Of a stretch of 32,000 nucleotides of DNA, positions 1 through 32,000 are shown piece after piece (positions within the stretch are counted from its first letter, which is position 1; the number at the start of each line of letters is the position of its first letter). Under the pieces are notes generated by a model, which was not told the origin of the DNA, did not search any database, and saw only the letters and a program-made list of their open reading frames with translations. A program made the position numbers and the translations under genes. This DNA is from Gammaproteobacteria bacterium (GTDB lineage Bacteria; Pseudomonadota; Gammaproteobacteria; JBIOEC01). Location of the stretch: positions 1,080,001 through 1,112,000 of the forward strand of contig OZ257143.1 in the NCBI GenBank assembly GCA_965279305.1. The letters run 5' to 3'.

Positions 1-1477
1 TATCAGAGGCCATGGGTAATTCGCGATAGTTTACTACGTGCTTTAATTTTTGTCCTAACTCTTTTCCATTCTCTACACCCCATTGATCAAACGGATTAAT
101 TCCCCACACGCTGGCTTGTGTGAATACTTTGTGTTCGTAGAGAGCGAGTAGTGAGCCCAATGCATAAGGTGTTAGCTCAGGGAGTACAAACGTGTTGCTG
201 GGACGGTTTCCAGAAGCTCGTTTAAAGGCTTCGCCTTCGTGTTGTCCCATCATTAACGTATGAGATTGAGCTAAGCATTGGCTAAAGAGAAAAGGATCTT
301 CATAAGTCACAATAAAATCACAAGGAATAAAAACTGTACCTTGATGCAATAATTGATGGTATGCATGCTGCCCAGTAGTACCTGTGCCACCCCATATAAC
401 GGGGCCAGTGGAATAAGCGAGAGAATGATTTTCTTGTGAAACAGATTTTCCTAAGCTTTCCATAGAAAGCTGTTGTAAATAGCTGGGTAGTAATGATAAA
501 TCTTGATGGTAAGGAAGCACGGCCATATTATTGGCATTAAAAAAGTGTATATACCACATTTCAATTAACGCGAGTAAAACAGGAATATTTTCTGCTAAAG
601 GTGCGTTTATAAAGTGTTGATCGACAAGTTCAGCACCCGCAATAAACTCTCTAAAGCCTGAAAAACCAATAGCAATACTCAGTGGTAATCCTACTGCTGA
701 CCAAATGGAATATCGTCCACCAATAGAAGTAGGAAAATCTAGAATATGATCTTGAGGTATACCAAGAGCAAGTGCTTTTTCGGGAAAAGCAGTGATCGCA
801 ATAACTTGCTTTTGCAATGCCTCTACTGTATTCATTTCTTTGCTTAACCACGCTAACACTTTATGAAAATTGTGTAAGGTTTCACTCGTGCCAAGTGATT
901 TAGAAGATAAAATAACCAAGGTGGTTAAAGGATTTAAGGTGCTTAATTTGCGCTTTAAAACCTGATCATGTTGATTGGCTATAAAATGGAAATGAATCTG
1001 GTTGTCAGAAAAACGTGACAGCGATTCGATAGACATATGAGGGCCTAAGTAAGAACCGCCTGTGCCTAAATGTATAATATCAGTAATGATATGGCCTTTA
1101 TGTAATTTCCATTCATTATCTCGTATTTGATCGCTCAATTGTTCCATTTTTTTGAACATGGGATTTATATTGATGGTTTGAGTAATACGAGATTGTAAAT
1201 GAGAGGCTGGCTGATATTCACTTTGGTTAACGATATCACCAGAGTGCAATTTTAGAATTTGTTTTTTTAGATCGCGTTTTTCGGCAAGCTCTATTAATAA
1301 TTGCAATGTTTCGGTGGTAATAAAATTTTTGGAGAAATCTATTTTTAGCGAGCCAAGTTCAGAAGAAAAAATATGAGCGCGATTTTGATCAGCAGTAAAA
1401 AGTGCTGATAAAGAAACACCTTGAAATTCTTTTTTGTGATTTTCTAGTTTCTGCCAAATTGCTAGATCCATTAACAT
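1..1477 (-). CDS. pgi: glucose-6-phosphate isomerase; the C-terminal end runs off the left window edge
   Basis: Hand translation of the minus strand from ATG (complement of 1475-1477) gives MLMDLAIWQKLENHKKEF... It contains the Pgi hallmarks GGRYSIWSAVGL, TGPVIWGGTGTTGQHAYHQLLHQG and FDQWGVENGKELG, with no stop before position 1. It is absent from the ORF track because no stop codon lies in the window. An alternative start is Met3 at 1471. Confidence 0.9.
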   Translation of the reverse strand, partial: MLMDLAIWQKLENHKKEFQGVSLSALFTADQNRAHIFSSELGSLKIDFSKNFITTETLQLLIELAEKRDLKKQILKLHSGDIVNQSEYQPASHLQSRITQTININPMFKKMEQLSDQIRDNEWKLHKGHIITDIIHLGTGGSYLGPHMSIESLSRFSDNQIHFHFIANQHDQVLKRKLSTLNPLTTLVILSSKSLGTSETLHNFHKVLAWLSKEMNTVEALQKQVIAITAFPEKALALGIPQDHILDFPTSIGGRYSIWSAVGLPLSIAIGFSGFREFIAGAELVDQHFINAPLAENIPVLLALIEMWYIHFFNANNMAVLPYHQDLSLLPSYLQQLSMESLGKSVSQENHSLAYSTGPVIWGGTGTTGQHAYHQLLHQGTVFIPCDFIVTYEDPFLFSQCLAQSHTLMMGQHEGEAFKRASGNRPSNTFVLPELTPYALGSLLALYEHKVFTQASVWGINPFDQWGVENGKELGQKLKHVVNYRELPMASD

Positions 1478-1486
1478 AATATTTTC

Positions 1487-2584
1487 TTATAGTTGGCTAA
1501 AGGGATTTATTTTTTTTAATTCAATTAATAAGGCTTCTGCTTCTTCTTTTGTGTCGGTATTGATCGTAATGTGCGCTAGTTTTCTATTGGGTTTTGCTTG
1601 TTTACCATAACTATGGTAAAACACATTCGGATGTTGCAATACTTTATCTGAATCAGGTTCTTCACCTACACAATTGAGTAAAATACTATAACCTAAACTT
1701 TGTGTGCTGCCTAAAGGTAAATCTGCAATCGCGCGTAAATGTTGTTCAAATTGGCTGGTCTCTGAGCCTTCAATGGTCCAATGGCCCGAATTATGCACAC
1801 GCGGCGCCATTTCATTGGCTAATAATTTATTTTGATAAACAAAAAATTCTACAGTTAACACACCTACATAATTCAAGTGATTTAATAATAGGGTTAAGTA
1901 TTCGTGAGCTTTAGCAGTTAATGCTTCATCTTCATAAGGAGCTCGGCTTACATGTAAAATTCCATTTTTATGTTCATTGACTACCAATGGATAAAAAACA
2001 CAATCGCCGTGTTGGTTACGTGCTGCAATTAAAGAAACTTCTTTTTCAAAGGCTATCCATCCTTCTAAAATAAGAGGAGAGAAGCCTAATGTATTCCACG
2101 CTGTTTCAATATCTGCTGGTGTGCGAATTACATACTGTCCTTTTCCGTCATAACCAAAACGTCGCGTTTTTAACACGGCAGGTAAACTTATTTTGTCACA
2201 GGCTTTTATTAAACTTTCTTTTGAATCAACGGCGACAAAAGGTGCCGTAGGAATATGTAGTGTTTGAAATAATTGTTTTTCGATTAAGCGATCTTGTGCT
2301 TGTGCTACCGCATCTGCATTAGGCCATACAGGACAAATGGTGGATAAGTATTTTAATGTATCAACCGGAATATTTTCATTTTCTAAAGTGACAATAGCCA
2401 CTTGCTCTGCAAATGTTTTTAATAATTCTTCATCGGTGTAATCACCTTGCAATACGGTGGTGACATCTCTGGCACAAGGGGTATCAGAAGGATCAACACA
2501 AAGTGTATGCCAGTCAAGCGAAGAGGCTGCTAAGGTTAGCATACGCGCTAATTGCCCGCCGCCTAAAATACCAATGGTTAGCAT
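1487..2584 (-). CDS. purK: N5-carboxyaminoimidazole ribonucleotide synthase (ATP-grasp)
   Basis: 365-aa ORF. N-terminus IGILGGGQLARML and the ATP-grasp core (PAVLKTRRFGYDGKGQ, EGWIAFEKEVSLIAAR, NEMAPRVHNSGHWT) are typical of PurK. It sits 2 nt downstream of purE. Confidence 0.9.
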   Translation of the reverse strand: MLTIGILGGGQLARMLTLAASSLDWHTLCVDPSDTPCARDVTTVLQGDYTDEELLKTFAEQVAIVTLENENIPVDTLKYLSTICPVWPNADAVAQAQDRLIEKQLFQTLHIPTAPFVAVDSKESLIKACDKISLPAVLKTRRFGYDGKGQYVIRTPADIETAWNTLGFSPLILEGWIAFEKEVSLIAARNQHGDCVFYPLVVNEHKNGILHVSRAPYEDEALTAKAHEYLTLLLNHLNYVGVLTVEFFVYQNKLLANEMAPRVHNSGHWTIEGSETSQFEQHLRAIADLPLGSTQSLGYSILLNCVGEEPDSDKVLQHPNVFYHSYGKQAKPNRKLAHITINTDTKEEAEALLIELKKINPFSQL

Positions 2585-2586
2585 AG

Positions 2587-3102
2587 TTAATCCGGTAGTC
2601 TCATATCGAGCACATGATGCGTTTGTTTAGAACGCCATTCTTCTAATATTGGAGTAATCTCTGGATATTTGTTCGCTAAAATAGCAGCGGCTAATAATGC
2701 GGCATTAATAGCGCCCGGTTTTCCAATCGCTAACGTGCCAACAGGGATCCCGCCTGGCATTTGCACAATAGATAACAATGAATCCAGCCCTTGAAGAGAA
2801 GTGGATTCAATAGGAACACCTAATACAGGTAATAATGTTTTAGACGCTACCATTCCAGGTAAATGAGCGGCTCCGCCAGCACCTGCAATAATCACTTCTA
2901 TACCGCGTTCTGCCGCTTCGGTTGCATATTCATAAAGTAAGTCGGGTGTGCGATGTGCTGAAACAATCTTTTTTTCAAAAGGGATCCCTAGAGCATCTAG
3001 CGTATCAGCCGTATGTTCCAGTGTGGTCCAATCACTTTTAGAACCCATAATAAGACCCACTAAAGGCGTGGAACTGGAATGATGCGGGGTTTTTTTTGTC
3101 AT
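2587..3102 (-). CDS. purE: N5-CAIR mutase (class I PurE)
   Basis: 171-aa ORF with [16 protein letters not shown] and [13 protein letters not shown] motifs. Forms the conserved purE-purK pair. Confidence 0.93.
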
Positions 3103-3113
3103 GAAATATCCTA

Positions 3114-3677
3114 TCAGCGCATAATAGATTGAGATTGTAAATCACGAATTTCGGTAGGTCTACCTAATCCTCCCAAAGGGGCGTCCAAAATATAGTCAAT
3201 TTCACCTTCTGCAAAGATTTTCTTCACTTCATTTGCCGATATTGCAGGCGGCTCATCAGAGCGGTTAGCGCTGGTTGAGACTATAGCTTGTCCTAATGCT
3301 TGGCAGATAGCCGATAGCTCTGGGTGCTTGGTTATTCTAATCGCCACAGTGGGCTTATTTCCATGGATAAGCGGTTCTACCCCTGTTTTTACTGGAGCTA
3401 GCCAGGTTATAGGGGTTGGCCATGTGGTAATACGCTCATATTGCTCGGGCGAAAGAGCCTCAATATAGGACTCTAGCTGGTCTATATCGCTTCCTACGAG
3501 GATAAAGCCTTTGGATTCATCTCTTTGTTTGATGCGACAGATGCGCTTGAGAGCGTCTAGATGGGTGGGTAGGCAGCTGAGTCCGTAAACGCCTTCGGTT
3601 GGAAGCGCTGCAATACCACCTTGTTTAAGGATATGAACGGCCTCTTTAATTGTTTTTGAGCTTGGAGAGTTGCCCAT
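3114..3677 (-). CDS. tsaC: threonylcarbamoyl-AMP synthase (YrdC/Sua5 family, short form)
   Basis: 187 aa. The motifs [40 protein letters not shown] and PTEIRD are colinear with E. coli TsaC/YrdC. Confidence 0.85.
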
Positions 3678-3816
3678 AAGAGCCCCCTATAACACTAATG
3701 TAACACTAAGAATTTTTTAAGAGGAAGGATTATACCTGATCCTACTTTCTTAAGAAAGCCCACCTTAAAATCATTAAAAATCAATAGGTTACAGCCTTTG
3801 GAGTGAGGTCGTCTCA

Positions 3817-3845
3817 TTGACGAATACAGTAATATAAGTTATAAT
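3817..3845 (+). promoter_or_regulatory. near-consensus sigma70-type promoter for the 557-aa ORF
   Basis: TTGACG (3817-3822), a 17-nt spacer, then TATAAT (3840-3845). It lies about 80 nt upstream of the ATG at 3925 in an AT-rich divergent intergenic region. Confidence 0.45.
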
Positions 3846-3924
3846 TCAAACATAAATATAGCCTAAAGTTTATTAGAAATTTATAGGGCAAATTAAATAA
3901 CTGAGGATTTTTACAGTCAATATT

Positions 3925-5598
3925 ATGGTAGCAAACGTAAGAACGCCCGAACAAATCGCAATCGCGGAAGAAGCCTTATTCATCCATGTATCCGATTTAC
4001 CTGAAAATTTAGATCAGTATTACTCAAGTCATAAAACAGCGAAAGCCACTCAATTGGGTGTACAGGATCAGATAAAATTGGTGGCTGGTCTTCGAAGTAT
4101 TTTGCGTAATAAAAATTATGACAAACCTGGAAAATTGGAAAGCGAATTAGAACGAATAACAGTAGATGCTAACGTCGCCAAAAAAGCGATGGGTCAATTG
4201 GTCAATCTGCCTACTGCGGTTAAACGTGAAGTGTTTGGTTTTGATAAAAATATTACTGATGCTGGTGTAGAGCAAGCATTTCAATATTGGGTTTCTGGAT
4301 CCAGTATCGTTTTAGATTTGAATGGTGATCCTGCTACGGATGAAAAAGCTACCCAAATCGCCAAAGAAATCACCAGAGCTCCAAGTGCTAAAAAGGAACC
4401 GCGTATTTTGGGAGAAGAATATGATCCTAATATGGTTGAAATGATAGAAAGACATGCCGCCCAAGCGGGCAGACCTGTTACTCCCGTGTCACCAACCGAA
4501 GATATCCCTATTTATAAATCTCTTGATTTTAATACCCAAGGTTTTGAAGCCATTGTTCAGGCTTTAGGTAATGGTTTTATTCTACGAAATATAGATGTTG
4601 GCTTTTTTACCCCACCTGAAAATACAAGCTTATTAGATAGGGCAGCAAGAGTTTTAACCCGAACAAGCAAAGATAAAAACGCTGTATCAGCAGATGCGGT
4701 TGTGGCTTTAGCTAAAATATTACCAGCTCTAGATGCTGATACTTTGAGTTTTAGAGCATGGAATGGATTAGAAGAAGGCGCATTAAATGCGGTTATCGCC
4801 GGTATGGCAAATAATGGACATATTCGAATATTAGATATATCCGGTAGTAAAGTAAGTGAAAATACGGGTAAAGCTTTAGGTCGGATGTTAGCTGAAAATA
4901 AAGGTTTGTTAAGTGTGGTGGTAGATAATTGTTTTTTTGATGTACATGCTTTTAAACCTATACATGCTGGTGTAGAAAAAAATCATAACATCATTAAATT
5001 TGATATTAGTCGTGCTTCCAGTTTCGTTCCGGGTTCTAAAGAATTAGGATCGGTACGTGATATAGCGTTTCATGCTACGAATAGTGATGCGGCTGTCGAA
5101 GCCTGGGGCACAAGAATAGAAAATATACTTTATATGCATCAGTCAGAAGCTGATGCGGCCGTTTTAAAATCGGCTGAAGCAGCAGAAGAAACAGGCTCGG
5201 ATGTTGAGCCAGAAGGTCCAGCTGTTTCGAATATATTGTTCCAAGCTGAATCTAACCTTGCACAAGTGAGAAAGAATAATTTAAAAATCGTTCGTGCTCC
5301 TGCATCACCTGCAAGTAGCGTTTCAAGTTTATCGGGTTCTTCCTCTATGTCTGCCAGTACCGCGAGTATGACATCAGTGGGAACACCTTCAAGTCCAATA
5401 TCACCTGCAACGTCTTCATCATTGTTGTCGGTACCTTCATCACCTGTTCGCAGCAGAATGGTGAGAGCACCTTCTAGAGAAACGCCTCCTGTTTCACCTG
5501 TGGCTTCTCCTAGTGTTGCTAGAAAATTGGTAGTGGCTCCTGTGCCTCAGGGTGTGGATGGTCCTACTCCAAAACCGTCGTCTCCTTCTCCTAAATAA
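3925..5598 (+). CDS. hypothetical protein with RNI/RanGAP-type leucine-rich repeats and a Ser/Pro-rich C-terminal tail (effector-like)
   Basis: 557-aa ORF. Residues ~198-364 (nt ~4516-5016) show a 28-29-residue periodicity of the ribonuclease-inhibitor LRR type, e.g. NGLEEGALNAVIAGMANNGHIRILDISGS, KVSENTGKALGRMLAENKGLLSVVVDNC and FFDVHAFKPIHAGVEKNHNIIKFDISRA. The last ~105 residues are low-complexity S/P/A/V. I recognise no enzymatic motif. Confidence 0.6.
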   Translation: MVANVRTPEQIAIAEEALFIHVSDLPENLDQYYSSHKTAKATQLGVQDQIKLVAGLRSILRNKNYDKPGKLESELERITVDANVAKKAMGQLVNLPTAVKREVFGFDKNITDAGVEQAFQYWVSGSSIVLDLNGDPATDEKATQIAKEITRAPSAKKEPRILGEEYDPNMVEMIERHAAQAGRPVTPVSPTEDIPIYKSLDFNTQGFEAIVQALGNGFILRNIDVGFFTPPENTSLLDRAARVLTRTSKDKNAVSADAVVALAKILPALDADTLSFRAWNGLEEGALNAVIAGMANNGHIRILDISGSKVSENTGKALGRMLAENKGLLSVVVDNCFFDVHAFKPIHAGVEKNHNIIKFDISRASSFVPGSKELGSVRDIAFHATNSDAAVEAWGTRIENILYMHQSEADAAVLKSAEAAEETGSDVEPEGPAVSNILFQAESNLAQVRKNNLKIVRAPASPASSVSSLSGSSSMSASTASMTSVGTPSSPISPATSSSLLSVPSSPVRSRMVRAPSRETPPVSPVASPSVARKLVVAPVPQGVDGPTPKPSSPSPK

Positions 5599-5666
5599 GG
5601 TTCTCTATCCTTTATAATCCGAGAATGGTATTCTATTAACTTCATGTTAAGTATTAGGTTTAATCT

Positions 5667-6698
5667 ATGTCTGAGATCCGTCTTGCTATTGTAGGTGCCA
5701 CCGGAGTGGTTGGTCAGGCTATGCTCGCGTGTTTAGAAGAACGACGCTTTCCTGTGTCTGAATTATATGCTGTAGCGAGTCAGCGCTCTGCTGGCACATC
5801 GGTTACATTTAATGGTAAATCGTATCCTGTAAAAGCGTTAGATACTTTTGATTTTTCCAAAGTAGATATTGCTTTATTTTCGGCAGGTTCTCAGCGTGCA
5901 TTAGATTACGCACCAAAAGCCGCCGCTGCTGGGTGTGTAGTGATCGATAACAGCTCTGCGTTTCGTCGCGATCCCCATGTTCCTTTAATTATTCCTGAAG
6001 TAAACGGTGATGCTTTAAAAGGATTTGATAGAAAATCCGGTAAAAAAATGATTATTGCTAATCCTAATTGTTCTACTATGCAAATGTTAGTGGTGTTAAA
6101 ACCCATTTATGATGCAGCAGGCATTAGTCGTATTAACGTTGCTACGTATCAATCTGTTTCAGGCTCAGGAAAAGCAGCTATTGATGAATTAAAAGATCAA
6201 ATTCATGCTTGGTCAGAAAAAAGACCTTTAAAAAATAATATATATCCGGTGCCCATTGCATTTAATGTGATCCCTCACATTGATACGTTTGAAGAAAATG
6301 GTTACACCAAAGAAGAAATGAAAATGGTATATGAAACTCAGAAAATTTTGGGTGACGATACTATTCAAGTCAATCCTACGGCTGTGCGTGTTCCTGTTTT
6401 TTACGGACACTCTGAAGCCGTGCATATTGAAACGCGTAAAAAAATAAGTGCGCAAGAAGTGAAAGCATTATTATGCAAAGCCTCGGGGGTTCAGGTGATG
6501 GATGGATGCGAACCTGGACAATACCCAACACCGGCTATGCATGGAGAGGGAACTAACCCCGTGTATGTGGGGCGGATCCGTGAAGATGTAAGCCATCCAC
6601 AAGGTATTGATTTATGGATAGTGGCTGATAATATTCGCAAAGGTGCCGCTCTTAATGCCGTGCAGATTGCCGAATATTTACTGCAACATTACTGGTAA
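5667..6698 (+). CDS. asd: aspartate-semialdehyde dehydrogenase family protein (short Asd / USG-1 type)
   Basis: 343 aa with VGATGVVGQ (NAD(P) fold), the IIANPNCSTMQM active-site Cys motif, YQSVSGSGKAAIDEL, VPVFYGHSEAVH and ADNIRKGAALNAVQIAE. Its position upstream of fimV-truA matches the asd/usg-fimV-truA arrangement of other gammaproteobacteria. Confidence 0.8.
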   Translation: MSEIRLAIVGATGVVGQAMLACLEERRFPVSELYAVASQRSAGTSVTFNGKSYPVKALDTFDFSKVDIALFSAGSQRALDYAPKAAAAGCVVIDNSSAFRRDPHVPLIIPEVNGDALKGFDRKSGKKMIIANPNCSTMQMLVVLKPIYDAAGISRINVATYQSVSGSGKAAIDELKDQIHAWSEKRPLKNNIYPVPIAFNVIPHIDTFEENGYTKEEMKMVYETQKILGDDTIQVNPTAVRVPVFYGHSEAVHIETRKKISAQEVKALLCKASGVQVMDGCEPGQYPTPAMHGEGTNPVYVGRIREDVSHPQGIDLWIVADNIRKGAALNAVQIAEYLLQHYW

Positions 6699-6799
6699 AT
6701 TATTACACTTGACGGATGCCATCTGCTATACGTCTGCTATAATAGTTAAATCGGTTTGGATTGGCAGTTAGTTAGGTAGTACTTTTAAAGGAATAAAGC

Positions 6800-8797
6800 A
6801 TGAACACCTACTGGCTTACCCGCAGAAATTTTACCTATAAGCACTTTATTGGTGCGATAGCGTTAAGCCTTAGCTTATCTAGCACCGCTTTATCCTTAGA
6901 TTTAGGTGAAATGGAAGTTATCTCTGAGCCTGGTCAACCCTTCAGAGCAACTGTTCGCGTTATCGATATTCCCAAAAATGCTTCTCACTTATCTGTTGGT
7001 TTAGCTTCTAAGTCCGAGTACTCAGAAGCCATGATTGAAATGGATCCTGAATTAAAAGAATTAGAATTTGTAGGCATCAAAAAACAAAAGGGCGGCTACT
7101 TTATTTTTATCGAATCTGATAAAAATATGGAAGGGGAGTCGTTGCATATGTTGTTGGCGCTTAAAGGTCCTCACTCTCGTGTGCTTCGTGAATATGTAGT
7201 GATTGAGGAAGAGAATATTTATTCATCACATGCACAACCTTCGCTTATTGAATTAACAGAAGTTAAAAGACCTAGAGGCCGTATCGAACTGCCTTTACCC
7301 TATATTGCTGTGGCTTATTCAGAGCCTGAAGTGGAAGTTGTTGACGAAATTTATATTAAAGAAGAAAGAGTGGGTGATGTTCGAAGTATTGAAATAAAAG
7401 AAACGCATACTCATAAGCCAAGACATGAACCTCAAGTGTATTCTCAAGCACAATATCAGGTACGCGAAGGTGACAACTTGTGGACGATTGCAGAAGAAGT
7501 GCAAGAAGGAACTGACGCTACTTTCTATCAAGTATTAGCGGCTTTATATGAAGCGAACCCCAATGCGTTTATCAATAATAATATTAATCAATTACGCAGA
7601 GGCGCTACGTTAACCATTCCAAGTACTACCGTTATTTCTTCAACCAGTTCAGAATCGGTTCGTGAAGTGAAAGCACAATTAGGTGGATACGCGACTGAGC
7701 CTGTTCAATCTGCTGCTGTTGACGATGAAAGTATTTTCGAAGCTTTAGAAAAAGGAATTACTTCTACTTCTACAGCTGCATCTAAATCTGCACAATTGCA
7801 AATTTTAACTCCTACAGAAACAGATGAAGCCGCTGGAACGAATGGTGTTGAGAGTTCCAATGAAGCAATGGCATTAATGAATGAAGAGTTAGTGCAAGCA
7901 GAGCGTGAAAATGAAGAACTCATGATGCGCGTTCAATCATTGCAAACACAAATTAATACCTTGCAAGAAATGTTACAAGTGCGTGAAGAACATGCCTCCG
8001 GCATTGCACCTGAAATAAATTCCTCTACGCATCCTGATAATAGGGGTAACGTAGATGAAATATTAATTATAGAAGAAGCGGGTGGTTCCTCTAATGTAAT
8101 TCAATCACATGATCCAGCGGCTGTTGAAATGAAACCCACCGAATGGGTTGACTCTGGCGGCTTATGGAAAAACTTAACCAGTAGCCAATGGTTTAATTAT
8201 TTAGCATTAGGATTAGGCGTTATTATTTTATTATTAGTGTCTATGGCGCTTTTTGGTCGTCGTAAAACGTTGGTAAGAAGAAAAAGATCATCGCCTATGA
8301 TGTCTGAACCTGTGGTAGAAAAAACCGTGAAGAGAAGCGATATTCGTCCTCAACAAAATACTCAGCCCCAGAACAATCAGGCACAGAGCACTCAAGCGAA
8401 ACCATCTGTTCAATCTAAGCCAGCACCTTCTAATAATGCTGCACAACAAACAACTAAAAGTACATCAGCAGCACCTGCGATTAAAGCCGCCGTAGCCGCG
8501 CGTACCGAAAACCGCGTAGAAGCTAAACCAGAAGCCAAAGTGCAGCCATCTGCACAGCAGGCTCCAAAAACGGCTGAAAAAGTGGTAGAATCTCACGCTA
8601 AACCCGCACATTCTCATGGTTATGTAGAAGAAGATAAAGTGGCGGCTAAATTAGATTTAGCCAAAGCCTATCATGAGTTGGGTGATGATGATAACGCCGT
8701 TTCTTTATTACAAGAAGTATTATGGGAAGGCGATACCAAACAGCGTAAATCAGCCCAAGAATGGCTGGCCAGAATAGACGACGAACGAAAGATATAA
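6800..8797 (+). CDS. fimV: FimV-like peptidoglycan-binding (LysM) membrane protein
   Basis: 665 aa. Features in order: signal/anchor N-terminus, the FimV N-terminal motif LDLGEMEVISEPGQPF, a LysM domain (YQVREGDNLWTIAEEV...LRRGATLTIP, nt ~7454-7625), a coiled-coil segment, and a TM helix (WFNYLALGLGVIILLLVSMALFG). A Q/A/P-rich low-complexity region follows, then the FimV C-terminal TPR-like motif LDLAKAYHELGDDDNAVSLLQEVL. Confidence 0.85.
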   Translation: MNTYWLTRRNFTYKHFIGAIALSLSLSSTALSLDLGEMEVISEPGQPFRATVRVIDIPKNASHLSVGLASKSEYSEAMIEMDPELKELEFVGIKKQKGGYFIFIESDKNMEGESLHMLLALKGPHSRVLREYVVIEEENIYSSHAQPSLIELTEVKRPRGRIELPLPYIAVAYSEPEVEVVDEIYIKEERVGDVRSIEIKETHTHKPRHEPQVYSQAQYQVREGDNLWTIAEEVQEGTDATFYQVLAALYEANPNAFINNNINQLRRGATLTIPSTTVISSTSSESVREVKAQLGGYATEPVQSAAVDDESIFEALEKGITSTSTAASKSAQLQILTPTETDEAAGTNGVESSNEAMALMNEELVQAERENEELMMRVQSLQTQINTLQEMLQVREEHASGIAPEINSSTHPDNRGNVDEILIIEEAGGSSNVIQSHDPAAVEMKPTEWVDSGGLWKNLTSSQWFNYLALGLGVIILLLVSMALFGRRKTLVRRKRSSPMMSEPVVEKTVKRSDIRPQQNTQPQNNQAQSTQAKPSVQSKPAPSNNAAQQTTKSTSAAPAIKAAVAARTENRVEAKPEAKVQPSAQQAPKTAEKVVESHAKPAHSHGYVEEDKVAAKLDLAKAYHELGDDDNAVSLLQEVLWEGDTKQRKSAQEWLARIDDERKI

Positions 8798-8803
8798 AGT
8801 AGT

Positions 8804-9583
8804 ATGTTTAATATTGTCTTGCACGTGGAGTACAACGGATCCGCCTACCATGGATTCCAGCGTCAAAAAACCCTTCCCACCATTCAACTCTGTTTAGAGC
8901 AAGCCCTTAGCCATGTGGCCGATCAGCCTATTACGGTTTATTCAGCAGGCCGTACCGATGCTGGTGTGCATGCAACGGGGCAAGTTATTCATTTTAATGC
9001 CCCTGTTGAGCGTGATCTACGAGCCTGGTCTATTGGCATTAACCAATATTTACCGTCCGATATTGCTATTAGAAATGTCACTCCTATGCCTGATGATTTT
9101 CATGCGCGATACAGCGCTGTTTCACGCACCTATCGATATGTGATCAATAACCATGCTTTACGCTATGGTTTGTGGAATTCGTTAACTACGCATTATCCTA
9201 TGAATCTTGATGTAGATTTAATGCAGCAGGGCGCTAACTTTTTATTAGGCGAACATGATTTTTCGGCTTTCCGAGGCGGAGATTGCCAAGCCAAAAGCCC
9301 CATAAGAACAGTAGAATTTTGTCGTATTACGCGCCATCAAGACTTTATATTTATTGATATTCAGGCCAATGCTTTTTTGCACCATATGGTTCGCAATATC
9401 GTGGGCTCTTTGGTAGCGATTGGGAAAGGGCTTGAATCGCCTGAATGGATAAAGGAAGTGATAGCAGGTAAAGATAGGAGAGAGGCCGCCATGATGATGC
9501 CTGCCCAAGGGCTCTATTTAGTAGGCGTAAAGTATCCTGAACCTTTTGAGAAAGCCACGACCCTAGTTTTGCCTCATTTCTAA
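8804..9583 (+). CDS. truA: tRNA pseudouridine(38-40) synthase
   Basis: 259 aa with EYNGSAYHGFQRQ, the catalytic SAGRTDAGVHATGQV motif, YRY, FLHHMVRNIVG and GLYL. Confidence 0.92.
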   Translation: MFNIVLHVEYNGSAYHGFQRQKTLPTIQLCLEQALSHVADQPITVYSAGRTDAGVHATGQVIHFNAPVERDLRAWSIGINQYLPSDIAIRNVTPMPDDFHARYSAVSRTYRYVINNHALRYGLWNSLTTHYPMNLDVDLMQQGANFLLGEHDFSAFRGGDCQAKSPIRTVEFCRITRHQDFIFIDIQANAFLHHMVRNIVGSLVAIGKGLESPEWIKEVIAGKDRREAAMMMPAQGLYLVGVKYPEPFEKATTLVLPHF

Positions 9584-9662
9584 GCCCCAATACGGTTCCC
9601 CTTGCTCATTAGGGCGGTACCCTTTAAAATGCTCATACTACATTTACCATTAAGGCTGTCAC

Positions 9663-12041
9663 ATGTCTGTTTCCAGCGCTCCATTGGTCATTAACTTAAA
9701 CGAATTAACCCTGGCCGATCTGCCCAAAGTAGGCGGCAAGAATGCCTCTCTAGGGGAAATGATTAGCCATTTAACCAAGGCTGGAGTTAAAGTGCCCCCT
9801 GGTTTCGCGACCACTTCAGAAGCCTTTCATCTGTTTTTAGAGCAGGATAAATTGGCCGAGCGTATTTATCAGCGCCTTCAAGGATTGGATGTAGACAATA
9901 TTCCCGCGCTCACTTCAGCCGGTAAAGAAATTCGCGAATGGATTATTAATAATCCTTTGCCGCCTGCTTTAGTTGAGCAGATCACCACGGCGTATCATGC
10001 ATTAGAAAAACAATTAGGTTCTTCTCTATCGGTTGCTGTTCGTTCATCAGCTACCGCAGAAGATTTGCCTGATGCTTCTTTTGCAGGCCAACAAGAAACC
10101 TTTTTAAATGTCACTGGTTTAGATAACGTATTACATTCTGCTCGTGAAGTATTTGCTTCTTTATTTAATGATCGTGCTATTGCTTATCGTGTGCATCAAG
10201 GTTTTGATCACCATCACGTAGCATTGTCAGTAGGTGTACAAGCCATGGTGCGCAGTGATTTAGCAGCCAGCGGTGTAATGTTTACTTTAGATACCGAATC
10301 TGGTTTTAACGACGTGGTATTTATTACGGGTGCTTATGGTTTAGGTGAAACCGTTGTACAAGGCAGCGTAAATCCGGATGAATTCTATGTGCACAAACCT
10401 ACCTTAAAAGCAGGACGTCCTGCGGTTATTCGTCGCACGTTAGGAAGCAAACGTCAGAAAATGATTTTCAGCACTAAACCAGGTGTGAAAGTAGAAATCG
10501 TTCCGGTTTCTGATCAAGAACAAATTCAATATTGTTTAACTGATAAAGAGATTGAACAATTAGCGCATTATGCTTTAGCGATTGAAGCACATTATAAACG
10601 CCCAATGGATATTGAGTGGGCGAAAGATGGAAAAACGGGCGAATTATTTATTGTGCAAGCGCGTCCTGAAACCGTAAAAAGTCGCGATGGTAATCAATAT
10701 ATTGAACGTTACAGTTTGAAAAAGCGTGGCGAAGTAAAAGCGCATGGTCGTGCTATTGGCCAACGTATTGGTGCGGGTCATGTAAAAGTATTACATAACA
10801 TTAGCGAAATGGATAAAGTAAAACCCGGTGATGTGTTAGTAACCGATATGACCGATCCTGATTGGGAACCGATTATGAAACGTGCAGCAGCGATTGTAAC
10901 CAATCGTGGTGGACGTACCTGTCATGCGGCCATTATTGCACGCGAATTAGGTATTCCTGCGATTGTAGGTTGCGGCAATGCCACTGAAACATTAAAAGAT
11001 GGCGAAGGTGTTACCGTTTCTTGTGCAGAAGGCGATACCGGATTTGTATACGAAGGTATTTTAGAATTCGAACATCAAAATATTAATGTAGAGCAAATGC
11101 CAGAATTACCTTGTAAAATTATGATGAACGTAGGTAATCCTGATCGTGCATTTGATTTTCAACGATTACCTCATGCAGGTGTTGGTTTAGCACGTTTAGA
11201 ATTTATTATTAACCGTATGATCGGTGTGCATCCACAAGCGTTATTTGATTACGATAAACTGCCAGAAGATTTAAAAAAGACTATACATGAACGTGTTGCG
11301 TGTTATGCAAGCCCAGTGGATTTTTATGTAGAAAAATTAGTAGAAGGCATTTCTACTTTAGCGGCTGCATTTTCACCAGAGCCCGTGATTGTGCGTTTAT
11401 CCGATTTTAAATCAAACGAATATGCGAATTTAATTGCGGGCGATCGTTACGAGCCTCATGAAGAAAATCCTATGATTGGATTTAGAGGCGCCTCTCGTTA
11501 TATTTCAACTTCTTTCCGTCATTGCTTTGAATTAGAATGTCGCGCCTTACGTAAAGTCTATTACGATATGGGCTTTAAAAATGTTCAAGTGATGGTGCCG
11601 TTTGTTCGCACGCCTGCAGAAGCGAAAGCGGTTATTGATTTACTCGCTGAAAATGGGTTAGTGCGCGGCAAAGATGGCCTTAAAATTATTATGATGTGTG
11701 AGCTTCCTTCTAACGCTATTTTAGCGGAAGACTTCTTACAATATTTTGATGGTTTTTCTATTGGCTCTAATGATTTAACGCAGTTAACTTTAGGGTTGGA
11801 TCGTGATTCTGGATTAGTGGCACATTTATTTGATGAACGTAATCCAGCAGTAAAAGCACTATTACATAAAGCGATTTCTACTTGTAAGGCTGCTAATAAA
11901 TACGTGGGTATTTGTGGCCAAGGCCCTTCCGATTATCCTGATTTTGCTCAGTGGTTATTGGAAGAGGGCATTAATAGTATTTCGTTAAATCCTGATACTG
12001 TTCTTGAAACCTGGCTCTATCTAGCCGAACATTCTAAGTAA
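9663..12041 (+). CDS. ppsA: phosphoenolpyruvate synthase
   Basis: 792 aa, colinear with E. coli PpsA: [37 protein letters not shown], the phosphohistidine motif [21 protein letters not shown], and the C-terminal PEP-utilizer motif [15 protein letters not shown]. Confidence 0.95.
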
Positions 12042-12063
12042 ATAAGCTTTCTTGAGTTTTGTC

Positions 12064-12173
12064 ACCCCGGATTTTTCTCCTCTCCTATTATAGAAAAGAA
12101 AAAAATATTTCAGGAGAAAAATATCGGGGTTTAATGCATTAGCATTAAACGCCCAAACCTGGAAGGTTTGGGC
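12064..12173. repeat. cluster of three consecutive hairpins downstream of ppsA (terminator and/or miniature palindromic element)
   Basis: Hairpin 1 pairs ACCCCG-G-ATTTTTCTCCT (12064-12081) with AGGAGAAAAAT-AT-CGGGGT (12112-12130): 17 bp with a small bulge and a ~30-nt A-rich loop. Hairpin 2 is TTAATGC-ATTA-GCATTAA (12131-12148). Hairpin 3 is GCCCAAACC-TGGAA-GGTTTGGGC (12151-12173). Confidence 0.6.
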
Positions 12174-12243
12174 TGGCTTTCACGCGTAGCCAAGGATGGC
12201 GTAGCGTAGAAAGTGGTCGAAAAATTTCGCGATAGAATAATAC

Positions 12244-12273
12244 TTGATTCAGGATAGCGTTTTGTTTTATTAT
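12244..12273 (+). promoter_or_regulatory. candidate sigma70-type promoter for the 2115-aa ORF
   Basis: TTGATT (12244-12249), an 18-nt spacer, then TATTAT (12268-12273). It is followed by the SD-like AAGGAAG (12302-12308), 6 nt before the ATG at 12315. Confidence 0.3.
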
Positions 12274-12314
12274 CGAAACAGAAGTCATATTTACTTAGTA
12301 CAAGGAAGTGCAGT

Positions 12315-15300
12315 ATGCCAACAATAAGATCAGAAGGTGGAGTTGCTGTAGCTCCTGCACCAGCCCATTTAACTCTCGCTTACGAAACTACTTTACCTAC
12401 AGAACAGCCCACTACTTTAGCTGCACCCGATCGTATTCGGGAGATGTTCGATAAATTAACTCCAAGTCAAAAAGAAGCGCTAAAGTCCATAGTGATAGGC
12501 GCTATGTCGTTTGGATCTTTGGGTTTAGAGGCTCATAAAGCTATTGCTAAAGATATCAATACGCTTGCCATGCTTCTTCATGGTGTCACTACTATGGCCG
12601 AATTACTGGCCAAAGGCCGTGCTTATCCCATGAGTAATAGTGGCGAAGGTGGAGAGCTGCCATCACGTCTTGGCACAGATGAACAAAGTAGAATGGTTCA
12701 GATAGCATCGGGACATTTCGGTGTAACCATTGAATATGTAGCCAATGCTAGTGGGATCCAAATTAAAATTAATCAAGCCGCTAAGCCTGGACTTGGTGGT
12801 GAACTATTGGCTGTTAAAGTTACTCCCGAAATTGCAGCGGCTCGTTTAGTTCCGCAAGGGATTGATCTTAAATCTCCGCCTCCTCATCACGATCTTTATT
12901 CAGTAGAAGAATTAAAACAATTAATACTGGAATTGCGCATTGCTAATCCTAATGCATTTATTTCAGTGAAACTGGCAGCACAAGAAGGGATCGGTATTAT
13001 TGCTGCTGCTTTAGTAAAATGCGGTGCTGATGATATTTGTATTGCGGGTAAAGGGGGCGGTACAGGTGCTGCTCCTACGGATGCTCTTTATAATTTTGCC
13101 AGACCTTGGGAAACTGCACTGGCTGAAGTGCATCAAACATTAATTGCGAATGGTATACGCGATCGAGTCACTTTAACAGTAAGTGGTGGGATACAAACCG
13201 GGTTTGATTTATTTCTTGCGAAATTACTAGGTGCTGATTTAGGCGAAATAGGAACGCCTGCATTAGTCGCTTTGGGATGTGTGATGGCACGTGTGTGCCA
13301 TGATGGAACGTGCCCTAAAGGTATTGCTACTAATAATCCTGACTACACTTCCAAATTTGAAGGAAAATACGGTGATGTAGCCCAAATGTTGGTTAATCTT
13401 GCTACTTCGTATGATGACCATTTGCAAGAATATGGTTTGACCACTGAAAGTGCTAGAGGAAGAACAGATTTACTGAGAGTAAAAGAAGGCGCTCCTTTTA
13501 CTAATCTTGAAATGCTTTTATTGCAGCCTGAAAACCCTTATAAATCTTTTACTGCTCCTGTCAGAATTGATCCTGTTAGTACTACAGAGCAATATGCGAT
13601 TGAACAAATTCTACAAGGTAAAACGGATATTGTAATAGATGGAAACAATACGAATACCTTAGGTTTTGGTGCACGTATTGGGTATCACTCTGTAAAAACA
13701 GCTGAATTCCAAGATGCTTTTGTTAATCCCGTCACTATTACCTTTAATGGCTTAGCCGTAGGTTCGGGTTTTGGTACTTTTGCACCTGCTGGTCTTACAT
13801 TAGTGGCTCGCAATGCTAATGATGGTGCCGCTAAATCTTTAAGCGGCGCTGATGTTGTCTGTACTCAAAGTATTGGTAATCAAGCCGGTCTTGGTGCTAC
13901 TAGCGGTAGAATATTTGCTCCGGTGTGGGGTGACAGGCCACTGGTTAGAAACTCGGGTGCAATAGCAGTGGCAGAGCGAATTGGTGATTGCGGCGCTAAT
14001 TATATGACGGGCGGTAGTCTTACTATTTTGGGTGATACTCTTGATTACCCCATCACATTTACTCATGGTAATACCAGCTCGCCAATGAAGTTTCGATCTG
14101 ATCGTGTGGGGCCTAATTTCGGATCAGGCATGACGGGCGGGCATGTGTTTATGCCCAGACATTTATATGAAGAGTTATTAAGAAAGAATCATTTAGAAGC
14201 TGCTTTTGCTAATGTTCAACTACAACATTTAAATGAGACTGATGCTGCTGAACTGGCTGCTCTTGTAAAAGACTATTTAACTCATAATTCTAGCGATTGG
14301 GTAAAAGAATTAGTTGAGCAAGAAAATTTTTCACAGTTTTTTATAAAATTAGATCCTCGAGTGCTTAAACCCGTTTTACAACCTGCTTCTGTAGAACCAG
14401 TTAAATCGCCAGATTTACTTCCTGTTCCAGAAATTGTAGTAAGACCACCTTCAGCGGTTCCTGGGCAAGATACTGAAACATCAACAACTGCATCGCTAGA
14501 TAATTTGAGTGTTCCTCCACGAGATGAGCAAGATGCTTGTGGTGTGGGTACTTTTATTAATTTAAAAGGTGAGTCTAGCCGAACTGTGACTGATAATGCA
14601 TTAACTATGCTAGAAAGAATGATGCATAGAGGTGCTAGTGGCGTTGATAAAGACACAGGCGATGGATGCGGTATTGTTTGGTATGGTTTAGAAGAGTTTT
14701 TTCAAGCCGTTTTTCCTGATTTAAATCCTAGAGGAATAAGATTAGAAAGAGGAGCTTATAGTGTTATTCCTATTAGTATCGGAGACGACACATCTTATAG
14801 TGTCCGTCGTGTTTTGAATGAATTATTAATCAAAGAAGATTTACACATTGCAAGTGAAAGAGATGTTCACACGGCCAAGCCTACGGAGAATGATCCTATT
14901 TTCTTAGGTACGATTGGAGCTAGCCAAGAAAAAGGTGTTAAACAATATTTGGTATTGAAGCCAGTTTGGATGAACCAAGAAGAATTTGAAAAACGATTAA
15001 TACGTGTGAGATTACTTTTTGAATTAGATCCAAAAACTCAAGCCAAGGAAAATCGCCCTCATATTTATAGTGCTTCGTCTTATAATGTGATTTATAAATC
15101 ACTCGTTTTAGAAAGTAGATTTAGAAAATATTTTGATGATTTTTTAAATCCGTTATTCAAGGCAAGTGCTGCCGTTTCTCATGCGCGCTTTTCTACCAAT
15201 ACTAAGCCAGTGGGTAAAAATATTCAGCCTACTCCTAACGTAGCGAATAATGGTGAAAATAATAATATTGTGCAGCTGATGCGGCAGATTATGTATAACC

Positions 15301-18300
15301 CTTTATTTGCCAAATTGTTAGGTATTGAACGTATTGATATATCCGGATTAAGCGATTCACACATTATGTCGATAGGTATGGATTTTTTCCGCCTATTAGG
15401 ATTTAGCGCAGAAGAAATTGCCGCGTTAACTATTCAAGCTTACAATCCCAACGATCCTGCTCTTAGCCAATTTTATAATTTATTTGGTAATCCTTTTGAA
15501 GGCCCGAATGCCAGCATTATGATTATTGGTGATAAAATTATTGTGGTAAGAGATCTGAATGGTTTTAGACCGCAAAGAGGAATACGCAACAAAGAATTCT
15601 TCTATTCTGGATCTGAAATTGGTCCGGTGGATGAACCGTTCCAGATGGAAGGAGAACTATTTGATATTCCTCCTGGAAAACCTGTCGTTATTGATTTAAA
15701 AACAGGTACAGTGACTATTGATCCTTTTCAATCGTTTGCCCCTGCACTGGCTGAAAAATTAAAAGCATTAGAAGCCCATTTATCTGCAGATGAGATGCCA
15801 GCCGCTCTTGTTTTTTCACAAGAAGATCTTTCCGTTCGCAAATTACGTGCGGGTTGGGATGCACAAATTGATAGAAAATTTATGCAACCTCTTTTTAATG
15901 GAGGTAAAGGTTCTATTTCTTCCATGGGAGATCAAGGTCCTGATGAAGCATCTGTATCGGGTGGTTTGCTCGTGCTAGGCAATGCTATTCTGGGAAATGT
16001 GGCACAAATTACGAATCCTCCTTTAGATAGAAAGCGTGAAGGCGCTTATATGCAGACGATTACTTTTGTTGGTAAAAAACCTGCATTGGAAGGATTAAGA
16101 AGTAACGATATAGAAGGTGTCACTTTACCTTCACCCATTATTTCTAATGAACAGATGGCTTTATTACAAAATGATAGTCGTTTACGTTCAGAAGTTATTG
16201 ATATAACAATCCCTCTCAACAAGGTGAAAGGTGGTTTAGAAGCGGCTATTAAAAATGTGGTGCTGCATGTTTTGCAGCTGGTTCGTTCGGGTGCAACTTT
16301 TATTACATTATCCGATTTAAATGTAGATAATGAACATGCTGCTATTCCTCCTTTATTAGTAGCGAGTCGTGTCGATCAAGCTTTATTGGAAGCGGGTTTA
16401 CGTCGTAATGTTTCTATTGGGTTACAAGCCGCCAGTGTATTGACGGTGCGTGATGTGGCTCAAGCCATTTCTATTGGTGGTGTTGATTTGGTTAATCCGT
16501 ATTTACCGTTAACGCCTACTTCTCAAGAAGAATTTGCTTCTCCTGAATTTAAACGACGTTCTAAAGAATATATAAAACAATTAACACTAGGGCTGCAAGA
16601 CAATGCTGCTCGTATGGGTATATCAAGTATTTCTGCTTATCGTGGAACCAAAGTATTTAGCGGATATGGATTAAGTGATGATATAGCGAAGATGTTAGGC
16701 ATTCCTTCTATTTTAGGTGGCATTGGTCTATCAGATGTAGAAAATATGGTGGTTAATACACACTGTTATCCTAATCCTGAAGGAAATGGAAAGTATGAAG
16801 GTGGAAGTGAACAGCGCCTCGATATTTGGGGTGATGGAGTAGCTGCAGATGCCGCTAGAATTATCAGTGGAAAATCCAAAACTACCTGGTCTGACATGGA
16901 AGCAAAAATGCAAGCCCGCCAAAATGCGCCACGCAATTTTTTATATTTAGTGCAACCTAAGGTGTGGACAGCTAAAAATCCGATGACCGTTTGTATTTTG
17001 GGTGGTGGTGCCGCTGGTTTTTTTCAAGCAAGAACTTTATTAGATTCTGGATTGCCAGTAAACATTGTTATTATCGAAAAAAATGCTAGAAATCAATTTG
17101 GATTGGTAAAAGACGGTGTTGCACCGGATCATGACGCAACCAAAAGCCGTAGCGAATTGTTACATAGCGTTTTAGATGATCCTCGAGTTAAATATTGGGG
17201 GGGGATAGAAGTGGGTGAGGAAGGAGACAATTCAGTTTCTTTTGCACATTTACAAAAAACGTATCCGTGTATTGTGGATTGCAGAGGAGCTTCGGTAGAT
17301 AATAAATTAGGCGTTCAAGGCGAAAATACGCCTTACGTGATTCCTGCTAGTGTGGTGTATAAATCTTATAATGGTGCAGTGGATCTGGATGCAGAAGGGC
17401 ATAAAGATTGGTGGTTAACGCCACAGAGCCGAAATCTTACGGTTGGCATTATTGGAAATGGAAATGTGGCAGGCGATATTGCGCGAATTTTCTTAGCGGA
17501 TCCTCAAAAATTAGCTCAAACCTCTATTCATCCCATTTTCTTAAATTCATTAAAAAAAGATGCTCCGCAAGTGGTTCGCGTATTTGCACGTGGTAATGCA
17601 CATGAAACCAAAATAGATTTACATCAATTGAAGGCATTAGAAACATTAGGAATACAAATTTCAGTATCTATGCCTGCTTTGAAAGAAGGCCAGCAGCTTA
17701 CTGATGAGCAACGTGCGCTGTATAGTTTTTTTGCTCAATATAAAGATAAAAAATATCCACCATCTAGTAAAAAAACATTGCATTTCCATTTTGGAATGAC
17801 CCCGCAAAAATTTGAAGCGGGACAAAAAGAAGTAACAGGATTTTTTACTGACTCTAGTGGAAACATTATTGCTTTTGATGCACGTAATTTTATTACGGCT
17901 ATTGGAACCAAACGATTATCGGATATACAAAGAACACCTTATGCTAGCGGTTGGGTAGCAGGACAAGGTGGTACTTTAGATAAAGCAGAAGACAGTGCAC
18001 AAGCTACTACCGATATAATTGTTAAAGATTTTAATGCGGGCAAATTTCATAATACTTTGCGACCACCAGTAAAACAACATTGGCACAAACTGGCTCAAGT
18101 GACCAATGGTATGTTCTTGAATATTCTTGCTTATGTGGCCAGTGGTGGTCGAATAGATACTCAAGACGGTCTTGAAAAAGCCAAAGCCTATTCTAGAGGA
18201 AACGGAAGTAGTGCCAAGCTTAAAGTAGCACCCCAACCCGTTCCAGCTCCTGCAGCAGATGTAGATCGCAACACTATTCGTGTTGAAGATAAAGATGGAA

Positions 18301-18662
18301 ATGTGACAGTGTTGCCTATACCTGAGGAAAATGTTTCTTTATTAGAATATTTAGATAAAACTCAGCCTAGCGGAAAAGTACCTGAAGCCGAATGTGGTGG
18401 TAAAGGAAATTGCGCTACTTGTGGGGTAGATGTGCTTGAAATAGAAGACTTAGGTGGATTGTTGAGTCATCGAAAAGAGCAGGGAAGAGATGTTGGGCCT
18501 GAGGGTGAAAGAAGAAGATTGTCTTGTTTGCATCAGACAGATGAGTTTACAGGTCAAGGTGCAAAAGTAAGAATAGTGAAACCGCAGAATGCGCCAGCAC
18601 CTGCTGCCTCGAACGCGCCAGACCCCGGTCCAAAACCTCTATCTGTTGCCTCTATGCAGTGA
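12315..18662 (+). CDS. giant multidomain flavo-iron-sulfur protein: circularly permuted glutamate synthase large-subunit homolog fused to an adrenodoxin-reductase-like domain and a [2Fe-2S] ferredoxin domain
   Basis: Uninterrupted 2115-aa ORF with a good SD. Domains N to C: the GltS FMN domain (SNSGEGGE at nt 12633, SPPPHHDLYSVEEL, GGGTGAAP, Cys322-x5-Cys328-x4-Cys333 at 13278-13313). Next the GXGXG domain (VRNSGAIAVAE, GDCGANYMTGG, GSGMTGGHVF) and a Pro-rich linker. Then the class-II amidotransferase domain starting CGVGTF (Cys742, nt 14538) with HRGA, HARFSTNT and NNGE. Then the GltS central domain (VAQITNPPLDRKREG). Then an AdR/FprA-type reductase (ILGGGAAG, FGLVKDGVAPDH, GNGNVAGDIARI, SGWV). 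Last, an Adx-type ferredoxin (C2027-x5-C-x2-C-x34-C2071). Confidence 0.85.
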   Translation: MPTIRSEGGVAVAPAPAHLTLAYETTLPTEQPTTLAAPDRIREMFDKLTPSQKEALKSIVIGAMSFGSLGLEAHKAIAKDINTLAMLLHGVTTMAELLAKGRAYPMSNSGEGGELPSRLGTDEQSRMVQIASGHFGVTIEYVANASGIQIKINQAAKPGLGGELLAVKVTPEIAAARLVPQGIDLKSPPPHHDLYSVEELKQLILELRIANPNAFISVKLAAQEGIGIIAAALVKCGADDICIAGKGGGTGAAPTDALYNFARPWETALAEVHQTLIANGIRDRVTLTVSGGIQTGFDLFLAKLLGADLGEIGTPALVALGCVMARVCHDGTCPKGIATNNPDYTSKFEGKYGDVAQMLVNLATSYDDHLQEYGLTTESARGRTDLLRVKEGAPFTNLEMLLLQPENPYKSFTAPVRIDPVSTTEQYAIEQILQGKTDIVIDGNNTNTLGFGARIGYHSVKTAEFQDAFVNPVTITFNGLAVGSGFGTFAPAGLTLVARNANDGAAKSLSGADVVCTQSIGNQAGLGATSGRIFAPVWGDRPLVRNSGAIAVAERIGDCGANYMTGGSLTILGDTLDYPITFTHGNTSSPMKFRSDRVGPNFGSGMTGGHVFMPRHLYEELLRKNHLEAAFANVQLQHLNETDAAELAALVKDYLTHNSSDWVKELVEQENFSQFFIKLDPRVLKPVLQPASVEPVKSPDLLPVPEIVVRPPSAVPGQDTETSTTASLDNLSVPPRDEQDACGVGTFINLKGESSRTVTDNALTMLERMMHRGASGVDKDTGDGCGIVWYGLEEFFQAVFPDLNPRGIRLERGAYSVIPISIGDDTSYSVRRVLNELLIKEDLHIASERDVHTAKPTENDPIFLGTIGASQEKGVKQYLVLKPVWMNQEEFEKRLIRVRLLFELDPKTQAKENRPHIYSASSYNVIYKSLVLESRFRKYFDDFLNPLFKASAAVSHARFSTNTKPVGKNIQPTPNVANNGENNNIVQLMRQIMYNPLFAKLLGIERIDISGLSDSHIMSIGMDFFRLLGFSAEEIAALTIQAYNPNDPALSQFYNLFGNPFEGPNASIMIIGDKIIVVRDLNGFRPQRGIRNKEFFYSGSEIGPVDEPFQMEGELFDIPPGKPVVIDLKTGTVTIDPFQSFAPALAEKLKALEAHLSADEMPAALVFSQEDLSVRKLRAGWDAQIDRKFMQPLFNGGKGSISSMGDQGPDEASVSGGLLVLGNAILGNVAQITNPPLDRKREGAYMQTITFVGKKPALEGLRSNDIEGVTLPSPIISNEQMALLQNDSRLRSEVIDITIPLNKVKGGLEAAIKNVVLHVLQLVRSGATFITLSDLNVDNEHAAIPPLLVASRVDQALLEAGLRRNVSIGLQAASVLTVRDVAQAISIGGVDLVNPYLPLTPTSQEEFASPEFKRRSKEYIKQLTLGLQDNAARMGISSISAYRGTKVFSGYGLSDDIAKMLGIPSILGGIGLSDVENMVVNTHCYPNPEGNGKYEGGSEQRLDIWGDGVAADAARIISGKSKTTWSDMEAKMQARQNAPRNFLYLVQPKVWTAKNPMTVCILGGGAAGFFQARTLLDSGLPVNIVIIEKNARNQFGLVKDGVAPDHDATKSRSELLHSVLDDPRVKYWGGIEVGEEGDNSVSFAHLQKTYPCIVDCRGASVDNKLGVQGENTPYVIPASVVYKSYNGAVDLDAEGHKDWWLTPQSRNLTVGIIGNGNVAGDIARIFLADPQKLAQTSIHPIFLNSLKKDAPQVVRVFARGNAHETKIDLHQLKALETLGIQISVSMPALKEGQQLTDEQRALYSFFAQYKDKKYPPSSKKTLHFHFGMTPQKFEAGQKEVTGFFTDSSGNIIAFDARNFITAIGTKRLSDIQRTPYASGWVAGQGGTLDKAEDSAQATTDIIVKDFNAGKFHNTLRPPVKQHWHKLAQVTNGMFLNILAYVASGGRIDTQDGLEKAKAYSRGNGSSAKLKVAPQPVPAPAADVDRNTIRVEDKDGNVTVLPIPEENVSLLEYLDKTQPSGKVPEAECGGKGNCATCGVDVLEIEDLGGLLSHRKEQGRDVGPEGERRRLSCLHQTDEFTGQGAKVRIVKPQNAPAPAASNAPDPGPKPLSVASMQ

Positions 18663-18664
18663 TA

Positions 18665-18790
18665 GCGTCATTGCGAGCATCCGTTTCGGATGCGTGGCAA
18701 TCTATATCAAATAAGTCGTGGCTATTTTGACATGGATTGCCACGTGCTCGAAGCGAGCACTCGCAATGACGGCTCATTTGCAATGACGGA
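18665..18790. repeat. nested palindromic (MITE/REP-like) element between the convergent 2115-aa ORF and tpx; possible bidirectional terminator
   Basis: Outer stem CGTCATTGCGAG (18666-18677) pairs with CTCGCAATGACG (18760-18771). Inner stem GTGGCAATC (18694-18702) pairs with GATTGCCAC (18735-18743). Two side hairpins are GCATCCG-TTT-CGGATGC (18777-18793) and GTGCTCG-AAG-CGAGCAC (18744-18760). A 12-nt partial direct copy TTGCAATGACGG (18778-18789) follows TCGCAATGACGG (18761-18772). Confidence 0.7.
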
Positions 18791-18797
18791 TAGGAAA

Positions 18798-19298
18798 TTA
18801 TCTCGCAGCTGCTAAAGCAGCATCGTAATTAGGTTCGTGTGCAATTTCTGGCACTTGTTCGGTGTAAATCACATTACCTTGACCGTTAATAATCACCACT
18901 GCGCGTGAAAATAAACCGGCTAATTTACCATCGGTAATTTCTACACCATAGTTTTCACCAAATTCATGGTTGCGAAACGCTGAAACGGGAATAACATTAT
19001 CTAAACCTTCTGCACCACAGAAACGATTTTGCGCAAACGGTAAATCCATAGACACACATAATACTTTTGCGTTATGCAATTCATTGGCTTTGCTATTAAA
19101 TGTGCGCACAGAAGTCGCGCAAGTAGGGGTGTCTAAGCTAGGGAAAATATTTAAAATAACGGTTTTGCCCGCAAAGTCTTTTAGACTTACTTCGCTTAAA
19201 TCAGTTTTGGTTAATTTAAAATCGGGAGCTGCCGTTCCTTTTTCAGGTAAGTCAGCAAATGTGTGTAGTGGATTTCCTTGCAGTGTTACTGTAGCCAT
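18798..19298 (-). CDS. tpx: thiol peroxidase (atypical 2-Cys peroxiredoxin)
   Basis: 166 aa with APDFKLT, the peroxidatic Cys motif [12 protein letters not shown], the resolving Cys in [13 protein letters not shown], and RAVVIIN. Confidence 0.92.
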
Positions 19299-19312
19299 CG
19301 AGTATCTCCTTG

Positions 19313-20734
<1,422 letters not shown>

Positions 20735-20751
20735 TTATATCATGTTTTCTG

Positions 20752-20781
20752 TTGACAGTGGTAGGAGGGGATCTCTATAAT
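20752..20781 (+). promoter_or_regulatory. consensus sigma70 promoter of the tRNA-Ala/tRNA-Glu unit
   Basis: TTGACA (20752-20757), an 18-nt spacer, then TATAAT (20776-20781), 13 nt before the mature tRNA-Ala 5' end. Confidence 0.55.
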
Positions 20782-20794
20782 AGCCCGTTCTTCT

Positions 20795-20870
20795 GGGGCT
20801 ATAGCTCAGCTGGTAGAGCACTTGCATGGCATGCAAGGGGTCAGCGGTTCGATCCCGCTTAGCTCCACCA
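20795..20870 (+). tRNA. tRNA-Ala (anticodon GGC)
   Basis: 76 nt: GGGGCTA/TAGCTCC acceptor stem, anticodon stem CTTGC/GCAAG, loop ATGGCAT, T-arm AGCGG-TTCGATC-CCGCT, encoded CCA. Nearly identical to my recollection of E. coli tRNA-Ala(GGC). Confidence 0.97.
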
Positions 20871-20900
20871 TGTGGCTTTGAGATAGCTCAGAAAATATGT

Positions 20901-20976
20901 GTCCCCATCGTCTAGAGGCCTAGGACATTGCCCTTTCACGGCAGTAACAGGGGTTCGAATCCCCTTGGGGACGCCA
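20901..20976 (+). tRNA. tRNA-Glu (anticodon UUC)
   Basis: 76 nt: GTCCCCA/TGGGGAC acceptor stem, anticodon loop CTTTCAC, T-arm AGGGG-TTCGAAT-CCCCT, encoded CCA. Confidence 0.97.
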
Positions 20977-21022
20977 ATACTTAAAAAAAACTCCCCCATT
21001 TATGGGGGTTTTTTTTAAGTAT
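20977..21022 (+). terminator. rho-independent (bidirectional-looking) terminator after tRNA-Glu
   Basis: ATACTTAAAAAAAACTCCCCCA-TTTA-TGGGGGTTTTTTTTAAGTAT: a G/C core stem CCCCCA/TGGGGG flanked by an A8 tract on the 5' side and a T8 tract on the 3' side. Confidence 0.8.
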
Positions 21023-21040
21023 CGGTTTATCAATAGCGAT

Positions 21041-21133
21041 TCGAACTTTAGTTCGACCAAATTGCCAGGAGCAATTTGGAACGCACGAAGTGCGGCCCCG
21101 AATGAAATGAGGGGCGAGGCGCAGGGATGCGCC
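21041..21133. repeat. run of five short hairpins between the tRNA-Glu terminator and the duplicated tRNA 3' segment
   Basis: The hairpins are TCGAACT-TT-AGTTCGA (21041-21056), CCAAATTGC-CAGGA-GCAATTTGG (21057-21079), CGCAC-GAA-GTGCG (21082-21094), GCCCC-N11-GGGGC (21095-21115) and GGCGCA-GGGA-TGCGCC (21118-21133). Confidence 0.55.
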
Positions 21134-21137
21134 GAGT

Positions 21138-21152
21138 AATCCCCTTGGGGAC
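21138..21152 (+). repeat. 15-bp perfect direct repeat of the tRNA-Glu T-arm/acceptor 3' segment (att-like scar)
   Basis: AATCCCCTTGGGGAC at 21138-21152 is identical to 20958-20972 inside tRNA-Glu. The second copy has no CCA and no upstream tRNA body. Confidence 0.8.
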
Positions 21153-21186
21153 ACTACTTTATTGGGCTTTTTTAACAGGTGTACCT

Positions 21187-21681
21187 ATGCAAGAAATTAT
21201 CGCTATCGAGACCTTAAGAAATGCTTTTCGCCCAATAGAGCAATTTAAAGCAGAGCATACTACGTTCAATATGCTGACTTTTCATAGTGCTGCTCGAAAT
21301 GCTTTGCTAGCTATGGAGATCGCCACTCGAATAATGACAGATAGTAATGTGCTAGGTAGGATGGAACCACACTTTCAGCAGGCATTTTATCTTTCCAATA
21401 GTGGTATGCTCTTCACTATTATTGCTTTCCGTTTTCATTCTCTGATAGGGCAACTGGGTGATGATAAGAAAGCAGAGCTTTCAGAGGATTCTATTAAAGC
21501 AGAAGCGGCTACTCGCTTCTCTCATATATCTACCCTGCAGCAACTACTGAACAGTCCAGACTCACCTTATTTTAGGGCGATAGAGCATTTTACTACCCTT
21601 AAAAATGCACAACTTGCTGTTACACCTCCTAGCGTGCCGCCTGCACCAGCACGTGGACCTTCAGTTGCTCCTGCTGCATAA
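21187..21681 (+). CDS. orphan hypothetical protein with a Pro/Ala-rich C-terminal tail
   Basis: The ORF track gives 21127-21681, but its first 20 codons overlap the hairpin run and the tRNA-derived repeat. The internal ATG at 21187 has an AGGTG SD (21177-21181) 5 nt upstream, giving 164 aa (MQEIIAIETLRN...). I recognise no family. The tail is TPPSVPPAPARGPSVAPAA. A terminator follows. Confidence 0.55.
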   Translation: MQEIIAIETLRNAFRPIEQFKAEHTTFNMLTFHSAARNALLAMEIATRIMTDSNVLGRMEPHFQQAFYLSNSGMLFTIIAFRFHSLIGQLGDDKKAELSEDSIKAEAATRFSHISTLQQLLNSPDSPYFRAIEHFTTLKNAQLAVTPPSVPPAPARGPSVAPAA

Positions 21682-21682
21682 G

Positions 21683-21712
21683 ACACCCCTCTAGCGCAGA
21701 GGGGGTGTTTTG
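21683..21712 (+). terminator. rho-independent terminator after the orphan ORF
   Basis: ACACCCCTCT-AGCGC-AGAGGGGGTGT followed by TTTT, starting 2 nt after the TAA stop. Confidence 0.7.
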
Positions 21713-21757
21713 GTATAAAATAGTGCCCTAGCGTTGGGCTTATTCTTCGTATTGAGC

Positions 21758-21907
21758 TTGGCATCATAAAAACACACTTATATCAATCAAACCGCCTTCT
21801 GGGTGCCTGGCTCTTGTTCAATCAAGGCTGGTCGAAAAGCGGGGATATAGGTAGGCTTAACCCGGTAGGCATGGTTTATCCATCCTACGAACACGTGGAG
21901 TTTGAAA
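21758..21907 (+). promoter_or_regulatory. candidate rpsB promoter plus GC-enriched 5' leader (possible S2 autoregulatory leader)
   Basis: TTGGCA (21758-21763), a 17-nt spacer, then TATCAA (21781-21786). This is followed by a ~115-nt leader that is visibly more GC-rich than other intergenic DNA here. It carries a GGTAGGC direct repeat and a GTAGG...CCTAC stem just before the SD GGAG (21897-21900). S2 autoregulation through the rpsB leader is known in gammaproteobacteria; homology here is not verified. Confidence 0.3.
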
Positions 21908-22762
21908 ATGACAGTATCTATTCGTGACATGTTATCTGCGGGCGTCCATTTCGGACACCAAACACGGTTTTGGAACCCAAAGATGAAAGAATACATTTTT
22001 GGCGTTCGTTCAAAAATTCATATTATTGACCTAGATAAAACAGCGCCTTTATTTAACGATGCGCTAAACGTAATGAGCAAAATTGCCAGCAAAAAAGGCA
22101 AGATTTTATTTGTAGGTACCAAAAGAGCAGCAAGCGAAGCAGTTCGTGAACAAGCACAACGTTGCGGTATGCCTTATGTGGATCATCGCTGGTTGGGTGG
22201 TACATTAACCAATTACAAAACCGTTCGTCGTTCTATTCAGCGCTTGAAAGATATTCAAGAAATGCGCAGCAGCTCAGTGGCTCAGCATATTAGCAAAAAA
22301 GAACGCTTAACCATGGATCGCGAACTTGAAAAATTAGAACGCAGCTTGGGCGGTATTAAAGATATGGGCGGTTTGCCTGACGCGATGTTTGTCATCGACG
22401 TTGGTTTTGAAAAAATCGCGATCAAAGAAGCACAGCGTTTAAAAATTCCTGTGATCGGTATTGTTGATACCAACAATGATCCATCAGGAATTGATTATAT
22501 TATTCCGGGTAACGACGATGCTATTCGTGCGGTTACTTTTTACTTAAGCGCAGCAGCCGATACTATTATTGCTGCTCGTCAAGCCGCTGAACTAGAAACA
22601 GCTCCTGTTGCTGAAGAAGTGGCAATAGTGGAAGAAGAACCTGCCGCTAAAGCAAAAGTAAAAACACGTAAGAAAAAAGTAGCATCAGATGAAGCCGCTA
22701 GTGATAGCGAAGAAACTGGTAGCAACGAGAAAGGTTCTGAGTCTTCTGAAGACAAAGAATAA
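21908..22762 (+). CDS. rpsB: 30S ribosomal protein S2, with an acidic C-terminal extension
   Basis: [26 protein letters not shown] is the canonical S2 N-terminus. The ORF-track start at 21902 is a TTG two codons upstream. The ATG at 21908 lies 7 nt after GGAG. Confidence 0.95.
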
Positions 22763-22800
22763 TTCTAATCTTTAAAACCTTAACAGGTGGAGTATTATTT

Positions 22801-23679
22801 ATGGCAATTACTGCTGCAGAAGTAAATGAACTGCGTAAACGTACTGGCGCAGGTATGATGGAATGTAAAAAAGCCTTAGAAGCGGCTGGTGGCGATATTG
22901 AACAAGCGATCGACATGATGCGCAAAGCGGGTCAAGCGAAAGCAGATAAAAAAGCCGATCGTACAACAGCAGAAGGCGCAATTGTTTTAAAACAAACGCC
23001 TGAAGCGGTAGCGATGGTAGAAGTGAACTGCGAAACCGATTTCGTAGGTCGCGATACCCATTTCAGAGAATTTGCTGAAGCAGTAGCGGAATGTGCTTTG
23101 AAAAATCATTGCCAAGATGTAGAAAAATTAGCCGATTTAAAATTGGCTGATGGCCAAACAGTCGCTGAAGCTCGCGCCCATTTAATTGCTAAATTAGGTG
23201 AAAACATTAACGTACGTCGTATCGCTTATTTGGCGATTAAAGACGGTATCGTAGGTTCTTATGTACATGGCGGCAAAATTGGTGTGTTCGTTCACATTAA
23301 AGGTAATGACGCTACATTAGCTAAAGATTTAGCAATGCATATTGCTGCATCTAATCCTTTAGTAGTAAAACCTAGCGATTTACCTAAAGAGTTAATCGAA
23401 AGAGAGACCGAAATTTACAAAGCTCAAGCCATGGAAAGTGGAAAACCTGCTGATATTATCGAAAAAATGTTAAGCAGCAAGCTTAAGAAGTTTATGGATG
23501 AATCAAGCTTGGTAGGACAAATGTTTGTTAAAGATCCTAATGTTAAGATCGAAAACTTATTAAAGTCTGCCAATAGTGAAGTATTGGGCTTTACCCGTTT
23601 TGTATTGGGTGAAGGTATAGAAAGAAAAGTAGGAAATTTTGCCGAAGAAGTACGGGCGCAGGCATCAGGAGCCGCTTAA
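22801..23679 (+). CDS. tsf: elongation factor Ts
   Basis: 292 aa with the [18 protein letters not shown]-terminal motif and EVNCETDFV, directly downstream of rpsB. Confidence 0.95.
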
Positions 23680-24407
23680 TGTCAAAGGTCGTGTACCGTC
23701 GCATACTATTGAAACTCAGTGGTGAAGCGCTTACGGGCGTTGCTAGCAGCGGTATTGATCCTGACGTTCTTACTCGCATTAGCCAAGAAATTCAATCTGT
23801 TATTGATTTAGGCGTACAAGTTGGCGTTGTTATTGGCGGCGGCAATTTGTTTAGAGGTGCGGCTTTATCAGAAACCGGAATTGATCGCATTACTGCCGAT
23901 CATATGGGAATGCTAGCCACCGTGATTAATGCGTTAGCCATGCGTGATGTACTAGAGCGTATGAGCATTGGTACTCGTGTGATGTCGGCTATTTCCATGA
24001 GTGGCTTAGTAGATCATTTTGATCGTCGTAAAGCGCTACATCATTTAAGCGAACATCGCGTTGTTTTCTTTGCCGGTGGTACCGGAAATCCTTTAGTTAC
24101 TACCGATTCTGCTGCTAGTTTGCGCGCTATCGAAATAGGTGCAGACTTATTAATTAAAGCCACGAATGTTGATGGCATCTACGATGCTGATCCTGCTAAA
24201 CATCCCCATGCAAAACGTTATAAAGAATTATCGTTTGAAGAAGCACTAGATAAAGAATTGGGCATTATGGATCTCGCTGCTTTTTGCCAATGTCGTGATT
24301 ATCATATGCCTATCCGTGTATTTAATGTGAATAAAATAGGCGCTCTGAAACGAATAGTGCAGGGCGAAGACGAAGGAACATTAGTGATAGGAAACGATCC
24401 TAAATAA
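23679..24407 (+). CDS. pyrH: UMP kinase
   Basis: 242 aa with [22 protein letters not shown] and [12 protein letters not shown]. Its start overlaps the tsf stop (TAATG). Confidence 0.95.
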
Positions 24408-24423
24408 TAATAAGGAGTATCAC

Positions 24424-24984
24424 ATGACAGTATCTTCTACTACTCAAGAAGCTCAACAACGCATGCAAAAAGCAGTTGAAGCTGTTAAGCAAGAATTTGC
24501 AAAATTACGCAGTGGTCGTGCACATCCTAGTTTAATCGAACATATTATGGTGGATTACTACGGTACTCCCACTCCTATGAATCGTGTTGCTAATATTAAT
24601 ATCGAAGATTCTCGTACTCTTTTGGTAACTCCATGGGAAAAAAGTGTTGTAAAAGCTATTGAAAAAGCCATTATGACTGCTGATTTAGGTTTGAATCCTG
24701 CTACCACGGGTACTACTATTCGTGTTCCATTACCGGCATTAAATGAAGAACGCCGAAAAGAATTAGTAAAAATTGCGAGACAAGAAGCAGAAACCGCACG
24801 TGTGAATGTGCGAAATGTTCGTCGCGATGCTAATAATCAAATAAAAGAATTATTGAAAGCAAAAACTATCAGCGAAGATGAAGTACGTCGCGCTGAAGAT
24901 GCTATTCAAAAATTAACCGATAAAGTTATTGCAGAAGTAGATACATTGCTGGCATCAAAAGAAAAAGATTTGCTAGAGGTATAA
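24424..24984 (+). CDS. frr: ribosome recycling factor
   Basis: 186 aa with [43 protein letters not shown] and VRNVRRDAN. Confidence 0.95.
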
Positions 24985-25036
24985 TCATTAGAGGTAGCAC
25001 CCTATTGTTTTTTAACCCTATTGCGATGGGCATAAT

Positions 25037-25816
25037 ATGAAATCTTCTGACATCACTGATAAAGACATTCCTCTTTTATCTCAACGCCCTCAACACATTG
25101 CTATTATTATGGATGGTAATGGTCGCTGGGCACAGGCGCGTAATTTACCTAGAACAGCAGGGCATAGAGCAGGTGTAACTGCTTTACGCCATACCGTTAC
25201 TGCTTGCGTAGAATTAGAGATCCCCACTTTAACGGTTTTTGCTTTTAGTAGTGAAAATTGGTCTAGACCGGTTCAAGAAGTGCAATTCTTATTAAGTTTA
25301 TTCACTCGTTTTTTACAAAGAGAACTTCAACGTTTATACGATGAAAATATTCGTATACGCGTGATTGGTGATTGCACCCGTTTTTCTCCTCGTTTACAGG
25401 CATTAATTCAACGTGCTGAAACTCTTACTGCTAGTAATACAGGACTGCAGCTCAATATTGCAGCGAATTATGGTGGGCATTGGGATATGACACAAGCTAT
25501 GCAACGTATGGCACAACGAGTAGTGGATGGCGAGTTAACGGTAGAAGAAATAACCGAGCAAGAATTGGAAAAAAGTCTTTGTTTATCTGATATTTCTCAT
25601 CCTGATTTATTTATCCGTACTTCAGGTGAAAAACGTTTGAGTAATTTTTTATTATGGCAATTAGCCTATGCAGAATTATATTTTACGGATACGTATTGGC
25701 CCGATTTTAATAAAAATGAATTAATCATGGCACTGCGTGAATACGCTACACGGCAGCGCCGATTTGGTTTAACTAGCGCACAACTATTTTCACAACGGCA
25801 GGTACAAGGTGCTTAA
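25037..25816 (+). CDS. uppS: ditrans,polycis-undecaprenyl-diphosphate synthase
   Basis: 259 aa with HIAIIMDGNGRWA, FAFSSENWSRP and IRTSGEKRLSNFLLWQLAYAELYF. Confidence 0.94.
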   Translation: MKSSDITDKDIPLLSQRPQHIAIIMDGNGRWAQARNLPRTAGHRAGVTALRHTVTACVELEIPTLTVFAFSSENWSRPVQEVQFLLSLFTRFLQRELQRLYDENIRIRVIGDCTRFSPRLQALIQRAETLTASNTGLQLNIAANYGGHWDMTQAMQRMAQRVVDGELTVEEITEQELEKSLCLSDISHPDLFIRTSGEKRLSNFLLWQLAYAELYFTDTYWPDFNKNELIMALREYATRQRRFGLTSAQLFSQRQVQGA

Positions 25817-26636
25817 ACAACGAATAGTAACAGGGATAGTGCTTGCAGTTTTATTGCTTCTTGTCATTTATGTATTACCTAGACCACTTTTCACTATCGC
25901 TATAGGCGCAGTGGTGATGTTAGGCGCATGGGAGTGGACCATGCTAAGTAATTTACGTGCGAAAAATAAGCGAATCGGTTATTTGGCATTAATAGCTGTT
26001 TTATTTTTACTGATGATGTTGGTGCCTATGCATCAATCCATTGTGGTAGTAAGTACAATTTCGATTGTGTGGTGGTTATGTGCTGCTATCGGAATTTTGC
26101 GTTTTCAGCGAAAAACACAGACATTTCCTCGTAATACTGAAGTTTTAAATTTAATTGGTCTGCTCGTTTTACTTCCTTTCTGGTTTTCTGTGGTGATGTT
26201 AAATAGCGGCTCTGTTATTTATGATGCTGCTAATCCTGTATTACTTTTCGCTATTATCTTAATTGCTCTTGCCGATACTTCAGCGTATTTTGCTGGAAGA
26301 CAATGGGGTAAACATAAATTGGCTAGCAACGTCAGTCCGGGCAAAACCTGGGAAGGTTTACTTGGTGCGGTGCTTGCTGTTACAGTGGTGGTGATCCCTC
26401 TGGCGAAGGTGCTAGGAATTACTGCTTTGTCTCAAATGGATTTGTTATTGTTAGCTTTTATCACGGTGATAGCGGCTTTAGTCGGTGACTTATTTGAAAG
26501 CGTGATAAAGCGAATTGCTAATGTAAAAGACAGTGGACGTTTACTGCCTGGCCATGGAGGTGTCTTAGATCGCATTGATGCGTATACTGCTGCGGTACCT
26601 ATTTTTATGGCGGTATATTTTGTCTTAGCAGGATAA
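25809..26636 (+). CDS. cdsA: phosphatidate cytidylyltransferase
   Basis: 275 aa, polytopic membrane protein with the CDS signature SVIKRIANVKDSGRLLPGHGGVLDRIDA. Its GTG start overlaps the uppS stop. Confidence 0.92.
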   Translation: MLKQRIVTGIVLAVLLLLVIYVLPRPLFTIAIGAVVMLGAWEWTMLSNLRAKNKRIGYLALIAVLFLLMMLVPMHQSIVVVSTISIVWWLCAAIGILRFQRKTQTFPRNTEVLNLIGLLVLLPFWFSVVMLNSGSVIYDAANPVLLFAIILIALADTSAYFAGRQWGKHKLASNVSPGKTWEGLLGAVLAVTVVVIPLAKVLGITALSQMDLLLLAFITVIAALVGDLFESVIKRIANVKDSGRLLPGHGGVLDRIDAYTAAVPIFMAVYFVLAG

Positions 26637-26645
26637 GGAAAATCT

Positions 26646-28016
26646 ATGAATATATTAGGTTCTTTATTGGCGTTTATCGTCGTATTTGCCATTGTGGTGT
26701 TGGTTCATGAGTTTGGTCATTTTTTAGTAGCCCGTCTTTGCGGCGTACGCACTTTACGTTTTTCTATCGGTTTCGGACCTGCTCTTTGGAGTAGAAAAGG
26801 AAAAGATGGTACAGAATATGCGATTGCTGCTTTTCCCCTAGGTGGTTATATCAAAATGCTGGATGGTCGTGAACGCACACTGACTCCAGAAGAAATTCCT
26901 TATTCGTTTGATAATAAACCTGTACTACAACGTATAGCCATTGTGGCTGCTGGTCCTTTATTTAATTTCTTATTCGCTATTATCGCTTATGCCGTGATCT
27001 TAATGGTAGGGGTCACTAAACTGGCGCCTATAGTAGGAGATGTATTGCCTGAATCTCCCGCTGGTATCGCCGGTATACATCCTGGCGATGAAATATTGAG
27101 TATCGATCATAAACCCACTGCCGATTGGCAAAGTGTTTATATGGCGTTATTACCTAGAGTCGGTGAAACATCAGGTGCTATTCCTATCACGGTGAAAGAA
27201 TTTTCTAACGAATCTAAGCCGGTTCGTGATTATGAAATGCCTTTGGTCACATTAGATAAGCAAGATAACAATCAAGCGGATCCTTTAAAAGAATGGGGAA
27301 TTACCTTAGGTTTACCTCATCTATCGGCTGTGATTGGAGATGTTATTTCTGATCAACCTGCTGCTCTTGCCGGATTGCAATCGGGAGATGAAATTACCGC
27401 TATCAATGATCAACCTATTCGCGATTGGTACGATATGGTGGAACATATTCAACAATCAGCTAATAAACAAATTACACTGACTATTAAACGTGGCGACCAA
27501 ACCTTATCGATTTCTGTTACGCCCGTATTGCAAAATGTAGAGGGCAGAGAAGTAGGGGTGATTGGTATTCAATTAAAACCGGTGGCGTGGCCTTCTGAGT
27601 TAATACGTTTGCAACGCGTAGGACCTATTGATGCGGTTGTACAATCGGTACAAAATACGTGGGAACTTTCTAAGTTGACCTTTATTATTATGGCTAAGAT
27701 GGTGACAGGAAAAGTGGCTATTGATAATTTAGCGGGTCCTATTAGTATTGCTCAAGGTGCTAATGAATCGGCACAAAGTGGTTGGTTGCCGTTTGTTAGT
27801 TTCTTAGTATTACTCAGCGTTAATTTGGGTGTGATCAATTTATTGCCTATTCCTATGTTAGATGGAGGGCATTTGTTGTATTATGTCATCGAATGGATTA
27901 GAGGACGTCCCGTTTCTGAGAAAACACAACGTGTGGGATTAGTGATCGGGTTGATATTTATTGTTACACTGATGTTAGTTGGTTTGCATAATGATATTAC
28001 AAGTTTATGGCTATGA
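26646..28016 (+). CDS. rseP: site-2 (RIP) zinc metalloprotease RseP
   Basis: 456 aa with the HEFGH zinc motif in TM1, two PDZ-like segments (GIHPGDEILSID, GLQSGDEITAIN), and the C-terminal NLLPIPMLDGGH motif. Confidence 0.93.
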   Translation: MNILGSLLAFIVVFAIVVLVHEFGHFLVARLCGVRTLRFSIGFGPALWSRKGKDGTEYAIAAFPLGGYIKMLDGRERTLTPEEIPYSFDNKPVLQRIAIVAAGPLFNFLFAIIAYAVILMVGVTKLAPIVGDVLPESPAGIAGIHPGDEILSIDHKPTADWQSVYMALLPRVGETSGAIPITVKEFSNESKPVRDYEMPLVTLDKQDNNQADPLKEWGITLGLPHLSAVIGDVISDQPAALAGLQSGDEITAINDQPIRDWYDMVEHIQQSANKQITLTIKRGDQTLSISVTPVLQNVEGREVGVIGIQLKPVAWPSELIRLQRVGPIDAVVQSVQNTWELSKLTFIIMAKMVTGKVAIDNLAGPISIAQGANESAQSGWLPFVSFLVLLSVNLGVINLLPIPMLDGGHLLYYVIEWIRGRPVSEKTQRVGLVIGLIFIVTLMLVGLHNDITSLWL

Positions 28017-28040
28017 ATGCAGTAAGATTGGGTGTTTAAA

Positions 28041-30329
28041 ATGATTCGTATTTTGGCGAGATTGTTTTTTATTTTGGGCTTAGTATGCAGTACACCCTCT
28101 TGGGCAGATGTTTTTGTTGTCAAAGATATCCGCGTTGAAGGTTTGGAACGTATTGATGCGGGTACAGTTTATAATGATCTTCCAGTAAAAGTGGGCGATA
28201 CCTTTGATACCGATGAAACTGCTGATGTTATAAGAACATTGTATCGCAGTGGTTTTTTCAGCGATATCATATTGGCGCGCGATGGTAATGTATTAGTAGT
28301 AAAAGTGGTTGAAAGACCTGCCATTGGTTATGTAAAAGTGAGCGGCAACTCTGATATAGAAACCGAAGATTTATTAGAAGCATTAAAAAACGTAGGGATT
28401 TCTGAAGGAAGTACATTTGATCCCTCTATTCTTGAGCGCGTTGAGCAAGAAATGGAGCAGCAGTATTTCAGTCAAGGTAAATATGGAATTACCATTAACG
28501 CCACTGTCACTGAGCTAGAGCGTAATCGTGTAGGCATTGATATTGCTATCATGGAAGGCGAAGCCGCTAAAATTCGTTTAATTAATATTGTAGGTAACCG
28601 CGCGTTTACCGAAGAAGAATTACTTGATCAAATCGAATCGACCACTCCTGGTTGGTTTACGTGGTTAAGTGGTAGCGATCAATATTCTAAAGAGCGATTA
28701 CAAGGCGATTTAGAAGCACTTAATTCTTATTACTTTGATAATGGCTATTTAGATTTTAGAATCCTATCTACACAAGTAGCGATCACCCCAGATAAAAAAG
28801 ATATTTACATCACTATTAACGTAGAAGAAGGCCAGCAATATTTTATTGATGAAATAGATATTGTAGGTGAAACCATTGTGTCACAAAAAGAACTTCGCCA
28901 ATTTATTTCAATAGAGCCAGGTGATCTTTATTCACGACGTTTAGTCACTGAAAGTTCTAACGATATGTCTACTCGTATTGGTAACGAAGGCTATGCGTTT
29001 GCAAAAGTAAACGGCGTGCCTGAAATTGAAGAGGGCACCAATAAAGTTAAATTAGTTTTCTTTGTAGATCCGGGCAAGCGAGTTTATGTGCGACGTATTA
29101 ACGTTTTTGGAAATGCCGTGACACAAGACGAAGTGATTCGTCAGCAAATGTGGCAAATGGAATCTGCATGGGCATCTAGCGGATTGATCCAACAATCACG
29201 CACTAATTTATTACGTACTGGATATTTTGAAGAGGCACAAGTAGAGACTGTGCCTGTGCCTGGCACCGCGGATCAAGTTGATTTAGATGTCATAGTGAAA
29301 GAACGTATGTCTGGACGAATAACCGGGGGCTTAGGTTATTCGCAAGTTGATAAATTAATTTTCAATGCGGGTGTTGAGCAAAATAACTTTTTAGGAACAG
29401 GTAAAACGGTTGGTTTTGATTTTCAACAAAGTAGTGGTTATACCCGTTATCGTTTAGCGTATAACGATCCATTCCATACTATGGATGGAGTGAGTCGTGG
29501 TATTGACGTTTTCTATCAAAAAATTGATGAGAACGAATTAAATATTACTAACTACAGCCGTGATGTATTAGGTGGTAACTGGATTTATGGAGTTCCTTTA
29601 TCTCCCAATCAGCGTCTTACTGGCGGTGTGGGTTACGATAATACTTTAATTAAAACTACAGAAGATTCTACTTCTTTCCAGATCAATGATTTTATTAATG
29701 AATATGGAGATGACTTTAATAGCTATAAACTATTAGGCGGCTGGTCTTATAATACTTATGATCGCGCCATATTCCCCACTAAAGGTTTTTCACAAGGCTT
29801 TAATGCTGAAGTAGCGGTTCCTGGTTCAACCTTAGATTATTATAAACTTCGTTCAGGCACCAATTTCTATTTACCCATCAGCGAAGATTTTATTACCCAT
29901 TATCGCTTAGATTTAGGTTATGGAGACGGTTACGGTAACGAATCTACGTTGCCATTTTATTTGAACTACTTTGCAGGTGGTATAGGTTCAGTTCGTGGAT
30001 ATAGAGATAATACCTTGGGTCCTTTGGATTCTTTAGGTAACCCTATTGGGGGTAATATTTTGACCACGGGAACCGTAGAAGTCATTTTCCCTACACCTTT
30101 CTTCTCTGATAATGACTCTCTTAGAACCTCTGCGTTTTTAGATGCAGGTAATGTGTTTACCACAGAGCCAGATTTGATCGATAATGGGGGATTAAGGGTT
30201 TCTGCTGGTTTAGGCATACAATGGATATCGCCCTTGGGTCCCTTGGTATTTGGCCTAGGCTTCCCGCTAAACGAAGAAGAAGGCGATGATATACAGATAT
30301 TCCAGTTTACTATTGGCGCCGTTTATTAA
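28041..30329 (+). CDS. bamA: outer membrane protein assembly factor BamA
   Basis: Signal peptide MIRILARLFFILGLVCSTPSWA, POTRA repeats (IRVEGLERID, VKVSGN, INIVGNRAF, IDIVGE, INVFGN), and a C-terminal beta-barrel (FAGGIGSVRGY...FQFTIGAVY). The ORF track starts at GTG 28032. I prefer ATG 28041, but either is possible. Confidence 0.93.
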   Translation: MIRILARLFFILGLVCSTPSWADVFVVKDIRVEGLERIDAGTVYNDLPVKVGDTFDTDETADVIRTLYRSGFFSDIILARDGNVLVVKVVERPAIGYVKVSGNSDIETEDLLEALKNVGISEGSTFDPSILERVEQEMEQQYFSQGKYGITINATVTELERNRVGIDIAIMEGEAAKIRLINIVGNRAFTEEELLDQIESTTPGWFTWLSGSDQYSKERLQGDLEALNSYYFDNGYLDFRILSTQVAITPDKKDIYITINVEEGQQYFIDEIDIVGETIVSQKELRQFISIEPGDLYSRRLVTESSNDMSTRIGNEGYAFAKVNGVPEIEEGTNKVKLVFFVDPGKRVYVRRINVFGNAVTQDEVIRQQMWQMESAWASSGLIQQSRTNLLRTGYFEEAQVETVPVPGTADQVDLDVIVKERMSGRITGGLGYSQVDKLIFNAGVEQNNFLGTGKTVGFDFQQSSGYTRYRLAYNDPFHTMDGVSRGIDVFYQKIDENELNITNYSRDVLGGNWIYGVPLSPNQRLTGGVGYDNTLIKTTEDSTSFQINDFINEYGDDFNSYKLLGGWSYNTYDRAIFPTKGFSQGFNAEVAVPGSTLDYYKLRSGTNFYLPISEDFITHYRLDLGYGDGYGNESTLPFYLNYFAGGIGSVRGYRDNTLGPLDSLGNPIGGNILTTGTVEVIFPTPFFSDNDSLRTSAFLDAGNVFTTEPDLIDNGGLRVSAGLGIQWISPLGPLVFGLGFPLNEEEGDDIQIFQFTIGAVY

Positions 30330-30423
30330 AGATGCTAAAGATAAAGGGCCAGTCATTGCGTATTCATACTGGAATTGATACCATATATCGAATGACGACA
30401 CTACTATTTCAAGGATAATGACT

Positions 30424-30954
30424 ATGAAAAAGCAATTTACCCACTTGACCGCTGCTATTACTTTAAGCGTATTAGGCACTCTCGGTATCACTGGCGCCGG
30501 ATATGCCGCTGAGCCAGAAACTCTTCCTATTGCGATCGTGGATGGAAACGTAGTTTTTCAAAAATTTCAGCCTGCTATTGAAGCAGAATTGAAAAAAGAA
30601 TTTAAAGATCAGCAACAAAAATTAATGAAATTGCAGGCTGATTTACAAAAAATGAGTGAACAATTAGACAAAGATGCTGAAATTATGTCTGAAGCTGAAG
30701 TAGATAAACTTCAACAAAATTTTGCTGAAAAACAAATGGAATTCCAACAATTAAGCGTGGAATACAGTGAAGCGTACAATGAGCGCGGTAACGAAGAGTT
30801 CCAAGCATTAATTGAAAAAGTTCAATCTGCTGCTAAAGAAATGGCTAACGAAAAAGGTTATGCACTTGTTATTCAACGTGGTGCTGTCTTATATGCAGAC
30901 GATAAATACGATATCACTGCAGAATTAATTAAAGATGTTGAAGGAATGAAATAG
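30424..30954 (+). CDS. skp: periplasmic chaperone Skp (OmpH family)
   Basis: Signal peptide followed by a K/E/Q-rich coiled-coil, with the conserved position between bamA and lpxD. The ATG at 30424 is 8 nt after AAGGA. The track start at 30418 is only 2 nt after it. Confidence 0.85.
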   Translation: MKKQFTHLTAAITLSVLGTLGITGAGYAAEPETLPIAIVDGNVVFQKFQPAIEAELKKEFKDQQQKLMKLQADLQKMSEQLDKDAEIMSEAEVDKLQQNFAEKQMEFQQLSVEYSEAYNERGNEEFQALIEKVQSAAKEMANEKGYALVIQRGAVLYADDKYDITAELIKDVEGMK

Positions 30955-30963
30955 TCATTAAGT

Positions 30964-32000
30964 ATGGGAAAAACATATACACTCAACGAGCTTGCCCAAC
31001 TAACGGGTGCTCGCGTACATGGAGATCCTGACTGCAAAATAACAGGGGTAGCCTCTTTGCAAGAAGCACAGCAAGGGGCTATCACTTTTCTTGCGAACCC
31101 TATCTATCGCAAATATCTTGCAAATACCCACGCCTCAGCGGTTATTTTATCTGAAGATGATGTTCCTTTTTGCTCTACTAATGCGTTAGTCATTAATGAC
31201 CCTTATTCTGCTTACGCCCAAATTACTCAAAGTTTTGCTCCCGCTCCTAATACTACAGTCGGTATACATCCTACGGCTGTGATAGGAAAGGGTACTAAAA
31301 TTGATCCTTCTGCTCGCATAGAAGCCTTGGCCGTGATTGGCGATGGCGCCATTATTGGCGCTCATACCGTTATTGGGGTGGGGTGTGTAGTAGGAGAAAA
31401 GGTGCGTATAGGTGCCCATTCTTTATTGCACTCAAAAGTAACCCTATATCCTGATGTTGTACTTGGTGATCGAGTTGTTCTGCATAGTGGGGTAGTGGTA
31501 GGAAGTGATGGTTTTGGCTTTGCTTTTAGCAAAGAAAAGCTCACTTATATCAAAATTTACCATGCGGGTGGGGTTCAGATCCATAATGATGTGGAAGTGG
31601 GCGCTAATACGACGATAGACAGAGGGGCCTTGAAAGGAACCGATACTATTATTGAGCAGCAAGCCAAAATTGATAATCAGGTGCAAATTGCGCATAATGT
31701 GGTAATAGGTGCTTATACCGTGATAGCGGGTTGTGTAGGTATCGCCGGTAGCGCTAAAATTGGTAAGTTTTGCCAAATTGGCGGGGCTACGGGTATTGCC
31801 GGCCATATTGAAATCGCCGATAATGTAAAAGTGACTGGTATGGCCATGGTGACGCATTCCTTGATGCAGCCAGGTGAGGTATATTCCTCTGGTACTGGGG
31901 TTATGGAAAATGACCAATGGCGTAAAAATGCGGTACGTTTCCGCCATTTAGATGAGTTAACCAGGCGTGTGCAGGCGCTTGAAAAGCAAGTGCAAAAACA
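30964..32000 (+). CDS. lpxD: UDP-3-O-acylglucosamine N-acyltransferase; the 3' end runs off the right window edge
   Basis: Hand translation from ATG 30964 gives [52 protein letters not shown]..., followed by left-handed beta-helix hexapeptide repeats ([25 protein letters not shown]..., [18 protein letters not shown]). There is no stop before position 32000, so it is absent from the ORF track. Confidence 0.92.

Follow-up and report, generated by a model that had tools for sequence, protein, structure and literature searches.

The window analysed here, a stretch of 32,000 nucleotides of gammaproteobacterial DNA, contains a gene whose product carries the domains of a glutamate synthase in an unfamiliar order, followed by a reductase and a ferredoxin, and this raises the question of whether a single gene could provide a complete glutamate synthase together with its own electron supply. 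The reading frame is uninterrupted, occupies positions 12315-18662 of the + strand, where all features described below also lie, and encodes 2115 amino acids followed by a stop codon, as an earlier sequence-only reading had described; a stop-free run of 2115 codons has a chance of about 1e-62, computed from base composition. Judging from domain content and residue conservation, we put at roughly two in three the probability that this is a gene for a functional glutamate synthase (glutamine:2-oxoglutarate amidotransferase) belonging to a class not described before, the primary product being the precursor of a permuted glutamate synthase with an adrenodoxin reductase (AdR)-ferredoxin (Fdx) module.

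The same reading had divided the chain into seven segments and proposed that the glutamate synthase core is circularly permuted. All seven segments were recovered in the proposed order by Pfam, phmmer against the PDB, Foldseek and a family profile, and the Pfam models follow one another along the reading frame as Glu_synthase, GXGXG, GATase_2 and Glu_syn_central, that is, in rotated rather than canonical order. BLASTP against canonical GltB likewise yields a clean rotation, with aa 56-689 matching canonical residues ~924-1572 and aa 735-1484 matching ~50-828, and the breakpoint falls in the canonical central/FMN linker. Two modules can be distinguished: module B (aa 1-689) comprises the FMN/[3Fe-4S] synthase domain and the GXGXG beta-helix, while module A (aa 742-2115) comprises the Ntn glutaminase, the central domain, the AdR/FprA-type FAD reductase and the adrenodoxin-type [2Fe-2S] ferredoxin.

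Within module B, the FMN/synthase TIM-barrel domain (12468-13436; aa 52-374) matches PF01645 with an E-value of 6e-100 and, in the PDB, 7mfm with 4e-103 as well as 1ea0 and 1llw. Its [3Fe-4S] ligand triad C322-x5-C328-x4-C333 (13278-13313) aligns with LGC..C...C of the B. subtilis and Azospirillum GltS, and the three cysteines are invariant in 24 family members. Gln154, Lys157 and Arg177, which we take to be the 2-oxoglutarate-binding residues of the FMN/2-oxoglutarate site, are invariant in the family and align with canonical GltS motifs. Other positions set the family apart, as Glu163 (GGEL) stands where canonical enzymes have Gln (GGQL), the invariant Ser290 replaces a canonical Asp (DGG), and aa 83-101 form a family-specific insertion. 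The GXGXG beta-helix domain (13668-14381; PF01493 at aa 452-614, E 5e-22, with BLAST homology to ~aa 689) contains a second such insertion at aa 575-598.

Module B is joined to module A by a Pro/Ser/Thr-rich linker of 52 aa (14382-14537; aa 690-741, ten of them Pro) that ends in RDEQDA. Directly behind it, the class-II (Ntn/PurF-type) glutamine amidotransferase domain (14538-15716; aa 742-1134; PF00310, GATase_2, E 1e-50) opens with CGVGTF at the nucleophile Cys742 (codon 14538-14540). Cys742, Arg772, Asn979-Gly980 and Ser1013-Asp1014-Ser1015 do not vary among 24 relatives that are 37-91% identical; Cys742, Arg772 and Asn979-Gly980 align with Cys1, Arg31 and Asn227-Gly228 of Azospirillum GltS, and Cys742 falls on the first residue of the mature chains crystallised in 1ea0 and 2vdc. 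In B. subtilis GltA, a C1A mutant is inactive (bioRxiv 10.1101/2021.04.12.439528). The junction PPRDEQDA/C of the present protein aligns with PEFEHDA/C of B. subtilis GltA and PEDEHDA/C of the Azospirillum precursor, and the residues before the cysteine are conserved, as EKDA/CG in the family versus EHDA/CG in canonical precursors. Where the A module is encoded by a gene of its own, 73-94 residues still precede the cysteine.

Class-II amidotransferases are known to use their N-terminal amine as general base. Because Cys742 is internal, would need a free alpha-amino group and lies behind a conserved, propeptide-like junction of the canonical cut type, the precursor is predicted to self-cleave between Ala741 and Cys742, which would yield two chains in a 1:1 complex, corresponding to what a split two-gene operon encodes. 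The single polypeptide is thus probably a precursor state only and the two self-cleaved chains the likeliest mature state; to our knowledge, there is no precedent for self-cleavage of a 741-residue "propeptide". It seems unlikely that the same enzyme stays uncleaved, with Cys742 working without a free alpha-amino group or with a silent glutaminase attached to an NAD(P)H-dependent synthase that fixes free ammonia. The length of the linker, which reaches ~170 aa in relatives, would make covalent continuity sterically possible, but the dependence of class-II enzymes on the terminal amine and the conservation of the junction in the manner of canonical propeptides speak against an uncleaved chain, and the invariance of Cys742, Arg772, Asn979-Gly980 and Asp1014 over 37-91% identity argues for an active glutaminase.

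The remainder of module A begins with the GltS central domain (15852-16676; aa 1180-1454; PF04898, E 9e-50), which contains AQITNPPLDRKRE, and a connector (16677-16970; aa 1455-1552) that consists of a remnant of the canonical central-to-FMN linker and then the lead-in to the reductase. The connector holds a single Cys and therefore no [4Fe-4S] site, and no Cys-rich 4Fe-4S segment was found in the protein sequence. The following FAD and NAD(P)H domain (16971-18194; aa ~1553-1960), with the motifs ILGGGAAGF, GVAPDH and IIGNGNVAGDIAR, had been assigned to the AdR/FprA type rather than the GltD type, and both sequence and fold bear this out. By phmmer against the PDB it matches FprA (1lqt, E 2e-24) and bovine AdR (1cjc, E 2e-21), while the GltD model TIGR01317 gives no more than 26.9 bits, its cutoff being 447.7. 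Foldseek ranks FprA (5e-26) and AdR (3e-25) ahead of GltD-like chains (1e-13), using an AF2 model of the C-terminal part that is of moderate quality (mean pLDDT 67, pTM 0.46) and uninformative on docking of the ferredoxin to the synthase. At the 2'-phosphate site of AdR, the RRG of AdR and FprA is replaced by ARG in this protein, so that it may prefer either NADPH or NADH.

The ferredoxin domain (18264-18584; aa 1984-2090) is weak as a lone sequence (Pfam Fer2, E 0.077); Fer2 is matched in 14 of the 16 members, and the family profile (A2) finds P450-type and adrenodoxin-type ferredoxins in the PDB with E-values from 4e-8 to 1e-4. The ligand motif C2027-x5-C2033-x2-C2036-x34-C2071 is invariant in the 16 aligned members, so that the adrenodoxin-type assignment first made from the sequence stands on the profile (E 4e-8) and four invariant cysteines.

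Searched for more widely, the architecture proved common to ~20 clusters among 1.84 billion representatives, from bacteria and eukaryotic contigs. The family is rare and occurs in uncultured bacteria and protists, several members lying on eukaryotic contigs and one in the proteome of Paulinella micropora, and it forms a long branch apart from canonical GltS with 100/100 bootstrap support. Three arrangements are found, namely B-A (this gene and ~14 clusters), the opposite-order fusion A-B (P0263) and a split two-gene operon in other bacteria (L099, L100). Because the modules also occur in the latter two forms, the "permutation" amounts to module shuffling; the more basic novelty lies in the AdR-Fdx module after the central domain, and the rotated order is secondary. 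AdR-Fdx strictly accompanies the GltS core in all three arrangements. No gltD-like gene adjoins any family member examined, and none of the loci examined has an adjacent P450 gene; some relatives adjoin carAB and arginine-biosynthesis genes. In the present genome, canonical gltBD, gdhA or a free partner may lie outside the visible 32 kb.

All four alpha domains are shared with the bacterial NADPH-glutamate synthase of GltB alpha and GltD beta subunits (Azospirillum brasilense, 1ea0/6s6s; B. subtilis GltAB, 7mfm), at 27-37% identity to canonical GltB alpha, as are the Ntn Cys, the [3Fe-4S] triad, the FMN/2-oxoglutarate motifs and electron entry through pyridine nucleotide and FAD. Here, however, FMN and beta-helix domains precede the amidotransferase and central domains, the catalytic Cys is preceded by 741 residues, and GltD is absent in favour of an AdR/FprA-type reductase that lacks the N-terminal extension with two [4Fe-4S] clusters, whose place is taken by a single [2Fe-2S] domain. 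Fd-GOGAT (GlsF; Synechocystis 1llw/1ofd) likewise has an alpha-type core that receives single electrons from a [2Fe-2S] ferredoxin and lacks [4Fe-4S] clusters, whereas the ferredoxin here is adrenodoxin-type instead of plant-type, covalently attached and would draw its electrons from the NAD(P)H reductase fused to it; the protein lacks the loop that follows SNSGEGGE specifically in Fd-GltS and has a 19-aa insertion just ahead of this motif instead. The eukaryotic NADH-GOGAT (Glt1-type alpha-beta fusion; P0084) is also a single ~2100-aa precursor with an alpha core and a C-terminal reductase, but its domains stand in canonical order and its beta domain is GltD-type (PF14691/PF07992), and the present family branches separately from it (100/100 bootstrap). 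Mitochondrial AdR/adrenodoxin (1e6e) and M. tuberculosis FprA (1lqt) match in reductase fold and motifs, in ferredoxin type and Cys spacing, and in the logic of NADPH to FAD to 2Fe-2S. Those systems consist of separate proteins that supply P450s or Fe-S biogenesis, while the present reductase and ferredoxin are fused together and onto a glutamate synthase, and relatives that stand alone reach E-values no better than 1e-30. In archaea, individual GltS domains occur as separate genes (PMC8097209), so that the division of GltS between polypeptides seen in the split operons has a precedent there. No description of a permuted glutamate synthase with fused AdR-Fdx was found in the literature searched, in line with the earlier reading, which knew of no characterised enzyme of such architecture. 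We know of no archaeal GltS-domain ORF with an AdR-Fdx module.

In the glutamate synthase proposed here, NAD(P)H, probably NADPH, would reduce the FAD of the AdR domain, from which electrons would pass singly through the fused [2Fe-2S] cluster and the [3Fe-4S] cluster to FMN, and FMN would reduce the 2-iminoglutarate made from 2-oxoglutarate and ammonia tunnelled from the glutaminase site. Such a path would dispense with GltD and its two [4Fe-4S] clusters, and it is plausible in redox terms with [3Fe-4S] at ~-280 mV and FMN at ~-240 mV (PMC8097209). The Glu163 and Ser290 substitutions, the two family-specific insertions and the long, 100%-supported branch would also suit a GOGAT-like machine with another job, either one that takes another 2-oxo acid or another amide donor or one whose AdR-Fdx mainly feeds an external partner (P450, Fe-S biogenesis). 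This is, however, distinctly improbable given the invariance of the presumed 2-oxoglutarate residues and of the whole glutaminase site, the strict tie of AdR-Fdx to the GltS core, the carAB or arg genes beside some relatives and the absence of a neighbouring P450 gene from the loci examined.

The reading of the gene as an assembly chimera, as separate genes read through or as a pseudogene in decay is effectively refuted already by sequence comparison, since the B-A architecture recurs in >20 independent assemblies of varied origin, a 664-kb contig among them, where identity across every junction is 37-91%, the GC content of the gene (0.403) is close to that of its flanks (0.405), the catalytic residues are invariant among relatives and the reading frame begins behind a good Shine-Dalgarno sequence (AGGAAG, 12303-12308, 6 nt 5' of the ATG at 12315). 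The protein recurs in identical form (P0001) on a 1.87-Mb contig in NCBI/ENA. Both ends of the chain vary: a P/A/T/E-rich N-terminal extension (12315-12434; aa 1-40) precedes the first conserved block, I41-REMF, conservation being absent before column I41 of the family alignment (A1), and a P/A-rich C-terminal tail that is unconserved across the family (aa 2091-2115; 18585-18662 including the stop codon) follows the ferredoxin.

The glutamate synthase gene of the window (12315-18662, plus strand) is a single open reading frame of 2115 aa without interruption, which bears out the reading of it as a single ORF: from base composition, a stop-free run of 2115 codons has a chance of about 1e-62, and an AGGAAG Shine-Dalgarno sequence lies 6 nt 5' of the ATG. 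Pfam places Glu_synthase (FMN) at aa 52-374 (E 6e-100), GXGXG at aa 452-614 (E 5e-22), the class-II amidotransferase domain GATase_2 (GAT) at aa 742-1134 (E 1e-50) and Glu_syn_central at aa 1180-1454 (E 9e-50), an order of FMN, GXGXG, GAT, central in place of the canonical GAT, central, FMN, beta-helix. In BLASTP comparisons with five canonical large subunits the matching segments are likewise rotated, with aa 56-689 corresponding to canonical residues ~924-1572 and aa 735-1484 to canonical ~50-828, and the breakpoint falls in the canonical linker between the central and FMN domains; the alpha chain is thus circularly permuted, as had been proposed from the sequence. Glutamate synthase (GltS) chains in the PDB match the protein at E 4e-103 and 6e-69, the closest solved structures being B. 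subtilis GltA (7mfm), Azospirillum GltS (1ea0, 6s6s) and Synechocystis ferredoxin-dependent GltS (Fd-GltS; 1llw), and the NCBIfam GltB equivalog model reaches 642.7 bits, short of its cutoff of 1047. An antisense ORF of 124 aa (14282-14656, minus strand), which overlies the end of GXGXG, the linker and the first 39 GAT codons, is most likely spurious.

The [3Fe-4S] ligand triad C-x5-C-x4-C named in the sequence-only reading (C322, C328, C333) aligns with the canonical cysteines and is invariant in an alignment of 24 sequences, as are Cys742-Gly743, Arg772, Asn979-Gly980, Ser1013-Asp1014-Ser1015, Gln154, Lys157, Arg177 and the reductase motifs. C742, R772 and N979-G980 align with Cys1, Arg31 and Asn227-Gly228, the glutaminase catalytic set of the GltS structural literature, and Q154, K157 and R177 align with the canonical QGAKPG...R motifs, whose Lys and Arg belong to the 2-oxoglutarate/FMN site. 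The protein carries the residues that define a GltS core while departing from the canonical domain order and from a GltD-type reductase. Two differences lie in the active-site region: Glu163 (12801-12803) turns the canonical GGQL into GGEL, with E or Q across the family, and at Ser290 (13182-13184) the FMN domain has SGG, invariant in the family, where canonical enzymes have DGG. Relative to solved GltS there are also two insertions, one of 19 aa (aa 83-101, 12561-12617) that stands just before the SNSGEGGE motif and is conserved in the family, and one in the beta-helix domain (aa 575-598, 14037-14108); either might offer the fused ferredoxin or reductase a place to dock. Homology of the first with the ferredoxin loop of Fd-GltS was rejected, since the two flank SNSGEGGE on opposite sides: in Fd-GltS (GlsF) the loop follows the motif, where the window protein has no residues, having its own insertion before it.

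Downstream of the core, phmmer searches of the PDB pair aa ~1553-1960 with FprA of M. tuberculosis (E 2e-24) and with bovine adrenodoxin reductase (AdR; E 2e-21), and the FAD motif GxGxxG, GVAPDH and GNVAxDxAR (GxGNVAxDxAR in its family form) align between the window reductase and FprA/AdR. The 2'-phosphate motif reads ARG where AdR has RRG, so that either NADPH or NADH may be the preferred cofactor. GltD chains in the PDB gave no sequence match to the reductase at E <= 1, and the NCBIfam GltD model TIGR01317 reaches 26.9 bits where its cutoff is 447.7. A moderate AF2 model of aa 1455-2115 (mean pLDDT 67) retrieves FprA/AdR, of the two-Rossmann FAD + NADP(H) fold, by Foldseek at 5e-26 to 2e-24 with TM(target) 0.60-0.66; GltD/Nfn/DPD chains come a long way behind at ~1e-13. 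The GltD-type extension that would precede the AdR-like domain and ligate two [4Fe-4S] clusters is absent: the connector at aa 1455-1552 contains one Cys in all and therefore holds none of GltD's [4Fe-4S] ligands. Its closest standalone relatives mix bacterial FprA-like proteins with yeast Arh1 at ~33% identity, which favours neither a eukaryotic nor a bacterial descent of the AdR domain.

At the C-terminus, the beta-grasp Fer2 domain reaches E 0.077 on the window sequence alone (13.4-19.7 bits against the Pfam cutoff of 21) and is matched in 14 of 16 family members; a profile of the 16 retrieves [2Fe-2S] ferredoxins of the P450 and adrenodoxin types (E 4e-8 to 1e-4), among them Arx (3lxf), adrenodoxin, terpredoxin and putidaredoxin (E 4e-8 to 1e-6) and also mitochondrial Fdx2. 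The ligands C2027-x5-C2033-x2-C2036-x34-C2071 are invariant in these 16 and fit the spacing C-x5-C-x2-C-x(about 35)-C. With the Pfam, BLASTP, reductase and ferredoxin results in hand, every element of the earlier description holds, including the AdR/FprA-type reductase in GltD's stead and the adrenodoxin-type ferredoxin behind it.

The open reading frame is no artefact. Among 5.8 billion clustered proteins, a search recovered an identical protein on a 1.87-Mb contig and 23 further relatives of ~1770-2280 aa at 37-91% identity, for which the four GltS Pfam domains are on record, and wherever positions were examined in these relatives the domain order is that of the window; the same architecture is thus found across genomes. 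When the AdR-ferredoxin part was scanned exhaustively against 1.84 billion representatives, only 23 proteins reached E <= 1e-30, all of them family members or fragments, followed below this threshold by standalone reductases of ~430-450 aa, and the GC content of the gene (0.403) matches that of its flanks (0.405). Members are named 'hypothetical protein' or 'glutamate synthase domain-containing protein' in the databases. The seemingly truncated relatives P0022-24 were considered as natural forms without ferredoxin, which is ruled out for P0022, because its missing exons were found downstream across short introns. A viral origin was set aside on an IMG/VR scan that gave gltB relatives of canonical length only and no family member. 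Two giant-virus MAG contigs (IMGVR GVMAG-S-1059906-5 and GVMAG-S-ERX556043-36) carry gltB relatives of ~1450 aa at 33-34% identity, which may be either true viral genes of nitrogen metabolism or contamination from cells.

Across the family, two modules, one of GAT, central, AdR and ferredoxin (module A) and one of FMN and GXGXG (module B), occur in three ARRANGEMENTS: B-A as in the window, an A-B fusion and split operons. The A-B fusion is the 2187-aa P0263 (contig L098, 7029-13592), which adjoins carAB and recG on a bacterial contig and runs GAT 100-444, central 530-783, AdR from 884 and a C-x5-C-x2-C ferredoxin at ~1378, followed by a Ser/Thr/Pro-rich linker, FMN 1539-1865 and GXGXG 1933-2100. 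One split operon, in a Candidatus Marinamargulisbacteria single-cell genome (contig L099, 8001-14422; GCA_003265895.1, QFBS01000026.1), encodes module A (RAP32559.1, 1439 aa) and then module B (RAP32558.1, 700 aa), overlapping at TAATG; the other, on a 135-kb JGI contig (L100, 4306-10728), also has the module A gene before the module B gene, the two (1430 aa and 706 aa) being 10 nt apart. Near the family gene, bacterial hosts have unusual genes or genes associated with eukaryotes: one for an ankyrin-repeat protein (L100, 14909-15811) and, at a further locus, one for a 2812-aa NRPS-PKS (contig L001, 26135 onward). The B-A, A-B and split forms are all cyclic rotations of GAT, central, AdR, ferredoxin, FMN, GXGXG. 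On the simplest history, the AdR-ferredoxin unit would have joined after the central domain of GltS alpha, and the modules would then have parted and been re-joined either way. In neighbour-joining of the GAT and central region the family is monophyletic with respect to canonical GltS (100/100 bootstraps), and the deep branches that bear on the order of events among split, A-B and B-A forms reach only 12-33/100. The three natural arrangements amount to a natural experiment on circular permutation through gene fission and fusion.

Mature class-II amidotransferases have their catalytic Cys as residue 1. The substitution C1A leaves B. subtilis GltA without activity (10.1101/2021.04.12.439528). 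Crystal chains 1ea0 and 2vdc of Azospirillum start at the Cys that aligns with Cys742, and the 1515-residue, precursor-numbered chain of 6s6s has 36 residues ahead of it. In the window precursor Cys742 is internal. Its junction, PPRDEQDA|CGVG, aligns with PEFEHDA|CGIG of B. subtilis and PEDEHDA|CGVG of Azospirillum, and follows the pattern (E/H)(K/F)D(A/S/N)|CG across the family, for example EKDA|CG, behind a linker that varies from ~45 to 170 residues; the module A genes of split forms still have 73-94 residues before the Cys. Conservation of the junction suggests processing of the precursor, and together with the mature chains that start at the aligned Cys it leads us to infer self-cleavage between Ala741 and Cys742. 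Such a precursor would cut itself at this bond and release module B and the linker as a partner chain, and the mature enzyme would be a two-chain complex equal to that of the split operons. An internal class-II amidotransferase nucleophile predicts Ntn self-processing on a large scale.

Genuine glutamate synthesis is the most likely function of the window protein, to judge from its conserved residues. In the reaction we propose, Cys742 would hydrolyse glutamine, ammonia would tunnel to 2-oxoglutarate at the FMN site and FMNH2 would reduce 2-iminoglutarate, the FMN being recharged from NAD(P)H via the FAD of the AdR domain, the [2Fe-2S] domain and the [3Fe-4S] cluster; by analogy, this would be the logic of Fd-GltS with ferredoxin and ferredoxin reductase built in. 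An adrenodoxin-type cluster has a potential of ~-270 mV. [quoted passage not shown] A role in glutamate metabolism is also supported by two neighbourhoods, that of the relative P0004, whose gene comes after argJ, argC, carAB, argF, argG and argH, and that of P0263 with carAB.

The hosts of the family span two domains of life. Clearly bacterial contexts are those of the window, P0004, P0008, P0017, P0250, P0263 and the split operons, and contigs L084, L085, L094, L095 and L096, with flank GC of 0.24-0.33 and 0.61, are eukaryotic. The relative P0016 has COPI, DER1, RabGAP, dynein light chain, syntaxin and Nsp1 as neighbours (flanks 61% GC), P0018 and P0020 lie among RING, kinase and Myb genes (24-33% GC), and P0022 lies beside a DEAH-helicase C-terminal domain, a faint cNMP-binding match and a zinc-ribbon gene (flanks 28% GC). 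The P0022 gene has three short introns that lead on to its remaining AdR and ferredoxin exons; on L085, exons of the gene with three short introns are at 13379-13921, 13959-14039 and 14114-14632. A further relative, P0261, is in the EukProt proteome of Paulinella micropora. Most members, the window clade excepted, have an N-terminal extension of 40-100 aa that is rich in basic and hydroxylated residues and poor in acidic ones (P0004-P0015, P0018-P0023, P0250, P0251, P0258-P0260, P0263 and gene B of L099; K+R 5-9 and D+E 0-2 in the first 45 aa). In composition these extensions look like mitochondrial presequences, and they occur also where the locus is plainly bacterial and, in a split operon, on each of the two genes. 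Transfer of the family between protists and bacteria is likely, and its presence in bacteria as well as on eukaryotic contigs that fall into at least three groups of distinct composition raises the question of inter-domain transfer.

Glutamate synthase is the central entry point for nitrogen into biomass. Three forms have been reviewed, NADPH-GltS (alpha-beta), Fd-GltS and NADH-GltS (an alpha-beta fusion), and archaeal ORFs encoding individual GltS domains are mentioned (PMC8097209). None of these shows the permuted order, uses an AdR/FprA-type reductase that lacks [4Fe-4S] clusters or has an adrenodoxin-type ferredoxin fused to it, features that the window protein combines, and a full-text literature search found nothing on a permuted AdR-ferredoxin glutamate synthase, in agreement with the earlier view that no characterised enzyme is known to have this architecture. 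The family would add a further solution beside these forms. The boldest reading, to which we tentatively give a probability of roughly one in three, is of a fourth glutamate synthase class with an AdR/adrenodoxin-driven core, in which the 740-residue synthase module would be an Ntn 'propeptide' self-cleaved into a partner subunit, the family would have passed between uncultured bacteria and protists, in which presequence-like N-termini point to a mitochondrial enzyme, and fission and re-fusion of the modules would have given the split, A-B and B-A forms. With the GltD/[4Fe-4S] wire swapped for an AdR/[2Fe-2S] relay, the 3Fe-4S/FMN site would accept an adrenodoxin-type ferredoxin, and the NAD(P)H-driven 'ferredoxin-type' enzyme, being self-contained, would lend itself to study or engineering with no separate ferredoxin system needed.

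The window lies in the core chromosome of a gammaproteobacterium. The glutamate synthase gene follows purK, purE, tsaC, asd, fimV, truA and ppsA and precedes tpx, purB, tRNA-Ala, tRNA-Glu, rpsB, tsf, pyrH, frr, uppS, cdsA, rseP, bamA and skp, and the PpsA encoded here is at most 71% identical (70-71%) to named Pseudomonas and Competibacteraceae proteins. Scans for promoters and terminators did not rise above shuffled expectation. Two ORFs in this housekeeping region, annotated in full apart from them, of 557 aa (3925-5598, plus strand) and 184 aa (21127-21681, plus strand), have no Pfam match. Between purB and rpsB, tRNA-Ala(GGC) and tRNA-Glu(UUC) stand in tandem at 20795-20976 (plus strand).

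Follow-up and report, generated by a model that had tools for sequence, protein, structure and literature searches.

A glutamate synthase with circularly permuted domains, a fused reductase and ferredoxin, and a predicted cleavage site ahead of its internal amidotransferase cysteine

The window, that is, the whole 32-kb stretch of DNA that was analyzed, contains a 2115-aa open reading frame without an internal stop codon (Table 1). All four domains of GltB were identified in the product (GATase_2, Glu_syn_central, Glu_synthase, and GXGXG), in an order that is not canonical. In the A. brasilense enzyme, the amidotransferase domain occupies residues 1-422, the central domain 423-780, the FMN domain 781-1202, and the beta-helix domain 1203-1472 (PMC8097209). 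The 2115-aa protein instead reads FMN, GXGXG, linker, amidotransferase, central, reductase, and ferredoxin, which is a circular permutation of GltB in which GltD has been replaced. The NCBIfam GltB equivalog model matched it in two stretches, the best of which spans residues 54-678, and scored 642.7 against a cut-off of 1047.

Table 1 Features of the permuted glutamate synthase gene; nucleotide positions are those of the window
Feature	Residues	Nucleotides	Strand	Basis or remark
Whole open reading frame: circularly permuted glutamate synthase + reductase + ferredoxin	2115 aa	12315..18662	+	
N-terminal leader	1-51	12315..12467	+	Variable in alignment; residues 1-37 predicted disordered (AF2 pLDDT <50)
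FMN-binding synthase domain	52-374	12468..13436	+	Glu_synthase PF01645, E=5.9e-100
E198	198	12906-12908	+	Aligned to E1013 of Synechocystis Fd-GltS (1llw_A)
3Fe-4S ligands	C322/C328/C333	13278-13313	+	Invariant cysteines
GXGXG beta-helix domain	452-614	13668..14156	+	PF01493, E=5.5e-22
Helical tail of beta-helix module	615-681	14157..14357	+	Ends in conserved FIKLDP (14340-14357)
Disordered Pro/Val/Ser-rich linker	682-733	14358..14513	+	pLDDT 26-31, no secondary structure
Pro-segment/predicted cleavage-site motif, VPPRDEQDA	734-741	14514..14537	+	Position statistics, alignments
Cys742 (TGT), Ntn nucleophile; predicted scissile bond Ala741-Cys742	742	14538..14540	+	
Class-II (Ntn) glutamine amidotransferase domain	742-1134	14538..15716	+	PF00310, E=1.1e-50
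GltS central domain (Glu_syn_central)	1180-1454	15852..16676	+	PF04898, E=9e-50
FprA/adrenodoxin-reductase-like FAD/NADPH domain	~1546-1950	16950..18164	+	1lqt_A, 1cjc_A matches
Plant-type 2Fe-2S ferredoxin-like domain	~2000-2090	18312..18584	+	C2027, C2033, C2036, C2071

The small subunit GltD has two 4Fe-4S clusters. No gltD was found among the open reading frames of the window, and the GltD models matched residues 1546-1725 of the 2115-aa protein only weakly (26.9 bits versus a cut-off of 447.7). The C-terminal reductase domain is homologous to FprA (1LQT; E=2.6e-24 for 1lqt_A) and adrenodoxin reductase (1CJC; E=2.2e-21 for 1cjc_A), and carries the motifs ILGGGAAGF at residues 1561-1569 (GxGxxG) and GVAPDH at 1601-1606. 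Unlike its stand-alone relatives, those listed being 29-38% identical, this FprA-type reductase is a domain inside a larger enzyme and is followed by its own ferredoxin. The match of the latter to PF00111 (Fer2) is weak (18.5 bits versus a cut-off of 21, E=0.002); PF00111 is on record for the orthologues P0003, P0012, P0015, and P0016, and the C2027-x5-C2033-x2-C2036 motif with its fourth cysteine at C2071 aligns in the 21 orthologues having the domain, with one substitution, in P0002. The role of GltD would be taken by these two C-terminal domains, with electrons predicted to pass from NADPH to FAD, the 2Fe-2S cluster, the 3Fe-4S cluster, and finally FMN. The enzyme is probably a self-sufficient, NADPH-dependent glutamate synthase encoded in one gene.

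The initial annotation had placed a catalytic Ntn cysteine 741 residues inside the polypeptide, behind a Pro-rich low-complexity segment and without an in-frame stop or plausible internal start ahead of it, and all of these points held. Cys742 follows the residues ...PPRDEQDA and opens the sequence CGVGTFINLKGE. The GATase_2 match begins with this cysteine at position 1 of the Pfam profile, and alignment to GltS structures pairs it with the first residue of mature 1ea0_A, 2vdc_A, and 1llw_A. The only in-frame start-like codons within residues 682-741 are GTG (V683) and TTG (L731), and no Shine-Dalgarno-like sequence was found upstream of either. An internal translation start was rejected on this ground, and because neither codon would put the cysteine at position 2; were one of them used, processing would still be needed. 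Promoter and terminator scans gave nothing over the shuffled expectation, and no site close to the junction.

The 60 residues from 682 to 741 are rich in Pro, Val, and Ser, with 11 Pro and 9 Val. In the AF2 model, residues 688-741 were at pLDDT <50, and the first beta-strand began exactly at residue 742. The interval between FIKLDP and the cysteine, residues 682-741 here, spans 30-115 aa among homologues. Conservation of alignment columns was 0.24 for residues 682-733 versus 0.58-0.71 for the domains. This linker corresponds to the long propeptide found in GAT-first relatives, which are described below. The initial annotation had called for an alignment of orthologues to see if the junction and the linker are conserved. 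The junction is, with Cys-Gly (C742, G743) present without exception in the 32 permuted members and the pro-motif kept, and the linker, by the above measures, is not.

The residues immediately ahead of the cysteine were tabulated for the 32 permuted members and for 80 canonical GltB proteins. At position -4, Glu is present in 23/32 permuted and 79/80 canonical sequences; at position -3, a basic residue is found in 23/32 (K/R) and 80/80 (H/R/K); position -2 is D in 27/32 and D/E in 77/80; and position -1 is A/S/N/Q in 32/32 and A/S/N in 80/80. The consensus ahead of the cysteine is E-K-D-A (E-K/R-D-A/S) in the permuted family and E-H-D-A in canonical GltB. On alignment, this E-basic-D-A/S signature matches the cleavage-site motif that closes canonical GltB propeptides. 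The 2115-aa protein reads D-E-Q-D-A before the cysteine, with Gln at -3 in place of the Lys or Arg preferred in the family. In several permuted members, the alignments indicated that the upstream GLYDP of canonical propeptides is retained as well. The pro-motif was modeled without confidence by AF2, and the model therefore gives no structural support for strain at a scissile bond placed in the active site.

The permuted family is rare: a threshold of E<=1e-30 yielded 24 representatives from 1.84 billion proteins. We collected 25 full-length or near full-length homologues at 37-91% identity. A scan of genome contigs of GTDB representatives with the exact junction peptides returned no family member, and a reductase-domain alignment run against genome contigs returned, among the matches listed, only the FprA-like reductases of 29-38% identity and no family member. 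The amidotransferase domain has the motifs R772, H956-ARFSTNT, N978-NGE, and S1013-DS; of these, R772, RFSTN, NNGE, and SDS have counterparts at the aligned positions of 7mfm and 6s6s. Throughout the alignment of 25 members, R772, H956/R958/T961/N962, N978-N979-G980-E981, and S1013-D1014-S1015 are invariant down to 37% identity, as are the cluster ligands C322, C328, and C333 in GCVMARVCHDGTCPKG and E198 in the loop of the synthase domain. By the 1llw alignment, E198 is the counterpart of E1013 of Fd-GltS, which sits in HHDIYSIEDL. The conserved glutaminase residues show selection on the site, and do not speak to the route by which its alpha-amine is freed.

Two bacterial relatives encode both predicted halves of the protein as separate, adjacent genes. 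At locus L083, a 1439-aa gene (10001-14320) encodes a 94-aa propeptide followed by GAT-central-reductase-Fd, and its TAA stop codon overlaps the ATG of a 700-aa gene (14320-16422) encoding FMN+GXGXG. At locus L085, genes of 1426 aa and 694 aa lie one after the other, in that order. The separate FMN/GXGXG proteins stop at the equivalent of the FIKLDP motif. P0140 is the opposite fusion, in the order propeptide-GAT-central-reductase-Fd-FMN-GXGXG. These GAT-first and split members (P0140, P0129 with the 700-aa partner, and P0135 with the 694-aa partner) have the same seven modules as the 2115-aa protein in the same circular order, and in a neighbor-joining tree the permuted, GAT-first, and split members cluster apart from canonical GltB. 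The GAT-first and split chains carry a 73-99-aa propeptide directly ahead of the cysteine, so that ordinary propeptide removal suffices, whereas in the 2115-aa protein the FMN/GXGXG module runs at its C-terminus into the same propeptide. The reductase/ferredoxin-fused family as a whole has three or four alternative chain arrangements, and these, like the circular permutation itself, had been missing from the initial annotation.

As the permutation puts the Ntn nucleophile inside the chain, the precursor would have to be cut at the Ala741-Cys742 bond. We consider it reasonably probable, at roughly 65%, that this permuted, reductase/ferredoxin-fused glutamate synthase is made as a precursor that is cut there, probably autocatalytically, and that the two chains stay associated. 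The cut would fall at the same E-basic-D-small-C-G site at which canonical GltB sheds a propeptide of 10-94 aa, and Cys742 itself would probably drive it through an intramolecular N-to-S acyl shift. One product, of ~80 kDa, would carry the FMN, 3Fe-4S, and beta-helix parts and end in the former propeptide as a flexible tail; the other, of ~150 kDa, would be the glutaminase-central-reductase-ferredoxin chain. They would stay together noncovalently, an arrangement that fits the relatives whose halves are made from separate genes. Glutamine would then be hydrolyzed at Cys742, and the ammonia channeled to 2-oxoglutarate at the FMN site.

Three options had been listed initially: self-cleavage into 741-aa and 1374-aa chains, an unusually long propeptide, and a dead or repurposed glutaminase. 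The comparative evidence favors the first, because the family as a whole keeps, directly before Cys742, the motif at which canonical GltB propeptides are cleaved, because two bacterial relatives encode exactly these two chains as separate adjacent genes, and because the linker is disordered and unconstrained. The second amounts to the same thing as the first, given that the linker is equivalent to the 73-99-aa propeptide that GAT-first relatives carry. The third is disfavored by the invariance of R772, HxRFxTN, NNGE, SDS, and E198, and a dead glutaminase site is unlikely.

The autocatalytic character of the cut is probable by analogy with other Ntn enzymes and with B. subtilis PurF. A host protease or peptidase could instead cut before Cys742, either recognizing the E-x-D-A motif or trimming the linker. 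The linker is indeed exposed and disordered in the AF2 model, and a motif conserved within the propeptide, just ahead of the bond, in canonical GltB and in the permuted family alike, resembles a protease recognition site. However, the motif is common to GltB of very distant phyla and to a rare permuted family, and this route would need a dedicated protease that is universally conserved. Self-processing occurs in other Ntn enzymes, for example the proteasome, and we regard a host protease as a doubtful agent.

Rather than being cut by either route, the protein might stay whole with a catalytically silent amidotransferase, using free ammonia or keeping the domain for structural or regulatory purposes only. 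Cys742 is internal with no start codon able to expose it, and the synthase site of GltS, when isolated, is able to work with ammonia, both of which are in keeping with this idea. Yet every glutaminase residue checked is invariant in homologues down to 37% identity, Cys-Gly is found in all 32 members, and E198 is kept as well. The related loci, moreover, have glutamine-linked neighbors: glnA, carAB, and genes for arginine synthesis. A silent domain is in our judgment improbable.

An uncleaved but active glutaminase, in which the internal cysteine works with a different general base and without a free alpha-amino group, would also dispense with processing. In that case, the canonical cleavage-site motif would be conserved for no reason, and the predicted fold opens its first strand at Cys742, as mature Ntn domains do. 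We know of no precedent among class-II amidotransferases for a glutaminase of this kind, and give it very little weight. That the long reading frame is itself an artefact, in which a sequencing or assembly error has merged two genes, or a recent pseudogene fusion, is hardly credible even though two-gene relatives exist, because the same unbroken FMN-first arrangement, with all domains conserved, recurs in over 30 homologues drawn from independent assemblies, and because the gene order in the split relatives is opposite, such that simple read-through cannot yield the 2115-aa arrangement.

The 2115-aa protein can be compared with the known glutamate synthases. GltB/GltA (PDB 1EA0, 2VDC, 6S6S, 7MFM) shares all four domains, the catalytic residues, and the cluster ligands with the 2115-aa protein, and has the same E-basic-D-A motif ahead of the C-G of the nucleophile. 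The GltB/GltA nucleophile lies behind a propeptide of 10-94 aa, whereas that of the 2115-aa protein is residue 742, with FMN-GXGXG before GAT-central. NADPH-GltS obtains its electrons via GltD, in contrast to the fused FprA-like reductase and 2Fe-2S domain found here. The catalytic cysteine of B. subtilis GltA is at codon 22, yet it is named C1, "the N-terminal cysteine," and the C1A change abolished activity. The ferredoxin-dependent enzyme (Synechocystis, 1LLW/1OFD) is likewise a single large chain, and in both cases electrons presumably come from a plant-type 2Fe-2S ferredoxin. In Fd-GltS, however, the ferredoxin is separate, whereas in the 2115-aa protein it is covalently fused along with its own NADPH reductase, and the domain order is permuted. 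The synthase-domain insertion specific to Fd-GltS is absent from the 2115-aa protein in the 1llw_A alignment.

The logic proposed here, in which an internal nucleophile is cut to create the catalytic alpha-amine, is that of gamma-glutamyltranspeptidase, penicillin G acylase, glycosylasparaginase/Taspase1, and the proteasome beta subunit. Two-chain enzymes of this kind retain the large N-terminal fragment as a subunit, as would the 2115-aa protein. They belong to a different Ntn branch, with Thr, Ser, or Cys nucleophiles and hydrolase chemistry, and their self-cleavage is experimentally proven, whereas ours is predicted. Class-II amidotransferases are textbook examples of N-terminal-nucleophile enzymes, and in one of them, B. 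subtilis PurF, removal of an 11-residue propeptide rather than of Met exposes Cys1. That propeptide is short and discarded; the "propeptide" of the 2115-aa protein would be 741 residues long and contain half of the catalytic machinery. To our knowledge, no class-II amidotransferase has been described as a two-chain processed enzyme, and a literature search revealed none. We lean, with some reserve, toward this being the first class-II (PurF-type) amidotransferase to mature in the manner of gamma-glutamyltranspeptidase or penicillin acylase, its 741-residue "propeptide" being kept as the FMN/3Fe-4S synthase half.

The mechanism by which GltS propeptides are lost has, as far as we know, never been settled, and our literature search found no open-access account of how they are removed, nor anything on a permuted or reductase-fused GltS. 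A functionally indispensable "propeptide" of 741 residues makes the question directly testable. The fused FprA-type reductase and 2Fe-2S ferredoxin would constitute a third electron route into glutamate synthase beside GltD and free ferredoxin, and a single-gene, NADPH-driven glutamate synthase could be of use in metabolic engineering. Two genes, one fusion order, and the opposite order form a clean natural series for the origin of circular permutations; the coexisting split, GAT-first, and FMN-first forms may record a permutation via gene fission and refusion. Should the cleavage occur as proposed, it could serve as an assembly checkpoint, turning on the glutaminase only once the whole redox machine has folded.

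Several homologues have leaders resembling mitochondrial presequences. A eukaryotic origin was considered for this reason and dropped, as the inspected contigs had the gene content and the overlapping genes of bacteria. With EF-Ts as the marker, the best matches from named groups (Thiotrichales, Francisellaceae, Competibacteraceae) did not exceed 59% identity, which makes the host an unplaced gammaproteobacterium. The asd-fimV-truA synteny of the window is consistent with this.

The initial annotation had described a cysteine buried 741 residues deep in the polypeptide, behind a Pro-rich, low-complexity segment and with no in-frame stop or plausible internal start, and these observations were confirmed in all details. 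Cys742 heads the amidotransferase match, and a phmmer search of the PDB matched it to the first residue of the mature 1ea0_A, 2vdc_A, and 1llw_A chains and to Cys22 of full-length Bacillus subtilis GltA (7mfm_G). Of the codons within the linker, only GTG683 and TTG731 are start-like and in frame. Both lack an upstream Shine-Dalgarno-like sequence, and starting at either would not give a cysteine at position 2. An antisense ORF of 124 aa with a GTG start (14282-14656, - strand) lies opposite the linker and junction region and is most likely a chance ORF within the large gene. A weak promoter-like match (TTGATT-18-TATTAT, 12244-12273, + strand) is located 42 nt 5' of the ATG and is the sole one in the 273-nt intergenic region following ppsA; overall, the promoter scan returned fewer sites than in shuffled sequence.

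Features of the gene under study and its 2115-aa product
Feature	Position	Evidence or detail
ORF	12315-18662 (+)	2115 codons, 0 internal stops
Glu_synthase (FMN)	residues 52-374	Pfam E=5.9e-100
GXGXG	residues 452-614	Pfam E=5.5e-22
Linker, from end of beta-helix module to Cys742	residues 682-741	60 residues, 11 Pro and 9 Val
Cys742 codon	14538-14540	TGT; context PPRDEQDA/CGVGTFINLKGE
GATase_2	residues 742-1134	Pfam E=1.1e-50, from profile position 1
Glu_syn_central	residues 1180-1454	Pfam E=9e-50
Reductase domain, C-terminal to central domain		M. tuberculosis FprA 1lqt E=2.6e-24; bovine adrenodoxin reductase 1cjc E=2.2e-21; motifs ILGGGAAGF, GVAPDH
Plant-type 2Fe-2S ferredoxin-like domain, C-terminal	C2027-x5-C2033-x2-C2036...C2071	

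In Azospirillum brasilense GltB, the amidotransferase (1-422) and central (423-780) domains come before the FMN (781-1202) and beta-helix (1203-1472) domains (PMC8097209). The window protein is a circular permutation of this canonical order, since its FMN and beta-helix domains precede the amidotransferase and central domains, and we regard this reading of the architecture as very nearly certain. Every GltB domain is present, and the protein would work as a glutamate synthase, but it departs from the defining domain order, has no GltD encoded in the window, and falls below the cut-off of the NCBIfam GltB equivalog (642.7 bits versus 1047, in two stretches, the best being query 54-678). The ferredoxin-like domain is under the Pfam cut-off, and PF00111 is on record for four orthologues. 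Electrons would pass from NADPH through FAD, the 2Fe-2S center, and the 3Fe-4S center (C322/C328/C333) to FMN.

A word-indexed search recovered an identical protein on a 1.87-Mb contig and about 24 further homologues of 1774-2283 aa (37-91% identity, 63-99% of the query covered); ordinary GltB proteins of 1400-1590 aa covered only about 30% of the query. The C-terminal 661 residues, which are specific to the family, also served as query in an exhaustive HMMER search, which returned only 24 representatives at E<=1e-30 among 1.84 billion. The permuted, reductase-fused family is real but rare. No account of a permuted or reductase-fused glutamate synthase came up in the literature searched, and the database name of EKD74129.1 is the generic "glutamate synthase, large subunit, partial". 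Three permuted proteins (P0022, P0023, and P0024; 1774-1818 aa) break off after roughly 250 residues of their reductase domain and have no ferredoxin domain. Identity to the closest relative, P0002 from an 8.7-kb Logan contig, is mosaic (FMN 99.4%, central 97.8%, amidotransferase 82.7%, residues just before Cys742 44%), which suggests inter-lineage recombination or chimeric metagenome assembly.

Over the eight residues preceding the cysteine, 32 permuted members were compared with 80 canonical GltB sequences; propeptides of the latter span 10-94 aa (median 21). Position -4 is E in 79 of the 80 canonical and 23 of the 32 permuted sequences; position -3 is H/R/K in all 80, and K/R in 23 of the permuted set. 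At -2, D (69) or E (8) predominates in canonical sequences and D in 27 permuted ones, while -1 is A, S, or N (59, 16, and 5 canonical; 20, 8, and 3 permuted, with one Q). The window protein reads DEQDA/CG, the slash marking the predicted scissile bond. Several permuted members even retain the upstream GLYDP of canonical propeptides, as in P0012 (GLYDPSAAPKDS/CGTG), P0014 (SLYDPMVEKDA/CGVG), and P0004 (SLYDPTVMEKDA/CGTG). Crystallised canonical chains begin at Cys1, and in the B. subtilis enzyme Cys22 is termed C1, "the N-terminal cysteine", whose C1A substitution abolishes activity; the preceding segment is removed in canonical enzymes. Being removed yet conserved, it would most simply be a processing determinant, one that the permuted family has retained.

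The initial annotation had also proposed aligning orthologues to see whether the junction and the linker are conserved; the junction Cys-Gly and the pre-Cys motif are, but the remaining linker is not, its column conservation being 0.24 versus 0.58-0.71 for the domains. Linker length varies from 30 to 115 aa (median 60), and linker identity is 7-15% between proteins 42-45% identical overall. Apart from the pre-Cys motif, the linker is, judging from the alignment, unconstrained. An AlphaFold2 model of residues 1-1200 with the family alignment (mean pLDDT 77.8, pTM 0.80) placed residues 688-741 below pLDDT 50 with no secondary structure, and the first amidotransferase strand begins exactly at 742.

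The same exhaustive search returned members that are not FMN-first. P0129 (1439 aa; bacterial contig GCA_003265895.1) has a 94-aa leader ending DKDA/CGTG, then the amidotransferase, central, reductase, and ferredoxin domains, and its stop codon (TAA) and the start codon (ATG) of a 700-aa FMN-GXGXG gene overlap as TAATG. P0135 (1426 aa) has a 73-aa leader, and a 694-aa FMN-GXGXG gene lies 48 nt beyond its end. Both FMN-GXGXG proteins terminate a few residues from the equivalent of the FIKLDP motif that ends the beta-helix module (...WFVKVTPK* and ...YFCVLTREVPTPQMRLR*), the point at which the window protein's linker starts. P0140 (2187 aa) is the opposite fusion, with a 99-aa leader, amidotransferase, central, reductase, ferredoxin, FMN, and GXGXG in order. 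Contig L087 (4680-10926, 10948-12036) carries a 426-aa FMN gene and, after 40 nt, a 1641-aa gene for GXGXG, linker, amidotransferase, central, reductase, and ferredoxin. This split may reflect gene breakage or else a further, fourth chain arrangement. The gene that follows matches mitochondrial carriers (PF00153) weakly, which is unusual on a bacterial contig. One circular order is common to all of these arrangements. A neighbor-joining tree of the amidotransferase and central domains, calculated without support values, separated the reductase-fused proteins from canonical GltB; the amidotransferase-first and split forms branched close to the base, interspersed with FMN-first forms, which weakly suggests repeated fission and refusion. 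The window linker would then be the former propeptide of an amidotransferase-first chain, now joined to the C-terminus of the FMN-GXGXG module. Leaders of 50-100 aa with many Arg, Ser, and Leu but few acidic residues (e.g., MLRMASTRLTFAHSLGHFISPLTRSFS) occur in P0127, P0129, P0135, P0136, P0137, P0140, and the second gene of contig L083 (14320-16422); they resemble mitochondrial presequences, but the gene content of the inspected contigs is bacterial.

In class-II amidotransferases, the free alpha-amine of Cys1 is the general base, and the propeptide of B. subtilis PurF is removed by autoprocessing. Cleavage at Ala741/Cys742 is the most economical reading, because of this role of Cys1, the strong selection on the site, the retention of the canonical motif, and the existence of the halves as separate polypeptides in relatives; we give it a probability of about 0.7. 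The precursor would yield an FMN/3Fe-4S/beta-helix chain with a disordered tail and a glutaminase-central-reductase-ferredoxin chain (about 80 and 150 kDa from residue counts), which would remain associated. Whether the bond cleaves itself we consider an even call. A protease may instead make the cut, but the pre-Cys motif is common to very distant hosts, which favors autocatalysis. An autocatalytic cut would proceed by an N-to-S acyl shift by Cys742, by analogy with other Ntn enzymes. The predicted maturation would resemble that of gamma-glutamyltranspeptidase or penicillin acylase, and is not known for any class-II amidotransferase described.

A dead or repurposed glutaminase, another option raised initially, is unlikely, because the glutaminase residues (C742, G743, R772, H956, R958, T961, N962, N978, N979, G980, E981, S1013, D1014, and S1015), the 3Fe-4S cysteines, and E198 are invariant in a 25-sequence alignment. 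D740 is nearly so. In crystallised glutamate synthases, the glutaminase residues have their counterparts in the HRG, RFSTN, NGE, and SDS motifs. Counting along the alignment pairs E198, in PPPHHDLYSVEEL, with Synechocystis Fd-GltS E1013 (HHDIYSIEDL). In Fd-GltS, coupling between the synthase site and Cys1 is a role of E1013, which belongs to loop 4 of the synthase domain.

No gltD was found among the genes neighboring the ORF in the window. Upstream are purK, purE, a Sua5/YrdC-family gene, asd, fimV, truA, and ppsA, and downstream a Redoxin/AhpC-family peroxiredoxin gene, purB, rpsB, tsf, pyrH, frr, uppS, cdsA, rseP, bamA, and skp. Two other window ORFs, 3925-5598 (+, 557 aa) and 21127-21681 (+, 184 aa), had no Pfam match at E<=0.001. 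The host is a gammaproteobacterium with no near relatives among named organisms, the best of which reach 59% identity or less in EF-Ts. Relatives on other contigs adjoin argJ, argC, carA, carB, argF, argG, and argH (L001, 1-9437), carAB (L084, 2224-6543), or glnA (L083, 1-736). Unlike these nitrogen-metabolism-linked relatives, the window copy is flanked by ppsA on one side and the Redoxin/AhpC-family gene and purB on the other.

Follow-up and report, generated by a model that had tools for sequence, protein, structure and literature searches.

Introduction

Glutamate synthases (GltS, or GOGAT) differ in how electrons reach the synthase. In the bacterial enzyme, the usual GltD subunit consists of an adrenodoxin reductase (AdR)-like FAD domain and two [4Fe-4S] clusters (PMC8097209). 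Eukaryotic NADH-GOGAT keeps the canonical domain order and has a GltD-like C-terminal part with [4Fe-4S] ligands (PMC8097209). Archaeal-type glutamate synthases are encoded by separate domain ORFs, the only form mentioned; a cassette of AdR and an adrenodoxin (Adx) is not reported for them (PMC8097209).

AdR/Adx and FprA/ferredoxin pairs supply P450s and Fe-S biogenesis. Here, we describe a gene in which domains of these two types are fused to a rearranged GltB. From its domain content and predicted folds, we consider it likely that the product is a self-sufficient pyridine-nucleotide-dependent glutamate synthase, in which the fused AdR–Adx cassette functionally replaces GltD.

A single ORF with a circularly permuted GltB body

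The ORF occupies 12315..18662 on the + strand of the window, i.e., the whole 32-kb stretch of DNA that was analysed; all features below are on this strand. It encodes 2115 aa in the order FMN–GXGXG–glutamine amidotransferase (GATase)–central–AdR-like–Adx-like, and an AGGAAG ribosome-binding site lies 5′ of its ATG. All motif and Cys coordinates given in a preliminary description of this DNA were reproduced, and all fall within this one ORF. The domain order is unusual and we found no entry for the exact protein in a public index, as might be expected of an assembly chimera or a decaying pseudogene. Such an origin is scarcely credible: the 6.3-kb reading frame is unbroken, its GC content is uniform with that of the flanking DNA, a full-length homologue with 88-99% identity likewise has tpx and purB as neighbours, and the same order occurs in >15 independent assemblies.

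All four GltB domains were detected and appear intact (Pfam E-values 1e-22 to 1e-100). The glutamate synthase FMN (synthase) domain comes first (residues 52-374, 12468..13436; PF01645, 5.9e-100) and contains a [3Fe-4S] motif, C322-x5-C328-x4-C333-P (13278-13322). This motif is kept in the 16 FMN-domain-bearing sequences checked, the exception being P0116, an unpermuted relative. Next are the GXGXG beta-helix domain (residues 452-614, 13668..14156; PF01493, 5.5e-22) and a Pro/Ser/Thr-rich linker (residues ~680-741, 14352..14537) that ends in ...RDEQDA. The linker is followed directly by the class-II (Ntn) GATase domain (residues 742-1134, 14538..15716; PF00310, 1.1e-50), whose nucleophile, Cys742 (14538-14540), is thus internal in the chain. 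The PF00310 match begins at profile position 1, the domain aligns to Bacillus subtilis GltA from residue 15, and it carries the Cys/HRG/GDG/NGE signatures of amidotransferases. The glutamate synthase central domain (residues 1180-1454, 15852..16676; PF04898, 9e-50) is joined to the reductase domain by a connector of ~100 aa (16677..16979), which has one Cys (1484) and in which we found no Fe-S motif.

The best PDB match of the GOGAT body is B. subtilis GltA (3.2e-171), with residues 52-701 of the ORF aligning to GltA residues 857-1489. In canonical GltB, the GXGXG beta-helix domain is C-terminal. The GltB body is therefore circularly permuted, a feature absent from the preliminary description: the break is at the central/FMN boundary of the alpha subunit, and the linker at ~680-741 bridges what are the C- and N-termini in canonical GltB.

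An AdR/FprA-type reductase domain

Residues ~1556-1960 (16980..18194) form an FAD/NAD(P)H domain of the AdR/FprA type, as judged by sequence and predicted fold. It carries VCILGGGAAGFFQARTLL (residues 1559-1576), with GGGAAG at residues 1563-1568 (nt 17001-17018), and FGLVKDGVAPDHDATK (residues 1595-1610), with GVAPDH at nt 17115-17132. WGGIEVG (residues 1628-1634), VGIIGNGNVAGDIARIF (residues 1710-1726; GNGNVAGDIAR within nt 17442-17492) and YASGWVAGQGG (residues 1876-1886; SGWVAGQGG within nt 17940-17972) follow. The motifs for FAD and NAD(P)H show no variation in a comparison with 31 AdR/FprA homologues.

GltD itself includes an AdR-like domain (PMC8097209), which raises the question of whether the domain is a highly diverged GltD joined to GltB in the manner of eukaryotic NADH-GOGAT, with a merely superfamily-level likeness to AdR. 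Consistent with this, its first ~170 residues match the NCBIfam GltD model weakly (E 2e-6), and GltD-like chains are among the fold-search matches. However, the score against that model, TIGR01317, is 26.9 bits, far under the cut-off of 447.7, and BLASTP against E. coli GltD gave no significant alignment (best E=1.2). At E<=1, a phmmer search of PDB sequences picked up FprA (1.6e-24) and AdR (1.3e-21) but none of the GltD, DPD or Nfn chains. Most of the domain is modelled by AF2 with pLDDT >90, and the best Foldseek matches of this model are AdR/FprA structures (1cjc, 2c7g and 1lqt, ~1e-27); the first GltD-like chains appear at 5e-16 to 9e-14, a gap of at least 11 orders of magnitude, and of 13 for GltD itself (6s6s_E, 9e-14). 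Moreover, the stretch from residue 1455 up to the ferredoxin Cys has only four cysteines (1484, 1560, 1652 and 1656), so that there can be no paired Cys clusters for two [4Fe-4S] centres. Lastly, the reductase is followed by a [2Fe-2S] ferredoxin domain, which to our knowledge GltD never has. Divergence from GltD is thus very unlikely, and sequence and fold comparisons support grouping the domain with AdR/FprA, as originally proposed along with the absence of the GltD N-terminal [4Fe-4S] Cys clusters.

Because GltD already has an AdR-like domain (PMC8097209), one member of a superfamily has been exchanged for another, together with the Fe-S carrier; no unrelated reductase was recruited. One feature counts against the proposed enzyme: of the Arg-Arg pair with which AdR contacts the NADP 2′-phosphate, only one Arg remains (…FARGN…), so that the preferred nucleotide may be either NADPH or NADH.

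A tethered adrenodoxin-type ferredoxin domain

A low-complexity Pro/Ala-rich linker (18195..18299) containing KVAPQPVPAPAADV, with PQPVPAPA at residues 1973-1980, separates the reductase from the ferredoxin. It is predicted to be disordered (pLDDT <50 for residues 419-440 of the modelled fragment). The ferredoxin domain (residues ~1996-2095, 18300..18599) matches Pfam Fer2 with an E-value of 0.004; its putative ligands are Cys 2027, 2033 and 2036 (nt 18393-18422) and Cys 2071 (nt 18525-18527), the last within RRLSCL (residues 2067-2072). A Pro/Ala-rich tail and the stop codon complete the ORF (18600..18662).

The preliminary description had read the Cys spacing as that of adrenodoxin, C-x5-C-x2-C-x34-C; this reading is correct, and all four Cys are invariant in the 21 family members aligned. 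In a profile search of the PDB, the domain matched terpredoxin (1.6e-9) and adrenodoxin (7.3e-9). Taking profile and Foldseek searches together (AF2 model, pLDDT 84.8), the best matches are terpredoxin, adrenodoxin and putidaredoxin rather than plant-type ferredoxins, which bears out the suggested kinship and supports assignment as an adrenodoxin-type [2Fe-2S] domain. Counting against the proposed electron-feeding role, the “E..LL” interaction segment is shorter in the ORF and its 88% relative than in the remaining family. On these scores, the resemblance of the two domains to AdR/FprA and to adrenodoxin-type ferredoxins is far beyond chance.

Relatives and the proposed replacement of GltD

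The combination of an AdR–Adx cassette with GOGAT is not a one-off, occurring in about 20 clusters (50% identity) from bacteria, some Legionella-like, and protists, including Paulinella. Most of the 23 representatives at E<=1e-30 are ~2100 aa long and have the identical domain order. Two other architectures were found. In P0116 the chain is single and unpermuted (GATase-central-AdR-Fdx-FMN-GXGXG), while at two split loci a first gene encodes GATase-central-AdR-Fdx and is directly followed by a second encoding FMN-GXGXG. The fusion had been called eukaryote-flavoured. This is only partly right: eukaryotes do carry relatives, but the unpermuted form and one of the two split forms come from bacterial contexts and branch basally, and FprA-type reductases and adrenodoxin-type ferredoxins are common in bacteria too.

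Whatever its architecture, every relative found has the cassette joined to GltB domains or encoded beside them; as far as these sequences go, it always accompanies GOGAT. We also found no gltD in the 32-kb window. Both observations lend indirect support to the proposal that the cassette replaces GltD. Alternatively, it could supply a P450 or Fe-S assembly, or act in redox sensing or regulation, and be no more than co-translated with GOGAT, which would be fed by a separate GltD or a free ferredoxin. Known pairs of this kind do feed P450s and Fe-S biogenesis, and gltD could lie elsewhere in the genome. This is nonetheless improbable: so widely conserved a linkage, across all ~20 clusters, three architectures, and bacteria and eukaryotes, indicates a functional connection; no P450 or ISC genes were found near the ORF in the window; and the [3Fe-4S] entry cluster is kept.

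Proposed electron path and maturation

The fused AdR-type and Adx-type domains probably feed GOGAT with electrons from NAD(P)H. The path would be NAD(P)H → FAD → [2Fe-2S] → [3Fe-4S] → FMN → 2-iminoglutarate, which fits the established electron-transfer logic of GltS (PMC8097209). NAD(P)H would reduce the FAD bound by the AdR-like domain, from which the tethered ferredoxin would take up electrons one at a time. It would pass these on to the [3Fe-4S] cluster in the FMN domain, as free ferredoxin does in Fd-GOGAT. FMN would then reduce 2-iminoglutarate formed from 2-oxoglutarate and the ammonia freed from glutamine in the GATase domain.

In canonical GltB and PurF, a propeptide is removed before the nucleophile Cys. 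Since permutation places Cys742 inside the chain, the protein should have to be cut between Ala741 and Cys742 before its glutaminase can act. The predicted products are a chain of ~740 aa with FMN/GXGXG and one of ~1370 aa with GATase/central/AdR/Adx; both have counterparts encoded as natural separate proteins in the split-gene relatives. Were the protein to stay uncleaved, the glutaminase would be dead, leaving an ammonia-dependent glutamate synthase only, or some other activity. The internal position of the nucleophile speaks for this reading, but it is unlikely, given the conservation around the site. The preceding linker is variable among relatives, yet (K/E)D(A/S) directly before the Cys is kept. 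Of 22 family sequences scanned, 15 contain D(A/S)|CG(V/T)G, the pattern used having no match in the other seven; this context resembles that of canonical GltB (...HDA|CGIG in B. subtilis). Neither the nucleophile Cys nor the residues of the glutaminase signature vary in any sequence in which the site was located. In the split-gene relatives, 70-95 residues still precede the Cys, suggesting that propeptide removal is general to the family.

Comparison with known systems

Our literature search found no description of an AdR–Adx-fused, permuted glutamate synthase. The ORF represents a variant form of a known enzyme, and its ~20 bacterial and protist relatives are likewise undescribed in the literature found.

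Bacterial NADPH-GltS (GltB alpha plus GltD beta; Azospirillum brasilense 6S6S, B. subtilis 7MFM, E. coli) shares with the ORF the four alpha-subunit domains, the [3Fe-4S] motif, the amidotransferase signatures, and the logic of pyridine nucleotide → FAD → Fe-S → [3Fe-4S] → FMN. By contrast, the ORF lacks GltD, has an AdR/FprA-type FAD domain and one adrenodoxin-type [2Fe-2S] domain instead of two [4Fe-4S] clusters, and is a single polypeptide with a permuted alpha-subunit order. In Fd-GltS of cyanobacteria and plastids (1OFD/1LLW), a [2Fe-2S] ferredoxin is likewise the presumed direct donor to [3Fe-4S], and a ferredoxin:NADP reductase-type flavoprotein likewise stands between it and the pyridine nucleotide pool. 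However, Fd-GltS has free Fd and FNR, both plant-type, whereas those of the ORF are adrenodoxin- and AdR-type and covalently attached; the ORF body is also nearer to NADPH-GltB than to Fd-GltS (575 versus 457 bits). Eukaryotic NADH-GOGAT, a ~2100-aa alpha–beta fusion, is alike in length, single chain and C-terminal reductase, but the ORF has no GltD-like [4Fe-4S] part and its order is non-canonical.

Both cassette domains match AdR/Adx and FprA/ferredoxin of class I P450 systems and Fe-S biogenesis (1CJC, 1E6E, 1LQT) in motifs and predicted fold, and the flexible tether fits the known shuttle mechanism of adrenodoxin. They differ in being fused, in having one of the two NADP-phosphate arginines and a shorter ferredoxin interaction loop, and in their proposed acceptor, which is a glutamate synthase in place of a P450 or ISC component. 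Finally, the family resembles archaeal-type glutamate synthase in having split forms with FMN/GXGXG as a separate protein, but is distinguished from it by the central domain, the similarity to bacterial GltB, and the AdR–Adx cassette.

Reductase domain: an adrenodoxin reductase relative rather than GltD

The reductase segment of the window protein (ORF 12315..18662 (+), 2115 aa) carries the sequence motifs of adrenodoxin reductase (AdR) and FprA, in order. The FAD fold is represented by GGGAAG (residues 1563-1568), and the AdR/FprA motif (F)GL(V)RxGVAPDH, with its active-site His, by FGLVKDGVAPDH (residues 1595-1606; GVAPDH at nt 17115-17132). Further along are WGGIEVG (residues 1628-1634), the second dinucleotide fold GxGNVAxDxAR in the form of GNGNVAGDIAR, within VGIIGNGNVAGDIARIF (residues 1710-1726), and the C-terminal FAD motif SGWxxxGxxG in the form of YASGWVAGQGG (residues 1876-1886). 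In an alignment of 32 sequences with AdR/FprA homologues, G51, L52, G56, A58, P59, D60 and H61 are invariant, as are the GNGNVAGDIAR and YASGWVAGQGG columns and, likewise, the motifs for FAD and NAD(P)H. Every string and position listed in the preliminary description of this region was reproduced in the ORF.

Sequence and fold comparisons agree on the nearest relatives. A phmmer search with residues 1546-2115 against all PDB sequences recovered FprA of M. tuberculosis (1lqt; 1.6e-24) and bovine AdR (1cjc; 1.3e-21), with the motifs colinear in both alignments; matches beyond these two were not above noise, and no GltD, DPD or Nfn chain appeared at E<=1. Non-family matches in large protein collections were all FprA/AdR/Arh1-like, with 23-38% identity. 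An AF2 model of the reductase, built from the 32-sequence alignment, has pLDDT >90 across most of the domain, and its top seven Foldseek matches, at ~1e-27, are all AdR/FprA structures (including 1cjc, 2c7g, 1lqt and 1e6e). The first GltD-like chains are NfnI, next after these seven at 5e-16, and A. brasilense GltD at 9e-14.

GltD consists of an AdR-like domain with an N-terminal [4Fe-4S] extension (PMC8097209). Since GltD is itself AdR-like, the exchange would be a replacement by a cousin inside one superfamily, and a diverged GltD is a rival reading. We reject it on several grounds, among them: (i) the GltD model TIGR01317 (NCBIfam), with a cut-off of 447.7 bits, scores only 26.9; (ii) E. 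coli GltD gives no significant BLASTP alignment with the window protein (best E=1.2); (iii) from the end of the central domain up to the ferredoxin ligands, the chain has only four cysteines (1484, 1560, 1652 and 1656) and hence lacks both of the [4Fe-4S] ligand clusters by which the N-terminal extension of GltD is defined. The preliminary description had already assigned the domain to AdR/FprA instead of GltD and had noted the missing clusters; both points hold.

By sequence and predicted fold, the domain is thus an AdR/FprA-type reductase, predicted to bind FAD and oxidize NAD(P)H. The NADP 2'-phosphate element GRRGP reads A-R-G-N-A in the window protein, with the first Arg kept and the second replaced by Gly, and a single Arg is likewise present in most of the family. 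Because only one Arg of this element is kept, we write the cofactor as NAD(P)H. Separately, fused 4Fe-4S ferredoxin (Fer4) domains occur in several of the FprA-like reductases recovered as homologues (P0006, P0007, P0011, P0021, P0032 and P0056), indicating that reductase–ferredoxin fusion also arose independently with a different cluster type.

A tethered ferredoxin domain of the adrenodoxin type

A PQPVPAPA linker (residues 1973-1980) follows the reductase. This Pro/Ala tether is predicted by AF2 to be disordered (pLDDT <50), and it leads to a ferredoxin domain with the ligand spacing C2027-x5-C2033-x2-C2036-x34-C2071, which fits the adrenodoxin-type, or vertebrate-type, pattern C-x5-C-x2-C-x(~29-37)-C. 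The spacing had been read correctly from the sequence, and the four ligand cysteines are the sole invariant columns among 21 aligned family members.

With the window sequence alone, Pfam Fer2 gives an E-value of 0.004, below its cut-off. A profile of the 21-member alignment, searched against the PDB, matches terpredoxin (1b9r; 1.6e-9) and adrenodoxin (5uj5; 7.3e-9), as well as Arx (3lxf), FdVI (1e9m), putidaredoxin, human FDX1/FDX2 and the mitochondrial ferredoxins of yeast and S. pombe. This bears out the earlier reading of the domain as adrenodoxin-type rather than plant-type. When the whole C-terminal module was modelled with AF2, the ferredoxin part, with a coverage of only two sequences, had for that reason a pLDDT of ~30; the dedicated 21-sequence alignment raised the quality of the model (pLDDT 84.8, pTM 0.79). 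Foldseek matches to the latter are led by 3hui, 1oqq, 3lxf and 4ltu, with plant-type ferredoxins only from rank 23. On profile and model evidence, we assign the domain to the adrenodoxin type, not the plant type.

In adrenodoxin-type ferredoxins, the region between the third and fourth cysteines contacts redox partners. Its characteristic element is an acidic hairpin, E..(L/M)L, and the family consensus here, KE..LL, falls opposite ENDLL, the "interaction" hairpin sequence of terpredoxin. P0096 and the window protein, 88% identical over the C-terminal module, both have a shortened and diverged version of the otherwise conserved KE..LL..N segment, with ~5 residues missing (window 18513-18527; columns ~95-105 of the family ferredoxin alignment).

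A circularly permuted GltB body

The remainder of the protein is a glutamate synthase alpha body (GltB) in an altered order, a feature absent from the preliminary description. All four GltB domains are present in Pfam: FMN (residues 52-374), GXGXG (452-614), GATase_2 (742-1134) and central (1180-1454). The order encoded in window 12315-16676 is therefore FMN–GXGXG–linker–GATase–central, whereas the canonical order is GATase–central–FMN–GXGXG. Aligned with B. subtilis GltA (7mfm), window residues 735-1483 map to 15-772 and window residues 52-701 map to 857-1489; E. coli GltB gives the identical permuted mapping. This mapping places the break at the boundary between the central and synthase domains, which corresponds to residue ~780 when numbered as in A. 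brasilense (PMC8097209). The NCBIfam GltB model NF008730 scores 642.7 bits, under its cut-off of 1047. The [3Fe-4S] motif C-x5-C-x4-C is present in the FMN domain as C322-x5-C328-x4-C333-P, and it is kept in the 16 FMN-domain sequences checked, except in the unpermuted homologue P0116, where the search pattern is unmatched. We consider the permutation more surprising than the AdR–Adx cassette.

One consequence concerns the amidotransferase nucleophile. In mature canonical glutamate synthases, this Cys is residue 1. In the window protein it is the internal Cys742 (nt 14538-14540), rather than a Cys at or near the N-terminus. It is preceded by a variable Pro/Ser/Thr-rich linker and then by a conserved (K/E)D(A/S), a context that resembles the one before the Cys of canonical GltB (e.g., B. 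subtilis ...HDA|CGIG). An internal nucleophile implies that the chain must be cut internally or else that its glutaminase is inactive.

Family members and their architectures

When the C-terminal 570 aa served as query in a word-indexed search, P0001 was the only close relative to come up; the family emerged when the same 570 aa were compared with 1.84 billion representatives by exhaustive HMMER, which returned 23 proteins at E<=1e-30. Most of these are ~2100 aa long, with the matching part C-terminal. P0001 itself is incomplete (694 aa): in its contig, L001 (~1560-1640), one long GATase–central–AdR–Fdx gene is interrupted by a stretch of N and has been called as two. The exact window protein is not on record by exact look-up. 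Scanning 185,579 species genomes for the patterns GGAAGFFQ and [DE]DPRVKY[WY], from the C-terminal alignment, found no relative; in species representatives, the family is thus absent, masked or divergent at those motifs.

Domain mapping shows the window order in all full-length members, with the exception of P0116 and two split loci. P0116 (2187 aa), from a bacterial carAB/recG context, has the order GATase–central–AdR–Fdx–FMN–GXGXG, i.e., the canonical order with an inserted cassette. In the split loci, a first gene encodes GATase–central–AdR–Fdx, and a second, adjoining directly downstream, encodes FMN–GXGXG with the [3Fe-4S] motif. One split locus belongs to a Marinamargulisbacteria single-cell genome (L090; RAP32559.1), the other to a 135-kb metagenome contig (L089). 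The simplest history we infer is insertion of the cassette at a domain boundary, followed by fission and then re-fusion in reverse order.

Could the window ORF be an assembly chimera or a pseudogene? Both readings are rejected: it is a single 2115-aa ORF, GC content is uniform across the window, and P0096 has the same domain order and the same neighbors. P0096 shares 83-99% identity with the window protein, depending on the domain, and 88% over the C-terminal module; as in the window, it is flanked by tpx and purB.

Genomic context and distribution

The window is part of an ordinary gammaproteobacterial chromosome. On one flank of the gene are purK/purE, asd, fimV, truA and ppsA; on the other are a tpx-like gene, purB, tRNA-Ala/Glu and rpsB-tsf-pyrH-frr-uppS-cdsA-rseP-bamA-skp. 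The tandem tRNA-Ala(GGC) (20795-20870) and tRNA-Glu(TTC) (20901-20976), between purB and the rpsB-tsf cluster, are the only features found in an Rfam scan of the window. For two ORFs amid the housekeeping genes, 3925-5598 (+) (557 aa) and 21127-21681 (+) (184 aa), Pfam gives no match at E<=0.001. Around the window gene, scans for promoters and terminators gave counts no higher than expected from shuffled sequence. The closest named relatives of the window EF-Ts are 57-59% identical (Thiotrichales bacterium 19S3-7 at 59%, a Francisellaceae MAG and Competibacteraceae), and a genome scan with the window PpsA gave only ~65-70% matches, scattered over many gammaproteobacterial orders. These matches do not establish a place for the window organism in the Legionellales.

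Homologues occur in both bacterial and eukaryotic contexts. The bacterial contexts include L084 and two Legionella-like contigs, one with Mito_carr and ankyrin genes, the other with a SidD-like gene and a giant OTU protein; only some of the homologue-bearing contigs look Legionella-like. Eukaryote-like or Legionella-effector-like proteins are encoded on the bacterial contigs L086 (6873-7967, 19939-21645) and L088 (5995-7920, 18712-22387): immediately upstream of the GOGAT gene lies a gene for a mitochondrial-carrier protein, and the others encode a protein with ankyrin repeats, one with a SidD-like domain and an OTU-domain protein of >2000 aa. Among the eukaryotic contexts, L082 has COPI, DER1, RabGAP, dynein light chain, syntaxin and nucleoporin (Nsp1) genes, L087 has Myb and protein kinase genes, and one family member is a predicted Paulinella micropora protein. 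L082 is a very gene-dense 165.8-kb JGI contig, on which a prokaryotic gene caller reads all of these genes as intact ORFs, and the permuted homologue on it is full-length.

In a neighbor-joining tree of the family, P0116 and P0248 are basal with 100% bootstrap, and bacterial and eukaryotic members are intermixed, pointing to inter-domain transfer. Deep nodes are poorly resolved (16-58% bootstrap), such that the tree fixes neither the direction of transfer nor the number of permutation events. The earlier characterization of the module as "eukaryote-flavoured" stands only in part: eukaryotic relatives exist (L082, L087 and Paulinella micropora), but P0116 and one of the two split forms lie in bacterial contexts and at basal positions in the tree.

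Possible mechanism and processing

From the domain identities, motifs, conservation and architectures observed here, a route for electrons can be proposed. NAD(P)H would reduce FAD on the AdR-like domain, and the tethered ferredoxin domain would carry single electrons to the [3Fe-4S] cluster, by analogy with free ferredoxin in Fd-GltS. FMN would then reduce 2-iminoglutarate, as in the glutamate synthase reaction scheme of PMC8097209. That the AdR–Adx cassette serves as the electron input of the window glutamate synthase is probable.

Catalysis by class-II amidotransferases relies on Cys1 and its free amino group. This need predicts cleavage at Ala741|Cys742, and the window protein may well be cut there. 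The products would correspond to the two pieces that are encoded separately by the split loci.

Comparison with known glutamate synthases

Glutamate synthase is a textbook multi-cofactor enzyme, and the family described here may extend its range in several ways. Two low-potential [4Fe-4S] clusters would give way to a one-electron [2Fe-2S] shuttle, a natural experiment on electron entry to the [3Fe-4S]/FMN pair, and the family would test whether the allosteric coupling role of the beta subunit can come from an unrelated arrangement. Because the permutation internalizes the N-terminal-nucleophile residue, obligatory internal self-cleavage is predicted, which would make a clean system for Ntn autoprocessing. 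The patchy spread (Legionella-like and other bacteria, Paulinella and other protists), with fused, split and permuted forms coexisting, provides a record of gene fission, re-fusion and inter-domain transfer. There is also an annotation trap: at ~2100 aa, family members can readily be taken for ordinary NADH-GOGAT or "GltB".

Tentatively, and with somewhat less conviction than for the cleavage alone, we suggest that these proteins form a further class of glutamate synthase, so far undescribed and the fourth after NADPH-GltBD, Fd-GltS and NADH-GOGAT. Its electron input would be an AdR/FprA–adrenodoxin cassette inserted at the central/FMN boundary, most members would be made as a permuted polyprotein that has to cut itself (Ala741|Cys742) to gain activity, and the class would have passed between protists and bacteria, of which some look Legionella-like from adjacent genes. 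The literature searched, with incomplete full-text coverage and subscription journals mostly outside it, yielded no description of a glutamate synthase with AdR–adrenodoxin or a circular permutation. A review of Fe-S flavoenzymes distinguishes NADPH-GltS (alpha-beta), Fd-GltS, eukaryotic NADH-GltS (an alpha–beta fusion) and archaeal domain ORFs, i.e., three electron-input solutions plus the archaeal forms (PMC8097209). To these the AdR–Adx family would add a fourth electron-input solution. It differs from the reviewed NADPH-GltS, Fd-GltS, NADH-GltS and archaeal forms in its AdR/Adx cassette and in the permutation of its alpha body, neither of which is a feature of any of them.
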